A DNA stretch of 64,000 nucleotides from the IMG/VR virus record IMGVR_UViG_3300032307_000369, positions 62,001-126,000 of that record; one strand, given 5' to 3'. The notes beneath the pieces were generated by a model that saw only the letters and a program-made list of their open reading frames with translations, was not told the DNA's origin and did not search any database. Numbering within the stretch: the stretch's first letter is position 1; the number at the start of each line of letters is the position of its first letter. A program made the translations under genes and the position numbers. Of the stretch, positions 1 through 64,000 are shown one piece after another.

Positions 1-2
1 AA

Positions 3-251
3 GAGTACTTGAATAGTTTTGGTGGCGACCGCACTGTGATTGTTAAAATCAATCCTGCAGATGTTGTTAGTATTCCCACTGACTATGACTTTAGCAAGGG
101 TCGTGCTTGCCGATACGAAGTTATTGGTGAGTTGGGTGTACATCCAGACGATGCTTTCAAAGCACCTGTTCAAGATGAAGCCTACACACAAGAGCAACTG
201 GATGCCGCAGTTAAGGCCGCAGTTGAAGCCGCTCTTAAGGTAACACAATGA
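3..251 (+). CDS. rIIB: rIIB-like protein, C-terminal part (5' truncated by window)
   Basis: VKINPADVVSIPTDY..KGRACRYEV resembles the conserved C-terminus of T4-like rIIB; frame is open to the window edge. Confidence 0.7.
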   Translation, partial: EYLNSFGGDRTVIVKINPADVVSIPTDYDFSKGRACRYEVIGELGVHPDDAFKAPVQDEAYTQEQLDAAVKAAVEAALKVTQ

Positions 252-424
252 TTAGACTTTGGTTAGCCTTTGCTATCCTTGCCGTCCTGATCCATTTGGG
301 TATCACTACCTGGAGGAATTTGGAAGGCAAGGAACGTTGGACCTTGACAAAGTCTGTATCGTATAGTATAATTGTCGCATTGCTAGCCGTGCTAGCAATG
401 ACTGTAATCGTAATTCTTTTTTAA
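248..424 (+). CDS. small 2-TM membrane protein (58 aa, below ORF-track cutoff)
   Basis: ATG overlaps the rIIB stop (ATGA); MIRLWLAFAILAVLIHLGI...SIIVALLAVLAMTVIVILF. Confidence 0.7.
   Translation: MIRLWLAFAILAVLIHLGITTWRNLEGKERWTLTKSVSYSIIVALLAVLAMTVIVILF
344..372 (+). promoter_or_regulatory. sigma70-type early promoter
   Basis: TTGACA-N17-TATAAT, perfect consensus, inside the upstream CDS. Confidence 0.75.
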
Positions 425-432
425 GGATTTAT

Positions 433-519
433 ATGATTGATGATCGTTGGTTGCGCCCACTGTATTTTGCTTTGGGGTTTGCTGTTTGCTTCTTTCTTTT
501 TTCACAAGGTATTATTTAA
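433..519 (+). CDS. 28-aa single-TM peptide
   Basis: AAGGA SD then MIDDRWLRPLYFALGFAVCFFLFSQGII*; fills the gap before the SPFH gene. Confidence 0.55.
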   Translation: MIDDRWLRPLYFALGFAVCFFLFSQGII

Positions 520-520
520 A

Positions 521-1315
521 ATGAAACGTATTTTTACTCTCTCTATTCTTGCCGCCGCAGTTTTGGCAACGGGTTGTACTCGTATTGAAACTGGTGAGGT
601 TGGTGTTCGTGTTGGCTTTGACAAACAAGTCCAAAGTGGCGAACTATTGCCAGGTTCTTTCAATCAGGTCTTGATTGGTGACGTGCTCACATTCCCAATC
701 AAAGATGTTAATGTCAAATTGGAAGACATGACTCCTGTGGCTAAAGATAACAGCACAATGAAAGACTTTGATGCTGTGGTTATCTATAACATTAACCAGG
801 CGCAGGTTGCTGAACTTTACAGCACAAAGAGTCAGGCATTCCATGCCCGCCACAATGGCGACATCTACTTGATGTATAACTACATTGTTCAAACTACTCG
901 CAATGCTATCTACAAAGAAGCACGTAAGTACGAAGCATTGGACATGGCAGACAATCGTCAACAAATGGAACAGGCTATTAAAGAGCAGATCCAAAAGTCA
1001 CTCGCTGATGAAAAGCTAGATGGCAGTTTGGTCGTTGGTCAAGTCTTGATCCGTAACATTGTGCCAGCTGACTCAGTTGTTGAAAGTGCTAACGCATTGG
1101 TTCGTGCTAAAAACGAATTGAAACAGAAAGAAGTTGAAGTTCGTACTGCCAAGATGGAAGCAGAACGTATGCAGGCATTGAGCAATCAAGGTGCTCAGAG
1201 TATTGCCTACATGCAAGCACAGGCTATGATGAACATCTCTGAAGGTATTAAGAACGGTAAAGTTCAGACTATTGTTGTGCCAAGCAACATGACTGGCTTG
1301 ATGATTAACAAGTAA
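521..1315 (+). CDS. SPFH/band-7 (prohibitin-like) lipoprotein
   Basis: lipobox LATGC, IETGEVGVRVGF, coiled-coil tail; start moved to ATG 521. Confidence 0.85.
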   Translation: MKRIFTLSILAAAVLATGCTRIETGEVGVRVGFDKQVQSGELLPGSFNQVLIGDVLTFPIKDVNVKLEDMTPVAKDNSTMKDFDAVVIYNINQAQVAELYSTKSQAFHARHNGDIYLMYNYIVQTTRNAIYKEARKYEALDMADNRQQMEQAIKEQIQKSLADEKLDGSLVVGQVLIRNIVPADSVVESANALVRAKNELKQKEVEVRTAKMEAERMQALSNQGAQSIAYMQAQAMMNISEGIKNGKVQTIVVPSNMTGLMINK

Positions 1316-1316
1316 T

Positions 1317-1763
1317 ATGAAACTGTTCGGACGTAGTAGCGGATACTATCTATTCTGGACAGGCTTTGTATATTTCTGGATTGGCATGTATCTTGCTTTT
1401 ACGCAAGTTGCCCGTCCAGAAATTGCCACACTAGGATTTGTACTAGCTCTTAGTGTACCACTTTGGTGCCCGCCAGTTGCTCGTTATTTTAACATGGAGC
1501 CTTTAATGTTTGATTGGTTTAAAAAGAAAGAGTATTCTAACGTGGTTAAGTTTCCAGAACCTAAGGCAGTGCCTGATATCCCTTATGTTGCGCCTCCTGA
1601 GCCAGAAAAGCCTGCTAAAATTTTCTATCGTATTGGTGTGACAGACAATAACCGAGTTGCGTTTAGTATGGGCATGTCTGAAATTATCATGACCAAAGTA
1701 GGTTGTCAACAAATGATTGATCAACTTGAAGTATTCATGAATCAACTGCCTGACGAAGAATGA
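1317..1763 (+). CDS. hypothetical membrane protein
   Basis: two N-terminal hydrophobic segments; possible second in-frame start at 1506 (GGAG...ATG). Confidence 0.6.
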   Translation: MKLFGRSSGYYLFWTGFVYFWIGMYLAFTQVARPEIATLGFVLALSVPLWCPPVARYFNMEPLMFDWFKKKEYSNVVKFPEPKAVPDIPYVAPPEPEKPAKIFYRIGVTDNNRVAFSMGMSEIIMTKVGCQQMIDQLEVFMNQLPDEE

Positions 1764-2032
1764 TTAATTTTAATTTTTCTATTTCAAATCCTTGGAGTCA
1801 TCGTTGGAAAACTCTTTGGTGTAAGCACAGTCTGTTGTCAATCTACAAGGCAGTAGAATTTAATGGATATAAGACAAATACTATAATTACTGTTGACTTT
1901 AATTTAACTTCCCAAACTGACCATGCTGGACTACGATTGATGTTAGGGTTGTTTGGTTACGAAATAGAAGTTCATTTTTACGACACACGACACTGGGATA
2001 ATGAAAAGGATTCTTGGACCGTGTACAATTGA
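1760..2032 (+). CDS. hypothetical protein
   Basis: ATGA coupling to the upstream gene. Confidence 0.6.
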   Translation: MINFNFSISNPWSHRWKTLWCKHSLLSIYKAVEFNGYKTNTIITVDFNLTSQTDHAGLRLMLGLFGYEIEVHFYDTRHWDNEKDSWTVYN

Positions 2033-2213
2033 TGAGGCAATGATGGATAAAATTACACCATTTCGAAACTGGGTACGTGAAACATGGTTAGAAAACTGTG
2101 AAGAACACTTGACATATTCCGAAGATCCTTATACAATAAAACAGTATTGGGACAAGTACAAATGGTGGCTCAAAAGAGAATTTAAATATCAAAAGGCAAA
2201 AAATGACAAATAA
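2001..2213 (+). CDS. hypothetical Trp-rich protein
   Basis: operon packing; true start may be a downstream Met. Confidence 0.55.
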   Translation: MKRILGPCTIDEAMMDKITPFRNWVRETWLENCEEHLTYSEDPYTIKQYWDKYKWWLKREFKYQKAKNDK

Positions 2214-2469
2214 GAAATTTGAAGAGCTTAGTGAAGACGAATTTAAAAATTTGAAAATTGAGTTCGCTCCTGGATGCTTTGACAATTTTGAAGGCACACA
2301 GGAAGAATTGGATGAATTGGTCAATTCAATTAAAGATATGTTTGCATCAGGTGAAGCACAGAAAAAAGCTCGCCCAATTGATTTTGATGATATAAATGAT
2401 GAAGATTTAGAGTTGTTAGAAAAGTTCATTCAGATGGAAGACAATTCAGATAAGAGAAATTTACAATAA
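2203..2469 (+). CDS. acidic hypothetical protein
   Basis: AAGG SD, operon packing. Confidence 0.6.
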   Translation: MTNKKFEELSEDEFKNLKIEFAPGCFDNFEGTQEELDELVNSIKDMFASGEAQKKARPIDFDDINDEDLELLEKFIQMEDNSDKRNLQ

Positions 2470-2906
2470 TGAAAGCACAGACACCAGCAGAAGGAATTCT
2501 AAAAACTAATGACTATGGTGATTCAAAATGGTATCAAGTAGTATGCGGTTGCGGCCAACCAGATCATTCATTAACTGTTGAAGTAGAAGCAGACGACTCG
2601 GGTGTTAGTGTTAATACCTATGCTACAGTTAAAACAGACTATTGGACTGACAGCGTTAAAAAACGATATGATATTGACAATCCTTGGCTACAAGAGTTTG
2701 ATTGGTTTTGGAAAGATCTAGTAAACGGATTAGTTACTAGACTAAAACTTACATGGGAAGTTTGGTTCAAAGGATATGTTCAAGCAGAAACTACCACACT
2801 CATGAGCAAACAACAAGCTCTTAATTTTTCTGAAACATTGAAGTCTGCTGTTAAAGATGTTGAAGATTTTGAGTTAGGGAAAAGAAAAATTTCAAAAGAA
2901 AGTTAA
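2469..2906 (+). CDS. hypothetical protein (CxC..H motif)
   Basis: TAATG coupling; VCGCGQPDH. Confidence 0.65.
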   Translation: MKAQTPAEGILKTNDYGDSKWYQVVCGCGQPDHSLTVEVEADDSGVSVNTYATVKTDYWTDSVKKRYDIDNPWLQEFDWFWKDLVNGLVTRLKLTWEVWFKGYVQAETTTLMSKQQALNFSETLKSAVKDVEDFELGKRKISKES

Positions 2907-2914
2907 ATGATTTA

Positions 2915-3109
2915 ATGAATTCTTTAGAACGGTCAATAACAGCCACTATACTAATTGGTTTTATATATGTGGTTCTTTTCTACGATTTTATTGACCACTC
3001 AAATATAGTTGTTTATGATTGTGAACTAATAGAATATTATCACAATGTTCCCAAAGAAGTTAAAAAAGAATGTGATTCTCTAAAAAAAGTTCCACCCTTA
3101 ATAATATGA
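2915..3109 (+). CDS. small membrane protein
   Basis: N-terminal hydrophobic segment. Confidence 0.5.
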   Translation: MNSLERSITATILIGFIYVVLFYDFIDHSNIVVYDCELIEYYHNVPKEVKKECDSLKKVPPLII

Positions 3110-3633
3110 TTAGCAAAAGTCCAGAGCGGCACACCTTTCAGAAAAACGCATACATTAAAAGATGTCAGGAAGAAGGCAAAGTACCAAGCCCTGAAATTAT
3201 TCAAATGTATGAAACTTGGGCCAATGAGCCCGAGTACGAAAATCGTCCAGTAAACGATTTAGAGTACGACCTGCGTACCACTGAATGGATTTTGGCTAAG
3301 GCACGAGCTAGCGATTCGTATGCCCAAAATATCTATGCCGCATTGTGTAATATGCGTTGGCAAAAATTAGATGTGTTGCCAATTTTGAAAGATGAATTTT
3401 GGTCGTGTTCATGGCGTAGTGCAGGTGGCATTGTTGCAAATATGCTACAAAAAGGTGACTACATGGATTGGTATTGTAGTGGTATGGGTGGGGTTGCTAC
3501 ATACGATTTGCAAGAAGGTGAAGCGTACATGGCACGAATGAAGTATGTTCCAGAAGCTACTGTGACTGAAGAGATTCGAGAAGACTTCCAAAAATTAGGT
3601 TGGGTCCCAAATGAGTGGCCCGAAGACGAATAA
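3106..3633 (+). CDS. hypothetical phage protein
   Basis: ATGA coupling; YAQNIYAALCN..WSCSWRSAGG..DWYCSG. Confidence 0.65.
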   Translation: MISKSPERHTFQKNAYIKRCQEEGKVPSPEIIQMYETWANEPEYENRPVNDLEYDLRTTEWILAKARASDSYAQNIYAALCNMRWQKLDVLPILKDEFWSCSWRSAGGIVANMLQKGDYMDWYCSGMGGVATYDLQEGEAYMARMKYVPEATVTEEIREDFQKLGWVPNEWPEDE

Positions 3634-3649
3634 TCGGTAAAATCAGTTG

Positions 3650-3678
3650 TTGACAACCAACAACTCTGACTGTATAAT
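3650..3678 (+). promoter_or_regulatory. sigma70-type early promoter
   Basis: TTGACA-N17-TATAAT, intergenic; AAGGAG SD downstream. Confidence 0.85.
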
Positions 3679-3708
3679 ATATACATATTGTTAATTAAGG
3701 AGCTCTAA

Positions 3709-4920
3709 ATGGCGACAAAAGCACCCGTTAAAAAATCTCGTGTGACCAAAAAGCAAGTTATTGCACATCGTGTGAATGCTAAGAAAGACCACAGCCCTGT
3801 TTGGGAAGGTGTGGAAACTATGACTGCTGAGGAATTTGGTCGCCACTGGCGCAATGCTATGTCATACTATCGTTTAGAGTTTAGTGGTAAAGATCTCAAG
3901 CCCAAAGTCATTGACTGGATGGGCAAAGTAGGCTACGACAAAGATACAATCAAAGCCTTTAAAGACACAAAGGACCACCGTTGCAATAGCACAATGGGTG
4001 GACTAGCCGCTTGTTTGCTTCGTGGCATGCCAGAAGTTCGTGCTGATTGGAACGAAGGACGTAATAGTGCTGATTGGTTGAAAGCTTCTATTAAGAAAGC
4101 AATTGAAGAAGGAACGTCAGACGAAACTGAAGAAGAACTTGCTGAAGCAAAATCAAAGAAAGTTGAAGTGTATGTGCCAAGTATTCAAGAACGCTTGCGT
4201 GAATCCGCTGGAAACATGACTGAAGAATTGGATGTTGCTATTGACGATTGGATCAGTAATCCAGAGCAATTTGATCCAAAAGCATTTAAGGTGACCAATC
4301 TGTTGCGTGGCAAAGGTGCTAAGGCAGCTCATGCTCGAATCATTAAAGGCTTTTATACTAATAGCCAAGCAGAGTTGTTAGAGCTTGCTAGTGGCAATGC
4401 TGATGAACAATTGAAAGAAGCTTATAGTCATGTGGCACGTAAGAATGTGCGCAAACTGCTTGAGTTCTATCAAGCAATTATGGATGCTTGTGAACAAATT
4501 GGTGCGGAAGCTAAACTTAACAAGAAGCCACGTGCTAAGAAGATCGTGCCTGCAGAAAAGTTGATTGCTAAACTTAAATTTTGCAAAACTGATGACAGCC
4601 TTGGAATTGTGTCAGTGCCGCCGGCACAAATTATTGGCGCACAATCTATGTTTGTGTACAACATTAAGACTCGTAAATTTGGACAGTACATTGCTTTGAA
4701 CAGTTCAGGTTTTGCTGTTAAGGGCACAACTGTTACTAACTTTACTGATAAGAGTACACAGAAAACTTTGCGTAAGCCTGCAGAACAACTCAAAGCGTTT
4801 AAAGATATGAACACGCAAAAACGTTGCCAAACTTGGTTTGAAAAAGAAGTTAAGACTACAGAAGTTAAACTTAATGGTCGATTCAATGAAGATGTTGTAA
4901 TTTTGAAAGTGTACAAATGA
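3709..4920 (+). CDS. hypothetical early protein (403 aa, basic)
   Basis: long ORF, strong SD, own promoter. Confidence 0.75.
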   Translation: MATKAPVKKSRVTKKQVIAHRVNAKKDHSPVWEGVETMTAEEFGRHWRNAMSYYRLEFSGKDLKPKVIDWMGKVGYDKDTIKAFKDTKDHRCNSTMGGLAACLLRGMPEVRADWNEGRNSADWLKASIKKAIEEGTSDETEEELAEAKSKKVEVYVPSIQERLRESAGNMTEELDVAIDDWISNPEQFDPKAFKVTNLLRGKGAKAAHARIIKGFYTNSQAELLELASGNADEQLKEAYSHVARKNVRKLLEFYQAIMDACEQIGAEAKLNKKPRAKKIVPAEKLIAKLKFCKTDDSLGIVSVPPAQIIGAQSMFVYNIKTRKFGQYIALNSSGFAVKGTTVTNFTDKSTQKTLRKPAEQLKAFKDMNTQKRCQTWFEKEVKTTEVKLNGRFNEDVVILKVYK

Positions 4921-5171
4921 GTAAGGCAAAACATAAACCTTATCAGTGGATTGATGGGGAAACTGCGGATCGTATTACTAGCCTCAATCTAAAAGACTAC
5001 CGTGCTTATTTGAAAAAAGAATTAGCACAGTGGAAAAAGAATCCTAAGACAGAAGATAACCCAGACGGCTACTGGTTACATCCAGAAGATGTTACGGGTA
5101 ATATGCGAAGGATTGAAGCACTGAATTTGATTATTAAAGACTTTATTGAAACATCGGATGAAATAAAATGA
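4917..5171 (+). CDS. hypothetical protein
   Basis: ATGA coupling at both ends. Confidence 0.6.
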   Translation: MSKAKHKPYQWIDGETADRITSLNLKDYRAYLKKELAQWKKNPKTEDNPDGYWLHPEDVTGNMRRIEALNLIIKDFIETSDEIK

Positions 5172-5785
5172 CACTGCCAGATGAAAGATATCGGGCTGTA
5201 GTACAGACTCAAAGATTTCTATTGCAAATATTGACTACCCCTCGGGTTCCAAAGGCAGTCAAGGATCAAGCTAGGTATTGTTTACGCCACTATCCTAATG
5301 AATGGGATATGCAACGTGCGGCTGAAGGCAGTCCAGATGTTTTTCAAAAAAACATGGATGACCTGCATAAATTTTTGTTAAAAGGTAAAGTAATGAAAGC
5401 AAACGAATTGTTTGAAAATATTGAACAACTGGCAACAGTTAGTGATGAGGCATTGGATAATGCATACCATTATGGACGTAGTACTCCTGGTGCAAACTTT
5501 GGCTGGCTTGCTAATATTGAAAGTGCCAAGGCTGCTTCTAAATTGATTAATGCTGGGGAGACAGACATTGAAGTAATTGCAGATGCAATTCATGATGGTT
5601 GGAATATCACTGCAATAGCAGACTATAAGGGTATGCTAAAATTAGACACACCAACCCCAGACGAAAAGAAAGCAAAACGTTTTGCATTGGCAAGTAAGAG
5701 CTATGCACAACTCCCAGAAGACGAAAAAGAAAAGGATAGAGTAGTAGCAAGGGCACTGCTTAATTTTATTAAAGGTGTAAAATGA
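5168..5785 (+). CDS. fusion: BPSL0761-like N-terminal domain + RyR-repeat-like domain (internal start 5393)
   Basis: MTLPDERYRAV..PRVPK..LRHYP; C-terminal A..H..W and Y..LPE.EKEKDR. Confidence 0.55.
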   Translation: MTLPDERYRAVVQTQRFLLQILTTPRVPKAVKDQARYCLRHYPNEWDMQRAAEGSPDVFQKNMDDLHKFLLKGKVMKANELFENIEQLATVSDEALDNAYHYGRSTPGANFGWLANIESAKAASKLINAGETDIEVIADAIHDGWNITAIADYKGMLKLDTPTPDEKKAKRFALASKSYAQLPEDEKEKDRVVARALLNFIKGVK

Positions 5786-6222
5786 AAATTGGTCTGAGTT
5801 ATAGTCGTTGCGTTCGAGATATCGTTGACGGCAAAGTTGACCTTGACGATGTTCTAGTTATTATTGCTCGCACAGATTTTGATCCACATGACGATGATCA
5901 GTGGAAGAGCATTTGGGTTGGCTATGGTGGAGGCACAGAAAACGCTTACACACGTGGCTTTTTCAGTCATAGTAATCCAGAGTGGGCTGGATATGATAAT
6001 GAAGAAATGTTTCGGTTGATTAGTACTGAACTTTGGGATCAAGGTAAATTACATCAACCTAGAAAATTTGGAGCACATGCAAGTCGCCGACCAGAAATTT
6101 GGCTAGAAGCAGTTCTGCCTAGTAGTGAGTTAGAAACTAATCCTGCGGCTAAAATGGCATGGGACAAGTTTCAAACTATTGCTGGGTTGACAAACGTTGA
6201 ACTGGACGACAAGTATAAATGA
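5782..6222 (+). CDS. hypothetical phage protein
   Basis: AAGGT SD, ATGA coupling. Confidence 0.65.
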   Translation: MKIGLSYSRCVRDIVDGKVDLDDVLVIIARTDFDPHDDDQWKSIWVGYGGGTENAYTRGFFSHSNPEWAGYDNEEMFRLISTELWDQGKLHQPRKFGAHASRRPEIWLEAVLPSSELETNPAAKMAWDKFQTIAGLTNVELDDKYK

Positions 6223-6638
6223 AAATTGGATTTACATGTAGCACGTTTGATTTGTTTCATGCAGGGCATGTAATTATGCTTGAAGAAGCAAAGAAGCAAT
6301 GTGACTTTTTAATAGTAGGTTTACAAACTGACCCAACCATTGATAGACCCAATACTAAAAACAAACCGGTACAAGGTGTGTTTGAACGTTGGACCCAATT
6401 AAAGGCTTGCAAGTTTGTAGATCAAATTGTTCCATACAGTAGTGAAAAGGAATTGCTAGACCTATTGCAATCTTTTCCTATTGATGTTAGAATAATAGGT
6501 GAGGAATACAAAGACAAATCTTTTACTGGTGATCATTTAGATATGGATTACCATTTTAATGAAAGACGACATAGTTTTAGTACAACAGAATTGCGCCAAC
6601 GTGTGGTTGATGCAGAAAATAAAAAGGAAATAAAATGA
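6219..6638 (+). CDS. cytidylyltransferase (TagD/HIGH family)
   Basis: [18 protein letters not shown]...K.VD, FSTTELR. Confidence 0.85.
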
Positions 6639-7255
6639 GTTTAGTCCCAATGGTAGTTGAAAAAAGTAATCAAGGTGAACGAGCCTATGACATTTATAGT
6701 CGATTACTCAAAGACCGTGTTATATTTTTGAACGGCGAAGTAGAAGATTACATGGCAAATGTAATTATTGCACAACTACTATTCTTAGAAAGTGAGAATA
6801 GTGATTTGGATATTCACTTGTACATCAATAGTCCAGGCGGTAGCGTGAGTGCCGGTCTTGCAATTTATGACACTATGCAGTTCATCAAACCAGATGTATG
6901 TACGTATGTCATGGGTCAAGCCTGTAGTATGGGCAGTTTCCTAGCACAAGCGGGTGCTCCTGGCAAACGAGTAGTACTTCCAGAATCACGCACAATGATT
7001 CACCGTGTGAGCTCAGGTACACGCGGTACAAGTGGTAGTATTCACGTACAAGACTTGCAATTTGAAGATGCTAAACGTAGTTTTGAAGAAGCACAACGTA
7101 TCAACAAACGTCTAACAGAATTGTATGTACGTCATAATACAGTGGGCAAAACATACGAAGAGCTATTTGAAACTATGAAGTTTGATACTTTCTTGAGTGC
7201 CGCTGAAGCTGTTGCCAATGGTCTTGCTGATCAAGTGATTGCAAAACGTCCTTGA
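6635..7255 (+). CDS. clpP: Clp protease proteolytic subunit
   Basis: [31 protein letters not shown] (Ser), MIH (His), FDTFL (Asp). Confidence 0.95.
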
Positions 7256-7291
7256 CCTATCTGGTACGCAAATAAATATGCGTACTAGAGG
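7256..7291 (+). promoter_or_regulatory. hairpin with TAAATA late-promoter motif in the loop; 3' arm covers the SD
   Basis: ctggtacgca-AATAAATA-tgcgtactag, extendable by cct/agg. Confidence 0.65.
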
Positions 7292-7296
7292 AAAAT

Positions 7297-8376
7297 ATGG
7301 CAGGTCCAGCGTTTAACAGCAATCAGCTAATCAAAAACATACGTCCAGACCAACTGGACATACGTAAAGGGGAACTATCCGGAGATTTAATTTCGGGTGG
7401 TTCCATTTCTACGTTTGCTTCTACTGGTATTAAAGATGAAGCAACAAAAATTTCTCTTGTTGTCAAAGACAATGAAATAATTGTTGACAACATCACTACC
7501 AAACAATTATCAGGAAATATCTTAGTTGAAGGTAACTTACAAGTATCTGGTCAAATAACTGCTGACCGTTTACACGTTTTGGAATTGACATCTGAAAGAA
7601 CCTATGATAAGATGTATTTGGAATTTCAACCAGTAGACACTGCGAGAAACCCAAATGGTAGTGGTCTTATTTGGAAGGGCACAGACTACACCAAACTGTT
7701 TGTATTAAAGACTGATAAATTTTTTAGTAGCGAACACATTGATCTACACGCTGATAAAAGTTTTAAAATTGACAATGTTGACGTACTAACAAAAAATACT
7801 TTAGGATCAACTATACGAAAAAGTAGTCTTAGAGAGATTGGAACATTGCACCATTTAACAGTGAGCGGTGACGTAAGTTTGGCTGACTTTGTAACTTTTA
7901 GCAGTGATCAACAAAGAATATCAATTAACGTTGAACAACCTGTAGGTACCATTACTATAGGTGATATTATGCAAGACGTTATTATGAACATAGATGTTGA
8001 TAATGGTCGTGCTAAGATTGGTACTTATAATAATAGACCATTTGATTTAACTGCTGGTGATCAAACATTAGTAACGTTAGATCCAAAAGGTATAGTCAGT
8101 GTTGGACATGAGTATAAAACAGATACTGAAATTCGTCTTTATGGCAAAGTAGGCATCAATGTAAAACATCCTGAAGCAGATTTAGATGTTAAGGGTAGTA
8201 TAAGATTTGGTAATAAACTTTTCATGGTATATAATTCTCCTCCAGAAAAAGGTAACTACAAAAGAGGGGACATCGTTTGGAACGAATCTCCTTCAGTTAA
8301 TTCACCTTTAGGCTGGGTATGTATAGTGTCAGGTTCGCCTGGCAAATGGGCATCATTTGGGGACATTCATGAATAG
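7297..8376 (+). CDS. putative virion/tail-fibre-associated beta-rich protein
   Basis: GKVGIN..PEADLDVKG repeat; C-terminal GDIVWN..GWVC..SG.PG.W as seen in tailspike/fibre termini; late motif upstream. Confidence 0.55.
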   Translation: MAGPAFNSNQLIKNIRPDQLDIRKGELSGDLISGGSISTFASTGIKDEATKISLVVKDNEIIVDNITTKQLSGNILVEGNLQVSGQITADRLHVLELTSERTYDKMYLEFQPVDTARNPNGSGLIWKGTDYTKLFVLKTDKFFSSEHIDLHADKSFKIDNVDVLTKNTLGSTIRKSSLREIGTLHHLTVSGDVSLADFVTFSSDQQRISINVEQPVGTITIGDIMQDVIMNIDVDNGRAKIGTYNNRPFDLTAGDQTLVTLDPKGIVSVGHEYKTDTEIRLYGKVGINVKHPEADLDVKGSIRFGNKLFMVYNSPPEKGNYKRGDIVWNESPSVNSPLGWVCIVSGSPGKWASFGDIHE

Positions 8377-8716
8377 GCATATTAAAACAGACAAAATTAA
8401 AAAACAAACTACTTATTGGCTTTGGTTTGGACGAGTAAGTCCAATACTATTTCTTATTGGATCTTTTTCATTATTTGAAATTTTCAACACCGAAGTACCA
8501 TTCATTTTCTATTCCAGTTGGATAGTTTTCGTTACAGTATCATTAATTTGGTGGGCATGGGTACTTAGGACCATTTTAGAGTTTATTAAATTTTTTCAAG
8601 AAGTCAGTCTCTCTGTTGAAGATATAAAAGACAATATAAAAGAAGTTCAACAGAGCGTAACAACTTTGAGAGATTTTGAGATAGAAATAAACAAAAAGAT
8701 TGACAATCCTAAATAA
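8369..8716 (+). CDS. 2-TM membrane protein with coiled-coil tail
   Basis: two hydrophobic helices. Confidence 0.6.
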   Translation: MNRHIKTDKIKKQTTYWLWFGRVSPILFLIGSFSLFEIFNTEVPFIFYSSWIVFVTVSLIWWAWVLRTILEFIKFFQEVSLSVEDIKDNIKEVQQSVTTLRDFEIEINKKIDNPK

Positions 8717-8727
8717 TAATGTATAAT
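8700..8727 (+). promoter_or_regulatory. sigma70-type promoter with nested TAAATA
   Basis: TTGACA-N16-TATAAT; TAAATA at 8710. Confidence 0.7.
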
Positions 8728-8731
8728 TAAT

Positions 8732-8777
8732 ACATGCGGCCTTAGGCATTCATCCCGCAATATAAATTCTGCATGTC
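8732..8777 (+). ncRNA. candidate structured cis-regulatory leader of queD
   Basis: GC-rich island; tgcgg/ccgca stem, loop ggcat pairs with atgtc after an A-rich linker. Confidence 0.4.
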
Positions 8778-8800
8778 ATTGTTCATAAAGGAAAACAACA

Positions 8801-9340
8801 ATGGCAAAATATCTTTCAACAAAAACATACGGCAATGATCGTGGACTTTCATGCTGTTTCAGACAGTGGCGTAGCACACATAGTCACTGCTCATTACTAC
8901 ACGGATATTCAATTGGTATTAAATTAATTTTTGAATCCGAGACACTAGATGATCGTAACTGGGTTATGGATTTTGGTGGACTAAAAGCATTCAAAGAGTG
9001 GAGCGAATACATGTTTGATCATACTTTGGTGCTTGGTGTTGATGATCCACATTTAGAAAAATTTAAAACACTTGCGGCACTTGGTCTTAATGATGTGGGC
9101 GGAGTTTGCGACATTCGTATCGTAGAAGCTGTAGGCTGTGAAAAATTTGCTGAATTGGCTTACAAAACTATGCAAGACATTTTGGAAACTTTCCAAAAGG
9201 GCGAAGGTTGGGAACTAAAAGACCAGTCTGGCAAAACATTAAAGTTGTTCGGTGCTCGTTATCCAGTTGGCGCAGGTGTTAAATTGCGTTCAGTAGAAGT
9301 TTTTGAACACGCCGGTAACAGTGCTGTTTATGAAGGATAA
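8801..9340 (+). CDS. queD: 6-carboxytetrahydropterin synthase / PTPS family
   Basis: HCSLLHGY, WVMDFGGLK, FDH, GCE, VEVFE. Confidence 0.85.
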   Translation: MAKYLSTKTYGNDRGLSCCFRQWRSTHSHCSLLHGYSIGIKLIFESETLDDRNWVMDFGGLKAFKEWSEYMFDHTLVLGVDDPHLEKFKTLAALGLNDVGGVCDIRIVEAVGCEKFAELAYKTMQDILETFQKGEGWELKDQSGKTLKLFGARYPVGAGVKLRSVEVFEHAGNSAVYEG

Positions 9341-9346
9341 ACTTTC

Positions 9347-9676
9347 ATGAAACATAGTATCTGCGACATTGGCGGTGTCGTAGTTAAGGATAACGAAACT
9401 TATGTCCTTAAAGACAACACCTTTCTTAAAAACTTAATTTTAAGTTCAACAGACTTAAAACCTAAACAAAGCACTCGCGGTCACAAACATCCTGGACAAG
9501 AAGAAGTTTATTATTTTGTCAACGGGAGCGGTATAATGGAATTAGACAACGAAAAGATACCAGTTTGTCCAGGGGACGTTATACTAATCAAAGATGGAGT
9601 ATTCCATAGAGTACATAACACAGAAGAAGAAAATCTTTATTTCGTTTGTGTATTTGACGGGAAGAGAAATCATTAA
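9347..9676 (+). CDS. cupin-domain protein
   Basis: HKH..QEEVY...G.G ... PGDVILI..GVFHRVHN. Confidence 0.85.
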   Translation: MKHSICDIGGVVVKDNETYVLKDNTFLKNLILSSTDLKPKQSTRGHKHPGQEEVYYFVNGSGIMELDNEKIPVCPGDVILIKDGVFHRVHNTEEENLYFVCVFDGKRNH

Positions 9677-9867
9677 TGAATTCTTTTGAAAAAATATGGG
9701 CCCGGGCAACTGGGCACTTAATGGGACAGACCGACGAAGATCGTCCAGATGTTCCTATACTCACACTACGAGAAGCAAGAACAGCGTTGTTTCTCAAAAC
9801 ATTTTGGGTAATCATTCATGTTGTAACCTGTTGCTTCATTATTGCTAATACTATCAGGCATTGGTGA
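9676..9867 (+). CDS. small membrane protein
   Basis: TAATG coupling; C-terminal TM. Confidence 0.6.
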   Translation: MNSFEKIWARATGHLMGQTDEDRPDVPILTLREARTALFLKTFWVIIHVVTCCFIIANTIRHW

Positions 9868-9876
9868 TTAATCCAG

Positions 9877-9905
9877 TTGACATTCAAGGGCATAGATGTT
9901 ATTAT
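9877..9905 (+). promoter_or_regulatory. sigma70-type promoter
   Basis: TTGACA-N17-TATTAT. Confidence 0.65.
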
Positions 9906-9933
9906 AACACTATGTCCTTTTTTATTGGTTATT

Positions 9934-10950
9934 ATGATTAAACGTATAGGTTTCGCATGTAAGTGGATTGATCGCCCTGATCAAGTAGATGGTATCAAGC
10001 CAACCGACGATTGTAAGCAATATAACACTGGCGCTACCACCATTACTTGGTTAAATAAACAAACAAAAGAAGTTGCTGAACAAAAACTATGGGACCTAAT
10101 GGTCCAAAACTTAGAAGCAACACGATTACTTGTTGAAAGGGTAGGCAAACAACATGAAAGACTCCGCATGGTTCGCCTTAGTAGCGACATTCTTCCTGCT
10201 TATACCCAATCTGATTGGAGTTATTTTTGGAGTAAACCTGACGTTGTTGAGTATCTTGAACGCAATTTCATCCTTATTGGTGATAGTGCTCGTGCAAGCA
10301 ATACCCGTGTTTCTATGCATCCTGGTCAGTTTACTGTTCTTGCTAGTGATAATCCGGACATTGTTCGGAGAAGTATAGAGGAGTTTGAATATCATGCAGA
10401 TATGGTCAGGTACATGGGCTACGGTAAACAATTTCAAGACTTTAAAATTAATGTCCACATCTCGGGTAGAGCCGGTCCCGAAGGTATTCGAGCTGCCTAC
10501 AAAAAACTTTCCCCTGAAGCAAGAAATTGCATCACAATTGAAAACGAGGAAATGAGCCATGGGTTATCTACTTGCTTGTCTCTTGGTGATCTTCTTCCTA
10601 TCGTACTTGATATACATCATCACTGGATTAAAGAAGGTGAATACATCATGCCAAATGACCCAAAAGTACAGCAAGTACTTGACAGTTGGCGTGGTCTTCG
10701 CCCTACTATGCACTATAGTATTAGCAGGGAAGATGTGCTTGTTGATCACTGCACTCTAACTAAACCCAATCACGAAGCTCTTTTAGAGTCCGGATACAAA
10801 AAACAAAAACTTAGGGCACACAGTAACTTCTATTGGAATAAGGAAGTTAATGATTGGGCATTGAGTTTTAATGATCAATTTGATATCATGTGCGAGAGCA
10901 AGGCTAAAAATTTAGCCAGCAAAGCTCTTTTTGATTATTCCAATACATGA
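9934..10950 (+). CDS. uvsE: UV damage endonuclease
   Basis: RIGFAC, RLSSD, SMHPGQF.VL.S, INVH, IENEE, LDIHHH, HYS, RAHS, MCESKAK. Confidence 0.92.
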   Translation: MIKRIGFACKWIDRPDQVDGIKPTDDCKQYNTGATTITWLNKQTKEVAEQKLWDLMVQNLEATRLLVERVGKQHERLRMVRLSSDILPAYTQSDWSYFWSKPDVVEYLERNFILIGDSARASNTRVSMHPGQFTVLASDNPDIVRRSIEEFEYHADMVRYMGYGKQFQDFKINVHISGRAGPEGIRAAYKKLSPEARNCITIENEEMSHGLSTCLSLGDLLPIVLDIHHHWIKEGEYIMPNDPKVQQVLDSWRGLRPTMHYSISREDVLVDHCTLTKPNHEALLESGYKKQKLRAHSNFYWNKEVNDWALSFNDQFDIMCESKAKNLASKALFDYSNT

Positions 10951-10972
10951 TCACGTGATTAAGCAATCACAC

Positions 10973-10998
10973 AAAAACCCGCACTAGGCGGGTTTTTT
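10973..10998. terminator. bidirectional intrinsic terminator
   Basis: aaaaacccgc-actag-gcgggtttttt between convergent genes. Confidence 0.9.
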
Positions 10999-11024
10999 GT
11001 TGCCAAGAAGATTATAACTGATAG

Positions 11025-11303
11025 TTACGAAGTCTTCTTAGGCGCCCTAGGTTTAGTACCAACTTTCTTTACAGCTGGTGCTTTTGCTGGGGCTTTTGGT
11101 TTTGGAGCTGCCTTAGGTTTTGCAGGTGCCTTAGCTTTAGCGGGAGCCTTTTTAGTTGCTGGCGCTTTTTTAGCTGGGACAATTGATTCAACCACAGCCT
11201 GAGTTGCTTGTTCTGCAACAGGTGCGGGTGTTTCAACTTTATAAGGAACTTCTGCTGTTACTGGCTTCTCTGAACCAAATAATGATTTTAGAAATTTAAT
11301 CAT
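11025..11303 (-). CDS. Ala/Lys/Pro-rich histone-H1-like protein
   Basis: AAGGAG SD; PAKKAPA repeats. Confidence 0.7.
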   Translation of the reverse strand: MIKFLKSLFGSEKPVTAEVPYKVETPAPVAEQATQAVVESIVPAKKAPATKKAPAKAKAPAKPKAAPKPKAPAKAPAVKKVGTKPRAPKKTS

Positions 11304-11396
11304 AATTTAATCTCCTTGTATTTTAATTATGCCTACAGATTGTTCGATAAATAAAATTGTGAAAGCATTGAAACAAAATATGCAGTTATAATACAG

Positions 11397-11425
11397 TTGA
11401 CTTAATGAGATATTGGTGCTACAAT
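11397..11425 (+). promoter_or_regulatory. sigma70-type promoter of the Fe-S operon
   Basis: TTGACT-N17-TACAAT with TGn extension. Confidence 0.7.
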
Positions 11426-11472
11426 AATGAATGTGGGCCACGAACTACAATAACAATAAGGTTCAATTAGTT

Positions 11473-12198
11473 ATGTTAAAAATTACAAATCTCTCCGTCA
11501 ATTACGACGTTATTCCAATTTTGGAAGATATCAATTTAGAAATCAACGAAGGCGAAATTCACGCTATTCTAGGACCAACAGGATCTGGAAAAAGTTCCTT
11601 GGCAAGTACAATAGCTGGTAAAACAGACCTCAGTGTTGTTAAAGGAAAAATAAACTTTAAAAGAAAATCTTTGAACAGTTTAAATCCAAATGAAAGAAGT
11701 AAGTTAGGAATTTTTACAACCTTTCAAGAACCTCCTGAAATTAATGGGATCACAAATTTAAATTTAACCAGACAAATTTTAAATGCTCGTAATGACAAAA
11801 GATCATCAACTGACATTATTAATGATTACAAAAGTTTAATAAAACAATTTGATCTAGGAAGCGAATGGTCCAATCGAGATTATAACGTAGGAGCAAGTGC
11901 AGGCGAAAAAAAGAAAAATGAAATTGTACAGTTACACATGCTCAATCCATCTCTTACAATTTTAGACGATATTGACAGTGGTTTAGACTTAGACACACTA
12001 ACCGAAGTATTTAAAAGTTTAAAAACTTTCCTATCACAAAAAGGAAAGGCAGCTATCATTATCACACATCAACCAACGATCCTTGAAGCAATCGAGCCCA
12101 CCCATGTGCATGTTATCATAGATGGAAGAATCGTAGAGTCAGGTGATAAGAAACTAATTAAAAGGATCATTTCAAATGGCTATCGAGAGTTTTCTTAA
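11473..12198 (+). CDS. sufC: SufC-like ABC ATPase (divergent)
   Basis: GEIHAILGPTGSGKSS, FQ.P.EI.G, S.GEKK.NEI.Q, ILDDIDSGLD, IITH. Confidence 0.85.
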   Translation: MLKITNLSVNYDVIPILEDINLEINEGEIHAILGPTGSGKSSLASTIAGKTDLSVVKGKINFKRKSLNSLNPNERSKLGIFTTFQEPPEINGITNLNLTRQILNARNDKRSSTDIINDYKSLIKQFDLGSEWSNRDYNVGASAGEKKKNEIVQLHMLNPSLTILDDIDSGLDLDTLTEVFKSLKTFLSQKGKAAIIITHQPTILEAIEPTHVHVIIDGRIVESGDKKLIKRIISNGYREFS

Positions 12199-13000
12199 AG
12201 TTGATTCACAAGACCCAGATTGGTCAAACAGTCCCACTCAGTACTTTGGTAAAAAATTTAAGGTCATTGATGCAAATTGCTTAATGATAAAAGAAAATAC
12301 TGATGACTTAATGGTTCTACGTATGAACCCAACTGAGTCAGATTTGCTGTGTAAAAATTTGCAAGTTCTTGGAAAAGATAGTAGTAGATTAGATTTGTTT
12401 ATTTTATGTGACGGATCTAAAAATACTCAACAGGTTTTTATTTACAATGTAACTGCTGAGCCAGATTCAATTATTAATATTGGAATTTTTGTTAAGGACG
12501 GAAAACTTAATAAGCATATTTTTGAATGTGAACTTTATGAGAATTCTGTTATTAACATTTTTGGTCTTGCAGAAAACGAAGTTGGTGGCAGTAGTGAAAT
12601 CATAAGCAAAGTTTACCATGCAGGTCCTTGTGCAGAGAGCAACACATTTGTAAACAGTATTGCTGGAAAAAATAGTCGAACTGTTTTTCAAGGCATTGTC
12701 AAAATTGAAGAAGACATGATAGACAGTGTTGCCAGTGTAACTAACACTAGTATTACATGTGATGAAACTGCCCAAGCATTTAGTACTCCGCAAATGATAA
12801 TTGATTGTGGACAAGTGAGAGCATATCATAACTGTGAAGTCAACACTGTTGACGAAAATAACATATGGTATTTAGAAAGCAGGGGAATTGATAGAAGTAG
12901 TGCTGAAACTCTATTAAAAACGTTGCATCAAGATAGTGTGTTGGACCTTGTTGAATATCAAGACATTAGAGATGAACTCAAAGATTTTTTCCAAAGTTAA
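12176..13000 (+). CDS. sufD: SufD/SufB-family beta-helix protein
   Basis: VFQG.VKI, S.PQM.I, AYH, WYLESRGI...A..L. Confidence 0.75.
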   Translation: MAIESFLKVDSQDPDWSNSPTQYFGKKFKVIDANCLMIKENTDDLMVLRMNPTESDLLCKNLQVLGKDSSRLDLFILCDGSKNTQQVFIYNVTAEPDSIINIGIFVKDGKLNKHIFECELYENSVINIFGLAENEVGGSSEIISKVYHAGPCAESNTFVNSIAGKNSRTVFQGIVKIEEDMIDSVASVTNTSITCDETAQAFSTPQMIIDCGQVRAYHNCEVNTVDENNIWYLESRGIDRSSAETLLKTLHQDSVLDLVEYQDIRDELKDFFQS

Positions 13001-14120
13001 AAGCGATTTTACTTTACCAGACAAAACATACTTAAACAGTGCATCACAAACTTTAATTCCTAATCAAGTAAAAAATTCCTACCTTGATATTTGTAATAAA
13101 ATTGATGCAAGGAAAGAGTATGAAAATGTTAGACAAAAAGTAAAACTACTAATTAATTCTAAAAAAGATAATGAAGTAGTTTTTACTCAAGGCAACAATC
13201 ATAGCATTAATATGATTGCCAAAAGTATTTGTCATAAATGGCATTCAAATGATTGTGTAATTGTTCCTGAAAGTGAGCATCATGCCAATTTACTCATTTG
13301 GCAATACATGTCAATTGAATACGGTTTTAGATTTGAAACTGTAAATGTTATCAAAGACGGCAGCATGGATCTTGGTCATCTTGAAGACTTGCTAGACAGT
13401 TGTGATGGTAAAATATTGTTCAGCATGAGTCACATATCCAACAGCATTGGATATGTACAGCCTGTTAAGAGTATTTTTGACAAGGTTAAAGAGTATGACG
13501 GAATAACTCTACTAGATGCAAGTTTGAGCATTGGTAGAGAATTGATAGATGTGCAAGAGTTTAATATTGATTTTCTAACATTTACTGGTCATAAATTTTA
13601 TGGTCCAACTGGTGTTGGTATATTATATGGCAAGCAAAAATATTTAGACAAGTTAGAGCCTACTATATTAGGCGACAGTAATAGCACATTATTACCATGG
13701 AAATTAGAAATTGGTAAACCTAATATTGCAAGTGTAGTTATGTTAGGTTCAGCAATTGATTGGTTTACATCATATGATTTAGAAAGTTTTCATACCTACG
13801 ATAAACTTATGAATGCAAATTTTCAAATGATGTTAAATGAATTAGACTTTGTAGAAATATTTCATCCTGGTTATTATAAGGGAGGATTAATTGGATTTAA
13901 TCTACATGGACACCATCCTGCGTATGTGGGTGAATTTTTGTCTAATGAAGGTATTGTATTAAAATATGGACATTTGAATGCAAGACCTATTGTAGAAGAA
14001 AAGTTCCCAAATGGTATACTTAGATTAAGTTGGGCCTGCTATAATACTAAAGAAGACGTTGAACAATTAAGGCAAGGACTTATAAAATTCTACGATAAAT
14101 ATAGTTCTAAAAGGACATAA
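12972..14120 (+). CDS. sufS: SufS-like class V PLP enzyme lacking the catalytic Cys
   Basis: EHHAN..WQ, HISN.IG, TGHKFYGPTGVG, R.S...YNT; GHLNA in place of GHHCA. Confidence 0.85.
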   Translation: MNSKIFSKVKSDFTLPDKTYLNSASQTLIPNQVKNSYLDICNKIDARKEYENVRQKVKLLINSKKDNEVVFTQGNNHSINMIAKSICHKWHSNDCVIVPESEHHANLLIWQYMSIEYGFRFETVNVIKDGSMDLGHLEDLLDSCDGKILFSMSHISNSIGYVQPVKSIFDKVKEYDGITLLDASLSIGRELIDVQEFNIDFLTFTGHKFYGPTGVGILYGKQKYLDKLEPTILGDSNSTLLPWKLEIGKPNIASVVMLGSAIDWFTSYDLESFHTYDKLMNANFQMMLNELDFVEIFHPGYYKGGLIGFNLHGHHPAYVGEFLSNEGIVLKYGHLNARPIVEEKFPNGILRLSWACYNTKEDVEQLRQGLIKFYDKYSSKRT

Positions 14121-14123
14121 AAT

Positions 14124-14513
14124 ATGGCTTATTCTTCACAAGTAATTGATCATTATGAAAACCCTAGAAACGTAGGTTCATTTGATAAAAATGATAATGA
14201 TGTTGGAACTGGTATGGTTGGAGCTCCTGCTTGTGGTGACGTTATGAAATTGCAAATTAAAGTTAATGAACAAGGTATTATTGAAGATGCAAAGTTTAAA
14301 ACTTATGGGTGTGGTAGTGCTATTGCTAGTTCTAGTCTTGTCACCGAGTGGCTCAAGGGCAAGAACTTGGATGAGGCACAAGCCATTAAGAACTCAGATA
14401 TCGCTACTGAACTTGCGTTACCGCCCGTTAAGATTCACTGTTCAATATTAGCAGAAGATGCTATCAAAGCCGCAGTAGCAGATTATAAAGCTAAACATGA
14501 TAACACTATCTGA
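14124..14513 (+). CDS. iscU: Fe-S scaffold protein
   Basis: [32 protein letters not shown]; all ligands intact. Confidence 0.97.
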
Positions 14514-14817
14514 ACAAGCTGCCAATAGGGTAAAAGCAACTCTAGAAAAGCGTGGTAAAGGACTAGGGATTAGATTAGGGGTCAAAACTACAGGTTGTAG
14601 TGGCATGGCCTATATGATAGAATTTGTAGATACTCCTACCACTGATGATATGAGCTTTGTTAGTTACGGAGTTCATGTGTTTGTAGATCCAAAAAGTTTA
14701 GCATACCTTGATGGTGTACAAGTGGAATGGGTTAAGAAAGGTCTTAATGAAGGCTTTGATTTTACCAATCCTAACGAACGTGATCGTTGTGGTTGCGGGG
14801 AAAGTTTTAGAGTTTAA
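14497..14817 (+). CDS. iscA: A-type Fe-S carrier
   Basis: [12 protein letters not shown]...CGCGESF. Confidence 0.95.
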
Positions 14818-15101
14818 ATCTTTCCAATTGGCAAAGTACTGCTAACTGGCATATCCCATATTTTTCTTTTAGTAATGCCCATTCGTTGGGCAAATTTTTT
14901 GACGTCACAATCACCACATACGTGGAAATATTTGTTGCTGAGTCTTTTGGGATCTATTTTAGCATGATCTCTTGTAAAATCCTTGTCGCAATTGTCACAG
15001 CGAAACACATTGATTGTTTTTGTTCTAGTATACTGGTGTTCTTTTCCCAGTTTACTGCTTCGAACATACTTGGAAATTTCTTTAAAAGATCTTATGAACA
15101 T
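14814..15101 (-). CDS. small Zn-ribbon protein
   Basis: CDNC...CGDC; TAAATA 5 nt before ATG. Confidence 0.7.
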
Positions 15102-15182
15102 GCCATTATTTACATTAAGTTTATAAAACTATAAGGTAAATAAAGTGGACAGTTGGTATATCACCCAAATTTGGAGTTAATA

Positions 15183-18100
15183 ATGGCAAGAAAAGACGTT
15201 AATATTGGTTTAACAGGTAACGATGGAACAGGTGACAGCATACGTGATGCGTTTTCCAAAGTTAATGCAAATTTCCAAGAACTTTACGCTAGTCAAGGTC
15301 TAGAGGCCGGACTAACATTTGATAACTTAGTTGACGTTATCAAACCACTTAGACCTAACACAGTTTTAGGCTTAGACAGCTTAGGAAAAACTATTGTTAG
15401 TAGAGATTTAGAAGCGGCTGTTGGTATTAGTATTGACACCGTCAGTGATCCGTCTAAGATAATCTTTAGTATTGCCAACGTTCAAATTAGACAAGACCCA
15501 ACACCAACACTGTCAAACGTACTAGATGGAAGTGGGTTCAAACTAAGTTTCATTGGTGATCCAGAAAATGACCAAGATGCTGTTACTAGAAAATGGGTAT
15601 ACCAAAATTTCTTAAACAGAGATAACATTGACAAGTTAGGTACATTTGACCTAGCCGCTGGCAGTGTCATGCGTCAAAATTTCAAGATCAGTCCAACTCC
15701 AGATAACGGCAATATTAATGCTGGTACAAAAATTATTAATGTTTTTGGTTCAGATGGCGTTACACCAAAAACTGATGTTCAGTTAAAGTTTCAAGCAACA
15801 CACCCTGCTCATGCAACTCGAAAAGATTATGTAGATACCAAGCTGTCATTACAAGGTACTGAGACATTAGATCCAGCAACTGGCTTTGTAAACAAAGGCA
15901 TGGGTGTGATGACAGGTCCATTGATTTTAAATGATCACCCTGGACAGTATGTTGAAATTGATAGGAAGCCAGATGGCACACTGTTCGTACAAGAAGATTA
16001 TAGAGCAGCCACAAGAGGGTATGTTGATTCCAAAACGTATTCTGCCGCAGGTAACATATTTGTCAGTACAAAAGGTAATGACGACATGTGGGATTTTGAC
16101 AACAATCGTCCAAATCCCATTTATGGATATCCTGAGGAAGAAATTGGACGTAGTTGGAGTAAAGCATTTAAATCAGTAAATGCCGCGTGTCGTTATGCAA
16201 CACGAATTATAGATGCTGTTGAATTACAAAATATTCCATATCAAGTTACTCCACAACAAATTTCACGTTGGGCTCCTCCATTTACAACGCCAATTACAAG
16301 TCCAAGAACTCGTGTGCGTGTTAGCTTACAAAATCACGGATTCAAAGATGGAGACTACGTTTTAGTTAGCGGAGCTATCTTAGGATCTTTAGACACAAGA
16401 AATTTAAACGGTATTCACAGAGTTAATGCGTTAGATGTTAACAATTTTGAATTAAATTTAAAATCACTGGTAACATGGCCAAATCCAGAAGTTGCACCTG
16501 GCGGCACTATTAGTATTTCGTTGGCTAATAAAAAGGACGGTCCTTACAGTGAAATTTCTAAGGTTGACTTTGGCTTTAGAGGATTCTTTGTACCAAAACC
16601 TGAAATTACTATTATGGTTGAATCAGGAGTTTACTTTGAAGAAGCTCCTATGTTTGTTCCACCAAACTGTGCTATTAAGGGCGATGAATTTAGACGTACT
16701 TTAATTAAACCAAAGCCAGGACCAGTTAATCCTGATAATCAGCTTACTAAATTTGTTCGTGGTGATAGAAGTCAAAGTGCTACCTTTTGGTATAACTCAC
16801 ACTACTACAATCAATTGTCAAGATCAGTTGGAACCACTAACGTGGTTGGTAGTACAAAATTAGAAATTAAAAATAGTCCTTATAGACCAAAGAGTGGTAT
16901 GCGATTTATTGTGGGTACTCTTGGTGGTATACCAAACGTATATCGAGTTGGACGTGAAGTTAACATTGTTTACAAAGAACCAAATCCAGATTTAAATATT
17001 GCTCCTGGAACATATATCATGGACATCGTTGATGACAACGGTGATCCAAAACCATTGGCAACTGGTATTCCAGATTCAACAACTATAGAATTCTTGTTAG
17101 ACCACGAACACTGTGATGCCATGCTTGTTGCTGATGCATTCCAGTTGCGTAATATAACAGTTATAGGATTTAAGGGCTTTGCTATGGCCTTTGATCCTAA
17201 GAGACAAATTAAAACACGTTCTCCTTATGCTCAAGTTGGCGCTGTATTTGCTGGAGAAGGTGGTGGTGGTCAGTTGGTTGACGGTATGTCTGGTAACCAA
17301 GTATGTTATGTATTAGACACTAGTTATACTGATCCGTTTACTGGAACACAAGGTTCTAGTGGACTTAAAATGACTGTTACTGGATTAGTACGTACTCCTG
17401 AAACTCCAAATACATTTTTCTTGGCTAAGAAAAAATATGTCATTATCGATTCCACAACTCCAGATTCCAACGGTACTGCTACATTAACTTTAAGTACTAC
17501 AACTCCAATTGAAGTTGATGATACTTATTTGCCTGCAGGTTTTATTCCAAACGGTTCTCAAATTTTAATTGAAACTGCTGGTAACCGATCAATGTTGTCT
17601 AACGACTTTACCATGATTAACGATTTAGGTTATGGTCTTGTGTGTGAAAATAACGGTGTTGCAGAAGCAGTTAGTCAATTTACATACTATTGCCGTGCCA
17701 GCTATTTGTCTAGATCAGGTGGACAAATTCGTTCGGTAACAGGATCAAGTTGCTATGGTATTATTGGTTTACAATCTGAAGGTAGCGATCCTAACGAAGC
17801 TATTCAGATTGGTAGAATTAAAACTGACATTGGTAACATCATGCAGGTTTACATTGATGATCCTAGTGCAGATGGCAACCAAGGTGCCGTAAGTTTGGTA
17901 ATGGGAGGTTTGGCAAGTAAGCCTATAAGAAACTCTACATTCAAATTAACCAAACACGAAATCATTATTAAAAATATTGCTCGAGCAAGATTGAGTGGTG
18001 GTACACTAACAACTGGGCCGCTAGTTGTAACAACATATTATCCTCATCCTTTCTCAACTGGAGAGAGTGTACAAATGACCAGTGTGAGAGGATTGCAATT

Positions 18101-21100
18101 GCCTGCAATTCCTCCAAGTACTACCCCAAGAGCAACTGATGTTGATGGAAGAGTTTATACTATTACTTCTGTTAACAGTCACACGTTTACATTAGATGGA
18201 AGTGAAAGCACTAATTATATAAATGATTTAGGAACTTATAATTTTGCTGACTTACCAGCTCGTGCTATATCTAATCTAGTAATTGGAGCACAAGATGTTG
18301 TGTTTTCAATTAAGGGAGATCCTAGTCCATCTAATATTACAGGTAGAGCTAGATTTGATGGCATTCCAGGCGAAAACCAAGCTGGACAAAATGTATTAAA
18401 ACTTCAACGACTACAGCGTCCAGCTGTTGTTGGAATGAAAACAACTATTCCTGGCGGAGTGTTGACCTACACTGTAACTGATGTTACTGAAAAAGTAGTT
18501 ACATTTAAACCATCTCCAAGACCAGCACCTACTGGTGACAATGATAATAAAATTGGTGCACAAACCATTTATATCTACACCACTACAGATATAACTACAG
18601 GTGCTATTAATGGCACAACACTTACTGCTACTAATTTAGATCAAAATAATGTTGGACAATTAGTCACAGGAGCCACTGTAGCTGACAACACATACATTAT
18701 AGCAGTGACCAGTCCTACAACAGCGACTGTGTCAATAAGTCAAACTGTTACTAACAGAACTTTAGAATTAAGTTGGGTTCCTAAAATAGGCTGGAGTTTC
18801 CAGCATTTAGACACCAACATGGGTCTACAGTTAAATTATACTAGATATACAATTACTGATACTCCAGTATATGATGCTGTATCAAATAGATGGGCTGTTA
18901 CCTTAGATGTTCCGCTAACAGTCAATATGCAAAATCAAGAAGCAACTGGTCAAACGACTATTGTTGACGGAATTTGGGACGTTACTTTAAACTATGATTT
19001 AGAAACAAGCATCGCTAACAGTGTAAACCCAGTATCATTTACGTTTGTTGATTCGTATTGGGTTACAAGCATTGATCCGTCATTGACCAACCCAATACCT
19101 ACTGTTACTGATGAATACAATAGAGTACGTGCTCGTAAGATTAATTTATATCAGCAAAAGACAATTAGTGTAAGTCAAATTTTAAACAGACCTGCTATTA
19201 TTAACAGCTCTGCTTTAAGATTCTCATCTTCAAACTATGATCCAAGTATATATCGTATTTTAGGTAAAACTTCTGATGGCGGTATTACACAAGATAGATA
19301 TGCTGTTACTACTACTATAAATCCACTTAGTGGTCTTAATACGAATGCTGTAGAGAAAGTATTAGCAAACAAAACTTGGATACAGTCTGAAGTTATTAAT
19401 TACTTGGCTACAATTTATCCTAATTTCCAATACAATGTTAACACTTGTTATCGTGACGTTGGATATATTATCGATGCAGTACTTTATGACTTAACTTACG
19501 GCGGTAACGTAAGAAGCCGTGCCGCTGGTATTAGTTATTACCAACAAGGTAATCCAAGTGCGGCTCTTGTATTAAGTCAGCAAAAAGTAGAAACAATTGA
19601 TGCAATTAATTTTGCGACCACTGCGGCAATAACTGCCTTAAATCAATATAGTGGCGCAACAGTACCTCAATTACAACTACCATATCGTGGAAGTAATTTA
19701 AACGGTGTTGCACAATTACAGGCAAATAAACTGTTTATACAAGATGAAGTTATTGCATTCTTAGCACAAACATATCCTACTTTACAGTTCAATCAAACTA
19801 CTTGTCGTAGAGACGTTGGATTGATTATTGATGCTGTTGCATACGATTTAGAGTATGGTGGTAACGTGGCAACTAGAACGGCTGCTCTAGCATACTATGA
19901 TGGATCAACAAGCTCACAGTATGTGTTGTCTAATCAAAAAACCCAAACCATTGCTGCCATTAACAGAGCATCTACAGTTGCTCAACAAATTGTTTTAGAA
20001 ACTGCTGTAACTGCGACTGCTGGCAACACTGCAACACAAAATACTGCTGGTACTCCTGGAGTTGCTGGTGTTGATGACGTAAGAGTTCAAACATTAATGA
20101 ACATTATTACTAATGTTCTACAAAATGGTACTTCTGTTGCTCCAACTAGAAATTTAGGAATTAGAAGAAGTTATCAAGATCCTCTAGGTGTAGAGTATGC
20201 CCCACAAAGTATTGACAGTGGCATTGTAGCAGAAGCCGGTGCTGCCACAGCATTGCAAGCTCTAATGGACCAAATTGTAGCCATAATTGAATTTGGCACT
20301 ACAGGCCCGCATGTTGTTGTACAGCCACAAGTGTTAGATACTTTACAGGCAATTGATTTCCCACCAACTGCAACATCATTACAATATGGCGCAGTATTAA
20401 CTGGTCCTGGAATTCCTAAAGCAGGAGTTAACGGCGTTACCGAAGATACATTTATTAGAACAGTGACTCAATTGTTTGATGAAAATCAAAATACAATTGG
20501 CTACAGAGCTAGAATTAGTGCGCCAGTAACACAAGCAATTCCTGCTGGTACAGAAATTGTTATTACTGGTCCTGGTAGTGACTTCTTATTTGATCTAAAC
20601 ACTCCACTAGACCTTAGACACTTAGCAGGCGATGTAATTGGTATCACTACCACATTCTCAACTGTACGTGCAACTGGTCATGATTTCTTAAACGTTGGGG
20701 CAGGTGGATATGATGACTCTAACTATCCTAATAACGTTTATGGTCAACCAGTTAATACGCCATCTGACAGTGCAATTGCTAAAGAGGTTGGGACTGGTCG
20801 TGTGTTCCACGTGTCAACTGATCAAAATGGTAATTTTAGAGTAGGTAGCTTCTTTAACGTTAACCAAGGTGACGGATCTGTTAGTATTAGTGCTAAAATT
20901 GGTTTAAGTGCTGTTACAAGTTTAAGTTTCTTAACTGGTGCAACCGTTAACCAATTCTCAACTGATTCTAAGTTAGACGACAATAGTGACAACATTGTTT
21001 CTACACAAAAGGCAATGAAGACCTACATCAATAACTTGATTGACGGTCGTTTTACAATTGACAATACTGATACTCCACAACGTGGTCTATTAAGACTTGA

Positions 21101-23717
21101 CGGCGAAAGTATCATGGTTGGTGATTTAGATGTTGGTTTGAACAGTGTTGAACGTATAGTAAACAGTCCAAACAATGACGGCAGTGTTAATAGAAAGTAT
21201 GTTGACAATGTGTTTGCTGGTGGATCTATTGATTACGATGGTTCTTATGCAATTGAAACAACTGGTCGTAGAACAGATGTATTAGCGTTCACTATGATAA
21301 CTGACAACACATCAGTTGGTGGTGTTCCAAATAATAGGGGTGGAATTGATCTTAATGACAATAAGATACAACGCCTAAAATCTCCAACTGAATTGACCGA
21401 TGCAGCCAACAGAGCGTATGTTGATCAAACAATTGCTACAGGCGGTGTAAGATTAGGTTGGACTGGATTCACTCTTTCTAATACTAATATAAGAAATACA
21501 GTATCTAGCATAAGCATGGTAAACAACGGTGGAGGATATCTTGTTCCACCAGCAGTTGTACTTTATTCTACTAGTGGTACTGGTGCTGCCGCAAGAGCAG
21601 TATTAACTGCTGGTACTGGTGCTAGAAGCGTTAATAATATTATTGTTGATATTGGTGGCTATGGATACACAGAAGCTCCAATTGTTATTATTGGCGGTAG
21701 TGTCTCTAACGTCAACGTAAACAACTCTGGAACTGGATATAGCAGTGCTCCAACACTAACATTTAGTGCTCCTCCAGTTGGCGGCATTAGAGCTACTGGT
21801 TATGCAGTCATGCAGGGAAGTGGCTCAAATCAAATTATTAGTAGCATTGTAATTACAAATGCTGGTGTAGGATATACTCTTGCACCAACTATTGCATTGA
21901 GCGGTGGAGGTTCACCTACTGTAAATGCAATTATTACTGCTGTCCTACAAGCAGGATCAGGCGCAACTGCTACAGCAAGTATCACTGCTACTCAAAGAAA
22001 TATTGATTTAAATGGCAACAAGGTCACTGGTTCAGCAGACCCAACACAAAATACAGATTTAGTAACATTAAATTATTTTAATACTAAAAACTTTATTGGT
22101 GAGATTGCCGATGTAACCATAACCAATGTTCCTGGAAGCGGAGATTTATTGGTCTTTACAGGTACTGTACCAGCTGGAAGTAAAGGGGCTATGGTCAACG
22201 TAGCTGTTGATTCTTCTAGCGATATTTCTTTTGTAAGAAGTGCCAATACAATCACTGTTAATATTAAAGATAATGCTATTATTGATAGTAACATTGCTCC
22301 AAATGCCGCAATACAACAGACTAAGCTATTGTTAAATCGAGCAAATGCTGTAGTTGAAGGTGCTGGCGCAGGTGTTGGTGACTTTGGTATAGTAGCTGTT
22401 AACTCTGCTGAATTTATTAGTGACAGTGGATTAATTAAACTTCGTCAGTCAGAAAATAAAAACACTGGTGTTCGTTTAGATAGAATGCAACAGATTACAA
22501 ACTATCGAATACTAGGAAGATATAATTCTACTGAAAGTGAAACTTCTGTTGGACCAGTAACTGAAGTTCCAGTTGGGGACTTAAAACAATTACTAGGACT
22601 AAGTGCTGCCACAGTTCAAGTGCTTATTAGTGATGATATTTTGGGTGGTAGACAAGTTGACAGCGGCAATCCGTTAAGTCCATTACTTGCTACTAACTGG
22701 AATGGTAGTGCATCTTTTGGTGCTCTACTAAGACGTGGTGGCACAATGATTGGTAAGATTGTTATGACTGATGCTGGCGGATTGCCAGCAGGTGATCCAA
22801 ACATTACTCCAATTATTGGTGTAGGTGCAGGTCTCACAGACAAGTTAGACATTGGTACTAGCGCATTACGTTTCCAAAGTGTGTATGCTAAAAACCATTT
22901 TGGTGATGTTTTCCGAGGAACAACATTTGGAAGCGCAACTGCTCCAACAAGTCAAGGTGGTGGTGCAATATTTAATGGTACTGCTACATTTGCTGGAAGT
23001 TCTGGTGCCTTACAATACGCACTAGTAACTCCTGTAGGTGGTGATCTTGCTCTTAGAGTAGGAGCAAACAATGTAACCTTTAATGGAAGTCAAGAAGTTA
23101 CAATTAGCGTTTTAGCAGAAACTGGCACTGTAAACAATAGTCTTGTAAGAAGAACTAGTGATGGTCAAATTAATGCAAGTCAGTTTAATGGTCCGCTAAC
23201 TGGGTTAGCCACAAGTGCTACTAATTTAAGATTAGGAACAACTGACTATCCTGCAAGTGATAGTGCAAGCAGTACTTCAGTTCCATTACGTATTAATGGA
23301 GTGATAAAGGCTACAACATTTGAAGGTAAGGCAACTAGTGCTAACTATGCTGACTTGGCTGAGAATTATCAAGCAGACTTTGCATATGAGCCAGGAACAG
23401 TACTTGAGTTTGGTGGTGCATACGAAGTAACTATTGCGCAAGACGAAACTAGAAAAGTGGCTGGCGTTGTTTCAACAAACCCAGCGCATTTAATGAATAC
23501 TGAATTACAAGGAGAAAATGTCGTAGCACTTGCACTGCAAGGTCGTGTTCCATGTAAAGTACGTGGTAAAATTAGTAAAGGCGACTTGATGACTAGTGCT
23601 GGCGGCGGGTATGCTCGTCCAACACACGATCCAAAAATTGGAACAATAATTGGAAAAGCGTTAGAGGACTTTGATGGTGTTGAAGGTGTCATTGAAGTAG
23701 TTGTTGGAAGATTGTAA
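15183..23717 (+). CDS. giant tail fibre / baseplate-attached adhesin (~2840 aa)
   Basis: gp9/gp10-like N-terminus NIG...NDGTGD.IR.AF.KVN.NF; A.TR.YVD neck motifs; beta-helix-like region; G.GY..AP repeats; C-terminal ADLAENY autoproteolytic chaperone-like domain. Confidence 0.8.
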   Translation: MARKDVNIGLTGNDGTGDSIRDAFSKVNANFQELYASQGLEAGLTFDNLVDVIKPLRPNTVLGLDSLGKTIVSRDLEAAVGISIDTVSDPSKIIFSIANVQIRQDPTPTLSNVLDGSGFKLSFIGDPENDQDAVTRKWVYQNFLNRDNIDKLGTFDLAAGSVMRQNFKISPTPDNGNINAGTKIINVFGSDGVTPKTDVQLKFQATHPAHATRKDYVDTKLSLQGTETLDPATGFVNKGMGVMTGPLILNDHPGQYVEIDRKPDGTLFVQEDYRAATRGYVDSKTYSAAGNIFVSTKGNDDMWDFDNNRPNPIYGYPEEEIGRSWSKAFKSVNAACRYATRIIDAVELQNIPYQVTPQQISRWAPPFTTPITSPRTRVRVSLQNHGFKDGDYVLVSGAILGSLDTRNLNGIHRVNALDVNNFELNLKSLVTWPNPEVAPGGTISISLANKKDGPYSEISKVDFGFRGFFVPKPEITIMVESGVYFEEAPMFVPPNCAIKGDEFRRTLIKPKPGPVNPDNQLTKFVRGDRSQSATFWYNSHYYNQLSRSVGTTNVVGSTKLEIKNSPYRPKSGMRFIVGTLGGIPNVYRVGREVNIVYKEPNPDLNIAPGTYIMDIVDDNGDPKPLATGIPDSTTIEFLLDHEHCDAMLVADAFQLRNITVIGFKGFAMAFDPKRQIKTRSPYAQVGAVFAGEGGGGQLVDGMSGNQVCYVLDTSYTDPFTGTQGSSGLKMTVTGLVRTPETPNTFFLAKKKYVIIDSTTPDSNGTATLTLSTTTPIEVDDTYLPAGFIPNGSQILIETAGNRSMLSNDFTMINDLGYGLVCENNGVAEAVSQFTYYCRASYLSRSGGQIRSVTGSSCYGIIGLQSEGSDPNEAIQIGRIKTDIGNIMQVYIDDPSADGNQGAVSLVMGGLASKPIRNSTFKLTKHEIIIKNIARARLSGGTLTTGPLVVTTYYPHPFSTGESVQMTSVRGLQLPAIPPSTTPRATDVDGRVYTITSVNSHTFTLDGSESTNYINDLGTYNFADLPARAISNLVIGAQDVVFSIKGDPSPSNITGRARFDGIPGENQAGQNVLKLQRLQRPAVVGMKTTIPGGVLTYTVTDVTEKVVTFKPSPRPAPTGDNDNKIGAQTIYIYTTTDITTGAINGTTLTATNLDQNNVGQLVTGATVADNTYIIAVTSPTTATVSISQTVTNRTLELSWVPKIGWSFQHLDTNMGLQLNYTRYTITDTPVYDAVSNRWAVTLDVPLTVNMQNQEATGQTTIVDGIWDVTLNYDLETSIANSVNPVSFTFVDSYWVTSIDPSLTNPIPTVTDEYNRVRARKINLYQQKTISVSQILNRPAIINSSALRFSSSNYDPSIYRILGKTSDGGITQDRYAVTTTINPLSGLNTNAVEKVLANKTWIQSEVINYLATIYPNFQYNVNTCYRDVGYIIDAVLYDLTYGGNVRSRAAGISYYQQGNPSAALVLSQQKVETIDAINFATTAAITALNQYSGATVPQLQLPYRGSNLNGVAQLQANKLFIQDEVIAFLAQTYPTLQFNQTTCRRDVGLIIDAVAYDLEYGGNVATRTAALAYYDGSTSSQYVLSNQKTQTIAAINRASTVAQQIVLETAVTATAGNTATQNTAGTPGVAGVDDVRVQTLMNIITNVLQNGTSVAPTRNLGIRRSYQDPLGVEYAPQSIDSGIVAEAGAATALQALMDQIVAIIEFGTTGPHVVVQPQVLDTLQAIDFPPTATSLQYGAVLTGPGIPKAGVNGVTEDTFIRTVTQLFDENQNTIGYRARISAPVTQAIPAGTEIVITGPGSDFLFDLNTPLDLRHLAGDVIGITTTFSTVRATGHDFLNVGAGGYDDSNYPNNVYGQPVNTPSDSAIAKEVGTGRVFHVSTDQNGNFRVGSFFNVNQGDGSVSISAKIGLSAVTSLSFLTGATVNQFSTDSKLDDNSDNIVSTQKAMKTYINNLIDGRFTIDNTDTPQRGLLRLDGESIMVGDLDVGLNSVERIVNSPNNDGSVNRKYVDNVFAGGSIDYDGSYAIETTGRRTDVLAFTMITDNTSVGGVPNNRGGIDLNDNKIQRLKSPTELTDAANRAYVDQTIATGGVRLGWTGFTLSNTNIRNTVSSISMVNNGGGYLVPPAVVLYSTSGTGAAARAVLTAGTGARSVNNIIVDIGGYGYTEAPIVIIGGSVSNVNVNNSGTGYSSAPTLTFSAPPVGGIRATGYAVMQGSGSNQIISSIVITNAGVGYTLAPTIALSGGGSPTVNAIITAVLQAGSGATATASITATQRNIDLNGNKVTGSADPTQNTDLVTLNYFNTKNFIGEIADVTITNVPGSGDLLVFTGTVPAGSKGAMVNVAVDSSSDISFVRSANTITVNIKDNAIIDSNIAPNAAIQQTKLLLNRANAVVEGAGAGVGDFGIVAVNSAEFISDSGLIKLRQSENKNTGVRLDRMQQITNYRILGRYNSTESETSVGPVTEVPVGDLKQLLGLSAATVQVLISDDILGGRQVDSGNPLSPLLATNWNGSASFGALLRRGGTMIGKIVMTDAGGLPAGDPNITPIIGVGAGLTDKLDIGTSALRFQSVYAKNHFGDVFRGTTFGSATAPTSQGGGAIFNGTATFAGSSGALQYALVTPVGGDLALRVGANNVTFNGSQEVTISVLAETGTVNNSLVRRTSDGQINASQFNGPLTGLATSATNLRLGTTDYPASDSASSTSVPLRINGVIKATTFEGKATSANYADLAENYQADFAYEPGTVLEFGGAYEVTIAQDETRKVAGVVSTNPAHLMNTELQGENVVALALQGRVPCKVRGKISKGDLMTSAGGGYARPTHDPKIGTIIGKALEDFDGVEGVIEVVVGRL

Positions 23718-23754
23718 GATATCCTAAAATAAATAAGATGAACAGGAACGAAAA

Positions 23755-26700
23755 ATGAGCATTCAATACATAAACATTGGTTCTAACGCAAATGACGGCA
23801 CTGGCGATGATTTGCGAACTGCATTTTTAAAAGTAAATGATAATTTTCAATTACTTGCAACCATAGGTGGAGAGACCAATATTGGTGCAAACCTTGGTGG
23901 TGGCGGGGGACAAGTTTACGCAGGTAAAACTAATGAAACACTTAATTTTAGAACAATTGCTGGTGATGTTAATTCAGGCATAACCGTAAATCAGTCTGGC
24001 AATGTTATTACGATTGCTAGTAATTTTAGTGTTCCTGCATCTATTACTACACTAATATCTGAAGATAACAGTGGTCAATTTACTACTACAAGCCCAGGAG
24101 CTACTTTTAGATTCAATGGCACTGGTGGCGTTACTACTAGTTTAAATGCTAATATATTGACCATTGACGGTCAATTTGCACTAGTGCAAGATACGTTGCC
24201 TTTACTAGGCGGTAATTTAGATTTAAATGGAAGTAATATTACTGGTTTAGGTAATATTAGTATTGTTGGCAATATCACTTCTGATAATTTAACTGTAGGA
24301 AGAATTGTAACTCCTGGAGTGTTTCCTGCAACTGCTACAATTAACGGTTCATTAACTGTTCGAGGATCAACAAGTTTACAAGCTGTTACTGCAACTTCTA
24401 TCGTTACTAACAATATTATAACTGCACCAGGATTTACAGCAACAAGTGGTGCATTTACTGGCAACCTTACTGGTAACAGCACTGGAACACACTATGGCAA
24501 CGTTGCCTTAAAAGTAGTTGATCCATTAGATCCTAACTATCCTGAAATAGTTATAGTTGATTCTGATACACAAACAATAACTGGTTCACATTTTGGTACA
24601 TTTAGTGGCGGTTTGACTGGTTCACTAATTACTGGCGGTCTAGCATTAGATGGTAATAGTATTACTGGTGAAGGTAGAATTGAAGTTACTGGTTCAGAAG
24701 TGCAAACTGGCACAATGGCATTTACTGTAAATGGAAGATTCCACGGTGGTGATTCACCTGCTGGCGTTGCTCCAGAAGCTGATCAAGGACCAGAGTCTGC
24801 CATGTTCACCATGACTCAACAGGTATATGGTTTTTCAGAGCCAATTCGATTAAGAACTGTAAGTAAGAACGGAAGCAATTCAATTCCACTTGGTCCTGGT
24901 ATACGATTTGAATCTGTTAATGAAATTGATCCTAGTGATCCAACAACTTATGACCCATTAAATCCGCCAACACAACCAGAATATGTTTTACATGGTTATT
25001 TGGGAGTGTTAAACTATGATAACGGTGCTGACACAAATCCCGATATAAGTGCATTTGTAGCTAGAGTTAGATCTGACGACGGTGACTTTGTACGTGATAT
25101 TATTATTGCTAGAGGTGACAATCGTGTTAGTATTTCTGGGCTTGATATAGAAGATAGTAAAATTAGTCCAAAATATGATGAAATAGCTTCTGGAGTTTTT
25201 GGAATAACTCCATCTGATTTGATTATTACAAACGGAGCAAGTAATCATTATATTAACTTCTATGGAGAATATGATCCAAATTTCCAAGATGAAGGTTTTG
25301 CAACTGGACCTGGCTACACTGGATATAGTTTTCCAAAAGTAATTGGTGCTCCTGGAGAAGTATTAACTGTACAATTAGGAACCAACTTACTAACTTGGGC
25401 CACACCAGGTGGTGGTGGCGGTGGTGGTGGAACAACTTTACTAAACTTGACTGATGTTCCAGACAGTTACGCTACTCATGCTGGCAAACTTTTAAGAGTT
25501 AAGTCGACCAGTGACGGAATAGAATTTACAAATAGTTTTAATGCCACAGTTACTGGTAGTTTAATTGGAAATGCTAGTACAGCGACTGCCTTACAAACTG
25601 CTAGAACAATCAATGGGTTTACCTTTGATGGTACACAAGATGTAACTATTGACACTCGTCAGATTGAAGAACTAAGACAAGTAGCCTCAAATGCCAATAT
25701 AGTTGGAAGTGGTGGCAGCATTGTATCAACTATAAATATTACCACCTTAGAATCTAACCTAGACGTTAATTTTGGAGAACCTTCAACTAATCAAGGTGCT
25801 AGAAAATTTAGAGTAGGCATGGACATTAAGGGAACACAGATCAGTAATCCAGTTATTACGAATATTTCATTAACTGGTGGAACATTCCCAACTCCAAATA
25901 ATGATAGAACTGTCGTTATAACAGTCACATTTGATGCACAAGTGGTCAATGCTGAGAGTAATATTACTATCACTGGTGAAGTGCAAAATCAGTGGTTTAA
26001 TGATGAAAAAGTTAGATCTGTATTCAGTGTGAGCCCTGGCAGTGCATTATCGTATACAAGTTCATTGGGGCTGTTTGCACTTAATGATTCAGTATCAAAT
26101 GTCAATAACACACTGGTAAGAAGAAATGGTAGTGGGCAAGTTTTCCTTGGCACTGCTTATGTTAGCACACTAACAAAAAATAGTGCTGATACTGAAATAA
26201 CTGTAACAAGTCCAATTTCTACTAATTCTAGTATAACATCATCTGCAAATATTACCACAACAGGCAGTGTTATTGCTGGGTTTATAACACTGACTGGAAC
26301 AGGTAATCAAACTATTTCATCTAGTGCTGGCACTAATATTATTTTGCAACCTGGAACAAGTGTTGATTTAAGCGGTAAGAAAATAACAAATCTTTCAATT
26401 GCGGCTCCAACAGCAGACAGTGATGCGGCAAGTAAAAAATATGTTGACGATGAAATCCAAGGTTTATTTGAAGAAACTTTTCAAGAATTACCTGTATCTG
26501 GAGATACTGGTGGCACGTTAAATGTACAGCGAAGTGCAATTTTTACAGTTGCAGGTAGTTCAAATATTTCTACATCGACCACCGGTACTGGTGTTCAAAT
26601 AAATTTAAAAAATACAATTTCTGGAGTCAGTGTTAGTGGAAACTTACCAGTTACTGGAAACGTAACAAGCTCAGGCGGGTTTATAAAAGGTGGTAATGTT

Positions 26701-27171
26701 AAAATAGATGGCAATGCTGTTACACAAACTGTTAATGGTAGTGATTTAAATCTAGTCCCTGGAGATTTAGGTGGTTCTGTTGTAGTAAGTGGTAGTGATT
26801 TAAAACTAGTAAACAGTAGACTATTCCTTAATGGTTCTGACACAATGGAGTTTCCACCTAATACATTAGAACAAAGTGTTACATTAGTTACTGCTACTAC
26901 GTTTATTAGAACTGCCAACTGGGTTGATGATTCAGCAGGACTAGCCTATGCTTCCATAGCTAACGGTACACCTGGACAAATTAAGACAATTATTATGGCT
27001 AGTCGTGGCACGTACGGTAATGCGCTAGACACAAGACCTAGATATTTGATATTAAGTGGTAACATTAATGGAGCCACTAGAACTGTAAACATTGCCGCTT
27101 CTGATCCTAACGGTTCAACAACGTTCTTGTTTTTGAACAACAGTTGGTGGCGAATTGCTCATGTGGCGTAA
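23755..27171 (+). CDS. tail fibre/baseplate protein (1138 aa)
   Basis: same NDGTGD N-terminus; P.LGGNLDLNG, L.DVP.SY, GNASTATALQTARTING, DAASKKYVD. Confidence 0.8.
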   Translation: MSIQYINIGSNANDGTGDDLRTAFLKVNDNFQLLATIGGETNIGANLGGGGGQVYAGKTNETLNFRTIAGDVNSGITVNQSGNVITIASNFSVPASITTLISEDNSGQFTTTSPGATFRFNGTGGVTTSLNANILTIDGQFALVQDTLPLLGGNLDLNGSNITGLGNISIVGNITSDNLTVGRIVTPGVFPATATINGSLTVRGSTSLQAVTATSIVTNNIITAPGFTATSGAFTGNLTGNSTGTHYGNVALKVVDPLDPNYPEIVIVDSDTQTITGSHFGTFSGGLTGSLITGGLALDGNSITGEGRIEVTGSEVQTGTMAFTVNGRFHGGDSPAGVAPEADQGPESAMFTMTQQVYGFSEPIRLRTVSKNGSNSIPLGPGIRFESVNEIDPSDPTTYDPLNPPTQPEYVLHGYLGVLNYDNGADTNPDISAFVARVRSDDGDFVRDIIIARGDNRVSISGLDIEDSKISPKYDEIASGVFGITPSDLIITNGASNHYINFYGEYDPNFQDEGFATGPGYTGYSFPKVIGAPGEVLTVQLGTNLLTWATPGGGGGGGGTTLLNLTDVPDSYATHAGKLLRVKSTSDGIEFTNSFNATVTGSLIGNASTATALQTARTINGFTFDGTQDVTIDTRQIEELRQVASNANIVGSGGSIVSTINITTLESNLDVNFGEPSTNQGARKFRVGMDIKGTQISNPVITNISLTGGTFPTPNNDRTVVITVTFDAQVVNAESNITITGEVQNQWFNDEKVRSVFSVSPGSALSYTSSLGLFALNDSVSNVNNTLVRRNGSGQVFLGTAYVSTLTKNSADTEITVTSPISTNSSITSSANITTTGSVIAGFITLTGTGNQTISSSAGTNIILQPGTSVDLSGKKITNLSIAAPTADSDAASKKYVDDEIQGLFEETFQELPVSGDTGGTLNVQRSAIFTVAGSSNISTSTTGTGVQINLKNTISGVSVSGNLPVTGNVTSSGGFIKGGNVKIDGNAVTQTVNGSDLNLVPGDLGGSVVVSGSDLKLVNSRLFLNGSDTMEFPPNTLEQSVTLVTATTFIRTANWVDDSAGLAYASIANGTPGQIKTIIMASRGTYGNALDTRPRYLILSGNINGATRTVNIAASDPNGSTTFLFLNNSWWRIAHVA

Positions 27172-27174
27172 AAT

Positions 27175-30100
27175 ATGACCGTAAAACCTATTTGGATTAC
27201 ATCTTCAGGAAGTTTAGGAAGTTTTGAACAAAGCCAACCTATCACTCCAATTGTGTTGGAAGTGGCCAATGCCAACGAAGTAAAAATTATTTCCAAAACA
27301 TTGCCTAATGGCTTAAAACTTGATTCAGTAACCAAAACAATTACTGGGGTTCCACTTGATAGTGGGATTACAAAAACCTACGACTTTGTTGTTAGAGCAA
27401 GTATTGTAGATGTTGATGGTAAGACTTATATACAGGATAGAACTTTCAACATTACAATTATTAGTAATGCTCAGCCAATACTACTAACTCCTCCTGGTGC
27501 AATATCTATTGGGTTGAATAAAGAAAACTTTGTTTTAAACAAATCAATAGTTAATTTTCAATTTGATGCTGTAGCTAATAGTGTTCCACCTGGACAAAAA
27601 TTAAAATTTTATTTAGAAGAAAATAAAGGAGAATTACCTCCTGGACTCAAATTATCAGAAGAAGGTCTTCTATACGGGACAATTGATGATGATTTGGAAT
27701 TAGATTTCAAAGTTGTTCAAGGAACATATGATAGAGATTTTTATGACATTAATCCCTATGACTATGGAACTCCAATTGAGCCAGCTAGAGGTATAACAAC
27801 TGTTGCTAATGGGAAAATACAATCTGCATCAGTTACCTATGGCGGCAATGGATATTTGCTAGATCCAAAAATTATTGTAGGTGGTAGTGTAGATTTTAGC
27901 TCTATTGTTATCACTGATGGTGGAAATGGTTATACCGTTGCACCAACAGTTGTTTTTAGTAATAGTTTAACCATTGGCGGAATTACTGCAACAGGATATG
28001 CTGAAATATCAAACGGATCTGTTACTAACATCGTTATAACAAATCCTGGAACAGGATATGAAGTTGCCCCAACAATTATATTCAAAGATCAAAATACAGG
28101 TAGTGGAGCAAGTGCTACATGTGAGTTACAATTAGGATTAGACGGTGCTCTTATTGCAAGAGTCACTAACGGAACTGTTGTTGATATTGATATTGCAAAT
28201 CCTGGTAGTGGATACCAAACAGCTCCTGCAATAAGTTTTGGTGCTCCAACAGCAGGATCTAGAATTATATCTAAAACTTATAAGTTTTCTTTGACAGTTG
28301 CTAATGGTGAATTAACTGACACTAAAATTTATACCATTTTTGTAAAGAGTGAAAATTCTTTACGTGTCGATACTACATTTATCTTTTCAGATACTGTTGA
28401 CTTTGATACTAGTAGAACATATATTCAACCACCAATTTGGATTACCCCAAACACACTTCCAATTGTAAAAGGCAACAACAACTACATATATGATTTAGAA
28501 GTATTTGATCCAACACCTACTGTAGGAAAATTATATTTTGGTCTATTAGATTTTAATTTTGACGGTACTCCTAGTGAGTTTGGTCCAAGAAATAATGAGA
28601 GAAATCAAATCACGCATAATATAGTACATGTTGATTTAGAATCTCCAGTGCTATTAACACTATCACAACGACATACTTTTAAAGATAGCGATCGAGTTAG
28701 AATTTCAAATGTTGGCGGTACTACTGAGCTTAACGATGATGTGTATTATATCAAAGTAATTAGTGAAATTCAAATTGCTTTATATTCTGACGTGGTGTTA
28801 GTAAACCCAATTGTGGGCACATTCTTTAATGCCTACACAAGTGGTGGTAAAGTAAATCCTGAAGAAAACTATTTAAAATTGGACCCTGTTGGTGGGGAAA
28901 TCAATGGATTCATTCCATACCAACCAAGTGTGACAAAAACTTATACCTTCACTGTTCAAATACAAAGAATTTTAGATGATGTTGAAGTAGCAAATTCTTT
29001 TAAACAATTTCAGTTAACAGTAGAAGGAAATATACAAGGGGACATTAATTTCGTTACTCCAACACTTGTTGGAACATTAAAACCAAACGAACAAAGTTTG
29101 TTAAAAATTGAAGCTGAATCTACGTTACCTTCAGCATCTGTAATATATGACCTTATACCTGGATATGGTAAAACTTCAGGAGTAAACTATATTGAGTTGA
29201 ATCTAACAGAATATCGCGGAAATATTCTAATTGAAAATTATGGTATAAATCCAGTAGTAATTTTAGAAAAAGGACAAAGCTACAAAATTAATGTAGACTT
29301 AGATAACTTTACGGTAGGATTTAAAAATATTGATGGATCATACTACAATAGTGGACTTAGACACAGCACAGGAGTTGTTGGGCAGGCTGCACAAGAAAAG
29401 TCTAATGGCTATTATATTTTTATTCCTCCATTTAATGAAACTGATAAAATTGAATTAGTATATACTAATATCAAAAAAGACGGACTATTCCTAGCATTAA
29501 AAAAATATAACATTGATACAAAAGAATGGGATCGTCAAATTATCAACTCATATTTTACAGAATATGATGCTTATACTAATTTAACAAAACAAATCAACTC
29601 TAATCAAGATGCTCATGCTGTAATTTTAGATTATACAAAAATTCAATTTGGTATTAAGAAATATAATACTGGAACACTTACATGGGATCTTGTAAATATT
29701 CCCGTTACAAAGCCAACAAATCCTACGTCAAATTCATACTGGTTAGATCTTGCTGAAAGTAGCTTTGGAGTTTTAGAATTTAGATATTTTGGATTGCAAG
29801 GTCGTTGGGTATCAGTTAGTATGTCTGTTGTTACAACTATGCCAAATAACAGCGAAGGGGTCAATGGGAACTATAAAATATTTAACGATGCTGGCACCTA
29901 TAAAGTACTTAGAAAAATTAATGGTGTTTGGAAAATTATAGAAAGATTGCCTATCGAAACAAAGACTGCATTTGATCCAAACGTGTTCTTTAAACCAGCA
30001 ATTGCTACTGCACCTGTTACAAATTTACAATACGATGTTTGGTTCAAATACAATGCGTTGTATGACGGGCTAGACAAAAAAATTACAGTCAATTTAAAGA

Positions 30101-31416
30101 GTTTAGATAATCTTCCTACAGATATTTCAATTGGTCTTGGTGGAGATATCATTGGTAAAATTACTCCAACTACTGGCAACACCTTTAAAGGCTACTACAG
30201 TAGCAACGTTTTGTACGTGGCTAACGATGTTGTCACATTTAATAATTCTTTATATATTTGTGTAAACCAATATAGATCTACTGGTAATTGGTATCAAGAA
30301 TTGTCTAATTGGAATAGTTTTGCGTATACTAAACGTGTTGCTACCACAATTGACGTTAACAGCTATGGTGTTGCAAAGTTCAGTATCCACGGTATAAATG
30401 ACGACGGCACTTCGATAGATCAACTTTTAAGATTTAGAATTAGAGCTAGAGACACGCAAAATGTTAGCTCTTTAGAAAAAGATTTTACTATTGCTTATGA
30501 AAGCAGTACTGTAACATCATTAACTAACATATATCTACAACCGTTTTTAGGAAAAGAAAGTAGAGATAGATATTTTAATTTTATTACAGATACTAATATT
30601 TTCTTATCTGATAGTTTGTATAGATCAGAAGATCCAAATTTTGGTATTCAACGTGTTCCTAAGATGTTACTTCTTGGAGGTATTGAAAATACAAAGTCTG
30701 ACAATTATGTCAGTGCTGTTCAAAGAAATTATTATGACAGACCTTTGTATTTTGGTGATATAAAAGTTGCTATTGCTAAAAACGAAGACAAGTTAGAATA
30801 CGAAGTTATATATGTAGAAATTAACGATCCGTATGAGATTAATAATGTAAGTGTTTCTGATAAAATTAAATTAGCATTTGATTATGATCCTCTTACCGTT
30901 GATTATAGTAAAATTAGAGTTGATGATTCTAGTGTAGTTGCTACTGATACAGGCTTAGACACAATATATCCAAGTAGTATTACACTCATGCAAGACGCAT
31001 TAAAAAAGGTCATGCTTGAAACATCTGACAGTGTATTAGTAACTCCAAACTATGAAGATTGGGGAGGAATTATAGGAGCAAGTTCTGAACTTGATGATTG
31101 GGGTCTGGTTGCAGAACGAGTTTCACTAGTTGACGATTTCTTACTTGCAAGAAATAGTATAGGATTTGACGTTAAATACCGTCCGCTATGGATGAATACT
31201 AGCCAAGATGGCACAGGAAACCCAGTGGGTTATGTTAAAGCCATACCAATTTGCTATGTCAAACCTGGTGAAAGTGCAAAAATATTGCGATTAATTGAAA
31301 GAAGCAAGTTTGATTTTAAACTGCTAAATTTCAAAATTGATAGAATAGTAATTCAAAATCCTCTAGGTGAAACCGGGGATAAATATATAAAGTTTATTAA
31401 CAGGGAAATTATATGA
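27175..31416 (+). CDS. baseplate wedge-like protein with Ig-like repeats
   Basis: P.WIT..G.LG, LP.GLKL...G repeats, G.GY..AP repeats; position in the tail module. Confidence 0.65.
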   Translation: MTVKPIWITSSGSLGSFEQSQPITPIVLEVANANEVKIISKTLPNGLKLDSVTKTITGVPLDSGITKTYDFVVRASIVDVDGKTYIQDRTFNITIISNAQPILLTPPGAISIGLNKENFVLNKSIVNFQFDAVANSVPPGQKLKFYLEENKGELPPGLKLSEEGLLYGTIDDDLELDFKVVQGTYDRDFYDINPYDYGTPIEPARGITTVANGKIQSASVTYGGNGYLLDPKIIVGGSVDFSSIVITDGGNGYTVAPTVVFSNSLTIGGITATGYAEISNGSVTNIVITNPGTGYEVAPTIIFKDQNTGSGASATCELQLGLDGALIARVTNGTVVDIDIANPGSGYQTAPAISFGAPTAGSRIISKTYKFSLTVANGELTDTKIYTIFVKSENSLRVDTTFIFSDTVDFDTSRTYIQPPIWITPNTLPIVKGNNNYIYDLEVFDPTPTVGKLYFGLLDFNFDGTPSEFGPRNNERNQITHNIVHVDLESPVLLTLSQRHTFKDSDRVRISNVGGTTELNDDVYYIKVISEIQIALYSDVVLVNPIVGTFFNAYTSGGKVNPEENYLKLDPVGGEINGFIPYQPSVTKTYTFTVQIQRILDDVEVANSFKQFQLTVEGNIQGDINFVTPTLVGTLKPNEQSLLKIEAESTLPSASVIYDLIPGYGKTSGVNYIELNLTEYRGNILIENYGINPVVILEKGQSYKINVDLDNFTVGFKNIDGSYYNSGLRHSTGVVGQAAQEKSNGYYIFIPPFNETDKIELVYTNIKKDGLFLALKKYNIDTKEWDRQIINSYFTEYDAYTNLTKQINSNQDAHAVILDYTKIQFGIKKYNTGTLTWDLVNIPVTKPTNPTSNSYWLDLAESSFGVLEFRYFGLQGRWVSVSMSVVTTMPNNSEGVNGNYKIFNDAGTYKVLRKINGVWKIIERLPIETKTAFDPNVFFKPAIATAPVTNLQYDVWFKYNALYDGLDKKITVNLKSLDNLPTDISIGLGGDIIGKITPTTGNTFKGYYSSNVLYVANDVVTFNNSLYICVNQYRSTGNWYQELSNWNSFAYTKRVATTIDVNSYGVAKFSIHGINDDGTSIDQLLRFRIRARDTQNVSSLEKDFTIAYESSTVTSLTNIYLQPFLGKESRDRYFNFITDTNIFLSDSLYRSEDPNFGIQRVPKMLLLGGIENTKSDNYVSAVQRNYYDRPLYFGDIKVAIAKNEDKLEYEVIYVEINDPYEINNVSVSDKIKLAFDYDPLTVDYSKIRVDDSSVVATDTGLDTIYPSSITLMQDALKKVMLETSDSVLVTPNYEDWGGIIGASSELDDWGLVAERVSLVDDFLLARNSIGFDVKYRPLWMNTSQDGTGNPVGYVKAIPICYVKPGESAKILRLIERSKFDFKLLNFKIDRIVIQNPLGETGDKYIKFINREII

Positions 31417-32030
31417 GCTCAAGCGCCATTGTTTACACAACAATTAACGAAAACTTTCCAGCCGCAGGGCAGGATAATGATTCACAAGGTTTTAGAGATA
31501 ACTTTGCTAGAGTCAAAACTGCATTAGGTACAGCACAAAGTGAAATCACTTATCTAAATAATAATGCTGTTGATAAAACACAGAATAACGATATGGGTAA
31601 CAATACCCTAAGTAATGTGATTTTAAAAAATTATGGAATCGTAAGTAACACAGCATTAACATCTGCTGCCGCAACCAGTGTTATTACCTTCAGTGAATCT
31701 CAATATAGAAGATACAGCTTAGGTAACAATACAAACATTTTTCAAATTGATAACTGGCCCGTTGGTTGTTATTCTGAAATGTTTCTTGAGGTAGTTTCTG
31801 CAAGTGGAACCAAACAAATTAGATTCCAAACAGGTGTTATTAATAATAGCTTAGGGACTCCAGTTAAAAATATGCATTTAGGCGAAGGCTTTGGAAATAA
31901 TGCGTATGTGGACTGCACTAGATTAGATAACTCAAATAGATTACAAACTTATCTATTTAAAGTTGCTACACCTGATGGTGGAGTAAACACTTATGTATCA
32001 CTTGTTGATATGTTTAAACAGCAGGCTTAA
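31413..32030 (+). CDS. putative virion structural protein
   Basis: INENFP.AGQDNDSQGFRDNF; TAAATA at 31380. Confidence 0.55.
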   Translation: MSSSAIVYTTINENFPAAGQDNDSQGFRDNFARVKTALGTAQSEITYLNNNAVDKTQNNDMGNNTLSNVILKNYGIVSNTALTSAAATSVITFSESQYRRYSLGNNTNIFQIDNWPVGCYSEMFLEVVSASGTKQIRFQTGVINNSLGTPVKNMHLGEGFGNNAYVDCTRLDNSNRLQTYLFKVATPDGGVNTYVSLVDMFKQQA

Positions 32031-32263
32031 TGCATCCATTACAAGTAAATCTTGAAAATCTAACTGACAGTGAGTTAGAAGATAAAATAAAAGAGCTAAC
32101 CAAAAAGTACTTTGTAGTACTACAGGTTAGCCCTTCAGCATCAACGCAAGTATTGATGTTATTAGAAGATTACAAAAGCGAACAATCAGCAAGAGAACAC
32201 AAACGACAAAACCACAAATCAGATCTAGGCGATGAATTTGATGGTTTGATTAATATTGGTTGA
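32030..32263 (+). CDS. hypothetical protein
   Basis: TAATG coupling. Confidence 0.6.
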   Translation: MHPLQVNLENLTDSELEDKIKELTKKYFVVLQVSPSASTQVLMLLEDYKSEQSAREHKRQNHKSDLGDEFDGLINIG

Positions 32264-32287
32264 CATTTTTGTAAATTCATATATAAT
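32260..32287 (+). promoter_or_regulatory. sigma70-type promoter (leaderless geometry)
   Basis: TTGACA-N16-TATAAT, ATG 6 nt downstream. Confidence 0.7.
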
Positions 32288-32293
32288 ACTGTA

Positions 32294-32809
32294 ATGCACA
32301 GTAATCAATATGGACAAGTTTTTAGGAATGAGCAAGAAGTTTTAGACTTGATGCTCCAAGATCCTAATTTAGATATTTCCAAAATAAATTTTGAAAGTCT
32401 CGATCTTGTTAATCTTTTTAACGAGTCAGCAAGTCGTTGTGGCATAAATGTAAGCATACAGACTGCAAATGAAATCACTCTTGATGTAATTGAATTCGAT
32501 AAACAAAATCAAGCTGATTGGTTTATGCCTAAAGATCATTGCCCAAATTTGATAGAAACATTAATTAATCAATGTAACACTGAAGAACAAAGACAGCGGG
32601 TTGAGTTAGAACTAGAGCTATATATTAAGCATGGAATGATTGACTTACTGCATTTCATGAAGTATTTGGTTGACACCCTTAGAAAAAATAATGTCGTTTG
32701 GGGTGTTGGCAGGGGTTCTAGTGTAGCAAGTTACATATTATATTTGATAGGAGTTCATAAGGTTGACAGCATTAAATATAATTTAGACATTAATGAATTT
32801 CTAAAATAA
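32294..32809 (+). CDS. stand-alone DNA polymerase III alpha-like fragment
   Basis: RV..EL, GVGRGSSVAS..LY.IG...VD..KY.L...FL, then stop. Confidence 0.8.
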   Translation: MHSNQYGQVFRNEQEVLDLMLQDPNLDISKINFESLDLVNLFNESASRCGINVSIQTANEITLDVIEFDKQNQADWFMPKDHCPNLIETLINQCNTEEQRQRVELELELYIKHGMIDLLHFMKYLVDTLRKNNVVWGVGRGSSVASYILYLIGVHKVDSIKYNLDINEFLK

Positions 32810-32832
32810 ACTTAAAATAAGGAGACACTATT

Positions 32833-33135
32833 ATGAGTGAACGCAAAATTTATAAAACTATGCAGGGAAAAACAATTGATTTTGATGCATTACGTTTAGC
32901 GAACGAATTAGTACCAGCCATAGGAAACATGAAAGTCAATGCACGTGGCGATCAAATTGCACCAAATGGTACCATTGTTAGAACAAGAGATGACATTGTT
33001 CAAGAAAGAACTGTTAAAGAAAATGCGCAAATTGAGGAATTTACTGAAGATTTTGGTCCTGAGCCAGAAATCACTCCTGAAGAAGCACAAAAAATATTAG
33101 CCAAAAATAAGAAAATTAAACCACAGGAGAAGTAA
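32833..33135 (+). CDS. hypothetical phage protein
   Basis: AAGGAG SD; GNMKVNARGD. Confidence 0.65.
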   Translation: MSERKIYKTMQGKTIDFDALRLANELVPAIGNMKVNARGDQIAPNGTIVRTRDDIVQERTVKENAQIEEFTEDFGPEPEITPEEAQKILAKNKKIKPQEK

Positions 33136-33495
33136 ATGACTGTCAAAGGCAAATTGCTCCCGCTACATGACAAGGTAATGGTCACCAATATGAATTTTGG
33201 TGAAGGTAAAACTAAAACTGGCATAGTATTAACATCTGATGATGGCAAAAGCAGTGGTCTACATCCAAGATGGTGCCAAGTCAAATTTGTAGGGAACGAA
33301 CAAAAAGACATCAAAGTAGGGCAATGGCTGTTGATGCAACATGGTCGTTGGACACGTGGTATAAAATATGAAGAAGATGGCACTGAAATAACTCTACATA
33401 TGATAGACGTAGATGGTGTCTTGCTAGTAAGTAATGAAGAGCCTGAAACAGATGATTACCGAGTCAAAGTCGGTGCAATGAATTTCCAAACATAA
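33136..33495 (+). CDS. groES: GroES-like co-chaperonin
   Basis: PLHDKV.V, KTKTGIVL, VG....IKVG. Confidence 0.8.
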   Translation: MTVKGKLLPLHDKVMVTNMNFGEGKTKTGIVLTSDDGKSSGLHPRWCQVKFVGNEQKDIKVGQWLLMQHGRWTRGIKYEEDGTEITLHMIDVDGVLLVSNEEPETDDYRVKVGAMNFQT

Positions 33496-33496
33496 T

Positions 33497-33904
33497 ATGA
33501 ATATTGATCTAAACAAATATAAGGACTTTGTCCAAGCAGTTACTAGCGAAGCAAGTAACGATACAGACGCATTGATTGCTCGTATGCGTGAATTACAAAC
33601 GCAAGAAAACATTAACGTGGCTTTGCTAAACACAGCAAGTACTGGTTTAGGTAGCGAAGGTGGGGAATTCCAAGAAATAGTCAAAAAGATGTTGTTTCAA
33701 GGTAAGCCATTCAACGAAGAAAATCGTTTCCACATGAAGCGTGAACTTGGTGATATTATTTGGTACTGGGTCAATGCATGTCGAGCATTGAATCTTGACC
33801 CAAACGAAGTTATTGCCGAAAACGTTCGTAAACTGGAATCACGCTATCCAGGTGGGTCTTTTGATGCGTATTATTCTGAAAACCGAAAAGACGGCGACCT
33901 TTGA
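33497..33904 (+). CDS. mazG: MazG-like NTP pyrophosphohydrolase
   Basis: GL.SEGGE..E..KK, ELGDI.WY, N..KL..RYP. Confidence 0.88.
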   Translation: MNIDLNKYKDFVQAVTSEASNDTDALIARMRELQTQENINVALLNTASTGLGSEGGEFQEIVKKMLFQGKPFNEENRFHMKRELGDIIWYWVNACRALNLDPNEVIAENVRKLESRYPGGSFDAYYSENRKDGDL

Positions 33905-33916
33905 TAAAAATGTGTG

Positions 33917-33945
33917 TTGACATAGCGTATAAAATCATTTAAAAT
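33917..33945 (+). promoter_or_regulatory. sigma70-type promoter
   Basis: TTGACA-N17-TAAAAT, intergenic. Confidence 0.7.
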
Positions 33946-33977
33946 TATACTGTATATTTTTAATATGAAAGGTCGTT

Positions 33978-34388
33978 ATGTTAGCGCACATTTATCGTGG
34001 AATTTTGGACATACTCCATGCTCATCATGCTCAACTTCGTAAGAATGTAACTGAGCACATTCGAAAATTTGATGAGAAAAATTTAGAAGACAAATTAAGT
34101 GATATTAGCGTATACGGCTTTTGGCGTATGCTACTTGAACTAATCTTTAATACTTACATCCACATTTGTTTAGGTGTAGGAATCTTGTTAGCATTTACAC
34201 TAGTGCTAGTATCTTGGCCAATTAGAGCCATATTTGGACTGTATTTTCAAACAGTCTCAATTAAAAATCAGATGATGTATGATATGACTGAACCAGTTGA
34301 TCAAAGTACTCAACAAGTAAATCTACCTAAATACAATGTTAATGAAGGGAAAAAACTAAATGCAAGTACAGCCAAAAGATCCAAGTAA
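33978..34388 (+). CDS. membrane protein
   Basis: AAGGT SD; central hydrophobic stretch. Confidence 0.6.
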   Translation: MLAHIYRGILDILHAHHAQLRKNVTEHIRKFDEKNLEDKLSDISVYGFWRMLLELIFNTYIHICLGVGILLAFTLVLVSWPIRAIFGLYFQTVSIKNQMMYDMTEPVDQSTQQVNLPKYNVNEGKKLNASTAKRSK

Positions 34389-34527
34389 GGGACATTTTTA
34401 TGTCAGCCTTGCTAAAAGTGCTATTCGCATTGTAGCGGGTGGCTGTTTGATTACAGGCAACTTGCTAATGGCAGGAGTTTGTCTTATAATGGCAGAAGTG
34501 TTAGGCATTGTTGAGGAATTAGTATGA
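34360..34527 (+). CDS. 55-aa membrane protein (not in ORF track)
   Basis: MQVQPKDPSKGHFYVSLAKSAIRIVAG...AEVLGIVEELV*; ATGA coupling to the next gene. Confidence 0.65.
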   Translation: MQVQPKDPSKGHFYVSLAKSAIRIVAGGCLITGNLLMAGVCLIMAEVLGIVEELV

Positions 34528-34739
34528 GTGGAAAGTGGCATGGTGGTAAGGGTTCTAGACCACGACCTTTTAGTGTAAAAATTAATGAGTTTGAAGAAAG
34601 CATGAATCGTATCTTTGGCAACGAAGAACGTGACCAAGCAAAAGAAGATAAAAAGAAAGCTGACGCCGAGTATTGGGCCAAGATCAAAGAAGAAACTGAT
34701 AAACGTATTGCAGAGTTTAATAACAAGGATAAAAAATGA
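34524..34739 (+). CDS. small charged hypothetical protein
   Basis: GAGG SD; GGKGSRPRP. Confidence 0.65.
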   Translation: MSGKWHGGKGSRPRPFSVKINEFEESMNRIFGNEERDQAKEDKKKADAEYWAKIKEETDKRIAEFNNKDKK

Positions 34740-34897
34740 CACCAGCAATAAAAGAAATGAAACAAGGAACATGCGGTTGCGGTCGTAGCCCAACTGGAGA
34801 CTGTTGTGGTTGGCATGGTCTAACTGAAGAACAATATAAAGTTAAATTAGAAGAATATATGACCAATCGAGAGGACATAAACGGCGATGATGCATAA
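34736..34897 (+). CDS. 53-aa CDGSH-like Cys/His protein (not in ORF track)
   Basis: AAGGA SD; CGCGRSPTGDCCGWH. Confidence 0.65.
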   Translation: MTPAIKEMKQGTCGCGRSPTGDCCGWHGLTEEQYKVKLEEYMTNREDINGDDA

Positions 34898-35057
34898 ACA
34901 GTTAGCCAATGAACTTGTAATTCAACTGCACGACATTGCTAGAACTATAGAACAACAAATAGGCATTGGCCAACTAAGCAACGATGTTCGAAATGTTGCT
35001 GATAGATTACACACAGTAACAACTGAAACAGGCACACAACAAAAGGTAAAAGAATGA
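34887..35057 (+). CDS. 56-aa hypothetical protein (not in ORF track)
   Basis: fills the gap; ATGA coupling to the clamp loader. Confidence 0.55.
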   Translation: MMHKQLANELVIQLHDIARTIEQQIGIGQLSNDVRNVADRLHTVTTETGTQQKVKE

Positions 35058-35977
35058 ATCAATTATGGGTAGAAAAGTATCGGCCTAAGAACGTAGATGG
35101 TTACGTGTTTAGAGATGAAAATCAACGTAAGCAAGTTGAAGCATGGATTAAACAAGGAAGTATTCCGCATCTATTGTTAAGCGGTAGTCCTGGAATTGGA
35201 AAGACTACATTAGCCAAGTTACTGCTTAATGAACTAGAAATTCCTCAATATGATATCTTAGAAATTAACGCAAGTCGTGAACGAGGAATTGGTGAGGTTC
35301 GTGATAGAATTACTAACTTTATTCAAATGATGCCGTTTGGTCCATTTAAAGTAGTGTTACTTGACGAGGCTGATTATCTAACTCCAGAAGCACAGGCAGC
35401 TATGCGTGGTGTTATGGAAGAATACTCCGGAACTAGTCGATTTATTTTGACCTGTAATCATCCTAATCAAATTATTCCAGCTATTCATAGTCGTTGTCAG
35501 CAGTTTCACTTTGAAAAGATTGATCAAACAGAATTTACTGCTCGTGCGGCAACTATTTTGGTTGAAGAAGGAATTGATTTTGATTTAGATAACTTAGACA
35601 CATTTGTCAAAGCAACATATCCTGATTTGCGTAAATGTATCAACATGGTACAACAAAACTGTCAAGATGGAAAGTTGTTGGCTCCATCTAAATCTGATTC
35701 TGGAATGCAGGACTGGAAAGTTAAAATGGTTGAATTGTTTAAGGCTGGCAGAATTAGTGACGCAAGAAAAACTATTTGTGCTAGTGCAAGACCAGAAGAT
35801 CTTGATAGTGTATACAGATGGATGTATGACAACTTAGATGTGTTTAGTAAAGAAGAAGAACTGCAAGATCAAGCAGTGATTATAATTAAACAAGGATTAG
35901 TTGATCACACATTGATTGCTGATCCAGAAATTAATTTATCTGCAACTTTGATTAAGTTGGCAAAACTAGGAAAGTAA
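35054..35977 (+). CDS. clamp-loader AAA+ subunit (RFC/gp44-like)
   Basis: WVEKYRP, GSPGIGKTT, EINAS, LLDEAD, SRC. Confidence 0.92.
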   Translation: MNQLWVEKYRPKNVDGYVFRDENQRKQVEAWIKQGSIPHLLLSGSPGIGKTTLAKLLLNELEIPQYDILEINASRERGIGEVRDRITNFIQMMPFGPFKVVLLDEADYLTPEAQAAMRGVMEEYSGTSRFILTCNHPNQIIPAIHSRCQQFHFEKIDQTEFTARAATILVEEGIDFDLDNLDTFVKATYPDLRKCINMVQQNCQDGKLLAPSKSDSGMQDWKVKMVELFKAGRISDARKTICASARPEDLDSVYRWMYDNLDVFSKEEELQDQAVIIIKQGLVDHTLIADPEINLSATLIKLAKLGK

Positions 35978-36441
35978 TGCCTAGAAAAAACTCGGCCAAA
36001 GGACGTAATAGTTATGATGCTGAAATAGGGGACAGTGTTGTTCCCTTTTTTAATCGCAACGTAACTCCCTATCCCACTGAATCTGGCGGACCTAAGTTTG
36101 ATTTAATACCAGTTACTAAACAAAAAGATATTATGATCAATCATGCTAGGATGTATGCCCAGCAGGAATATGATCGTATTATGGAACTGGTTAAGGTATT
36201 GCAAAAACAAGCTGATGATATCAAACGTAGATTAGATGTTACTGATGCAGTACACGGAGCAGTATATCAGTTTCAACCAGTGATGGGTAATTGTTATTGG
36301 TTAGTGTGGGACAAGCGGAAGCAACATACATTATTAACCCAGAATGGACCTAACGATTGGTCTAGTAGTGCTCCAGAGGATTACGAATATCAGACACAGG
36401 TAAAATATATGGGTGACCATACCTGGATGGAAATAGAATAA
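35977..36441 (+). CDS. hypothetical protein (DUF2452-like)
   Basis: coiled coil then FQPV.G..Y.L ... D.TW. Confidence 0.55.
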   Translation: MPRKNSAKGRNSYDAEIGDSVVPFFNRNVTPYPTESGGPKFDLIPVTKQKDIMINHARMYAQQEYDRIMELVKVLQKQADDIKRRLDVTDAVHGAVYQFQPVMGNCYWLVWDKRKQHTLLTQNGPNDWSSSAPEDYEYQTQVKYMGDHTWMEIE

Positions 36442-36462
36442 AAGGGGCACAAGGCCCCTTTT

Positions 36463-36464
<2 letters not shown>
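36440..36464. terminator. bidirectional intrinsic terminator
   Basis: aaaaggggc-acaag-gcccctttttt between convergent genes. Confidence 0.9.
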
Positions 36465-38549
<2,085 letters not shown>

Positions 38550-38559
38550 AGGATAAAAA

Positions 38560-39195
38560 ATGAGTTTTACGTTTAATTTTACAAAACAGCAATTAGGGGA
38601 AATGATCCCAGGTAATCCATACCTAACTCATTGGTACGAAGCACTATCTGCTATTTTGCCTGAATATGAAATTAACACTCCACAACGAGTAGCGGCATTT
38701 ATTGCACAGTGCGCTCACGAGTCAGGTGGCTTTAAAGCATTAAAAGAAAATTTAAATTATAAGGCAGCAACACTGCGTAAAATTTTCCCTAAGTATTTTC
38801 CTACAGACGAAATAGCCGCAAAATATGCCGCAATGCCTAACAAGCAAGAAGCAATTGCTAATTTAGTTTATGCTAATCGTATGGGCAACGGTGGTCCAGA
38901 AACAGGTGACGGCTATCGTTACTGTGGTCGTGGGCTAATTCAATTGACTGGTAAAGAAAACTATTCATGGTTTGCAGCCAGTTTAGAAATGCCTGTTGAA
39001 GAAGTTCCAGAGTATCTAGGAACTTTTGAAGGTGCTGTACAAAGTGCTTGCTGGTTCTGGGAAACAAACAACTTAAATCAGTGGGCAGACAAGGGTGATA
39101 TTCTAACATTGACCAAACGAATTAACGGTGGAACAATTGGTTTAGAAGATCGTATTAAGCATTTTAATCACGCTGTTCATGTGCTAGGACACTAA
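38560..39195 (+). CDS. GH19 endolysin
   Basis: F.AQ..HESG.F...ENLNY, YANRMGN, GDGY.Y.GRGLIQLTG..NY, INGG..GL.DR. Confidence 0.93.
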   Translation: MSFTFNFTKQQLGEMIPGNPYLTHWYEALSAILPEYEINTPQRVAAFIAQCAHESGGFKALKENLNYKAATLRKIFPKYFPTDEIAAKYAAMPNKQEAIANLVYANRMGNGGPETGDGYRYCGRGLIQLTGKENYSWFAASLEMPVEEVPEYLGTFEGAVQSACWFWETNNLNQWADKGDILTLTKRINGGTIGLEDRIKHFNHAVHVLGH

Positions 39196-39196
39196 T

Positions 39197-39661
39197 ATGT
39201 GGCTATTGACATTCTTGCCTGATAGCTTGTTGATGTATATTATCAACGGCATATTGGTTGCAGGTGCAGTGAGTTTCTTTTTAAGTTTTTTTGTGTTACA
39301 CAAAATTCTAAATAAATTCCCTGCCCTAGCACCGTACCATCTAATAATACAAATTATCAGCGTAGTATTACTGGTAGCAGGCATTTATTTCAAAGGCGGA
39401 TACAGTACAGAAATGATGTGGCGTGAACGAGTTAAAGAAGCTGAAGCTAAGGTTGCAGTTGTTGAACAACAAAGTCAGTTACTTAACACTCAACTTGAAG
39501 AAGAGCGTAAGAAAAAACAAAAGGTTAAAGTAGAGTACTATAATACTGTAAAAACTGAAATCAAAGAAGTTGAAAAAGTTATCAATGCCAAATGTGAAGT
39601 GGATACTAAGGTAAACGAACTGCACAATAAAGCGGCAACTAATCCGGAGAAAACAAAATGA
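39197..39661 (+). CDS. putative inner-membrane spanin (Rz-like)
   Basis: N-terminal TMs, coiled coil, C-terminal Cys; follows the endolysin. Confidence 0.6.
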   Translation: MWLLTFLPDSLLMYIINGILVAGAVSFFLSFFVLHKILNKFPALAPYHLIIQIISVVLLVAGIYFKGGYSTEMMWRERVKEAEAKVAVVEQQSQLLNTQLEEERKKKQKVKVEYYNTVKTEIKEVEKVINAKCEVDTKVNELHNKAATNPEKTK

Positions 39662-39927
39662 AAAGATTAGTATTGCTACTTCCAACGGTTTTATTAACGG
39701 GTTGTTTGGCAACAGCGCCAGTTGTCCCAAAATGGCCAGATGTTCCTAAGGAATTATTAGTAGCTTGTCCTGATTTAAAAACTGTAGATCCTGCAAATAA
39801 TAAAATTAGCACACTGATAGAAACAGTGGCTGATAATTATAAAGAATACTACCAGTGCAAGGACAAAGTTGACGATTGGATCACTTGGTACAACGGGCAA
39901 CAAAAATTATGGGAAACACTTAAATAG
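39658..39927 (+). CDS. putative outer-membrane spanin (Rz1-like lipoprotein)
   Basis: lipobox LTGC, Pro-rich, P..LL..CP.L, NY..Y..C. Confidence 0.7.
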   Translation: MKRLVLLLPTVLLTGCLATAPVVPKWPDVPKELLVACPDLKTVDPANNKISTLIETVADNYKEYYQCKDKVDDWITWYNGQQKLWETLK

Positions 39928-39948
39928 TAGTATATTAAGGAGCGAGTA

Positions 39949-40242
39949 ATGGAAGATAAAAAATTACTCAAGTGGGTGTTTTTAATATTATTAGCACCCC
40001 TTGTGTTAGCATATTTTAGCAATGGTGGAGAAAGTTTTCGATACCCTTGCCAAAACCCAGACAACTGGGACAAACCAATGTGTAAAATGCCAGCATGTGA
40101 TGTAACTCGCACATGTCCAGAGCACATTTTTAAAGGGCAACGTGACCCAAGACTAGGACCCCCAAAAGATGAACCGACTAAAACAACTACTACTCCAACT
40201 ATCGGAGCGACTAACACGCAAGGAGCAAACTGTGGAAAATAA
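39949..40242 (+). CDS. exported Cys-rich small protein
   Basis: N-terminal TM; FRYPCQ.P.NW...C..P.C....CP. Confidence 0.65.
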   Translation: MEDKKLLKWVFLILLAPLVLAYFSNGGESFRYPCQNPDNWDKPMCKMPACDVTRTCPEHIFKGQRDPRLGPPKDEPTKTTTTPTIGATNTQGANCGK

Positions 40243-40753
40243 TCAAACCACTCATATCTATACAGAAGAGCAATTAATGGCTCGACTAAAATTCTTTATC
40301 GGCATTTGTCTATCATTGACATTGTTTGGTATTGTATTTGTTGTATTGTACTCATTAATATTTGTAACACAACCACTAAATGCAATTAGTCCAATTGATC
40401 AAAAGTTTTTTGAATTAATTATTCCTATTGCTACATTCTTAACAGGTACATTAAGTGGTATCATGTTAGCAGGTGGTGACAAAGATTTAAGAGCTAAAGC
40501 TCTTGAAGCAGCCAATAAGGCTCCAACAGTGAGTCCAGCACCAACAACACCAGCACCTAGCGGATTCAGTGCTAGTGCTAGTTTTGGCGGAGCAACTGCT
40601 AGTTTTAACAAACCAGCTTTTGGTGGAGCACCGTTAGGCGGGAATACAGCAAGTACTCCGTTTACTGCTGAACCAAGTTGGGGAGCAACTCCAATTGCAA
40701 CTACAGCAAGCGGCAAGAAAATTGTTCCAGAAGAGCCACAGCCTGAGCTATAA
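40232..40753 (+). CDS. 2-TM membrane protein with low-complexity tail
   Basis: AAGGAG SD before GTG 40232; two TMs; ends QPEL. Confidence 0.7.
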   Translation: MENNQTTHIYTEEQLMARLKFFIGICLSLTLFGIVFVVLYSLIFVTQPLNAISPIDQKFFELIIPIATFLTGTLSGIMLAGGDKDLRAKALEAANKAPTVSPAPTTPAPSGFSASASFGGATASFNKPAFGGAPLGGNTASTPFTAEPSWGATPIATTASGKKIVPEEPQPEL

Positions 40754-40759
40754 TATATC

Positions 40760-41167
40760 ATGACATCAGTGAGCGAGCAAAAGAAAGAAGATTGGATGAA
40801 CACTAAGTGGCGTCCAATGATGGGATGGATGTACATGGTAGTGTGCATTACTGATTTTGTAATCTTTCCAGTATTGTGGAGTTTAGTACAAGCACTACAT
40901 GGTGGAAGAGTAGAAACACAGTGGAGTCCTATTACGCTCAATGGTGCAGGATTGTTTCATATGGCTATGGGTGCTATATTAGGCATTGCGGCTTATGGTC
41001 GTACACAGGAAAAGTTGAATGGTGCAAACAATGGTGGTTTACAAACTCCAGCACCTAACCCAATACCTAGTACACCAACATCTTTCAGTGGTAGTTTTTC
41101 TCAACAACCTCTGACTTCTAGTACAGGAAAGCCAATGCCGGCACAGCCTGTTCAACCAGAACTTTAA
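40760..41167 (+). CDS. putative holin (3TM/GTA-holin-like)
   Basis: WRP..GW, LG...YGRT.EK; ends QPEL. Confidence 0.65.
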   Translation: MTSVSEQKKEDWMNTKWRPMMGWMYMVVCITDFVIFPVLWSLVQALHGGRVETQWSPITLNGAGLFHMAMGAILGIAAYGRTQEKLNGANNGGLQTPAPNPIPSTPTSFSGSFSQQPLTSSTGKPMPAQPVQPEL

Positions 41168-41179
41168 AAGGAAAATAAA

Positions 41180-41473
41180 ATGAAATTATTAGCAACAGCA
41201 ATTTTCACAGGTATGTTAACATTTGGTACAGTAGCCTGTGCTAAAGAAGAACCAAAAAAGGCAGCACCAGCAGTTGCGGCGGCTCCAGCGTCTGACGCTA
41301 AGAAAGCCGACGAAGCTAAGAAAACTGACGCTCCAAAAACTAAAAAAGCATGTATTAAAACTACAGATCCTAAAACTGGAAAAGAAGTTGAAAAATGCAA
41401 GACAGTAAAGATTCACGAAAAGCATGAAGGTACTAAAGTTGAAGGTGCAACTAAGGAGCCTGGTAAGAAATGA
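41180..41473 (+). CDS. secreted Lys/Ala-rich protein
   Basis: signal peptide, one Cys pair. Confidence 0.65.
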   Translation: MKLLATAIFTGMLTFGTVACAKEEPKKAAPAVAAAPASDAKKADEAKKTDAPKTKKACIKTTDPKTGKEVEKCKTVKIHEKHEGTKVEGATKEPGKK

Positions 41474-41862
41474 GAAAATTCCTTTTTACTAGTATGGTGG
41501 TTATTTCTTTAACTGGCTGCGCTAGTATTAAGGAAATGGTTCCAAGTTTTTCTGATGTTAATCAATCAGCAAAAATTATTGATGTTAGACAAAGTGTGGC
41601 GCAATTAAACTGCAAAGAAGCACATGCGCCACAAGTTAAACTTATTAAAGATAATCTACAATGGTTTGTTCTGTATAGTGAGAGTAAGGGATGGCGTCAA
41701 CAAGACGTTATTAAATTAGTCAAACCAATTCAAGATACAGTTGATGATTTTTATAAGCGTAGTATAGACAAGCAAGGCACTGAAAGTTATTGTGAAATTA
41801 AGAAAAAAATTATGACCACACAAACTGAAAAAGCTGCCAGTGCTATATTAGGGAGATTTTAA
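41470..41862 (+). CDS. lipoprotein
   Basis: lipobox LTGC. Confidence 0.7.
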   Translation: MRKFLFTSMVVISLTGCASIKEMVPSFSDVNQSAKIIDVRQSVAQLNCKEAHAPQVKLIKDNLQWFVLYSESKGWRQQDVIKLVKPIQDTVDDFYKRSIDKQGTESYCEIKKKIMTTQTEKAASAILGRF

Positions 41863-42092
41863 TGATTGATAACTTGTATAAATTGGCACAGGGCGGTGGT
41901 CCAATTGGTGAACGTGCCCAAATGGCACTAATGCTAACTGAACAACATAATAAAGGTGAAATCACTGACAGTGAATTTCAAGAACTTATGTTAGACTTAA
42001 CTCGTCTTGACGAGGTGACAGATAATGCCACTTCTATTGAATACAAAACTATGTTTGTAACCGCAGTGTACGCTGTCGCACAACTAGCATAA
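41862..42092 (+). CDS. hypothetical protein
   Basis: GGAG SD, TAATG coupling. Confidence 0.6.
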   Translation: MIDNLYKLAQGGGPIGERAQMALMLTEQHNKGEITDSEFQELMLDLTRLDEVTDNATSIEYKTMFVTAVYAVAQLA

Positions 42093-42110
42093 TAGGATAA
42101 ACAACTTTCA

Positions 42111-42148
42111 AAAGGCAGCTTGACAGTTGCCTTTCTTTGTTATATAAT
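42111..42148 (+). terminator. intrinsic terminator overlapping a sigma70 promoter
   Basis: aaaggcagc-TTGACA-gttgccttt plus T-rich tail; TTGACA-N17-TATAAT. Confidence 0.75.
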
Positions 42149-42154
42149 AGTGTT

Positions 42155-42997
42155 ATGAAAGATTATTATGGAATCCTTGGTGTCCCAAAAACTGCATCAG
42201 CAGACGACATCAAAAAAGCATATAGAAAAGCGGCTATGAAGCACCATCCAGACAGAGGTGGTGATCAAGCACGTTTTAAAGAAATTAACGAAGCACATGA
42301 TATATTATCCGACAAGGATAAACGTATGCAGTTGGATCAAGGTATTGATCCGCTAAATCCAAATCAAAGAACTTATAGAAGTCAAAATTTTAATCAAGGC
42401 TTCAATAATATGGAAGATATCTTTCAAAACTTTGGATTTGATTTTGGCTTTACTCCTCGAGGCTTTAGACCACAAGCCCCTACAAAGAATAAATCATTTA
42501 ATGTTCAAATGACGTTGACTCTAGAAGAAGCGTTTACGGGGATTAACAAAAACATTACAATTACTCATCCAGGCGGAGTTGGCAAAAACGTAGGAATTAA
42601 TATTCCACCTGGCATCGATAATGGCATGGCCATACGCTATGCTGGAATGGGCGATGACAGCATTAATGGTCTGCCTGCTGGTGATCTAACAATTATAATT
42701 AATATCGCTCCGCATCCAGTGTATGCTAGAGAAGGACTAAATTTATTAACTGATGTTACAGTTGACTGCTTTGATTCTATATTAGGAACAAATGCTGAAA
42801 TTGATACACTAGATGGTAGAAGGTTGCAGGTAGTAGTTCCTGCTGGAACACAGCCTGGAACTACCTTAGGATTAAAAAATGAAGGAATGCGAGACCAACA
42901 AGGTAATGTTGGAAAACTATATGTAAGAGTAAATGTTAGCGTTCCTAAAATTACTGATCCTATTAAATTGTCCTTAATCAAACAACTTAAAAATTAA
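42155..42997 (+). CDS. dnaJ: DnaJ/CbpA-like chaperone (no Zn finger)
   Basis: DYY.ILGV, HPD motif, G/F region, DnaJ C-domain. Confidence 0.92.
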   Translation: MKDYYGILGVPKTASADDIKKAYRKAAMKHHPDRGGDQARFKEINEAHDILSDKDKRMQLDQGIDPLNPNQRTYRSQNFNQGFNNMEDIFQNFGFDFGFTPRGFRPQAPTKNKSFNVQMTLTLEEAFTGINKNITITHPGGVGKNVGINIPPGIDNGMAIRYAGMGDDSINGLPAGDLTIIINIAPHPVYAREGLNLLTDVTVDCFDSILGTNAEIDTLDGRRLQVVVPAGTQPGTTLGLKNEGMRDQQGNVGKLYVRVNVSVPKITDPIKLSLIKQLKN

Positions 42998-43005
42998 ATA
43001 TCAAT

Positions 43006-43518
43006 ATGGAAAAACTTGTATTTCATCCAGATCCAATTTTAGAAGAACAAATGCCAGCATTTGATTTTGACAATCCTATTATGGATCCTAAAGAATTAGA
43101 AAAAGAACTATTAGCAATTATGTTTGCCAACAATGGCATTGGTCTTGCAAGTCCACAGATTGGCATAAGAACTAGAGTATTTGCAATGGGGCATTCACTT
43201 ATGCCAGAAGCAAGTCTTGCAATGTTTAACCCAACTGTAATTGATGCTAGCAATGAATTTCAAGATATAGAAGAAGGATGTTTGAGTTTTCCAAATATTT
43301 TTGCTAAAATTAAAAGACCTACTTGGATTGTAGTAAAATACAATACTAGTGATAATGAAGAACGAACAGAACGAATGGAGGGTTACAACTGTAAATGTTT
43401 TTTACATGAATTGGACCACTTAGATGGTATTGTAATGAAAGATCGTTTAAGTCAACTTAAATGGGCACTAGCCGTTAAAAAATCAAAAAAGGTAAAAAAT
43501 TATGTTAGAACCAAATGA
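43006..43518 (+). CDS. def: peptide deformylase
   Basis: GIGLASPQ, EGCLS, HELDH. Confidence 0.95.
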   Translation: MEKLVFHPDPILEEQMPAFDFDNPIMDPKELEKELLAIMFANNGIGLASPQIGIRTRVFAMGHSLMPEASLAMFNPTVIDASNEFQDIEEGCLSFPNIFAKIKRPTWIVVKYNTSDNEERTERMEGYNCKCFLHELDHLDGIVMKDRLSQLKWALAVKKSKKVKNYVRTK

Positions 43519-45784
43519 AGATCTAGAAAAGATCTTTGAACGTGCAATTCAATTATCTTTGGATAACCACCACCAATATATTACTTTAGAACATTTCTTA
43601 TATTGCATGGTTACTGACGAGTCATTTAACAGTGTACTTGTGGGTTATGGCACTGATGTTGAAGATTTAACTGCTAAGTTAGAAAACTATATTAAAAACG
43701 AGCTTGTTAGTATTGTTGATCAAACTTCAAATTCTAGACCAAAGAAAACTAATAGTGTTGAACGTATGCTTAATAGAGCATTTACGCACACACTGTTCTC
43801 TGGAAGAACAACCATTGAACCAATTGATTGCTTTTTAAGCATTTTAAATGAAAAGAAAAGTCATGCGGCATTTTATCTTCGCAGTGCTAATATTGAGAAG
43901 GACAAATTTATTGAGTATGTCAATAAAGAAATTGGCACAAGTAATCAAGACGGCGAAGAAGCCACAGTTCCAGAAAATAAACTTGAAGCATATATTGGCA
44001 ACTTCTGCACAAACCTAAATGCCAAGGTTAAAAATAAAGAGATTGATCCAGTTATTGGCAGGGACAAGGAACTGGAAGAAATGCAATTGGTACTTGCACG
44101 TAGACACAAGTCAAACGTAATGCTAATTGGTGATCCAGGTGTAGGTAAAACAGCTCTTGCTGAAGGTCTTGCACGTAAAATTGTTGAAGGTAACGTTCCT
44201 AAATTTATTCAAGATCACACAGTTTACACTTTAGACATTGGTGCTTTGTTAGCTGGTTCTAAATATCGTGGAGATTTTGAAGAGCGTCTTAAAAATGTTC
44301 TTACAGCTATCCAGAAAAAGAAAAAGTGCATTTTGTTTATTGACGAAGCACACATGATGAATGGTGCAGGAACAAGCAGTGGACAAAGTAATGACATGGC
44401 TAACATGTTAAAACCTGCACTTGCTAAAGGCGGACTAAAAGTTATCGCTAGCACTACATGGGAAGAATTCCGTAAGCACTTTGAAAAGGATCGTGCGCTA
44501 ATGCGTCGATTCCAACGTGTTATGGTTGGTGAGCCCGATGAAGTAACAACGATTAAGATTATCAAAGGTCTTAAAAAGTATTACGAAAAACATCATGGAT
44601 GCAAAATTACTAATCAAGCAATTATTGATTCTGTAAAATACAGTGTTAAGTACATGAGTGATAAAAAATTGCCTGATAAAGCAATTGATATTATTGACTG
44701 TGCTTGTGCTCGTTTCAAAGTACGTGATGAAGAAGGCGGCACAGTTGACCACGATGAAGTTGTATTCGAAGTCGCTAAAATGACTGGATTACCTTTAGAA
44801 CAAGTGGCTGCTAAGGATACAACAGTATTGCATGATTTAGAAGGCGATATTAAATCTGAAGTATATGGTCAGGACACTGCTGTAGATTCATTACTTGATA
44901 AAATTTATATTGCACAAGCAGGTCTTAAGAGCCATAATAAACCAATTGGTAGCTTCTTGTTTGTTGGTCCAACTGGATGTGGCAAGACTGAAACTGCTAA
45001 AGTATTGGCAAATAAGATGGGCATTAAGATGCTACGTTTTGACATGAGCGAGTTCCAAGAAAAACACTCAGTTGCTAAATTTATTGGTGCTCCTCCAGGC
45101 TACGTAGGTTTTGAAGACAATGCTGGACAATTGATTACACAGCTTCAAGAAAATCCTAACTGTATTCTATTGTTAGATGAAATTGAAAAAGCTCACCCAG
45201 ATGTTAGCAATGTTATGTTGCAACTTATGGACAACGGGTTTGTAACTGGCAGTAATGGCAAAAAAGCAGATGCACGTAATGTTATTATCATTATGACATC
45301 TAATTTAGGTGCTTCTGATAGTGAAAAATCTAATATAGGTTTTGGCAGTCAAGAAAAATTAGGAGAGATTAATAACGCTGTTAATAGATTCTTTGCTCCT
45401 GAATTCCGTAATCGTCTAGACGGTATTATTACATTTAAGAAACTTGAACACAGTGTAATGACAAAGGTAGTTGACAAGTTCATTAAAGAAATGAATTCGT
45501 TAATCACTGACAAGAATGTGTTTGTACAGCTAACTGAAACTGCTAAAAATCATCTTATTGACAAAGGGTTTGATAGCAAAATGGGTGCTAGACCAATGCA
45601 ACGTGTTATTGATGACGGTATTAAAAAGCCATTAAGCAGACAAATACTGTTTGGTAAGCTAGTAAATGGTGGCTTGGTCAAAGTTGACTTTGTTGATAAC
45701 CAACTAGTTTTTGATTATTTTGACCCTCTGCCAATTGTAAAAGATGTTGAAGCAAGTGCGGAAGAGAATGCAACACAAGATTAA
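43502..45784 (+). CDS. clpA: ClpA-type AAA+ unfoldase
   Basis: Clp N-domain, GDPGVGKT, KYRGDFE, GPTGCGKT, PPGYVG, IGF loop, no M-domain. Confidence 0.93.
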   Translation: MLEPNEDLEKIFERAIQLSLDNHHQYITLEHFLYCMVTDESFNSVLVGYGTDVEDLTAKLENYIKNELVSIVDQTSNSRPKKTNSVERMLNRAFTHTLFSGRTTIEPIDCFLSILNEKKSHAAFYLRSANIEKDKFIEYVNKEIGTSNQDGEEATVPENKLEAYIGNFCTNLNAKVKNKEIDPVIGRDKELEEMQLVLARRHKSNVMLIGDPGVGKTALAEGLARKIVEGNVPKFIQDHTVYTLDIGALLAGSKYRGDFEERLKNVLTAIQKKKKCILFIDEAHMMNGAGTSSGQSNDMANMLKPALAKGGLKVIASTTWEEFRKHFEKDRALMRRFQRVMVGEPDEVTTIKIIKGLKKYYEKHHGCKITNQAIIDSVKYSVKYMSDKKLPDKAIDIIDCACARFKVRDEEGGTVDHDEVVFEVAKMTGLPLEQVAAKDTTVLHDLEGDIKSEVYGQDTAVDSLLDKIYIAQAGLKSHNKPIGSFLFVGPTGCGKTETAKVLANKMGIKMLRFDMSEFQEKHSVAKFIGAPPGYVGFEDNAGQLITQLQENPNCILLLDEIEKAHPDVSNVMLQLMDNGFVTGSNGKKADARNVIIIMTSNLGASDSEKSNIGFGSQEKLGEINNAVNRFFAPEFRNRLDGIITFKKLEHSVMTKVVDKFIKEMNSLITDKNVFVQLTETAKNHLIDKGFDSKMGARPMQRVIDDGIKKPLSRQILFGKLVNGGLVKVDFVDNQLVFDYFDPLPIVKDVEASAEENATQD

Positions 45785-46463
45785 ACATCTTTTTACTAAA
45801 AAGTTATTTTATAAAAAATGGCTTTATAAAGTCGTAATTAGTTGCCCAGGAATTGGGCAACTACGTCGACGAGGTTTATCATATATAACTGCTGTCGATC
45901 ACAAAAGATCTAGCAACATTTACTTAAACTCAATTCTTGACGATATCACCAATCATAGAAAAGATTTGATATTAATATCAGAAATTTTGGAGAAAGAGCT
46001 AGCTTCTGCTGATCACCAAGTCAGAGTTGAAGGAAGTACGTGTGCTATTTTTACTAATTCTAAATTATTAATATCTAATATTGAAAAAGGACTAAAGGGA
46101 TTTGTTACAGAAATCCATTTACCTGAATCGTTGGAGTCAGAACTATTTTTATCTGGCAACAAGAATAAAGTAATATGCACACAACTACCGCTAGAAGGAT
46201 ATAGGTACAAGATATATCTTAAAAATGGCGACATCCGTAGTTATGATAATTTACAAAAATTTGTATCTTGGGCTGATAAATTTAAAGACAGGATACATAT
46301 CCCTATAGGCACTAGAAGAGTTTTAGTTGGACTCACACACCCATACATATATGGGCAGTATTTCTATGCTAAGGATCAAAAAATGGCCAGTATGGCTCTA
46401 ATGATCATGGGAGATCACCTAAATAAGACCGAAGAATATGTATTAAAATCTGAACTAATATAG
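45768..46463 (+). CDS. hypothetical protein
   Basis: long ORF overlapping the clpA end. Confidence 0.65.
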   Translation: MQHKIKHLFTKKLFYKKWLYKVVISCPGIGQLRRRGLSYITAVDHKRSSNIYLNSILDDITNHRKDLILISEILEKELASADHQVRVEGSTCAIFTNSKLLISNIEKGLKGFVTEIHLPESLESELFLSGNKNKVICTQLPLEGYRYKIYLKNGDIRSYDNLQKFVSWADKFKDRIHIPIGTRRVLVGLTHPYIYGQYFYAKDQKMASMALMIMGDHLNKTEEYVLKSELI

Positions 46464-46477
46464 GTAAATATAAGACT

Positions 46478-46906
46478 ATGCCAGCACTAAGCGAAACACT
46501 ACTTTTTACATCGGGTACGGATTCAAACGGAAACCCAAATAAAACATCTAGCATAACTTACCCTCCAGGTGTAAGTGGTGCTCAAACCTATTACAGTGAC
46601 AAAATTAAAGGCGAGGGATACTACGGTGGTAACGGATTACACACTGGTGGGTATATTCCTTGGCCTGAATCAACATTAGTTAACCCTGGTGAAAATAATA
46701 ACTTTAGAGGCACAATACAGCTTCAAGCAAGCCTAGTAACCAATCCAACAGATTCTGATTGGTTTGTTATCTCTGGAACAGATGCTACGTTTGATGGTAC
46801 AGATCAATCCAACAGATTTCTTAATTTTGTAGGTAATTTTGTTTGGATTCGCGCAAAAGTCGTTATAACACAAGGTGTTTTAACGTCAATTCAAGTCAAT
46901 CACTAA
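46478..46906 (+). CDS. hypothetical late (probably structural) protein
   Basis: TAAATA at 46465; beta-rich, GNFVWIRA. Confidence 0.6.
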   Translation: MPALSETLLFTSGTDSNGNPNKTSSITYPPGVSGAQTYYSDKIKGEGYYGGNGLHTGGYIPWPESTLVNPGENNNFRGTIQLQASLVTNPTDSDWFVISGTDATFDGTDQSNRFLNFVGNFVWIRAKVVITQGVLTSIQVNH

Positions 46907-46989
46907 TATCAGTACTCGCTCAATTCAAATAAATACATGATAATAGAAATCATGGTACCTTTACCATGGGTGAGTAAGGCACATATATC

Positions 46990-47358
46990 ATGAAATTATT
47001 TGAATTTTTTAGTCAGAATACAACTGAGCCAGCAGAGAAGGAAAATGACGACCAAATGCGTAAGGACGTCATGGCATTCATACTCGATGATAATGACATC
47101 TATCGAGAGCATCTTCTCCCGCTAATACACAAGCACAACAAAAACATTAAAGATGAAGACTTGCGTAAAGATTACGTAAAAGTTGTTAACGACTGCTGCC
47201 TTCAATTTTATAAAGAAAAAGAATTAAAAACAGATCCAAATGATCTTTTCCCAAAGGCAATGAGGAATGAGATGGTAAAACAACTTATCAAGATCAATAA
47301 AGAAAATATTATCACTAAAAAGAAGAAAAAAGATGAAGATACGAGATCTGTTATTTGA
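46990..47358 (+). CDS. hypothetical protein with N-terminal tag (MKLFEFF)
   Basis: TAAATA at 46930; first gene of the tagged cluster. Confidence 0.65.
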   Translation: MKLFEFFSQNTTEPAEKENDDQMRKDVMAFILDDNDIYREHLLPLIHKHNKNIKDEDLRKDYVKVVNDCCLQFYKEKELKTDPNDLFPKAMRNEMVKQLIKINKENIITKKKKKDEDTRSVI

Positions 47359-47719
47359 GGGCAGGATTGATCCTTCTCTTTTAAATCAATTCCTAAAACA
47401 TTGCTCTGAAGAATTAGGTCTTGAATCGTTACCTAAAATTAATCTTATAGATAATAAAGAGTATTCAATTACACATAAGTCATTTGGCGGGTACAGCCCA
47501 GATGAAAAATCAATAATACTTGCTACTGAAGGTAGACACCCAGTTGATGTGTTTAGAACGCTTGCACATGAACTAACACATTACAAACAAGACTTAGATG
47601 GACAACTTGAAGGCGACGATGTGGGTGCCACTGGTAGTCCACAAGAAAATGAAGCTAACTCTGTTGCTGGTATAATAATGCGAAATTTTGGTCAGAAGTT
47701 TCCAGAAGTATTTGAATAA
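47333..47719 (+). CDS. zincin-like metallopeptidase with N-terminal tag (MKIRDLLFE)
   Basis: RTLAHELTHYKQ...ENEAN. Confidence 0.7.
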   Translation: MKIRDLLFEGRIDPSLLNQFLKHCSEELGLESLPKINLIDNKEYSITHKSFGGYSPDEKSIILATEGRHPVDVFRTLAHELTHYKQDLDGQLEGDDVGATGSPQENEANSVAGIIMRNFGQKFPEVFE

Positions 47720-47727
47720 GGACCAAT

Positions 47728-48744
47728 ATGCGTATTAGAGATCTATTTGAAGGCGGGTGGGACACTACCAAAACACAAAATACTGTTTTACATCCTAAAA
47801 TTGTAAGTGTTGCTCTGTCTGTAGTAGATCAATTTGTTATTGACTTTAATAATTTTATTAAAAATAAAAACATTGGTCAAATTAAACGTGGCAGACCAAC
47901 AGGCAGTAGTGCATATCACGAACAAGATGCTATCGAAAAGCCTGAAACAATTTACGGCGACATAGACTTGCAAATGATTGCTCCACCAGTTGAAGGGTTA
48001 ACTTACGGGCAGTTTAGTGGTTATTGGAATAAGTTAGCAGATGATTTTGTTAAAACAGCTAATCCAACTTATGTAGACACAGCAGACAGCAAGCCAGGTC
48101 ATCCAATTTTTCAAGTTGGTAAACAAGACTATGTACAAGTTGATTTTATGTGGCATGAACAAAAAATGGCAGACTGGGGAGCAACTCGTGTAACTCCAGA
48201 ACGTGGTGTCAAAGGATTATTGTCAGGTAACATGTACAGTGTGTTTGGCGAAATACTTGATATGAGCATACAACATGCTGGCGTACAACTTAAAGTGATT
48301 GATGATCAGCGTGTACCATTTAGTAAACAAAAAGATACGCAGACTATTACAGTAACAACAAATCCAAAAACATTTATACTAGATGTTTTCATGTATTTGG
48401 CAAAACGTATGGGTGTAAACAATCCAAAGATTGATCCTATGCTTAAACAGTTTTCAGGTAATGACATTAATGATGTTAAAATAAGCAAACTAGTTAATGG
48501 TATGAAAGGATTTGCCTCAAGTGCCGAAGCAAGCGGTATGTTTGGTAACGGGGATTTACAAAATTTCAACTCTGCTCAAGATTTTATGAATAAGTTTTGG
48601 CAACGTTACGAAGAAAAAGCACAAATTGACATTGCTGGCAAAAAGCGTGACAAAGCACAGACCCCAGACGCTATTGCACGTGCCAATGCAGACAGAGAAA
48701 AGATCCAAAAAGGTCTAGATATGGTTAAGGGATATTTCCAATGA
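47728..48744 (+). CDS. Pol-beta-fold nucleotidyltransferase-like protein with tag (MRIRDLFE)
   Basis: TGS...GDIDL...VQVDF. Confidence 0.65.
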   Translation: MRIRDLFEGGWDTTKTQNTVLHPKIVSVALSVVDQFVIDFNNFIKNKNIGQIKRGRPTGSSAYHEQDAIEKPETIYGDIDLQMIAPPVEGLTYGQFSGYWNKLADDFVKTANPTYVDTADSKPGHPIFQVGKQDYVQVDFMWHEQKMADWGATRVTPERGVKGLLSGNMYSVFGEILDMSIQHAGVQLKVIDDQRVPFSKQKDTQTITVTTNPKTFILDVFMYLAKRMGVNNPKIDPMLKQFSGNDINDVKISKLVNGMKGFASSAEASGMFGNGDLQNFNSAQDFMNKFWQRYEEKAQIDIAGKKRDKAQTPDAIARANADREKIQKGLDMVKGYFQ

Positions 48745-49118
48745 GAGCAAAAGAATTTATTACTGAACTTAAAGCGCCAACAATAACCAACAGACAAGGT
48801 AAGTCAACCACTGCAATACATCTTTACACTGATGCTGAAAGACGCAATAGTGATTATGTGTCATATCGTTTAGGTATGGCTGTGGCGTGTACTGATGGAA
48901 CGAACGATCCAGACATGGATGGCAAAAGTTGGGTAGACAAGAGTAAAACAACACATCCATATACTTCTCAAGAACAAGAGATGTTAAAGAAAGCCTATAA
49001 GGTTGTAGGTGCAAAATATACAGATTTGACCAAAGGTGATATGAGAAGTCAAGAACTGAATACTACTAACGTTGTTAGTCCTGTTGCTAAACCCAAACGA
49101 AACAAATACGGCGTGTAA
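48741..49118 (+). CDS. hypothetical protein with tag (MRAKEFITE)
   Basis: ATGA coupling. Confidence 0.65.
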   Translation: MRAKEFITELKAPTITNRQGKSTTAIHLYTDAERRNSDYVSYRLGMAVACTDGTNDPDMDGKSWVDKSKTTHPYTSQEQEMLKKAYKVVGAKYTDLTKGDMRSQELNTTNVVSPVAKPKRNKYGV

Positions 49119-49130
49119 CGAGAGTTAAAA

Positions 49131-49970
49131 ATGAAAATATTTGAACTGTTAATTGAAAGTGGTAAACGACTTGCTAGTCAAGGAGTTGAAGTCTCTAGAG
49201 TAAACAAAGAAGACTTCAATGCCGCTAAAAATGTTTTAAATCCTATTCTAATCAAAGCAGGAATTAAAGCAGGATGGACTGCTGGCGGAGCTGGTAGTTT
49301 TGATCCAGAGCATGATTATGGTGGCGGTGGTAGAGAGGACAGTGGTGATATTGATATTATGATTGATCCAACTGACTTGGTAAAACAATTTCCTCCTAAT
49401 GTTGAAGCATATAACGCCGCAAGTAAAAAACCAATTGGTCCAAAAGCAATGGCATCAGCCATGGCGGATCCTGCTAAAAAAGCAAAAATTGAGATGAGTG
49501 CAAGTAAATGGGCACTTGCAACTTATATGTCAAAGAACGGATTTATAACTGACCCAGGAACGTTAACTGTTGAATACACTGCTGGTGGACAAAGTTTCTC
49601 AGTTGATTTAATTATACGTCCACGTAATGCATGGCCGTTGCACACACATGATTTTGTAACTGACCCAAAAATGCGTGGTGGCGATTTATGGACACAGATG
49701 TATCCAGTACTTGCTAAACTTGCAAGCCAAAAAACATTTGTTGATCCAAAAACAGGCGAAGAAAAAGGCAACCTACAATTCAGCCCAGACAGAGGATTGG
49801 TAGACAGAGATACTGATAAAGTCATTGCAATCAACAAAGATGACATTGCTAAAATATTGTTACACCCACAAGCAACAGCTAGAGATTTAGCAAGTATGAC
49901 AGGTATTAGAAATGCGTTGTCTAAACAGCCTGAAAAACTGTCAAAACTACCACAGCCACAAGAGCAATAA
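49131..49970 (+). CDS. Pol-beta-fold nucleotidyltransferase-like protein with tag (MKIFELLIE)
   Basis: AGS...SGDIDIMI...FSVDL. Confidence 0.65.
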   Translation: MKIFELLIESGKRLASQGVEVSRVNKEDFNAAKNVLNPILIKAGIKAGWTAGGAGSFDPEHDYGGGGREDSGDIDIMIDPTDLVKQFPPNVEAYNAASKKPIGPKAMASAMADPAKKAKIEMSASKWALATYMSKNGFITDPGTLTVEYTAGGQSFSVDLIIRPRNAWPLHTHDFVTDPKMRGGDLWTQMYPVLAKLASQKTFVDPKTGEEKGNLQFSPDRGLVDRDTDKVIAINKDDIAKILLHPQATARDLASMTGIRNALSKQPEKLSKLPQPQEQ

Positions 49971-49978
49971 ATACACTT

Positions 49979-52381
49979 ATGAATTTATTTGAACTGTTCT
50001 CACCCAATAAACAAATTATTATGGAAGGCATTGACCATCCAGAAGATCTCATTATCTCGCAAGGTAGTGCAGGTGCTGACAGGGTATTAAAAGATTTAGC
50101 AAGTTTAGAAAAAGATCCAAGTACAGTTACAGTTAAATGGGACGGCTTTCCAGCAGTAGTATTTGGTAGAGACAAAGGCGGAAACTTAGTGTTTATGGAT
50201 AAGCACATGTACGAAAAAGTATCTGCTGGCAAAATGGATTTTATGTCCATTAAAGATTATGATGAAAGTCGTGGAGCCAATCGTTCAAGTCTAATTGACC
50301 AAGAAAGTGTAATACGTCCGCTATTGAGCAAAATTGTTCCTAACGTTCGAGATCAATATTGGATGGGCGACTTAATGTGGACTGGCACCCCGCCAGTTAG
50401 TAATGGTGCATTTGTCTTTAAACCAAATACGGTTGAATATCAAGTTGACATAGATCAAAGTCCTGGAGTTGGCGATTCATTAAGCGACAAGATTGCTAGA
50501 AGCGGGGCAGGAATTGCAGTACATACTTTTATTCCAGGATTAGGACAACCTGATCAACCACTTGTTGGTCTTAAAGGATTACCAGAAGATGCTGGCATTA
50601 CTTTCCTAGTAGGAGAGATGAAGGACAAACCACGTGTTGCAATTAATTCAGAATTATTAAATCAAACGCAACAAATAATTAATGCAAATAGAAGTGCTGT
50701 GGATAAATTCTTTGTTGATCTAACTGCAATGAAAGGCAAGAGTGTTGTAACTGCCATGGGCCCTTTCATCACACGCATGTTAGAAGACAATGATATTAAA
50801 GGCAACATTGTTCCTAGATTCTTAGAATTTTTAGGAGAGCGTTTAACTGACAGTGCTAAACAAAAAATGTTAGGCACTAACAAAGATGGTTGGCTTTATC
50901 AAGAACAAGGCGGTGCTCCAGGACTACTTGGCATTTGGACCATGTGGGCCGCTATTACTGAATTAAAATTAAATATTAAACAACAAATTGATACGCAACA
51001 GCAAGGTAGTAAGATACGTGCTGTTACTGATGGAATTAACGCACATGAAGGTTATGTGTTTGGTGCTGGTAAAGACAAATTAAAACTAGTTGATAGATTA
51101 GGATTTAGCAGAGCAAACTTTGCTAAACATAAAGTTAGTGATGAAGAAGTGGCTGAAAAAAGTAAAATGCCGTTGGCAGTTTTTTGCTTTGGACGTATGA
51201 ATCCGCCAACAATGGGACACGGTCTTGTTTTAAATAAAACAATTGAACTTGGCAAACAAAATGCATTTATATTTTTAAGTAATAGTGTTGACCCTACAGA
51301 AAATCCTTTACAGCCATCAATAAAAGCAAAATTTGTTGAACAAATTTATCCTAATACCAAAGGACACATTGTTACAGAATTTGTCCAAAATCCAATATAC
51401 GCTGCCAACTGGTTATATGCTAAAGGCTATCGAAATATGGCATTTGTTGCTGGCAGTGATAGATTGGGTAAAGAAAAGGGCAGTATTGAAAAAATACTTA
51501 ACAGTTGGAATAGCGGTCCAGTTAGAAGTACCGATCCTGCTGGCGCTAGAGATTTCGTACAAATACAATACATAAGTGCAGGTGATAGGGATCCTGATAG
51601 TGAAGGAGTTTCAGGCTTCAGTGGATCTAAAGCACGTCAAGCAGTGACCGCAAATAACGAACAACAGTTTCAACAATATACTGGAATTGGTAATGATATC
51701 GTTGTTAATGGTAAAACACTATATCAGTCAGTTAGAGAAGGTATGGGTATAAAAGATCAAAAACCAACTGCTCCAGCCGTGCCTGCTAAACAACCTACTA
51801 TCAATGTACCAAATCAAAATGTCACTACTAAACAACCTGTTGAAAAGAAAGTTCCTGGACAAGCCCCAATGCAAAAAACAAATCAAGCAGACTTGGTTGA
51901 GAGTGTGCTAAGAGACAAAGAAGATTATTATGCCAAACGTAAGGCATTACAAGATATTCAATTGGATCCAAATACTGCTAAAGATGAAGAATTAAGAAAA
52001 GAACTTATTAGACGTAAACACGCTTTAGAACGTGAAGCCAAAAAGAAAGGTGTTATTGCTGAATCAATTATTAGATCAATTATTGATGAAGCACCAATCG
52101 AGATGGATCCACAAAATCCAAATGACCCAATGGTTATGCCACCTGGTCTTAATCCAGGAAAACTTAGCTATCGTAAACAACGTGCGGCTGCACAATTGGC
52201 AGATTTAGCTCGTATGGCTTCACAGGCAAATGAAAAGAATAGTGCTATAATGTGGGATAGCATTGTTAAACATTTTCCAGAGTTAGAAACAAACATTCGC
52301 AGTATACAACATGGCATGCAAGAATTAGAAAAAGTTAGACGTGCAGGCGGAAAACAAAGTAGAGGAATTGAAAAAATATGA
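49979..52381 (+). CDS. RNA-ligase-like domain + HIGH-type nucleotidyltransferase + small C-terminal modules, with tag (MNLFELF)
   Basis: KWDG, GDL, EGYV, KL(V)DR; FGRMNPPTMGH, AGSDR, SGSKAR. Confidence 0.7.
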   Translation: MNLFELFSPNKQIIMEGIDHPEDLIISQGSAGADRVLKDLASLEKDPSTVTVKWDGFPAVVFGRDKGGNLVFMDKHMYEKVSAGKMDFMSIKDYDESRGANRSSLIDQESVIRPLLSKIVPNVRDQYWMGDLMWTGTPPVSNGAFVFKPNTVEYQVDIDQSPGVGDSLSDKIARSGAGIAVHTFIPGLGQPDQPLVGLKGLPEDAGITFLVGEMKDKPRVAINSELLNQTQQIINANRSAVDKFFVDLTAMKGKSVVTAMGPFITRMLEDNDIKGNIVPRFLEFLGERLTDSAKQKMLGTNKDGWLYQEQGGAPGLLGIWTMWAAITELKLNIKQQIDTQQQGSKIRAVTDGINAHEGYVFGAGKDKLKLVDRLGFSRANFAKHKVSDEEVAEKSKMPLAVFCFGRMNPPTMGHGLVLNKTIELGKQNAFIFLSNSVDPTENPLQPSIKAKFVEQIYPNTKGHIVTEFVQNPIYAANWLYAKGYRNMAFVAGSDRLGKEKGSIEKILNSWNSGPVRSTDPAGARDFVQIQYISAGDRDPDSEGVSGFSGSKARQAVTANNEQQFQQYTGIGNDIVVNGKTLYQSVREGMGIKDQKPTAPAVPAKQPTINVPNQNVTTKQPVEKKVPGQAPMQKTNQADLVESVLRDKEDYYAKRKALQDIQLDPNTAKDEELRKELIRRKHALEREAKKKGVIAESIIRSIIDEAPIEMDPQNPNDPMVMPPGLNPGKLSYRKQRAAAQLADLARMASQANEKNSAIMWDSIVKHFPELETNIRSIQHGMQELEKVRRAGGKQSRGIEKI

Positions 52382-53205
52382 AAATTAAACAACTTTTAGA
52401 CGAAGCTAAAAAAGGTGTTAAAGCACCTAAGCATACAGTAAAGCCTAGAAACTTTGTTGCCAAAAATGCTATTGCTACTACTAGTGGAGCTGGCGCACAC
52501 AAAGATAAAAAGAAAGCTGAAAAGCAAGGCGATGTCAAACACAAGAAACAAGCTGTTCCCGTAGATGAACAGACTGTAGCAGAAGAGAAACAAAAAGGTG
52601 TTGATGGCAAAGCCTGCTGGAAAGGCTATAAGCGCATGGGCACTAAGAAGAAAGGTGGCAAGACTGTAGACAATTGTGTGCCAATGAATGAAAGTTTTGA
52701 TCCTGAATACGATGACGAAGCTGGAATGGCTGACAATAATCTTGAAACTCTAAAAAGAGCAGTAGAAGGCTTAGACGACATGATCAATGAAGGCGATAAC
52801 TTGCCTGAATGGTGTCAAGAAAAAATTGCAGTAGCAAAAAGCATGTTGATCTCAGTTTGGGACTACATGCAAAGTGAAGAAAACAGTATGTCTGAAAATC
52901 AAAGAAATCCTGATCTAATGAGTCAAAGTGATTATGACCGATATCAACAAGGTCAAATGGACCAACAAAAACGTGACTTTAAACGTGACGAAATGGAACA
53001 TGAACTTGGTCACGAAGAAAGAGGAATGTATTATGTTGTGATTGCTAAAAATGGCAAATGGGAACATACTAAAGCACAGCCAAGGCAAGAAGGTATGAAT
53101 GCCGCACAACGAATTATCAGTGCGTTACATGCAAAGTATCCAAGTATGCACTTGGGCATGGTAGGTCCTGATGGCAAAGTATATAATTATGGCAAGGGCA
53201 AATAA
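52378..53205 (+). CDS. modular/polyprotein-like protein with tag (MKIKQLLDE)
   Basis: unrelated short modules separated by hydrophobic-x-E sites. Confidence 0.65.
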   Translation: MKIKQLLDEAKKGVKAPKHTVKPRNFVAKNAIATTSGAGAHKDKKKAEKQGDVKHKKQAVPVDEQTVAEEKQKGVDGKACWKGYKRMGTKKKGGKTVDNCVPMNESFDPEYDDEAGMADNNLETLKRAVEGLDDMINEGDNLPEWCQEKIAVAKSMLISVWDYMQSEENSMSENQRNPDLMSQSDYDRYQQGQMDQQKRDFKRDEMEHELGHEERGMYYVVIAKNGKWEHTKAQPRQEGMNAAQRIISALHAKYPSMHLGMVGPDGKVYNYGKGK

Positions 53206-53206
53206 A

Positions 53207-53641
53207 ATGGATAAGTTACAGTTAGCATTAAAAACAGCATTTGCAAGTGAATACTCGTTTGCATTAAAAGCACAAAATTTTCACTGGAATGTGGAAGGCA
53301 TGTTCTTTACTCAATTTCATGATTTGTTTGGCGACATTTACAATGAAGTATATGGGAATATTGATGCGTTTGCAGAGAATATTAGAAAAGCAAAAGCATA
53401 TACCCCTGCAAGTTTAACACGTTTCAGTATGTTGAGTGTAATTCAAGATGAGACTGAAATGTTAGAGGCACCAGAAATGTGTGCAGAACTTTTATCTGAT
53501 TCTGATAAGATGGCAGAAATTCATAGATTAACTTTTCAATTATCTGAAGAAGCAGGTGAACATGGTCTTAGTGACTTTTTAGCAGGAAGACAAGATGCCT
53601 TCCGTAAACACTCTTGGATGTTAAGAGCCACATTGAAATGA
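53207..53641 (+). CDS. dps: Dps-family ferritin-like protein
   Basis: NFHWNVEG..F...H..F...Y, D..AE.IR, K..WML. Confidence 0.92.
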   Translation: MDKLQLALKTAFASEYSFALKAQNFHWNVEGMFFTQFHDLFGDIYNEVYGNIDAFAENIRKAKAYTPASLTRFSMLSVIQDETEMLEAPEMCAELLSDSDKMAEIHRLTFQLSEEAGEHGLSDFLAGRQDAFRKHSWMLRATLK

Positions 53642-54309
53642 AAATCAAAGAGCTATTAGAACAGAAACAAACTTCCAATGAGGATATTGGTAAAATAGCC
53701 AGTACCGTTGCGGATAAAGTGAGTGATGTTGCTAAGCCAGTTATAGATAAAGTAAGTGACTTTACTAAACCAGTTATAGATAAAGTAAGTGACTTTGCTA
53801 AACCAGTAGTGGACAAAGTAAAAGACGTTGCACGTCCTTATGTAGACAAACTTTCAACTAGTGTTAAAGACGTGCTGCCTAAAGATGTTGGAGATAAGGT
53901 TGTACATTATGCAGGTGATGGACATGACCATCCACCAAATATGCAATTTGCCAGCGACAAGTATAGAGAAAGAATGTCAAATTTAGATCCATCTTTTAAA
54001 GACGCACTCTATAGAGCGGCAAAAGATTCTGGTCTACCAATGCAGGTTACCAGTTCTCATAGATCTCAAGCAGAACAAGACGACTTATATAGACGATGGT
54101 TAAAAGGCGAACCTGGTATTTTTAAACCAAGTAAAAATGTTGGAAGCCATGGCGGGTTTGCTGTGGATATGAATGCAAAAGATGTTGCTAATTTACACGC
54201 ATGGTTAAAAAAGAACGACCCAGATGGTACCAAGTATGGACTACAAACTGGAATTGAATTTGGTGACCCTGTACATGTCCAATTACGAAATTTTAATAAA
54301 CGAGTATGA
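53638..54309 (+). CDS. M15-like Zn peptidase with tag (MKIKELLE) and 11-aa repeats
   Basis: TS..RS..EQ..LY, SH...AVD, DPVHVQ. Confidence 0.75.
   Translation: MKIKELLEQKQTSNEDIGKIASTVADKVSDVAKPVIDKVSDFTKPVIDKVSDFAKPVVDKVKDVARPYVDKLSTSVKDVLPKDVGDKVVHYAGDGHDHPPNMQFASDKYRERMSNLDPSFKDALYRAAKDSGLPMQVTSSHRSQAEQDDLYRRWLKGEPGIFKPSKNVGSHGGFAVDMNAKDVANLHAWLKKNDPDGTKYGLQTGIEFGDPVHVQLRNFNKRV
53713..53850 (+). repeat. 33-bp coding tandem repeat (about 4 copies)
   Basis: DKVSDVAKPVI / DKVSDFTKPVI / DKVSDFAKPVV / DKVKDVARPYV. Confidence 0.85.
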
Positions 54310-54599
54310 AACAGTATAAGATTACTACTGATAATATTGTCAATGACAGTCCAGACGATTGTTATATAGACCCTGCAGATCCTTTAAACGAAATAAAGGC
54401 TCTGCAATATCTTGGTGGTATCAATTCTCTAAATAGATTGCAAGAATATAAAGGCATGCAAGGTAGTAATATTAGCGCAACTGGTTCAGAAAAAGGAAGA
54501 TTACAAAGAGAACATAATATTAAACCTGGTACTCCTGAATGGTTTAAACTATGGTTTAGCTTACCTTATATGACTGGTGAGAGGCCTATTAAAAAATGA
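54306..54599 (+). CDS. hypothetical phage protein
   Basis: IKPGTPEWFKLWFS. Confidence 0.65.
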   Translation: MKQYKITTDNIVNDSPDDCYIDPADPLNEIKALQYLGGINSLNRLQEYKGMQGSNISATGSEKGRLQREHNIKPGTPEWFKLWFSLPYMTGERPIKK

Positions 54600-55729
54600 A
54601 AATAAGAGATTTATTAGAGTTATCAAAAACTAGTCCACTAGGCAGAGCACTTGACCAATTTAGTGGTTCAATTGACACTGAAAAAATTGGCAATCAAATA
54701 TCCAATGTGTTCAAACCAGACACAGTTGCTGATACTAATCGTTCAACCAATATCACTTCTGCTCCTGGTACGTCATCATCTAGTAAACCTGTTGCATCTG
54801 CGCCTAAGACAGACAACGTATTATCTGATGTAGAAAGTGAACTTGATAGACAAGGAATCACAGATCCATTTGTTAGAAAATCTATTCTAGCTAAAACTGG
54901 GCAAGAGTCAGGATCTAAATATAGAGTTACTGAAATTCCTTTCAAAAATACAAGTAATGATACTATTAGATTGCGATTACCACAACTACAAGGTATGAGT
55001 GATGAAGAACTCAATGCCTTAAAACAAGACAAAGTGGCGTTTTTTAACAGGGCATATGGATATAAAGGCAACACGTTAAACAATAACGAACCAGGTGATG
55101 GTTGGAAATATCGAGGTCGTGGTCTAACTGGTATCACTGGAAAAGTAAATTATCAAAGAGTTGACGATGCACTAGGGCTTAAGGGCGAGTTGGTTAAAAA
55201 TCCAGATCTATTGCTAGATCCTGAAATTGATAAAAAAGCATCTGTTTGGTACTACAAGGCAGCTGGTGCAAACAATGTAAAATTTGACAATCAAGAAGAT
55301 GCAAATAAATGGGCCATACACAAGGCTGGCGGGAACATGTATGCTCCTGGTACTAAATTAGGAAATATAGCACTAGATGACATGAACAAAAGGACTGCTG
55401 TAATTGCTACTACGGGAGCCGCAGTTTTAGCTGGTCCTACTTTATTAAATAAAGCAAAAGATATAATTGGAAACTTAAAAGGTACTGCTGGCAATGTAGT
55501 TAACACTGCAAAAAATGTTGGTGTAAGAACTGCTGCCACTGCCGCACTAGCAGGTAGTTTAGGTGGAGGTGGTGGGAGTGGTGGAGGATACTATACCAGT
55601 AGAACTTCTGAAGAACCAGAAATTGTCGTTATAATTAACGGCAAACGTAAAAAATTTAAAACTAAAGCAGAAGCATTGCAGGCAATTAAGTTAGCTAAAC
55701 AACAAGGATTGGAAGTGTCAAATGGGTAA
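54596..55729 (+). CDS. second GH19-like glycosidase with tag (MKIRDLLE)
   Basis: QESG, GDGWKYRGRG...ITGK.NY, NPDLL. Confidence 0.75.
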   Translation: MKIRDLLELSKTSPLGRALDQFSGSIDTEKIGNQISNVFKPDTVADTNRSTNITSAPGTSSSSKPVASAPKTDNVLSDVESELDRQGITDPFVRKSILAKTGQESGSKYRVTEIPFKNTSNDTIRLRLPQLQGMSDEELNALKQDKVAFFNRAYGYKGNTLNNNEPGDGWKYRGRGLTGITGKVNYQRVDDALGLKGELVKNPDLLLDPEIDKKASVWYYKAAGANNVKFDNQEDANKWAIHKAGGNMYAPGTKLGNIALDDMNKRTAVIATTGAAVLAGPTLLNKAKDIIGNLKGTAGNVVNTAKNVGVRTAATAALAGSLGGGGGSGGGYYTSRTSEEPEIVVIINGKRKKFKTKAEALQAIKLAKQQGLEVSNG

Positions 55730-56330
55730 GCCAGAAGTTTATTTAGATATGGACGGAGTTATTGCAGACTTTTTTACAGAGTATGCTAAACTTGCGGGTA
55801 TTGAATCAGGAAACTATAGAGATATTCCCCCGGCTAAAACAGATCCTACATTAAACAAAATGATAGGTACTAACTTTTTTGCACGATTACCAAAATGCAG
55901 AAATGCAGATGCACTAGTAGACTTAATAGTAAAAACGTTTGGTAGTTTTAATATCTGTTCAAGTCCTTTGCGTGGTGATCATGATAACAGTGAAAAACAG
56001 AAAAAGATTTGGCTTAACAATAATCTAAAATATCAACCTAAAGATGTTGTAATTACGCCAAACAAAGCCAAATGGGCCAAGCAAAAAGATGGTACTCCAA
56101 ACATCCTAATTGATGACCGAGGGAGTAATATTAGTTCTTGGGAAGCCGCTGGAGGTATTGGTATCAAATATCAAGCAGACGAAGATAGCCTACAGGTGAT
56201 AGTGCAAGGAATTAAAAGAGCGTTTTCTGTCATAAAAGGCGAACAAGAGCATAATCCGCAACAATTAAAAAGTTTAGATCGTAGCAGTGGTAACTTAATT
56301 GCTACCAGTGGTGATAAAGACTCCCATTAA
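55722..56330 (+). CDS. HAD-family 5'(3')-nucleotidase
   Basis: YLDMDGVIADF, CSSP, K..W, LIDD. Confidence 0.85.
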   Translation: MGKPEVYLDMDGVIADFFTEYAKLAGIESGNYRDIPPAKTDPTLNKMIGTNFFARLPKCRNADALVDLIVKTFGSFNICSSPLRGDHDNSEKQKKIWLNNNLKYQPKDVVITPNKAKWAKQKDGTPNILIDDRGSNISSWEAAGGIGIKYQADEDSLQVIVQGIKRAFSVIKGEQEHNPQQLKSLDRSSGNLIATSGDKDSH

Positions 56331-56339
56331 GGACATATT

Positions 56340-56576
56340 ATGAAAATTCAAGAAATTATTACAGAAACTGCTACAGCTGGTTCAACAAGTGCTAGTAATA
56401 TTGCTAGTACTGGGAATAGTCCTCATGTTGCTGTTGGAAGTCCAGCAGTAATCAAACGTTGGGGTGGAAGTCCAGGAAAAATGGGCAAGAGCCCTAGTCC
56501 AACTAAAACAGAGCCACAGGATGCTGAAGATAACCCAGTGACCAATCCTAAAGTTGGCAACAACTTAATTTCTTAA
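56340..56576 (+). CDS. small low-complexity protein with tag (MKIQEIITE)
   Basis: AAGGA SD; E-TATAGSTSASNIA. Confidence 0.65.
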   Translation: MKIQEIITETATAGSTSASNIASTGNSPHVAVGSPAVIKRWGGSPGKMGKSPSPTKTEPQDAEDNPVTNPKVGNNLIS

Positions 56577-56599
56577 TAAATATAGTATTGGAGAACAAA

Positions 56600-57901
56600 A
56601 TGCCTTTTAAATCAGCTAAACAGAAAAAAACAATAGATGCGGCAGCACATAACCCTGCTTTTGCAAAGAAAGTGGGGATCAAAGTTAGCGATGCAAAGAA
56701 GATGTCAGCACACGGCAAAGGCCAAACTAAGTTTGATGAAGCAAAACTAGATGAATTATCTCCAAAAACATTAACTTCTTATAAAGATAAGGCACGTAGC
56801 CAAGTGCGAGCAAGTGCTGGCGCTAATCCTAATAACTCACACGTAGCAACTGATCCTAAAATTGCAAATCGTGCTCGTGGCGCAGTCAAGGCAGATAATC
56901 GTTTAAATGGGTTTGGTCCTGCTAAGAAAGTTAAGGAAGCGACTGATACAGTAGAAAAAGATGAAAAGGGCAATGTCAAATCATGGAAGCATGAGGGCGA
57001 CTGGAAGAAAACAAATAATAAAGAAGGACGAGGAAAAGTGACTAATTTAAGCGACAAGGCTCGTAGACAAACAGCAAAAATGAGCAAAGCTGAAACTGAA
57101 ATGGCTGAAGCATTTGAACAAGCATTAGAAGGTTCTGGATCTCCAACAGTTACACATGGTCCAAACAAAGGCAAAAAATGGAGTCCAGAAACTCCAGGCC
57201 CAACAAACCCAAGTTACAAGGGAATAGACAAAGGTATTCCTAGTCCACCAGATGGTGCAACTGCTCCACCTCCAGGATATAAACCTCCAAAGTCAATGAA
57301 AAAGGCAGAAGTGACTCCATCAGTAAGTACAGACGATTCTGCAATGGCAGAAGAACGTTCTTCAAAGAAGGTGATGAAAAAATTACGTGCCAAACACATG
57401 ATGGAATCAATTCGAGTATTAGGACAATTGATTGCTGAAGCTAAAAAGAGTGCAAAAAAGAAAAATAGCAAAGTTGAAGAAGACCCAAATGAAGGTAACG
57501 CATTTGGTAAAGCAGTAGCTGATGCTAAAAAAGATGGCATCCAAAAAGGTGAAAAAGTTAAAGTAGGTGGTAAAGAATACCCAGTTAAAGAAGCTGCCAA
57601 CGATAAATGCAATCATACTCCAAAAGGTAAAAAGTGCCCAGTACACGGTTTAAAAGAATGTGGCTCAATGTATGAAGGCAATGATGGTAATTTAGCCAAC
57701 AATGCTAAACCTTACGACAAAGTGACAAAGGGCGATGTAGTTGCTGGTAGATTAGGCAAAGACGAAATGGGTGGAAAATCCAAAAAGAAGAAAGTTAAAG
57801 AAGGATGGACCCATGATACACTAGCCGCTCAATTGTTTGAGAGTGGAGACGAGTATATGGTCGCACTACGAAACAAATTGGATAAACAGCTAAAAGGTTA
57901 A
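56600..57901 (+). CDS. basic polyprotein-like protein
   Basis: TAAATA at 56577, GGAG SD; Lys-rich modules separated by hydrophobic-x-E. Confidence 0.65.
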   Translation: MPFKSAKQKKTIDAAAHNPAFAKKVGIKVSDAKKMSAHGKGQTKFDEAKLDELSPKTLTSYKDKARSQVRASAGANPNNSHVATDPKIANRARGAVKADNRLNGFGPAKKVKEATDTVEKDEKGNVKSWKHEGDWKKTNNKEGRGKVTNLSDKARRQTAKMSKAETEMAEAFEQALEGSGSPTVTHGPNKGKKWSPETPGPTNPSYKGIDKGIPSPPDGATAPPPGYKPPKSMKKAEVTPSVSTDDSAMAEERSSKKVMKKLRAKHMMESIRVLGQLIAEAKKSAKKKNSKVEEDPNEGNAFGKAVADAKKDGIQKGEKVKVGGKEYPVKEAANDKCNHTPKGKKCPVHGLKECGSMYEGNDGNLANNAKPYDKVTKGDVVAGRLGKDEMGGKSKKKKVKEGWTHDTLAAQLFESGDEYMVALRNKLDKQLKG

Positions 57902-57913
57902 TCCACTAAAACT

Positions 57914-57936
57914 AACAGGGCACAAGTTGCCCTGTT
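57914..57936 (+). terminator. hairpin / probable terminator
   Basis: aacagggca-caagt-tgccctgtt. Confidence 0.7.
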
Positions 57937-57950
57937 CTTACGACTAACAC

Positions 57951-57978
57951 TTGACTTCTTTATAAATGATAGTATAAT
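57951..57978 (+). promoter_or_regulatory. sigma70-type promoter
   Basis: TTGACT-N16-TATAAT. Confidence 0.7.
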
Positions 57979-58000
57979 TGTATATTATTTAGGAGATAAC

Positions 58001-58339
58001 ATGTCTAAAGTATTTGGAGCGCCAGAACAAGCTAAACTAAAACAACTAGTAAAAGATGGCTGGCAAGTAATGGACGAAATTAAAAGTCTGCAAGAAGGAT
58101 TGAATGACACAATCAAAGCTGTAGCCGAAGAGCTTGACGTTAAGCCAAGTGTAATTAAAAAAGCTATTCGTACAGCAATGAAGGACGACTGGGAACAAAC
58201 TGCTAAAGACTTTAGTGATTTGGAAGATATTGTTCATACAACAGGTCATGCTGGTCCATGGAATCAAAACACAACAGCAACAACAGCACAACCAAAACCA
58301 CAAGTAACAGATGATACAGACGATTCTGCACCATTCTAA
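58001..58339 (+). CDS. T4 DsbA/GapR-like dsDNA-binding protein
   Basis: helical LKQL..E...L.E.L.D.IK..AEEL...P..I.KA pattern; AGGAG SD. Confidence 0.55.
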   Translation: MSKVFGAPEQAKLKQLVKDGWQVMDEIKSLQEGLNDTIKAVAEELDVKPSVIKKAIRTAMKDDWEQTAKDFSDLEDIVHTTGHAGPWNQNTTATTAQPKPQVTDDTDDSAPF

Positions 58340-58613
58340 AAACGCTAAAGAATGGATCAAAGCTGACTGGGACGCAAATCCTTGGCGGTTAACTGCGGAA
58401 ACATATAATGCCTTTACAGCGTTAGCCACTGCTATCATTTTTGCCTTTATGGCTCCTAATGTGCCATACGGATTAACATATCCGTTATGGCTAAGTGGAA
58501 CATTTATAATGATATTTTGTGGCATAAGCCGAGGAAGTTTTGGCATGGTAGTAATGAGTGTTGTTATGACAATCATAGATACTTTTGGTTACATTAGATT
58601 TTTGCTACAATAA
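58311..58613 (+). CDS. 3-TM membrane protein
   Basis: three hydrophobic segments. Confidence 0.6.
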   Translation: MIQTILHHSKNAKEWIKADWDANPWRLTAETYNAFTALATAIIFAFMAPNVPYGLTYPLWLSGTFIMIFCGISRGSFGMVVMSVVMTIIDTFGYIRFLLQ

Positions 58614-58625
58614 ATATATGTAAGA

Positions 58626-58676
58626 TGGTTGATCCAGCCACAATTGGATATATTGGTTTGCAAGCCGTAAGTTGCA
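58626..58676 (+). ncRNA. tandem H-type pseudoknots in the DNA polymerase leader
   Basis: two units tggtt..agcc with different but self-complementary second stems. Confidence 0.55.
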
Positions 58677-58688
58677 GAGGAGAAAAAT

Positions 58689-61364
58689 ATGAGTTATGTA
58701 GATGCCTTCTGGGATAGAGAGAAGGACGTTATTCACGTAGTTGAACGTGATAACAAAGGTCAAAGACGTTTCGTCGACTATCCAGCGAAATACACATTTT
58801 ATTACCCTGATAATAAAGGCAAGTTCCACAGCATATTTGGTGAGTCATTATCCAAAGTCACTGCTAGAAACTTTAAAGAATTTGCAAAAGAACAAAAAAT
58901 ACACAGCAATCATACCTTGTATGAAAGCGACATCAATCCAGTATTCCGTGTTTTAGAAGAACAATACTTAGGTCAAGAACCTCCAAAGCTACATGTAGCA
59001 TTTTTTGACATTGAGGTGGACTTTGATCCAGAACGTGGCTACGCTAGTCCAGACGATGCGTTCATGCCAATTACTGCGATTGCTGTTCACCTACAATGGT
59101 TAGATACTCTAGTGTGTTTAGCTATTCCGCCAAAGACATTAACAATGGAACAGGCGAAAGAACAAATTAAAGACTTTCCAAATACAATATTATTTGAAAC
59201 TGAAGCTGAATTACTAGATACCTTTTTAACATTAATTGAAGATGCTGATGTTATTACTGGATGGAACAGCGAAGGTTTTGACGTACCTTACACAGTAAAT
59301 CGTGTAGTAAAAGTATTGAGTAAAGAAGATACTAAACGTTTTTGTCTGTTTGATCAGTATCCTAAAAAGCGTGAGTATGAAAAATTTGGCAGGACTTCAA
59401 TTACGTATGACTTTGTAGGTCGTGTACACTTGGATAGTTTAGAAGTATATAGAAAATACAAATATGAAGAAATGCACAGTTACCGATTAGATGTAATTGG
59501 TGAGCTTGAACTAGGCGAAAAGAAAACGCAATATGAGGGAACCCTAGATCAACTGTACAATCAAGACTTTAAAACATTTATTGAATACAACAGACAAGAT
59601 ACGTCGCTGTTAGATAAAATGGATAAGAAGTTAAAGTTTTTAGATTTAGCCAACGTATTAGCACATGGTAATACTGTGTTGTTACAAACAACAATGGGTG
59701 CTGTGGCTATGACTGAACAAGCTATTATTAACGAAGCACATCAACAAGGACTAATTGTTCCAAGTAGAGCAAGAAAGTCTGAACAAGGCGACACTGCGGC
59801 AGCAGGTGCTTATGTTGCGTATCCTAAAAAAGGATTACACGAATGGATTGGTGCTATCGACATTAACTCACTGTACCCGTCAGCTATTCGAGCATTAAAC
59901 ATGGCTCCAGAAACTATTGTGGGCCAATTGCGTCAAACAAAAACACAAGAGTTTATTGAAACACAAATGGCATTGCATAAAAAGTCCTTTGCTGGAAGTT
60001 GGGAAGATAAATTTGGTAGTTTAGAATACGAGTCAGTTATCAATCAAGATAAAGCAGAAGAAATTACAATTGATTGGGAAAATGGCGAAGTGTCAGTTCA
60101 CAGTGGTGCTGAGATTTATGATATGATTTTTAACAGTCATAAGCCTTGGATCTTGTCAGCTAACGGAACAATCTTCACATATGAAAAAGAAGGCATTATT
60201 CCAGGTCTGTTGAAAAAATGGTATGCTGAACGTAAAGAAATGCAAAAGAAGTCTAAGGATGCAGAATCAGCTGGAAATAAAATTGAAGCTGAATACTGGG
60301 ACAAGCGACAACTTGTGCGTAAAATTAATCTTAACAGTTTGTATGGCGCACTATTAAATCCAGGTTGTAGGTTTTTTGACAAACGCATTGGACAGTCAAC
60401 TACACTAGTTGGCAGATGTGTTGCTAGACATATGGCAGGTAAGATCAATGAAATCATTTGCGGTACATATGACTACAAAGGTAAAAGTATTATATATGGC
60501 GACACTGACTCATGTTATTTTAGTGCTTACTCAACATTAAAAACTGACATTGATAAAGGCAACATTGCATGGAATAAAGATACTGTGGTCACTTTATATG
60601 ATCAAATTGCAGATGAAGTAAACGACAGTTTTCCACAATTCATGCTTGATTATTTCCATGTACCTAAATCCCGCGGGGAAGTAATTAAGGGTGGTAGAGA
60701 GCTAGTTGCAATCAGTGGTCTGTTTATTACTAAAAAGCGTTATGGTGTTTTAATTTATGACAAAGAAGGCAAGCGTTTAGATGTTAACGACAAGCCTGGA
60801 AAAATTAAAGCCATGGGATTGGATCTTAAAAGATCTGATACTCCAGAATATATGCAAAATTTCTTAGAAGAAATTCTAACCAATGTGTTAGAAGGAAAAC
60901 AAGAAAAAGAAATTCTTGATAAAATTATTGAGTTTAGAAATGAATGGAAGACTCGTCCAGGATGGGAGAAAGGAAGTCCAAGACGTGCTAATAATATTTC
61001 TCAATATCAAGAAGAAGAACGTAAAAAAGGCAAGGCCAATATGCCAGGTCACGTTCGTGCCGCAATTAATTATAATAGAATGCGTGAAATGAATGGTGAC
61101 AAGTATTCTGTACAAATTGTTGATGGTATGAAAGTTTACGTATGTAAATTGAAAAACAACGCTATTGGGTATACAAGTATTGCATACCCTGTTGACGAAC
61201 TTAAAATTCCCAAGTGGTTTCAAGAACTTCCGTTTGATGATGCCGCAATGGAACAAACCATTATTGACAATAAAATTGACAATTTGATTGGTGTACTTGA
61301 ATGGGATATTGAAAGTACAACTGGTGCAGGAAACACGTTTAACAAACTTTTTGATTTTGAGTAA
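58689..61364 (+). CDS. family B DNA polymerase
   Basis: FDIE, GWN...FD, YN.QD; DINSLYPS, K...NSLYG, YGDTDS, KKRY. Confidence 0.97.
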   Translation: MSYVDAFWDREKDVIHVVERDNKGQRRFVDYPAKYTFYYPDNKGKFHSIFGESLSKVTARNFKEFAKEQKIHSNHTLYESDINPVFRVLEEQYLGQEPPKLHVAFFDIEVDFDPERGYASPDDAFMPITAIAVHLQWLDTLVCLAIPPKTLTMEQAKEQIKDFPNTILFETEAELLDTFLTLIEDADVITGWNSEGFDVPYTVNRVVKVLSKEDTKRFCLFDQYPKKREYEKFGRTSITYDFVGRVHLDSLEVYRKYKYEEMHSYRLDVIGELELGEKKTQYEGTLDQLYNQDFKTFIEYNRQDTSLLDKMDKKLKFLDLANVLAHGNTVLLQTTMGAVAMTEQAIINEAHQQGLIVPSRARKSEQGDTAAAGAYVAYPKKGLHEWIGAIDINSLYPSAIRALNMAPETIVGQLRQTKTQEFIETQMALHKKSFAGSWEDKFGSLEYESVINQDKAEEITIDWENGEVSVHSGAEIYDMIFNSHKPWILSANGTIFTYEKEGIIPGLLKKWYAERKEMQKKSKDAESAGNKIEAEYWDKRQLVRKINLNSLYGALLNPGCRFFDKRIGQSTTLVGRCVARHMAGKINEIICGTYDYKGKSIIYGDTDSCYFSAYSTLKTDIDKGNIAWNKDTVVTLYDQIADEVNDSFPQFMLDYFHVPKSRGEVIKGGRELVAISGLFITKKRYGVLIYDKEGKRLDVNDKPGKIKAMGLDLKRSDTPEYMQNFLEEILTNVLEGKQEKEILDKIIEFRNEWKTRPGWEKGSPRRANNISQYQEEERKKGKANMPGHVRAAINYNRMREMNGDKYSVQIVDGMKVYVCKLKNNAIGYTSIAYPVDELKIPKWFQELPFDDAAMEQTIIDNKIDNLIGVLEWDIESTTGAGNTFNKLFDFE

Positions 61365-61371
61365 AAACTAC

Positions 61372-61400
61372 TTGACTTTGAATCTAAATAATAATACAAT
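61372..61400 (+). promoter_or_regulatory. sigma70-type promoter with nested TAAATA
   Basis: TTGACT-N17-TACAAT. Confidence 0.7.
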
Positions 61401-61420
61401 TAAAAACAGGAGATTATAAT

Positions 61421-62158
61421 ATGAAAGATATACTACAAGACATCGTGGGGCATACACACAACTTAGGCTTTTTGAACATTGTAAAAATTACAGGTGACAA
61501 TGAAGCTACTAAAATTGACAGCATGGCGGATGACCGTAGCGTTATTATGCTAGGCGAAACAAATGCACCAGTTCCAGAATTAGGTGGGGTTTTTGGAATG
61601 CCGCAACTTAACAAGTTGAAATTCTTGTTAGATGGTTCAGAATACAAAGATGAAGCCAAAATTGAACTGCAATATGCAGACAGAAATGGTGCTAATATTC
61701 CAGTAGGCATTCACTTTGAAAATAAAGCAGGTGATTTTAAGAACGATTATCGTTTTATGAACACTGAAATTATTAACGAGAAATTAAAATCAGTTAAGTT
61801 CAAAGTTCCTAAATGGGACGTAGAGTTGGAGCCTAGTGTTTCTTCTGTACAAAGGTTTAATTTCCAAGCTGGCGCTAATACAGAACACACAACATTCGTT
61901 GCAAAAACTGATGGCGACAAGTTAAAGTTTGTATTTGGTGATGCTAGTACACACGGCGGTGAGTTTGTATTTGCAACAGGAATTAGTGGTACACTAAACA
62001 AAGGATGGACATGGCCCGTTGCTCCAATCCTAGCAATTTTAAAAATTGCTGATGTAAACAATACTAAGATGAGTTTTAGTAACGAAGTTGGTGCTGTTAT
62101 GATTACTCTTGATAGTGGTATTGCAACTTACAAATATATTGTTCCAGCGCAAGCCTAA
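61421..62158 (+). CDS. probable sliding clamp (gp45/PCNA-like)
   Basis: 245 aa, follows the polymerase, ends YKYIVPA; clamp loader present in the window. Confidence 0.55.
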   Translation: MKDILQDIVGHTHNLGFLNIVKITGDNEATKIDSMADDRSVIMLGETNAPVPELGGVFGMPQLNKLKFLLDGSEYKDEAKIELQYADRNGANIPVGIHFENKAGDFKNDYRFMNTEIINEKLKSVKFKVPKWDVELEPSVSSVQRFNFQAGANTEHTTFVAKTDGDKLKFVFGDASTHGGEFVFATGISGTLNKGWTWPVAPILAILKIADVNNTKMSFSNEVGAVMITLDSGIATYKYIVPAQA

Positions 62159-62162
62159 ATAA

Positions 62163-62522
62163 ATGATTAAAAACATCACTCCTTCTGGTAGATATATACA
62201 GGTAACTGGTGGCAACGCCAGTACCTATATAAATGGTTATCCTGGAGCACAAGGTGTTGGCAATATGCGTTTTAATACTTCTAATCAAAACATGGAAGTA
62301 TTTGATGGCAGTAATTGGATTATGCTCAACATGGATTATGTTAGTGTAGGTTTAAATGGAGAAGCAGAATCATTGTTAGACTGGGCACGTAAAAAGCGTG
62401 ATGAAGAGATGGAAATACAAGCTCTTGCCCAAACTAATCCTGCTGTTAAAAATGCATTAGAAGCTGTTGAACGAGCAAAAGAACAATTAAAAATAATAAA
62501 GGAATTATCAATTGAGCACTAA
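62163..62522 (+). CDS. hypothetical protein
   Basis: G.MRFN....MEVFDG..W motif. Confidence 0.6.
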   Translation: MIKNITPSGRYIQVTGGNASTYINGYPGAQGVGNMRFNTSNQNMEVFDGSNWIMLNMDYVSVGLNGEAESLLDWARKKRDEEMEIQALAQTNPAVKNALEAVERAKEQLKIIKELSIEH

Positions 62523-64000
62523 TCGTATCAATTATACAGAAACACAAAGAGACTATGCTGTGTACTTGCCAGCTATTAGTAGCTTCTATACTAAAATGGT
62601 TAGTGACACACGTCATAATCACAAAAGTGGTGTAGAGCCAGCAAGGATGCCTAAAGGGTTTGAGCATGGTATTGAATCTATGAACTTTTTAGATGCTGAA
62701 CGTGGAGCATTTACATACAAATATGGATTGTATTCAGCAGGTCATGCGCAACTTGATTTAGATAAAACTATGCTTCGAGATGCTATGGTGCAAGAGCGTG
62801 ACCGAGACAACACAATTATTTTAGGTGACTCAGGCGGTTTCCAAATTGGTAAAGGTGTATTAAAGTTTGATTGGCAAGATTTTAAAGGCAAAGGTGCTAA
62901 TAAAACTCGTGATCAAATTTTAAATTGGTTAGAGCTTACTGCTAACTGGAGTATGGTACTCGACGTGCCCACATGGGCAAGTAATGATTTACATCGTGAA
63001 AAAACTGGTTTGAATAATTTTCAAGATTGCTTAGATGCAACTATTTGGAATAATAATTATTTCGCACAGAATCGTCTAGGTAATACAAAATTTTTAAACG
63101 TGTTACAAGGTAACAGTTTAGAAGAAGCTGACATTTGGTATGATGCTGTTAAACATTTGCCATTTGAAGGTTGGGCAATGGGCTCACAGAACATGTGTAA
63201 TATGCCAATTATTTTGCATAGACTAATAACAATGCGTGATGAAGGCATGCTAGAAGGCAAAGATTGGATACACTTCTTAGGTACTGCTCCATTAGACTGG
63301 GCTTGCTACTTAACAAGTATACAACGTCAATTGCGTAAGCATTGCAATCCTAACATCACTGTTAGTTTTGACTGTGCAAGTCCTTACATTGCAGTAGCAT
63401 ATGGTCTTTCATATACAGACCCAAGTTTCCGTAGAGATAAATGGTCAATTTTGATGGAAAAAGCTCCAGATAATAAAATTTGGGCAGGTGATACCATACC
63501 ATTCCCATGGCGCAGTGCTATTGGCAATCGTTTGACTATGGGAGATGTTTGTTATTATAAACCTGGCGACTTAAACAAAGTTGGCAAAGAAGGTAAAACT
63601 AGTTGGGATAGTTTTAGTTATGGCTTGTACATGGCACATAATACTGAAGTACACATCCAAGCTGTGCAACGTGCTAATCAACTGATGGATATGGAAGTGG
63701 CACGTTATAAACCAGATTGGAGATACTGGCGTAAACTTAACGAACGAGAAGAAAAAAGTGATAGCCCAAGTGAATGGGTTCCTCGAAATATTCTATACTT
63801 TGATCGTTTTGTTCAAGAATTATTTGAAAGCGACGATCCACGCACAATGTTAAAACATGCACACAATTTCTTAACCGAATTGCAAGGCGGATTACAGCGT
63901 GGCAAAACTGGCAACGATGTTAAAAATCGTGTTATTAATGCAGTGTTTGATTTTGGTGAAGACACAATCCCATCAAATGAAGAATTAACTGACATGAACG
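62512..64000 (+). CDS. TGT-fold transglycosylase, DpdA-like (3' truncated; absent from ORF track)
   Basis: AAGGA SD, TTG start; hand-translated GDSGGFQ, LDVP, VLQG, HFLG, SFDCASP. Confidence 0.75.
   Translation, partial: MSTNRINYTETQRDYAVYLPAISSFYTKMVSDTRHNHKSGVEPARMPKGFEHGIESMNFLDAERGAFTYKYGLYSAGHAQLDLDKTMLRDAMVQERDRDNTIILGDSGGFQIGKGVLKFDWQDFKGKGANKTRDQILNWLELTANWSMVLDVPTWASNDLHREKTGLNNFQDCLDATIWNNNYFAQNRLGNTKFLNVLQGNSLEEADIWYDAVKHLPFEGWAMGSQNMCNMPIILHRLITMRDEGMLEGKDWIHFLGTAPLDWACYLTSIQRQLRKHCNPNITVSFDCASPYIAVAYGLSYTDPSFRRDKWSILMEKAPDNKIWAGDTIPFPWRSAIGNRLTMGDVCYYKPGDLNKVGKEGKTSWDSFSYGLYMAHNTEVHIQAVQRANQLMDMEVARYKPDWRYWRKLNEREEKSDSPSEWVPRNILYFDRFVQELFESDDPRTMLKHAHNFLTELQGGLQRGKTGNDVKNRVINAVFDFGEDTIPSNEELTDMN

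What the first reader, a model, noticed from the sequence alone, without database searches (positions are those of the whole stretch)
58626..58682. Two tandem pseudoknots with internal covariation directly before the DNA polymerase SD
Seen: unit 1 is TGGTT-gATCC-AGCCA-caat-TGGAT and unit 2 is TGGTT-TGCA-AGCCG-taag-TTGCA. Stem 1 is the same in both. Stem 2 differs in sequence but stays complementary (ATCCA/TGGAT versus TGCAA/TTGCA) with a 4-nt linker. Unit 2 ends at the base before GAGGAG, and TAAATA is at 58611. Established: T4 gp43 and gp32 autoregulate translation through leader RNA structures, a pseudoknot in the gp32 case. Inference: a duplicated protein-binding translational operator, possibly an unnamed RNA motif.
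Basis: partly seen in the sequence, partly recalled or inferred. Interest (0 to 1): 0.7.

Follow-up and report, generated by a model that had tools for sequence, protein, structure and literature searches.

The report
Tandem pseudoknot leader before phage polymerase
The 75 bases in front of this giant freshwater phage's DNA polymerase gene fold into two small, evolutionarily conserved RNA pseudoknots that end at the ribosome binding site; this is a previously uncatalogued leader RNA that most likely throttles translation of the polymerase, as phage T4 does with a different RNA.

Summary
The window's 75-nt leader (58614-58688) between a 100-aa ORF and a family-B DNA polymerase holds two units of the form GGY - 0-4 nt - stem arm - GCC - N N A A N - stem arm. 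The second unit ends 0-3 nt before the Shine-Dalgarno sequence.

I collected 217 related polymerase loci from uncultured freshwater phages, giving 170 distinct leaders.
- **Hairpin stem (stem 2):** it covaries massively. All 9 pairs have double changes, 37-38 distinct helices exist per unit, and 0 of 500 shuffles reach the observed score.
- **Pseudoknot stem (GGU/GCC):** it is nearly invariant. Every change seen keeps pairing: U-G to C-G about 25 times, U-G to U-A 3 times, and G-C to A-U at three separate tree positions, with no uncompensated change.
- **Loop 3:** the two A's are invariant.
- **Specificity:** the motif occurs only in this leader (391 of 396 descriptor hits).
- **Insertions:** in three lineages where a small ORF was inserted, the motif stays at the head and the ORF overlaps the polymerase start (ATGA).
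- **Known families:** nothing in Rfam matches, and cultured relatives lack it.

The function was not tested. The best reading is a translational operator, probably autogenous as for T4 gp43. The result is a new variant of a known kind.

The parts
58610..58616 (+). ATAAATA box, a promoter-like element resembling the T4 late-promoter core; it overlaps the stop codon of the upstream ORF
   Evidence: ATAAATA occurs 27 times on + and 8 times on - in the 245-kb record. It sits 15-30 nt before many ATGs in the window. A TAA[AG]TA-like box lies most often 11 nt before the first GGY in related leaders (42 of 95). It persists where the upstream gene differs. Its function is inferred.
58627..58629 (+). 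Unit 1, stem 1 5' strand (GGU)
   Evidence: Pairs with GCC 58637-58639. Across 163 parsed unit 1 copies the states are GGU/GCC 135, GGC/GCC 23, AGU/GCU 3 and GGU/ACC 2. AGU/GCU sits at 3 separate tree positions.
58630..58631 (+). Unit 1, loop 1 (UG)
   Evidence: Loop 1 is 0-4 nt long, mostly 2, and its sequence is not conserved.
58632..58636 (+). Unit 1, stem 2 5' arm (AUCCA)
   Evidence: Pairs with 58645-58649. All 4 modelled pairs show double changes. There are 37 distinct helices.
58637..58639 (+). Unit 1, stem 1 3' strand (GCC); these are the first three bases of the hairpin loop
58640..58644 (+). Unit 1, loop 3 (ACAAU), with the invariant AA at 58642-58643
   Evidence: AA stands at fixed positions in 106 of 106 leaders, and the last loop base is never C. 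The parser required an AA somewhere in the loop, but not at that position.
58645..58649 (+). Unit 1, stem 2 3' arm (UGGAU)
58650..58654 (+). Spacer between the units (AUAUU)
   Evidence: The spacer is 3-9 nt long, mostly 5-6, and its sequence is not conserved.
58655..58657 (+). Unit 2, stem 1 5' strand (GGU)
   Evidence: Pairs with GCC 58664-58666. Unit 2 states are GGU/GCC 160, GGC/GCC 2 and GGU/ACC 1.
58659..58663 (+). Unit 2, stem 2 5' arm (UGCAA); U58658 can add a U-G pair with G58677
   Evidence: All 5 modelled pairs show double changes. There are 38 distinct helices.
58664..58666 (+). Unit 2, stem 1 3' strand (GCC)
58667..58671 (+). Unit 2, loop 3 (GUAAG), with the invariant AA at 58669-58670
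58672..58676 (+). Unit 2, stem 2 3' arm (UUGCA)
   Evidence: The arm ends 0-3 nt before the SD core in 97 of 106 leaders.
58677..58682 (+). Shine-Dalgarno sequence GAGGAG
   Evidence: Read directly from the sequence. It lies 6 nt before the ATG.
58689..61364 (+). Family-B DNA polymerase gene (891 aa), the gene served by the leader
   Evidence: Pfam DNA_pol_B 2e-34 and DNA_pol_B_exo1 1.5e-19. It is 40-50% identical to the polymerases of jumbo phages Phosso, Atu_ph07, SCTP-2 and RaK2.

Best explanation
The leader of the polymerase mRNA folds into two tandem miniature H-type pseudoknots.

**Architecture of each unit.**
- A 4-7 bp hairpin (stem 2) of free sequence.
- The first three loop bases, GCC, pair with a GGY triplet 0-4 nt upstream of the hairpin. 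This is stem 1, which stacks directly on stem 2 with no bases between them.
- The remaining loop, N-N-A-A-N, crosses stem 1.
- The second unit ends at the Shine-Dalgarno sequence.

**Function.** The element acts in cis on the mRNA as a gene-specific translational operator. A factor recognises the constant parts (the GGY/GCC helix and the two A's, presented on a helix of any sequence), sits on unit 2 and unit 1, and blocks 30S access to the adjoining SD. The most likely factor is the DNA polymerase itself when it is not engaged on DNA. Polymerase synthesis would then be self-limiting, as in T4, RB69 and RB49.

**Shown:** the position, stem 2, stem 1, the conserved bases, the sense-strand RNA nature, and exclusivity to this leader.

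**Inferred:** the transcription start just upstream, repression of translation, and the identity of the repressor.
For: **Structure.**
- Stem 2 covaries in every pair, 96.5-99% of cells are paired, and 0 of 500 shuffles reach the score.
- Stem 1 changes only in ways that keep pairing. G-C to A-U occurred at three separate places on the polymerase tree (L073, L083, L225). No uncompensated single change appears in 326 units.
- G-U pairs in stem 1 (nearly all units) and in stem 2 (for example 7 rows at pair 74-93) exist only on the sense strand.

**Link to the gene.**
- The two-unit model hits the 245-kb record once only.
- A strict descriptor finds 391 of 396 units in the polymerase leader across 1.14 Mb of related loci. 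The other 5 are at chance level.
- Unit 2 abuts the SD.
- In L105, L228 and L236 an unrelated small ORF of 100, 46 or 57 aa was inserted. Each time the motif stayed in front of the inserted ORF, and that ORF's stop overlaps the polymerase ATG (ATGA). Polymerase translation therefore stays coupled to the initiation site next to the motif.

**Precedent.**
- T4 gp43 represses its own translation through a leader hairpin plus the SD.
- The operator loops carry UAAC (T4, RB69) or UAAA (RB49), and the AC/AA loop bases matter for binding (PMC3014915; sequences).
- Here the hairpin loops read GCC-N-(U)AA-N with an invariant AA.
- Only helices and two A's are conserved. Loop 1 and the junction are free. 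This suits recognition of a shape by a protein better than a small-molecule pocket.
Against: - No binding or expression data exist. The complex predictor did not fold the job.
- Public RNA runs held only fragments of relatives and gave no 5' ends.
- Some T4-related polymerases do not autoregulate.
- The T4 operator is a single hairpin without a pseudoknot, and there is no sequence homology to it.
- Polymerases 49-59% identical, and the cultured relatives, lack the motif. Autoregulation through this RNA is therefore not a general property of the enzyme lineage.
- Two phages inside the clade (L220, L221) lost the motif.
- Stem 1 has only 3 bp and would be weak by itself.
Confidence: 0.45

Rival explanations
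1. The pseudoknots are the operator for a different trans-acting protein. Candidates are a phage translational repressor of the RegA type, the phage SSB, another replication protein, or a host protein such as ribosomal protein S1. The polymerase itself would not be the binder.
For: The structural and positional evidence is the same as for the best explanation. T4 also uses RegA and gp32 as translational repressors of replication genes. The tandem sites suit a dimer or cooperative binder.
Against: The motif occurs in front of one gene only. A general repressor such as RegA has many targets. Pfam found no RNA-binding protein among the neighbouring genes. Single-target operators are usually autogenous (established knowledge from ribosomal proteins, thrS, gp32 and gp43).
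Confidence: 0.2
2. There is no repressor. The tandem pseudoknots form a 5'-terminal structural cap that protects the polymerase mRNA from 5'-end-dependent decay (RNase E, RNase J), or they form a standby or enhancer platform that raises translation.
For: A promoter-like ATAAATA box lies most often 11 nt before the first GGY. The units would then sit at the very 5' end of the transcript. The motif stays at the head of the transcript when small ORFs are inserted.
Against: A stabiliser needs only a hairpin. The invariant GGY, GCC and AA and the duplicated design are more than that requires. Other genes with the same box have short plain leaders. Restriction to one gene suggests specific control. 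The transcription start is not mapped.
Confidence: 0.15
3. The element is a tandem riboswitch. Each mini-pseudoknot binds a small molecule, for example a nucleotide-related metabolite, and ligand binding changes access to the SD.
For: Small H-type pseudoknots with an A-rich third loop next to an SD are the design of preQ1-I and related riboswitches. Tandem aptamers are known for glycine and guanidine-II. Both points are established knowledge and leads only.
Against: Rfam riboswitch families give no match. Loop 1, the junction and the spacer are unconserved, so only two unpaired bases per unit are constant, which is few for a pocket. The only associated gene is a polymerase, not a metabolic or transport gene.
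Confidence: 0.07
4. The inverted repeats work as DNA, for example as an operator for a DNA-binding regulator or part of a replication origin, and not as RNA.
For: They lie just downstream of a promoter-like box. A 112-aa ORF with a weak Spo0A_C-like helix-turn-helix hit lies upstream.
Against: The helix sequences turn over freely while pairing is kept, which is not how protein-DNA operators evolve. G-U pairs would be C-A mismatches on the other strand. Stem 1/stem 2 interleaving has no meaning in duplex DNA.
Confidence: 0.03

Closest known systems
Translational operator of DNA polymerase gene 43 in T4, RB69 and RB49 (autogenous repression by gp43)
   Same: Both lie in the 5' leader of a T4-type family-B polymerase gene. 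Both have a short hairpin with a 6-9 nt loop just upstream of, or overlapping, the SD. Both loops carry UAA followed by A or C, and A's are important or invariant. Both are single-gene elements.
   Different: The T4 operator is one hairpin, and the review states there is no evidence of a pseudoknot. Here there are two units, each with a loop-to-5'-flank helix supported by compensatory changes. I saw no sequence homology when reading the leaders side by side, but ran no alignment or model search against the T4-type leaders. The hairpin stem sequence is free here. The host phages are uncultured jumbo phages whose polymerase is about 40-50% identical to those of RaK2-like and Atu_ph07-like phages. 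Binding by the polymerase is untested.
Gene 32 (SSB) autoregulatory pseudoknot of T4, T2 and RB69
   Same: Both are H-type pseudoknots with coaxial stems and a very short loop 1, in the leader of a phage replication gene, used for translational autocontrol.
   Different: The gene 32 pseudoknot is single and larger. It lies about 67 nt upstream of the start codon and nucleates cooperative binding over an unstructured AU-rich stretch. Here two small pseudoknots abut the SD with no AU-rich spacer, and the gene is the polymerase.
Small pseudoknot riboswitches (preQ1-I and relatives) and tandem-hairpin riboswitches (guanidine-II)
   Same: They share the overall size, an A-rich third loop, nearness to the SD and a tandem layout (established knowledge, not tested beyond Rfam).
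   Different: Rfam gives no match. There are too few conserved unpaired bases. The gene association is not metabolic.

Membership tests
T4-type gp43 translational operator | Lies in the leader of the phage family-B DNA polymerase gene, next to or overlapping the SD | tested here: met
   Unit 2 ends 0-3 nt before the SD in 97 of 106 leaders. The gene is DNA_pol_B.
T4-type gp43 translational operator | A single hairpin (5-bp stem, 6-8 nt loop) with UAAC or UAAA in the loop and no pseudoknot | tested here: not met
   There are two units, and each hairpin loop's GCC pairs with an upstream GGY. The loops do contain (U)AA plus one base. The T4 and RB49 sequences were read.
T4-type gp43 translational operator | Sequence homology to the T4, RB69 or RB49 operators | tested here: inconclusive
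   I compared the leaders by eye only. They share GCC followed by (A)AUAA[AC], and the rest is unrelated. I ran no model-based test.
T4-type gp43 translational operator | Bound by the polymerase, with repression of its own translation | not testable with these tools
   The complex job was not folded. An experiment is needed.
T4 gene 32 pseudoknot operator | A single pseudoknot far upstream of the start codon, followed by an unstructured AU-rich cooperative binding region, in the SSB gene leader | tested here: not met
   Here the pseudoknots abut the SD of the polymerase gene. The description of gene 32 comes from PMC3014915.
H-type RNA pseudoknot (structural class) | Two helices, with the 3' strand of stem 1 lying in the loop of stem 2, both supported by covariation | tested here: met
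   Stem 2 has 9 of 9 pairs with double changes. Stem 1 has G-C to A-U at three tree positions, U-G to C-G about 25 times and U-G to U-A three times, with no uncompensated change.
Any Rfam 15 family (including preQ1, SAM-II/V, guanidine and fluoride riboswitches and phage motifs) | Covariance-model match | tested here: not met
   No match overlaps the leader at E up to 10 in the window region. Six divergent related loci gave no match at E up to 5.

The most novel reading that the evidence does not exclude
The tandem mini-pseudoknots are a new class of ligand-sensing RNA (a riboswitch or a dNTP/nucleotide-state sensor), or a primer-template mimic that reports free polymerase. Either would couple synthesis of a phage replicase directly to the state of the nucleotide pool or of the replisome.
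Probability: 0.08. Interest if true: 0.85.

Novelty: new variant of a known kind. Interest (0 to 1): 0.6.

Why it matters
**Scope of self-regulation.** Self-regulation of a replicative DNA polymerase through its own mRNA is known only from T4-like coliphages, and there it uses a single hairpin. Here is a well-supported, uncatalogued RNA with a different fold at the same place. It occurs in a very large and abundant clade of uncultured freshwater jumbo phages, whose polymerase has thousands of relatives in metagenomes. If the polymerase is the binder, gp43-type feedback is older or more often reinvented than thought.

**A tractable test case.** The RNA is a compact, naturally duplicated model for how a B-family polymerase recognises RNA. 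It comes with a ready set of natural compensatory mutants and with natural insertions and deletions.

**Value whatever the mechanism.** It is a clean new candidate family for Rfam and a marker for this phage clade.

Tried and rejected
- **Single-sequence folding.** The nested MFE of the leader is no better than shuffles (z = -0.31). In isolation, stem 1 extended and stem 2 are competing nested folds of similar energy. Thermodynamics alone says nothing.
- **First alignments.** I rebuilt the model from a register-consistent subset.
- **A fourth stem 1 pair.** The base after GGY and the base before GCC looked covarying in the first 35 leaders. It fails in the larger set, with many A/A, C/A and G/A cases, so I rejected it.
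It is not conserved.
- **Cultured relatives and more distant polymerases.** Phosso, Atu_ph07, SCTP-2 and RaK2 lack the motif. So do polymerases 49-59% identical. One polymerase at 61% identity (L152) has a single unit.
- **Apparent 'motif-less' members.** In L105, L228 and L236 the motif sits further upstream, ahead of an inserted ORF. Only L220 and L221 truly lack it.
- **Other copies.** I found none in the 245-kb record or in 1.14 Mb of related loci. A weak hit on the minus strand of L010 (6864-6929, E 0.03) is a hairpin without GGY or GCC.
- **RNA evidence.** Three RNA-type runs hold only 5-7% of the words. Laying them gave contigs of relatives and no 5' ends. One 206-nt contig spans 58581-58785, but DNA carry-over cannot be excluded.
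- **Complex prediction.** The job with the polymerase and the leader RNA was not folded and gives no evidence either way.
- **Literature.** My searches found no description of this motif. One reference (PMC137073) was not held.

Full report
**The observation.**
- Unit 1 is TGGTT-G-ATCC-AGCCA-CAAT-TGGAT at 58626-58649.
- Unit 2 is TGGTT-TGCA-AGCCG-TAAG-TTGCA at 58654-58676.
- GAGGAG lies at 58677-58682 and the ATG at 58689.
- TAAATA lies at 58611-58616 and overlaps the TAA stop of the upstream 100-aa ORF (58311-58613).
- The downstream ORF (58689-61364, 891 aa) is a family-B DNA polymerase (Pfam DNA_pol_B 2e-34 and DNA_pol_B_exo1 1.5e-19).
- Taken alone, the leader does not fold better than shuffled sequence (z = -0.31), and Rfam has nothing there. 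Whether the observation means anything had to be decided by comparison.

**Where the window comes from.** It is part of a 245.5-kb IMG/VR virus record estimated to be 70% complete.
- Its polymerase is only 40-50% identical to those of the cultured jumbo phages Phosso, Atu_ph07, SCTP-2, RaK2 and their kin.
- It has thousands of relatives at 75-91% identity in metagenomes, on contigs up to 358 kb.
- The public runs that hold the sequence are freshwater and lake metagenomes.

**Comparative material.**
- I fetched 217 loci with a polymerase 67-100% identical: 58 usable loci from viral contigs, 79 usable loci from metagenome contigs and 80 more from viral contigs centred on another branch.
- They give 170 distinct leaders.
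- The first MAFFT alignment and model were out of register in a third of the rows. I therefore built a second covariance model from a register-consistent subset and realigned everything to it.

**Stem 2, the hairpin.**
- On 35 leaders, 99% of cells pair, with 79 double-change cells.
- On 97 leaders, all nine stem 2 pairs show changes on both sides. There are 254 double-change cells in all, a covariation score of 0.48 against 0.14 in shuffles (0 of 500 reach it), and only 20-50% pairing when the partners are slid by 1-3 columns.
- There are 37 distinct helices in unit 1 and 38 in unit 2.
- On the polymerase tree the helix identity changes at least 55 and 67 times. Even sister phages often carry unrelated stem sequences. 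Only the shape of stem 2 is under selection.
- One subclade carries a bulged base in stem 2 of unit 1.

**Stem 1, the pseudoknot helix.**
- Only a 3-bp core is conserved. A GGY triplet 0-4 nt upstream of the hairpin pairs with GCC, the first three loop bases.
- Invariance by itself says nothing, but the few changes are telling.
  - Unit 1: GGU/GCC 135, GGC/GCC 23, AGU/GCU 3 and GGU/ACC 2.
  - Unit 2: GGU/GCC 160, GGC/GCC 2 and GGU/ACC 1.
- Every change keeps a standard pair, and no uncompensated change was seen in 326 units.
- The three AGU/GCU leaders (L073, L083, L225) change the first G and the last C, exactly the two partners of one pair.
- On a polymerase tree of 167 rows they sit at three separate places. 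Their nearest neighbours all carry GGY/GCC. The sister pairs L083/L077 and L073/L088 have 99% and 96% local support.
- Exchange of leaders between phages could reduce the number of independent events. Their hairpins and loops differ, however.
- Both changes lie within unit 1 while unit 2 stays GGU/GCC, so the pairing is within a unit.
- Single-unit leaders (L029, and L152 at 61% polymerase identity) show that the unit is self-contained.
- My parser looks for a complementary triplet and is therefore biased towards finding one. The position-fixed count by the tool agrees: pair 13-31 is GC 95 and AU 2, and pair 16-29 is UG 83 and CG 13. The 'other' cells come from rows with the bulged base that the model misplaces.
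- I rejected a fourth stem 1 pair that looked good in the first 35 leaders, because it fails in the larger set.

**Architecture.**
- Loop 1 is 0-4 nt long and free in sequence.
- Stem 1 follows stem 2's 5' arm without any intervening base, so the two helices can stack.
- Loop 3 is 5 (sometimes 6) nt long. It has an invariant AA at fixed positions, and its last base is never C.
- The spacer between units is 3-9 nt long.
- Unit 2 ends 0-3 nt before the SD core in 97 of 106 leaders.
- This is the geometry of a small H-type pseudoknot with an A-rich loop in the groove of a G-C-rich stem 1 (the geometric reading is established knowledge, not tested here).
- G-U pairs in nearly every stem 1 and in several stem 2 positions exist only on the sense strand. 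The structure therefore belongs to the mRNA, not to DNA.

**Specificity and natural experiments.**
- The two-unit model hits the 245-kb record only at the polymerase leader.
- A single-unit descriptor finds nothing else above chance there (6 hits against 6.2 ± 2.9 expected).
- Over all 217 loci (1.14 Mb, both strands), 391 of 396 strict hits lie in the polymerase leader. The other five are coding-sequence matches at the level of shuffles.
- Three lineages acquired unrelated small ORFs between the motif and the polymerase: L105 (100 aa), L228 (46 aa) and L236 (57 aa, Cys-rich). Each time the motif kept its place in front of the first start codon, and the inserted ORF ends in an ATGA overlap with the polymerase start. 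Polymerase translation thus stays coupled to the initiation site that the motif adjoins.
- Two members truly lack the motif, L220 and L221. L221 is the sister of a motif-bearing phage.
- The motif is absent from polymerase leaders at 49-59% identity and from Phosso, Atu_ph07, SCTP-2 and RaK2.

**Transcription.**
- ATAAATA is strand-biased in the genome (27 against 8). It precedes many start codons by 15-30 nt.
- At the polymerase gene it lies 72 nt before the ATG, with the two units filling the extra space.
- A TAA[AG]TA-like box lies most often 11 nt before the first GGY in relatives, also where the upstream gene differs.
- By analogy with T4 late promoters (my knowledge), the transcript would start a few bases before unit 1. 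This is inference. Public RNA runs gave no usable ends.

**Comparison with what is known.**
- Rfam 15 has no match in the window region or in six divergent loci. My paper searches found no description.
- The closest functional precedent is the gp43 operator of T4, RB69 and RB49. It is a hairpin in the polymerase leader plus the SD, bound by the polymerase. Its loops carry UAAC or UAAA, and the AC/AA bases matter (PMC3014915).
- I read the T4 leader (AGCCU-AAUAACUC-GGGCU, 8 nt before AAGGA) and the RB49 leader (CUUUC-GUAAAU-GAAGG, overlapping the SD).
- The present hairpins resemble them in place, size and the (U)AA of the loop. T4 even shares GCC followed by AAUAA. However, the review states that the gp43 operator shows no pseudoknot. 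The present element is duplicated, and there is no real sequence homology. It therefore works like that operator at most and is not a member of it.
- The gene 32 pseudoknot is single, distant from the start codon and followed by an AU-rich binding track. It is not the same kind either.

**Mechanism.**
- My best explanation, at about 0.45, is a gene-specific translational operator made of two mini-pseudoknots, bound by a protein that reads the constant GGY/GCC helix and the two A's. That protein is most probably the polymerase itself.
- The rivals are another protein as binder (0.2), a repressor-free 5' stabiliser or enhancer (0.15), a tandem riboswitch (0.07, disfavoured by the lack of conserved unpaired bases and by the gene association), and a DNA-level element (0.03).
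- The attempt to model the polymerase-RNA complex was not folded by the tool and counts for nothing.

**Verdict.**
- The functional part is plausible but untested.
- This is a robust, uncatalogued RNA motif, a new structural variant of the known theme of leader-RNA control of phage replication genes.

Noticed in passing
window 7272, 14095, 23729, 31379, 56576, 58610 and others: ATAAATA boxes are strand-biased (27 on + against 8 on - in the 245-kb record). They sit 15-30 nt before many start codons. They look like a T4-late-type promoter core used widely by this phage.
   Followed up: partly
L105:1202-1504; L228:264-404; L236:231-404: Three unrelated small ORFs of 100, 46 and 57 aa were inserted between the motif and the polymerase gene in different lineages. 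Two of them are Cys-rich and look like zinc ribbons. Each ends in an ATGA overlap with the polymerase start. Pfam finds nothing in the 100-aa ORF.
   Followed up: partly
L152, L153, L154 (polymerases 58-61% identical): More distant relatives of the polymerase carry intein-splicing domains, and their polymerase gene is called in pieces (Pfam Intein_splicing).
   Followed up: no
L098, L106, L112, L120, L125, L129, L136, L138, L139, L142, L034, L093, L111, L118 (unit 1): One subclade has a single bulged base (A, U or G) inside stem 2 of unit 1, for example GCG-A-G paired with CCGC. It is kept across many members.
   Followed up: partly
L093, L098, L109, L112, L117, L120 and others, polymerase start: Many relatives start the polymerase gene with TTG instead of ATG. 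A subgroup has a shorter N-terminus (start ...TTGTAC or ATGTAT).
   Followed up: no
window 58001-58339: A 112-aa ORF two genes upstream of the polymerase has a weak Spo0A_C-like (helix-turn-helix) Pfam hit below the curated cut-off (E 4e-4, 20.7 bits against 25). Phage Phosso has a 'DNA binding protein' annotated at a similar place.
   Followed up: no
L010:6864-6929 (minus strand): A hairpin AGCUG-GCAAAUAAA-CAGC has a loop like the motif's but lacks GGY and GCC (model R2, E 0.03). It is probably chance.
   Followed up: no
window 58581-58785: A 206-nt contig from a lake 'RNA-Seq' run (X23) spans the whole leader of a close relative and begins upstream of the ATAAATA box. This could be read-through transcription or DNA carry-over.
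   Followed up: no
L221:1-400: In the sister of L123 the motif is replaced by a different upstream gene and a GGGUUUCCAGAACCC hairpin before the SD. This is a natural loss of the element.
   Followed up: partly
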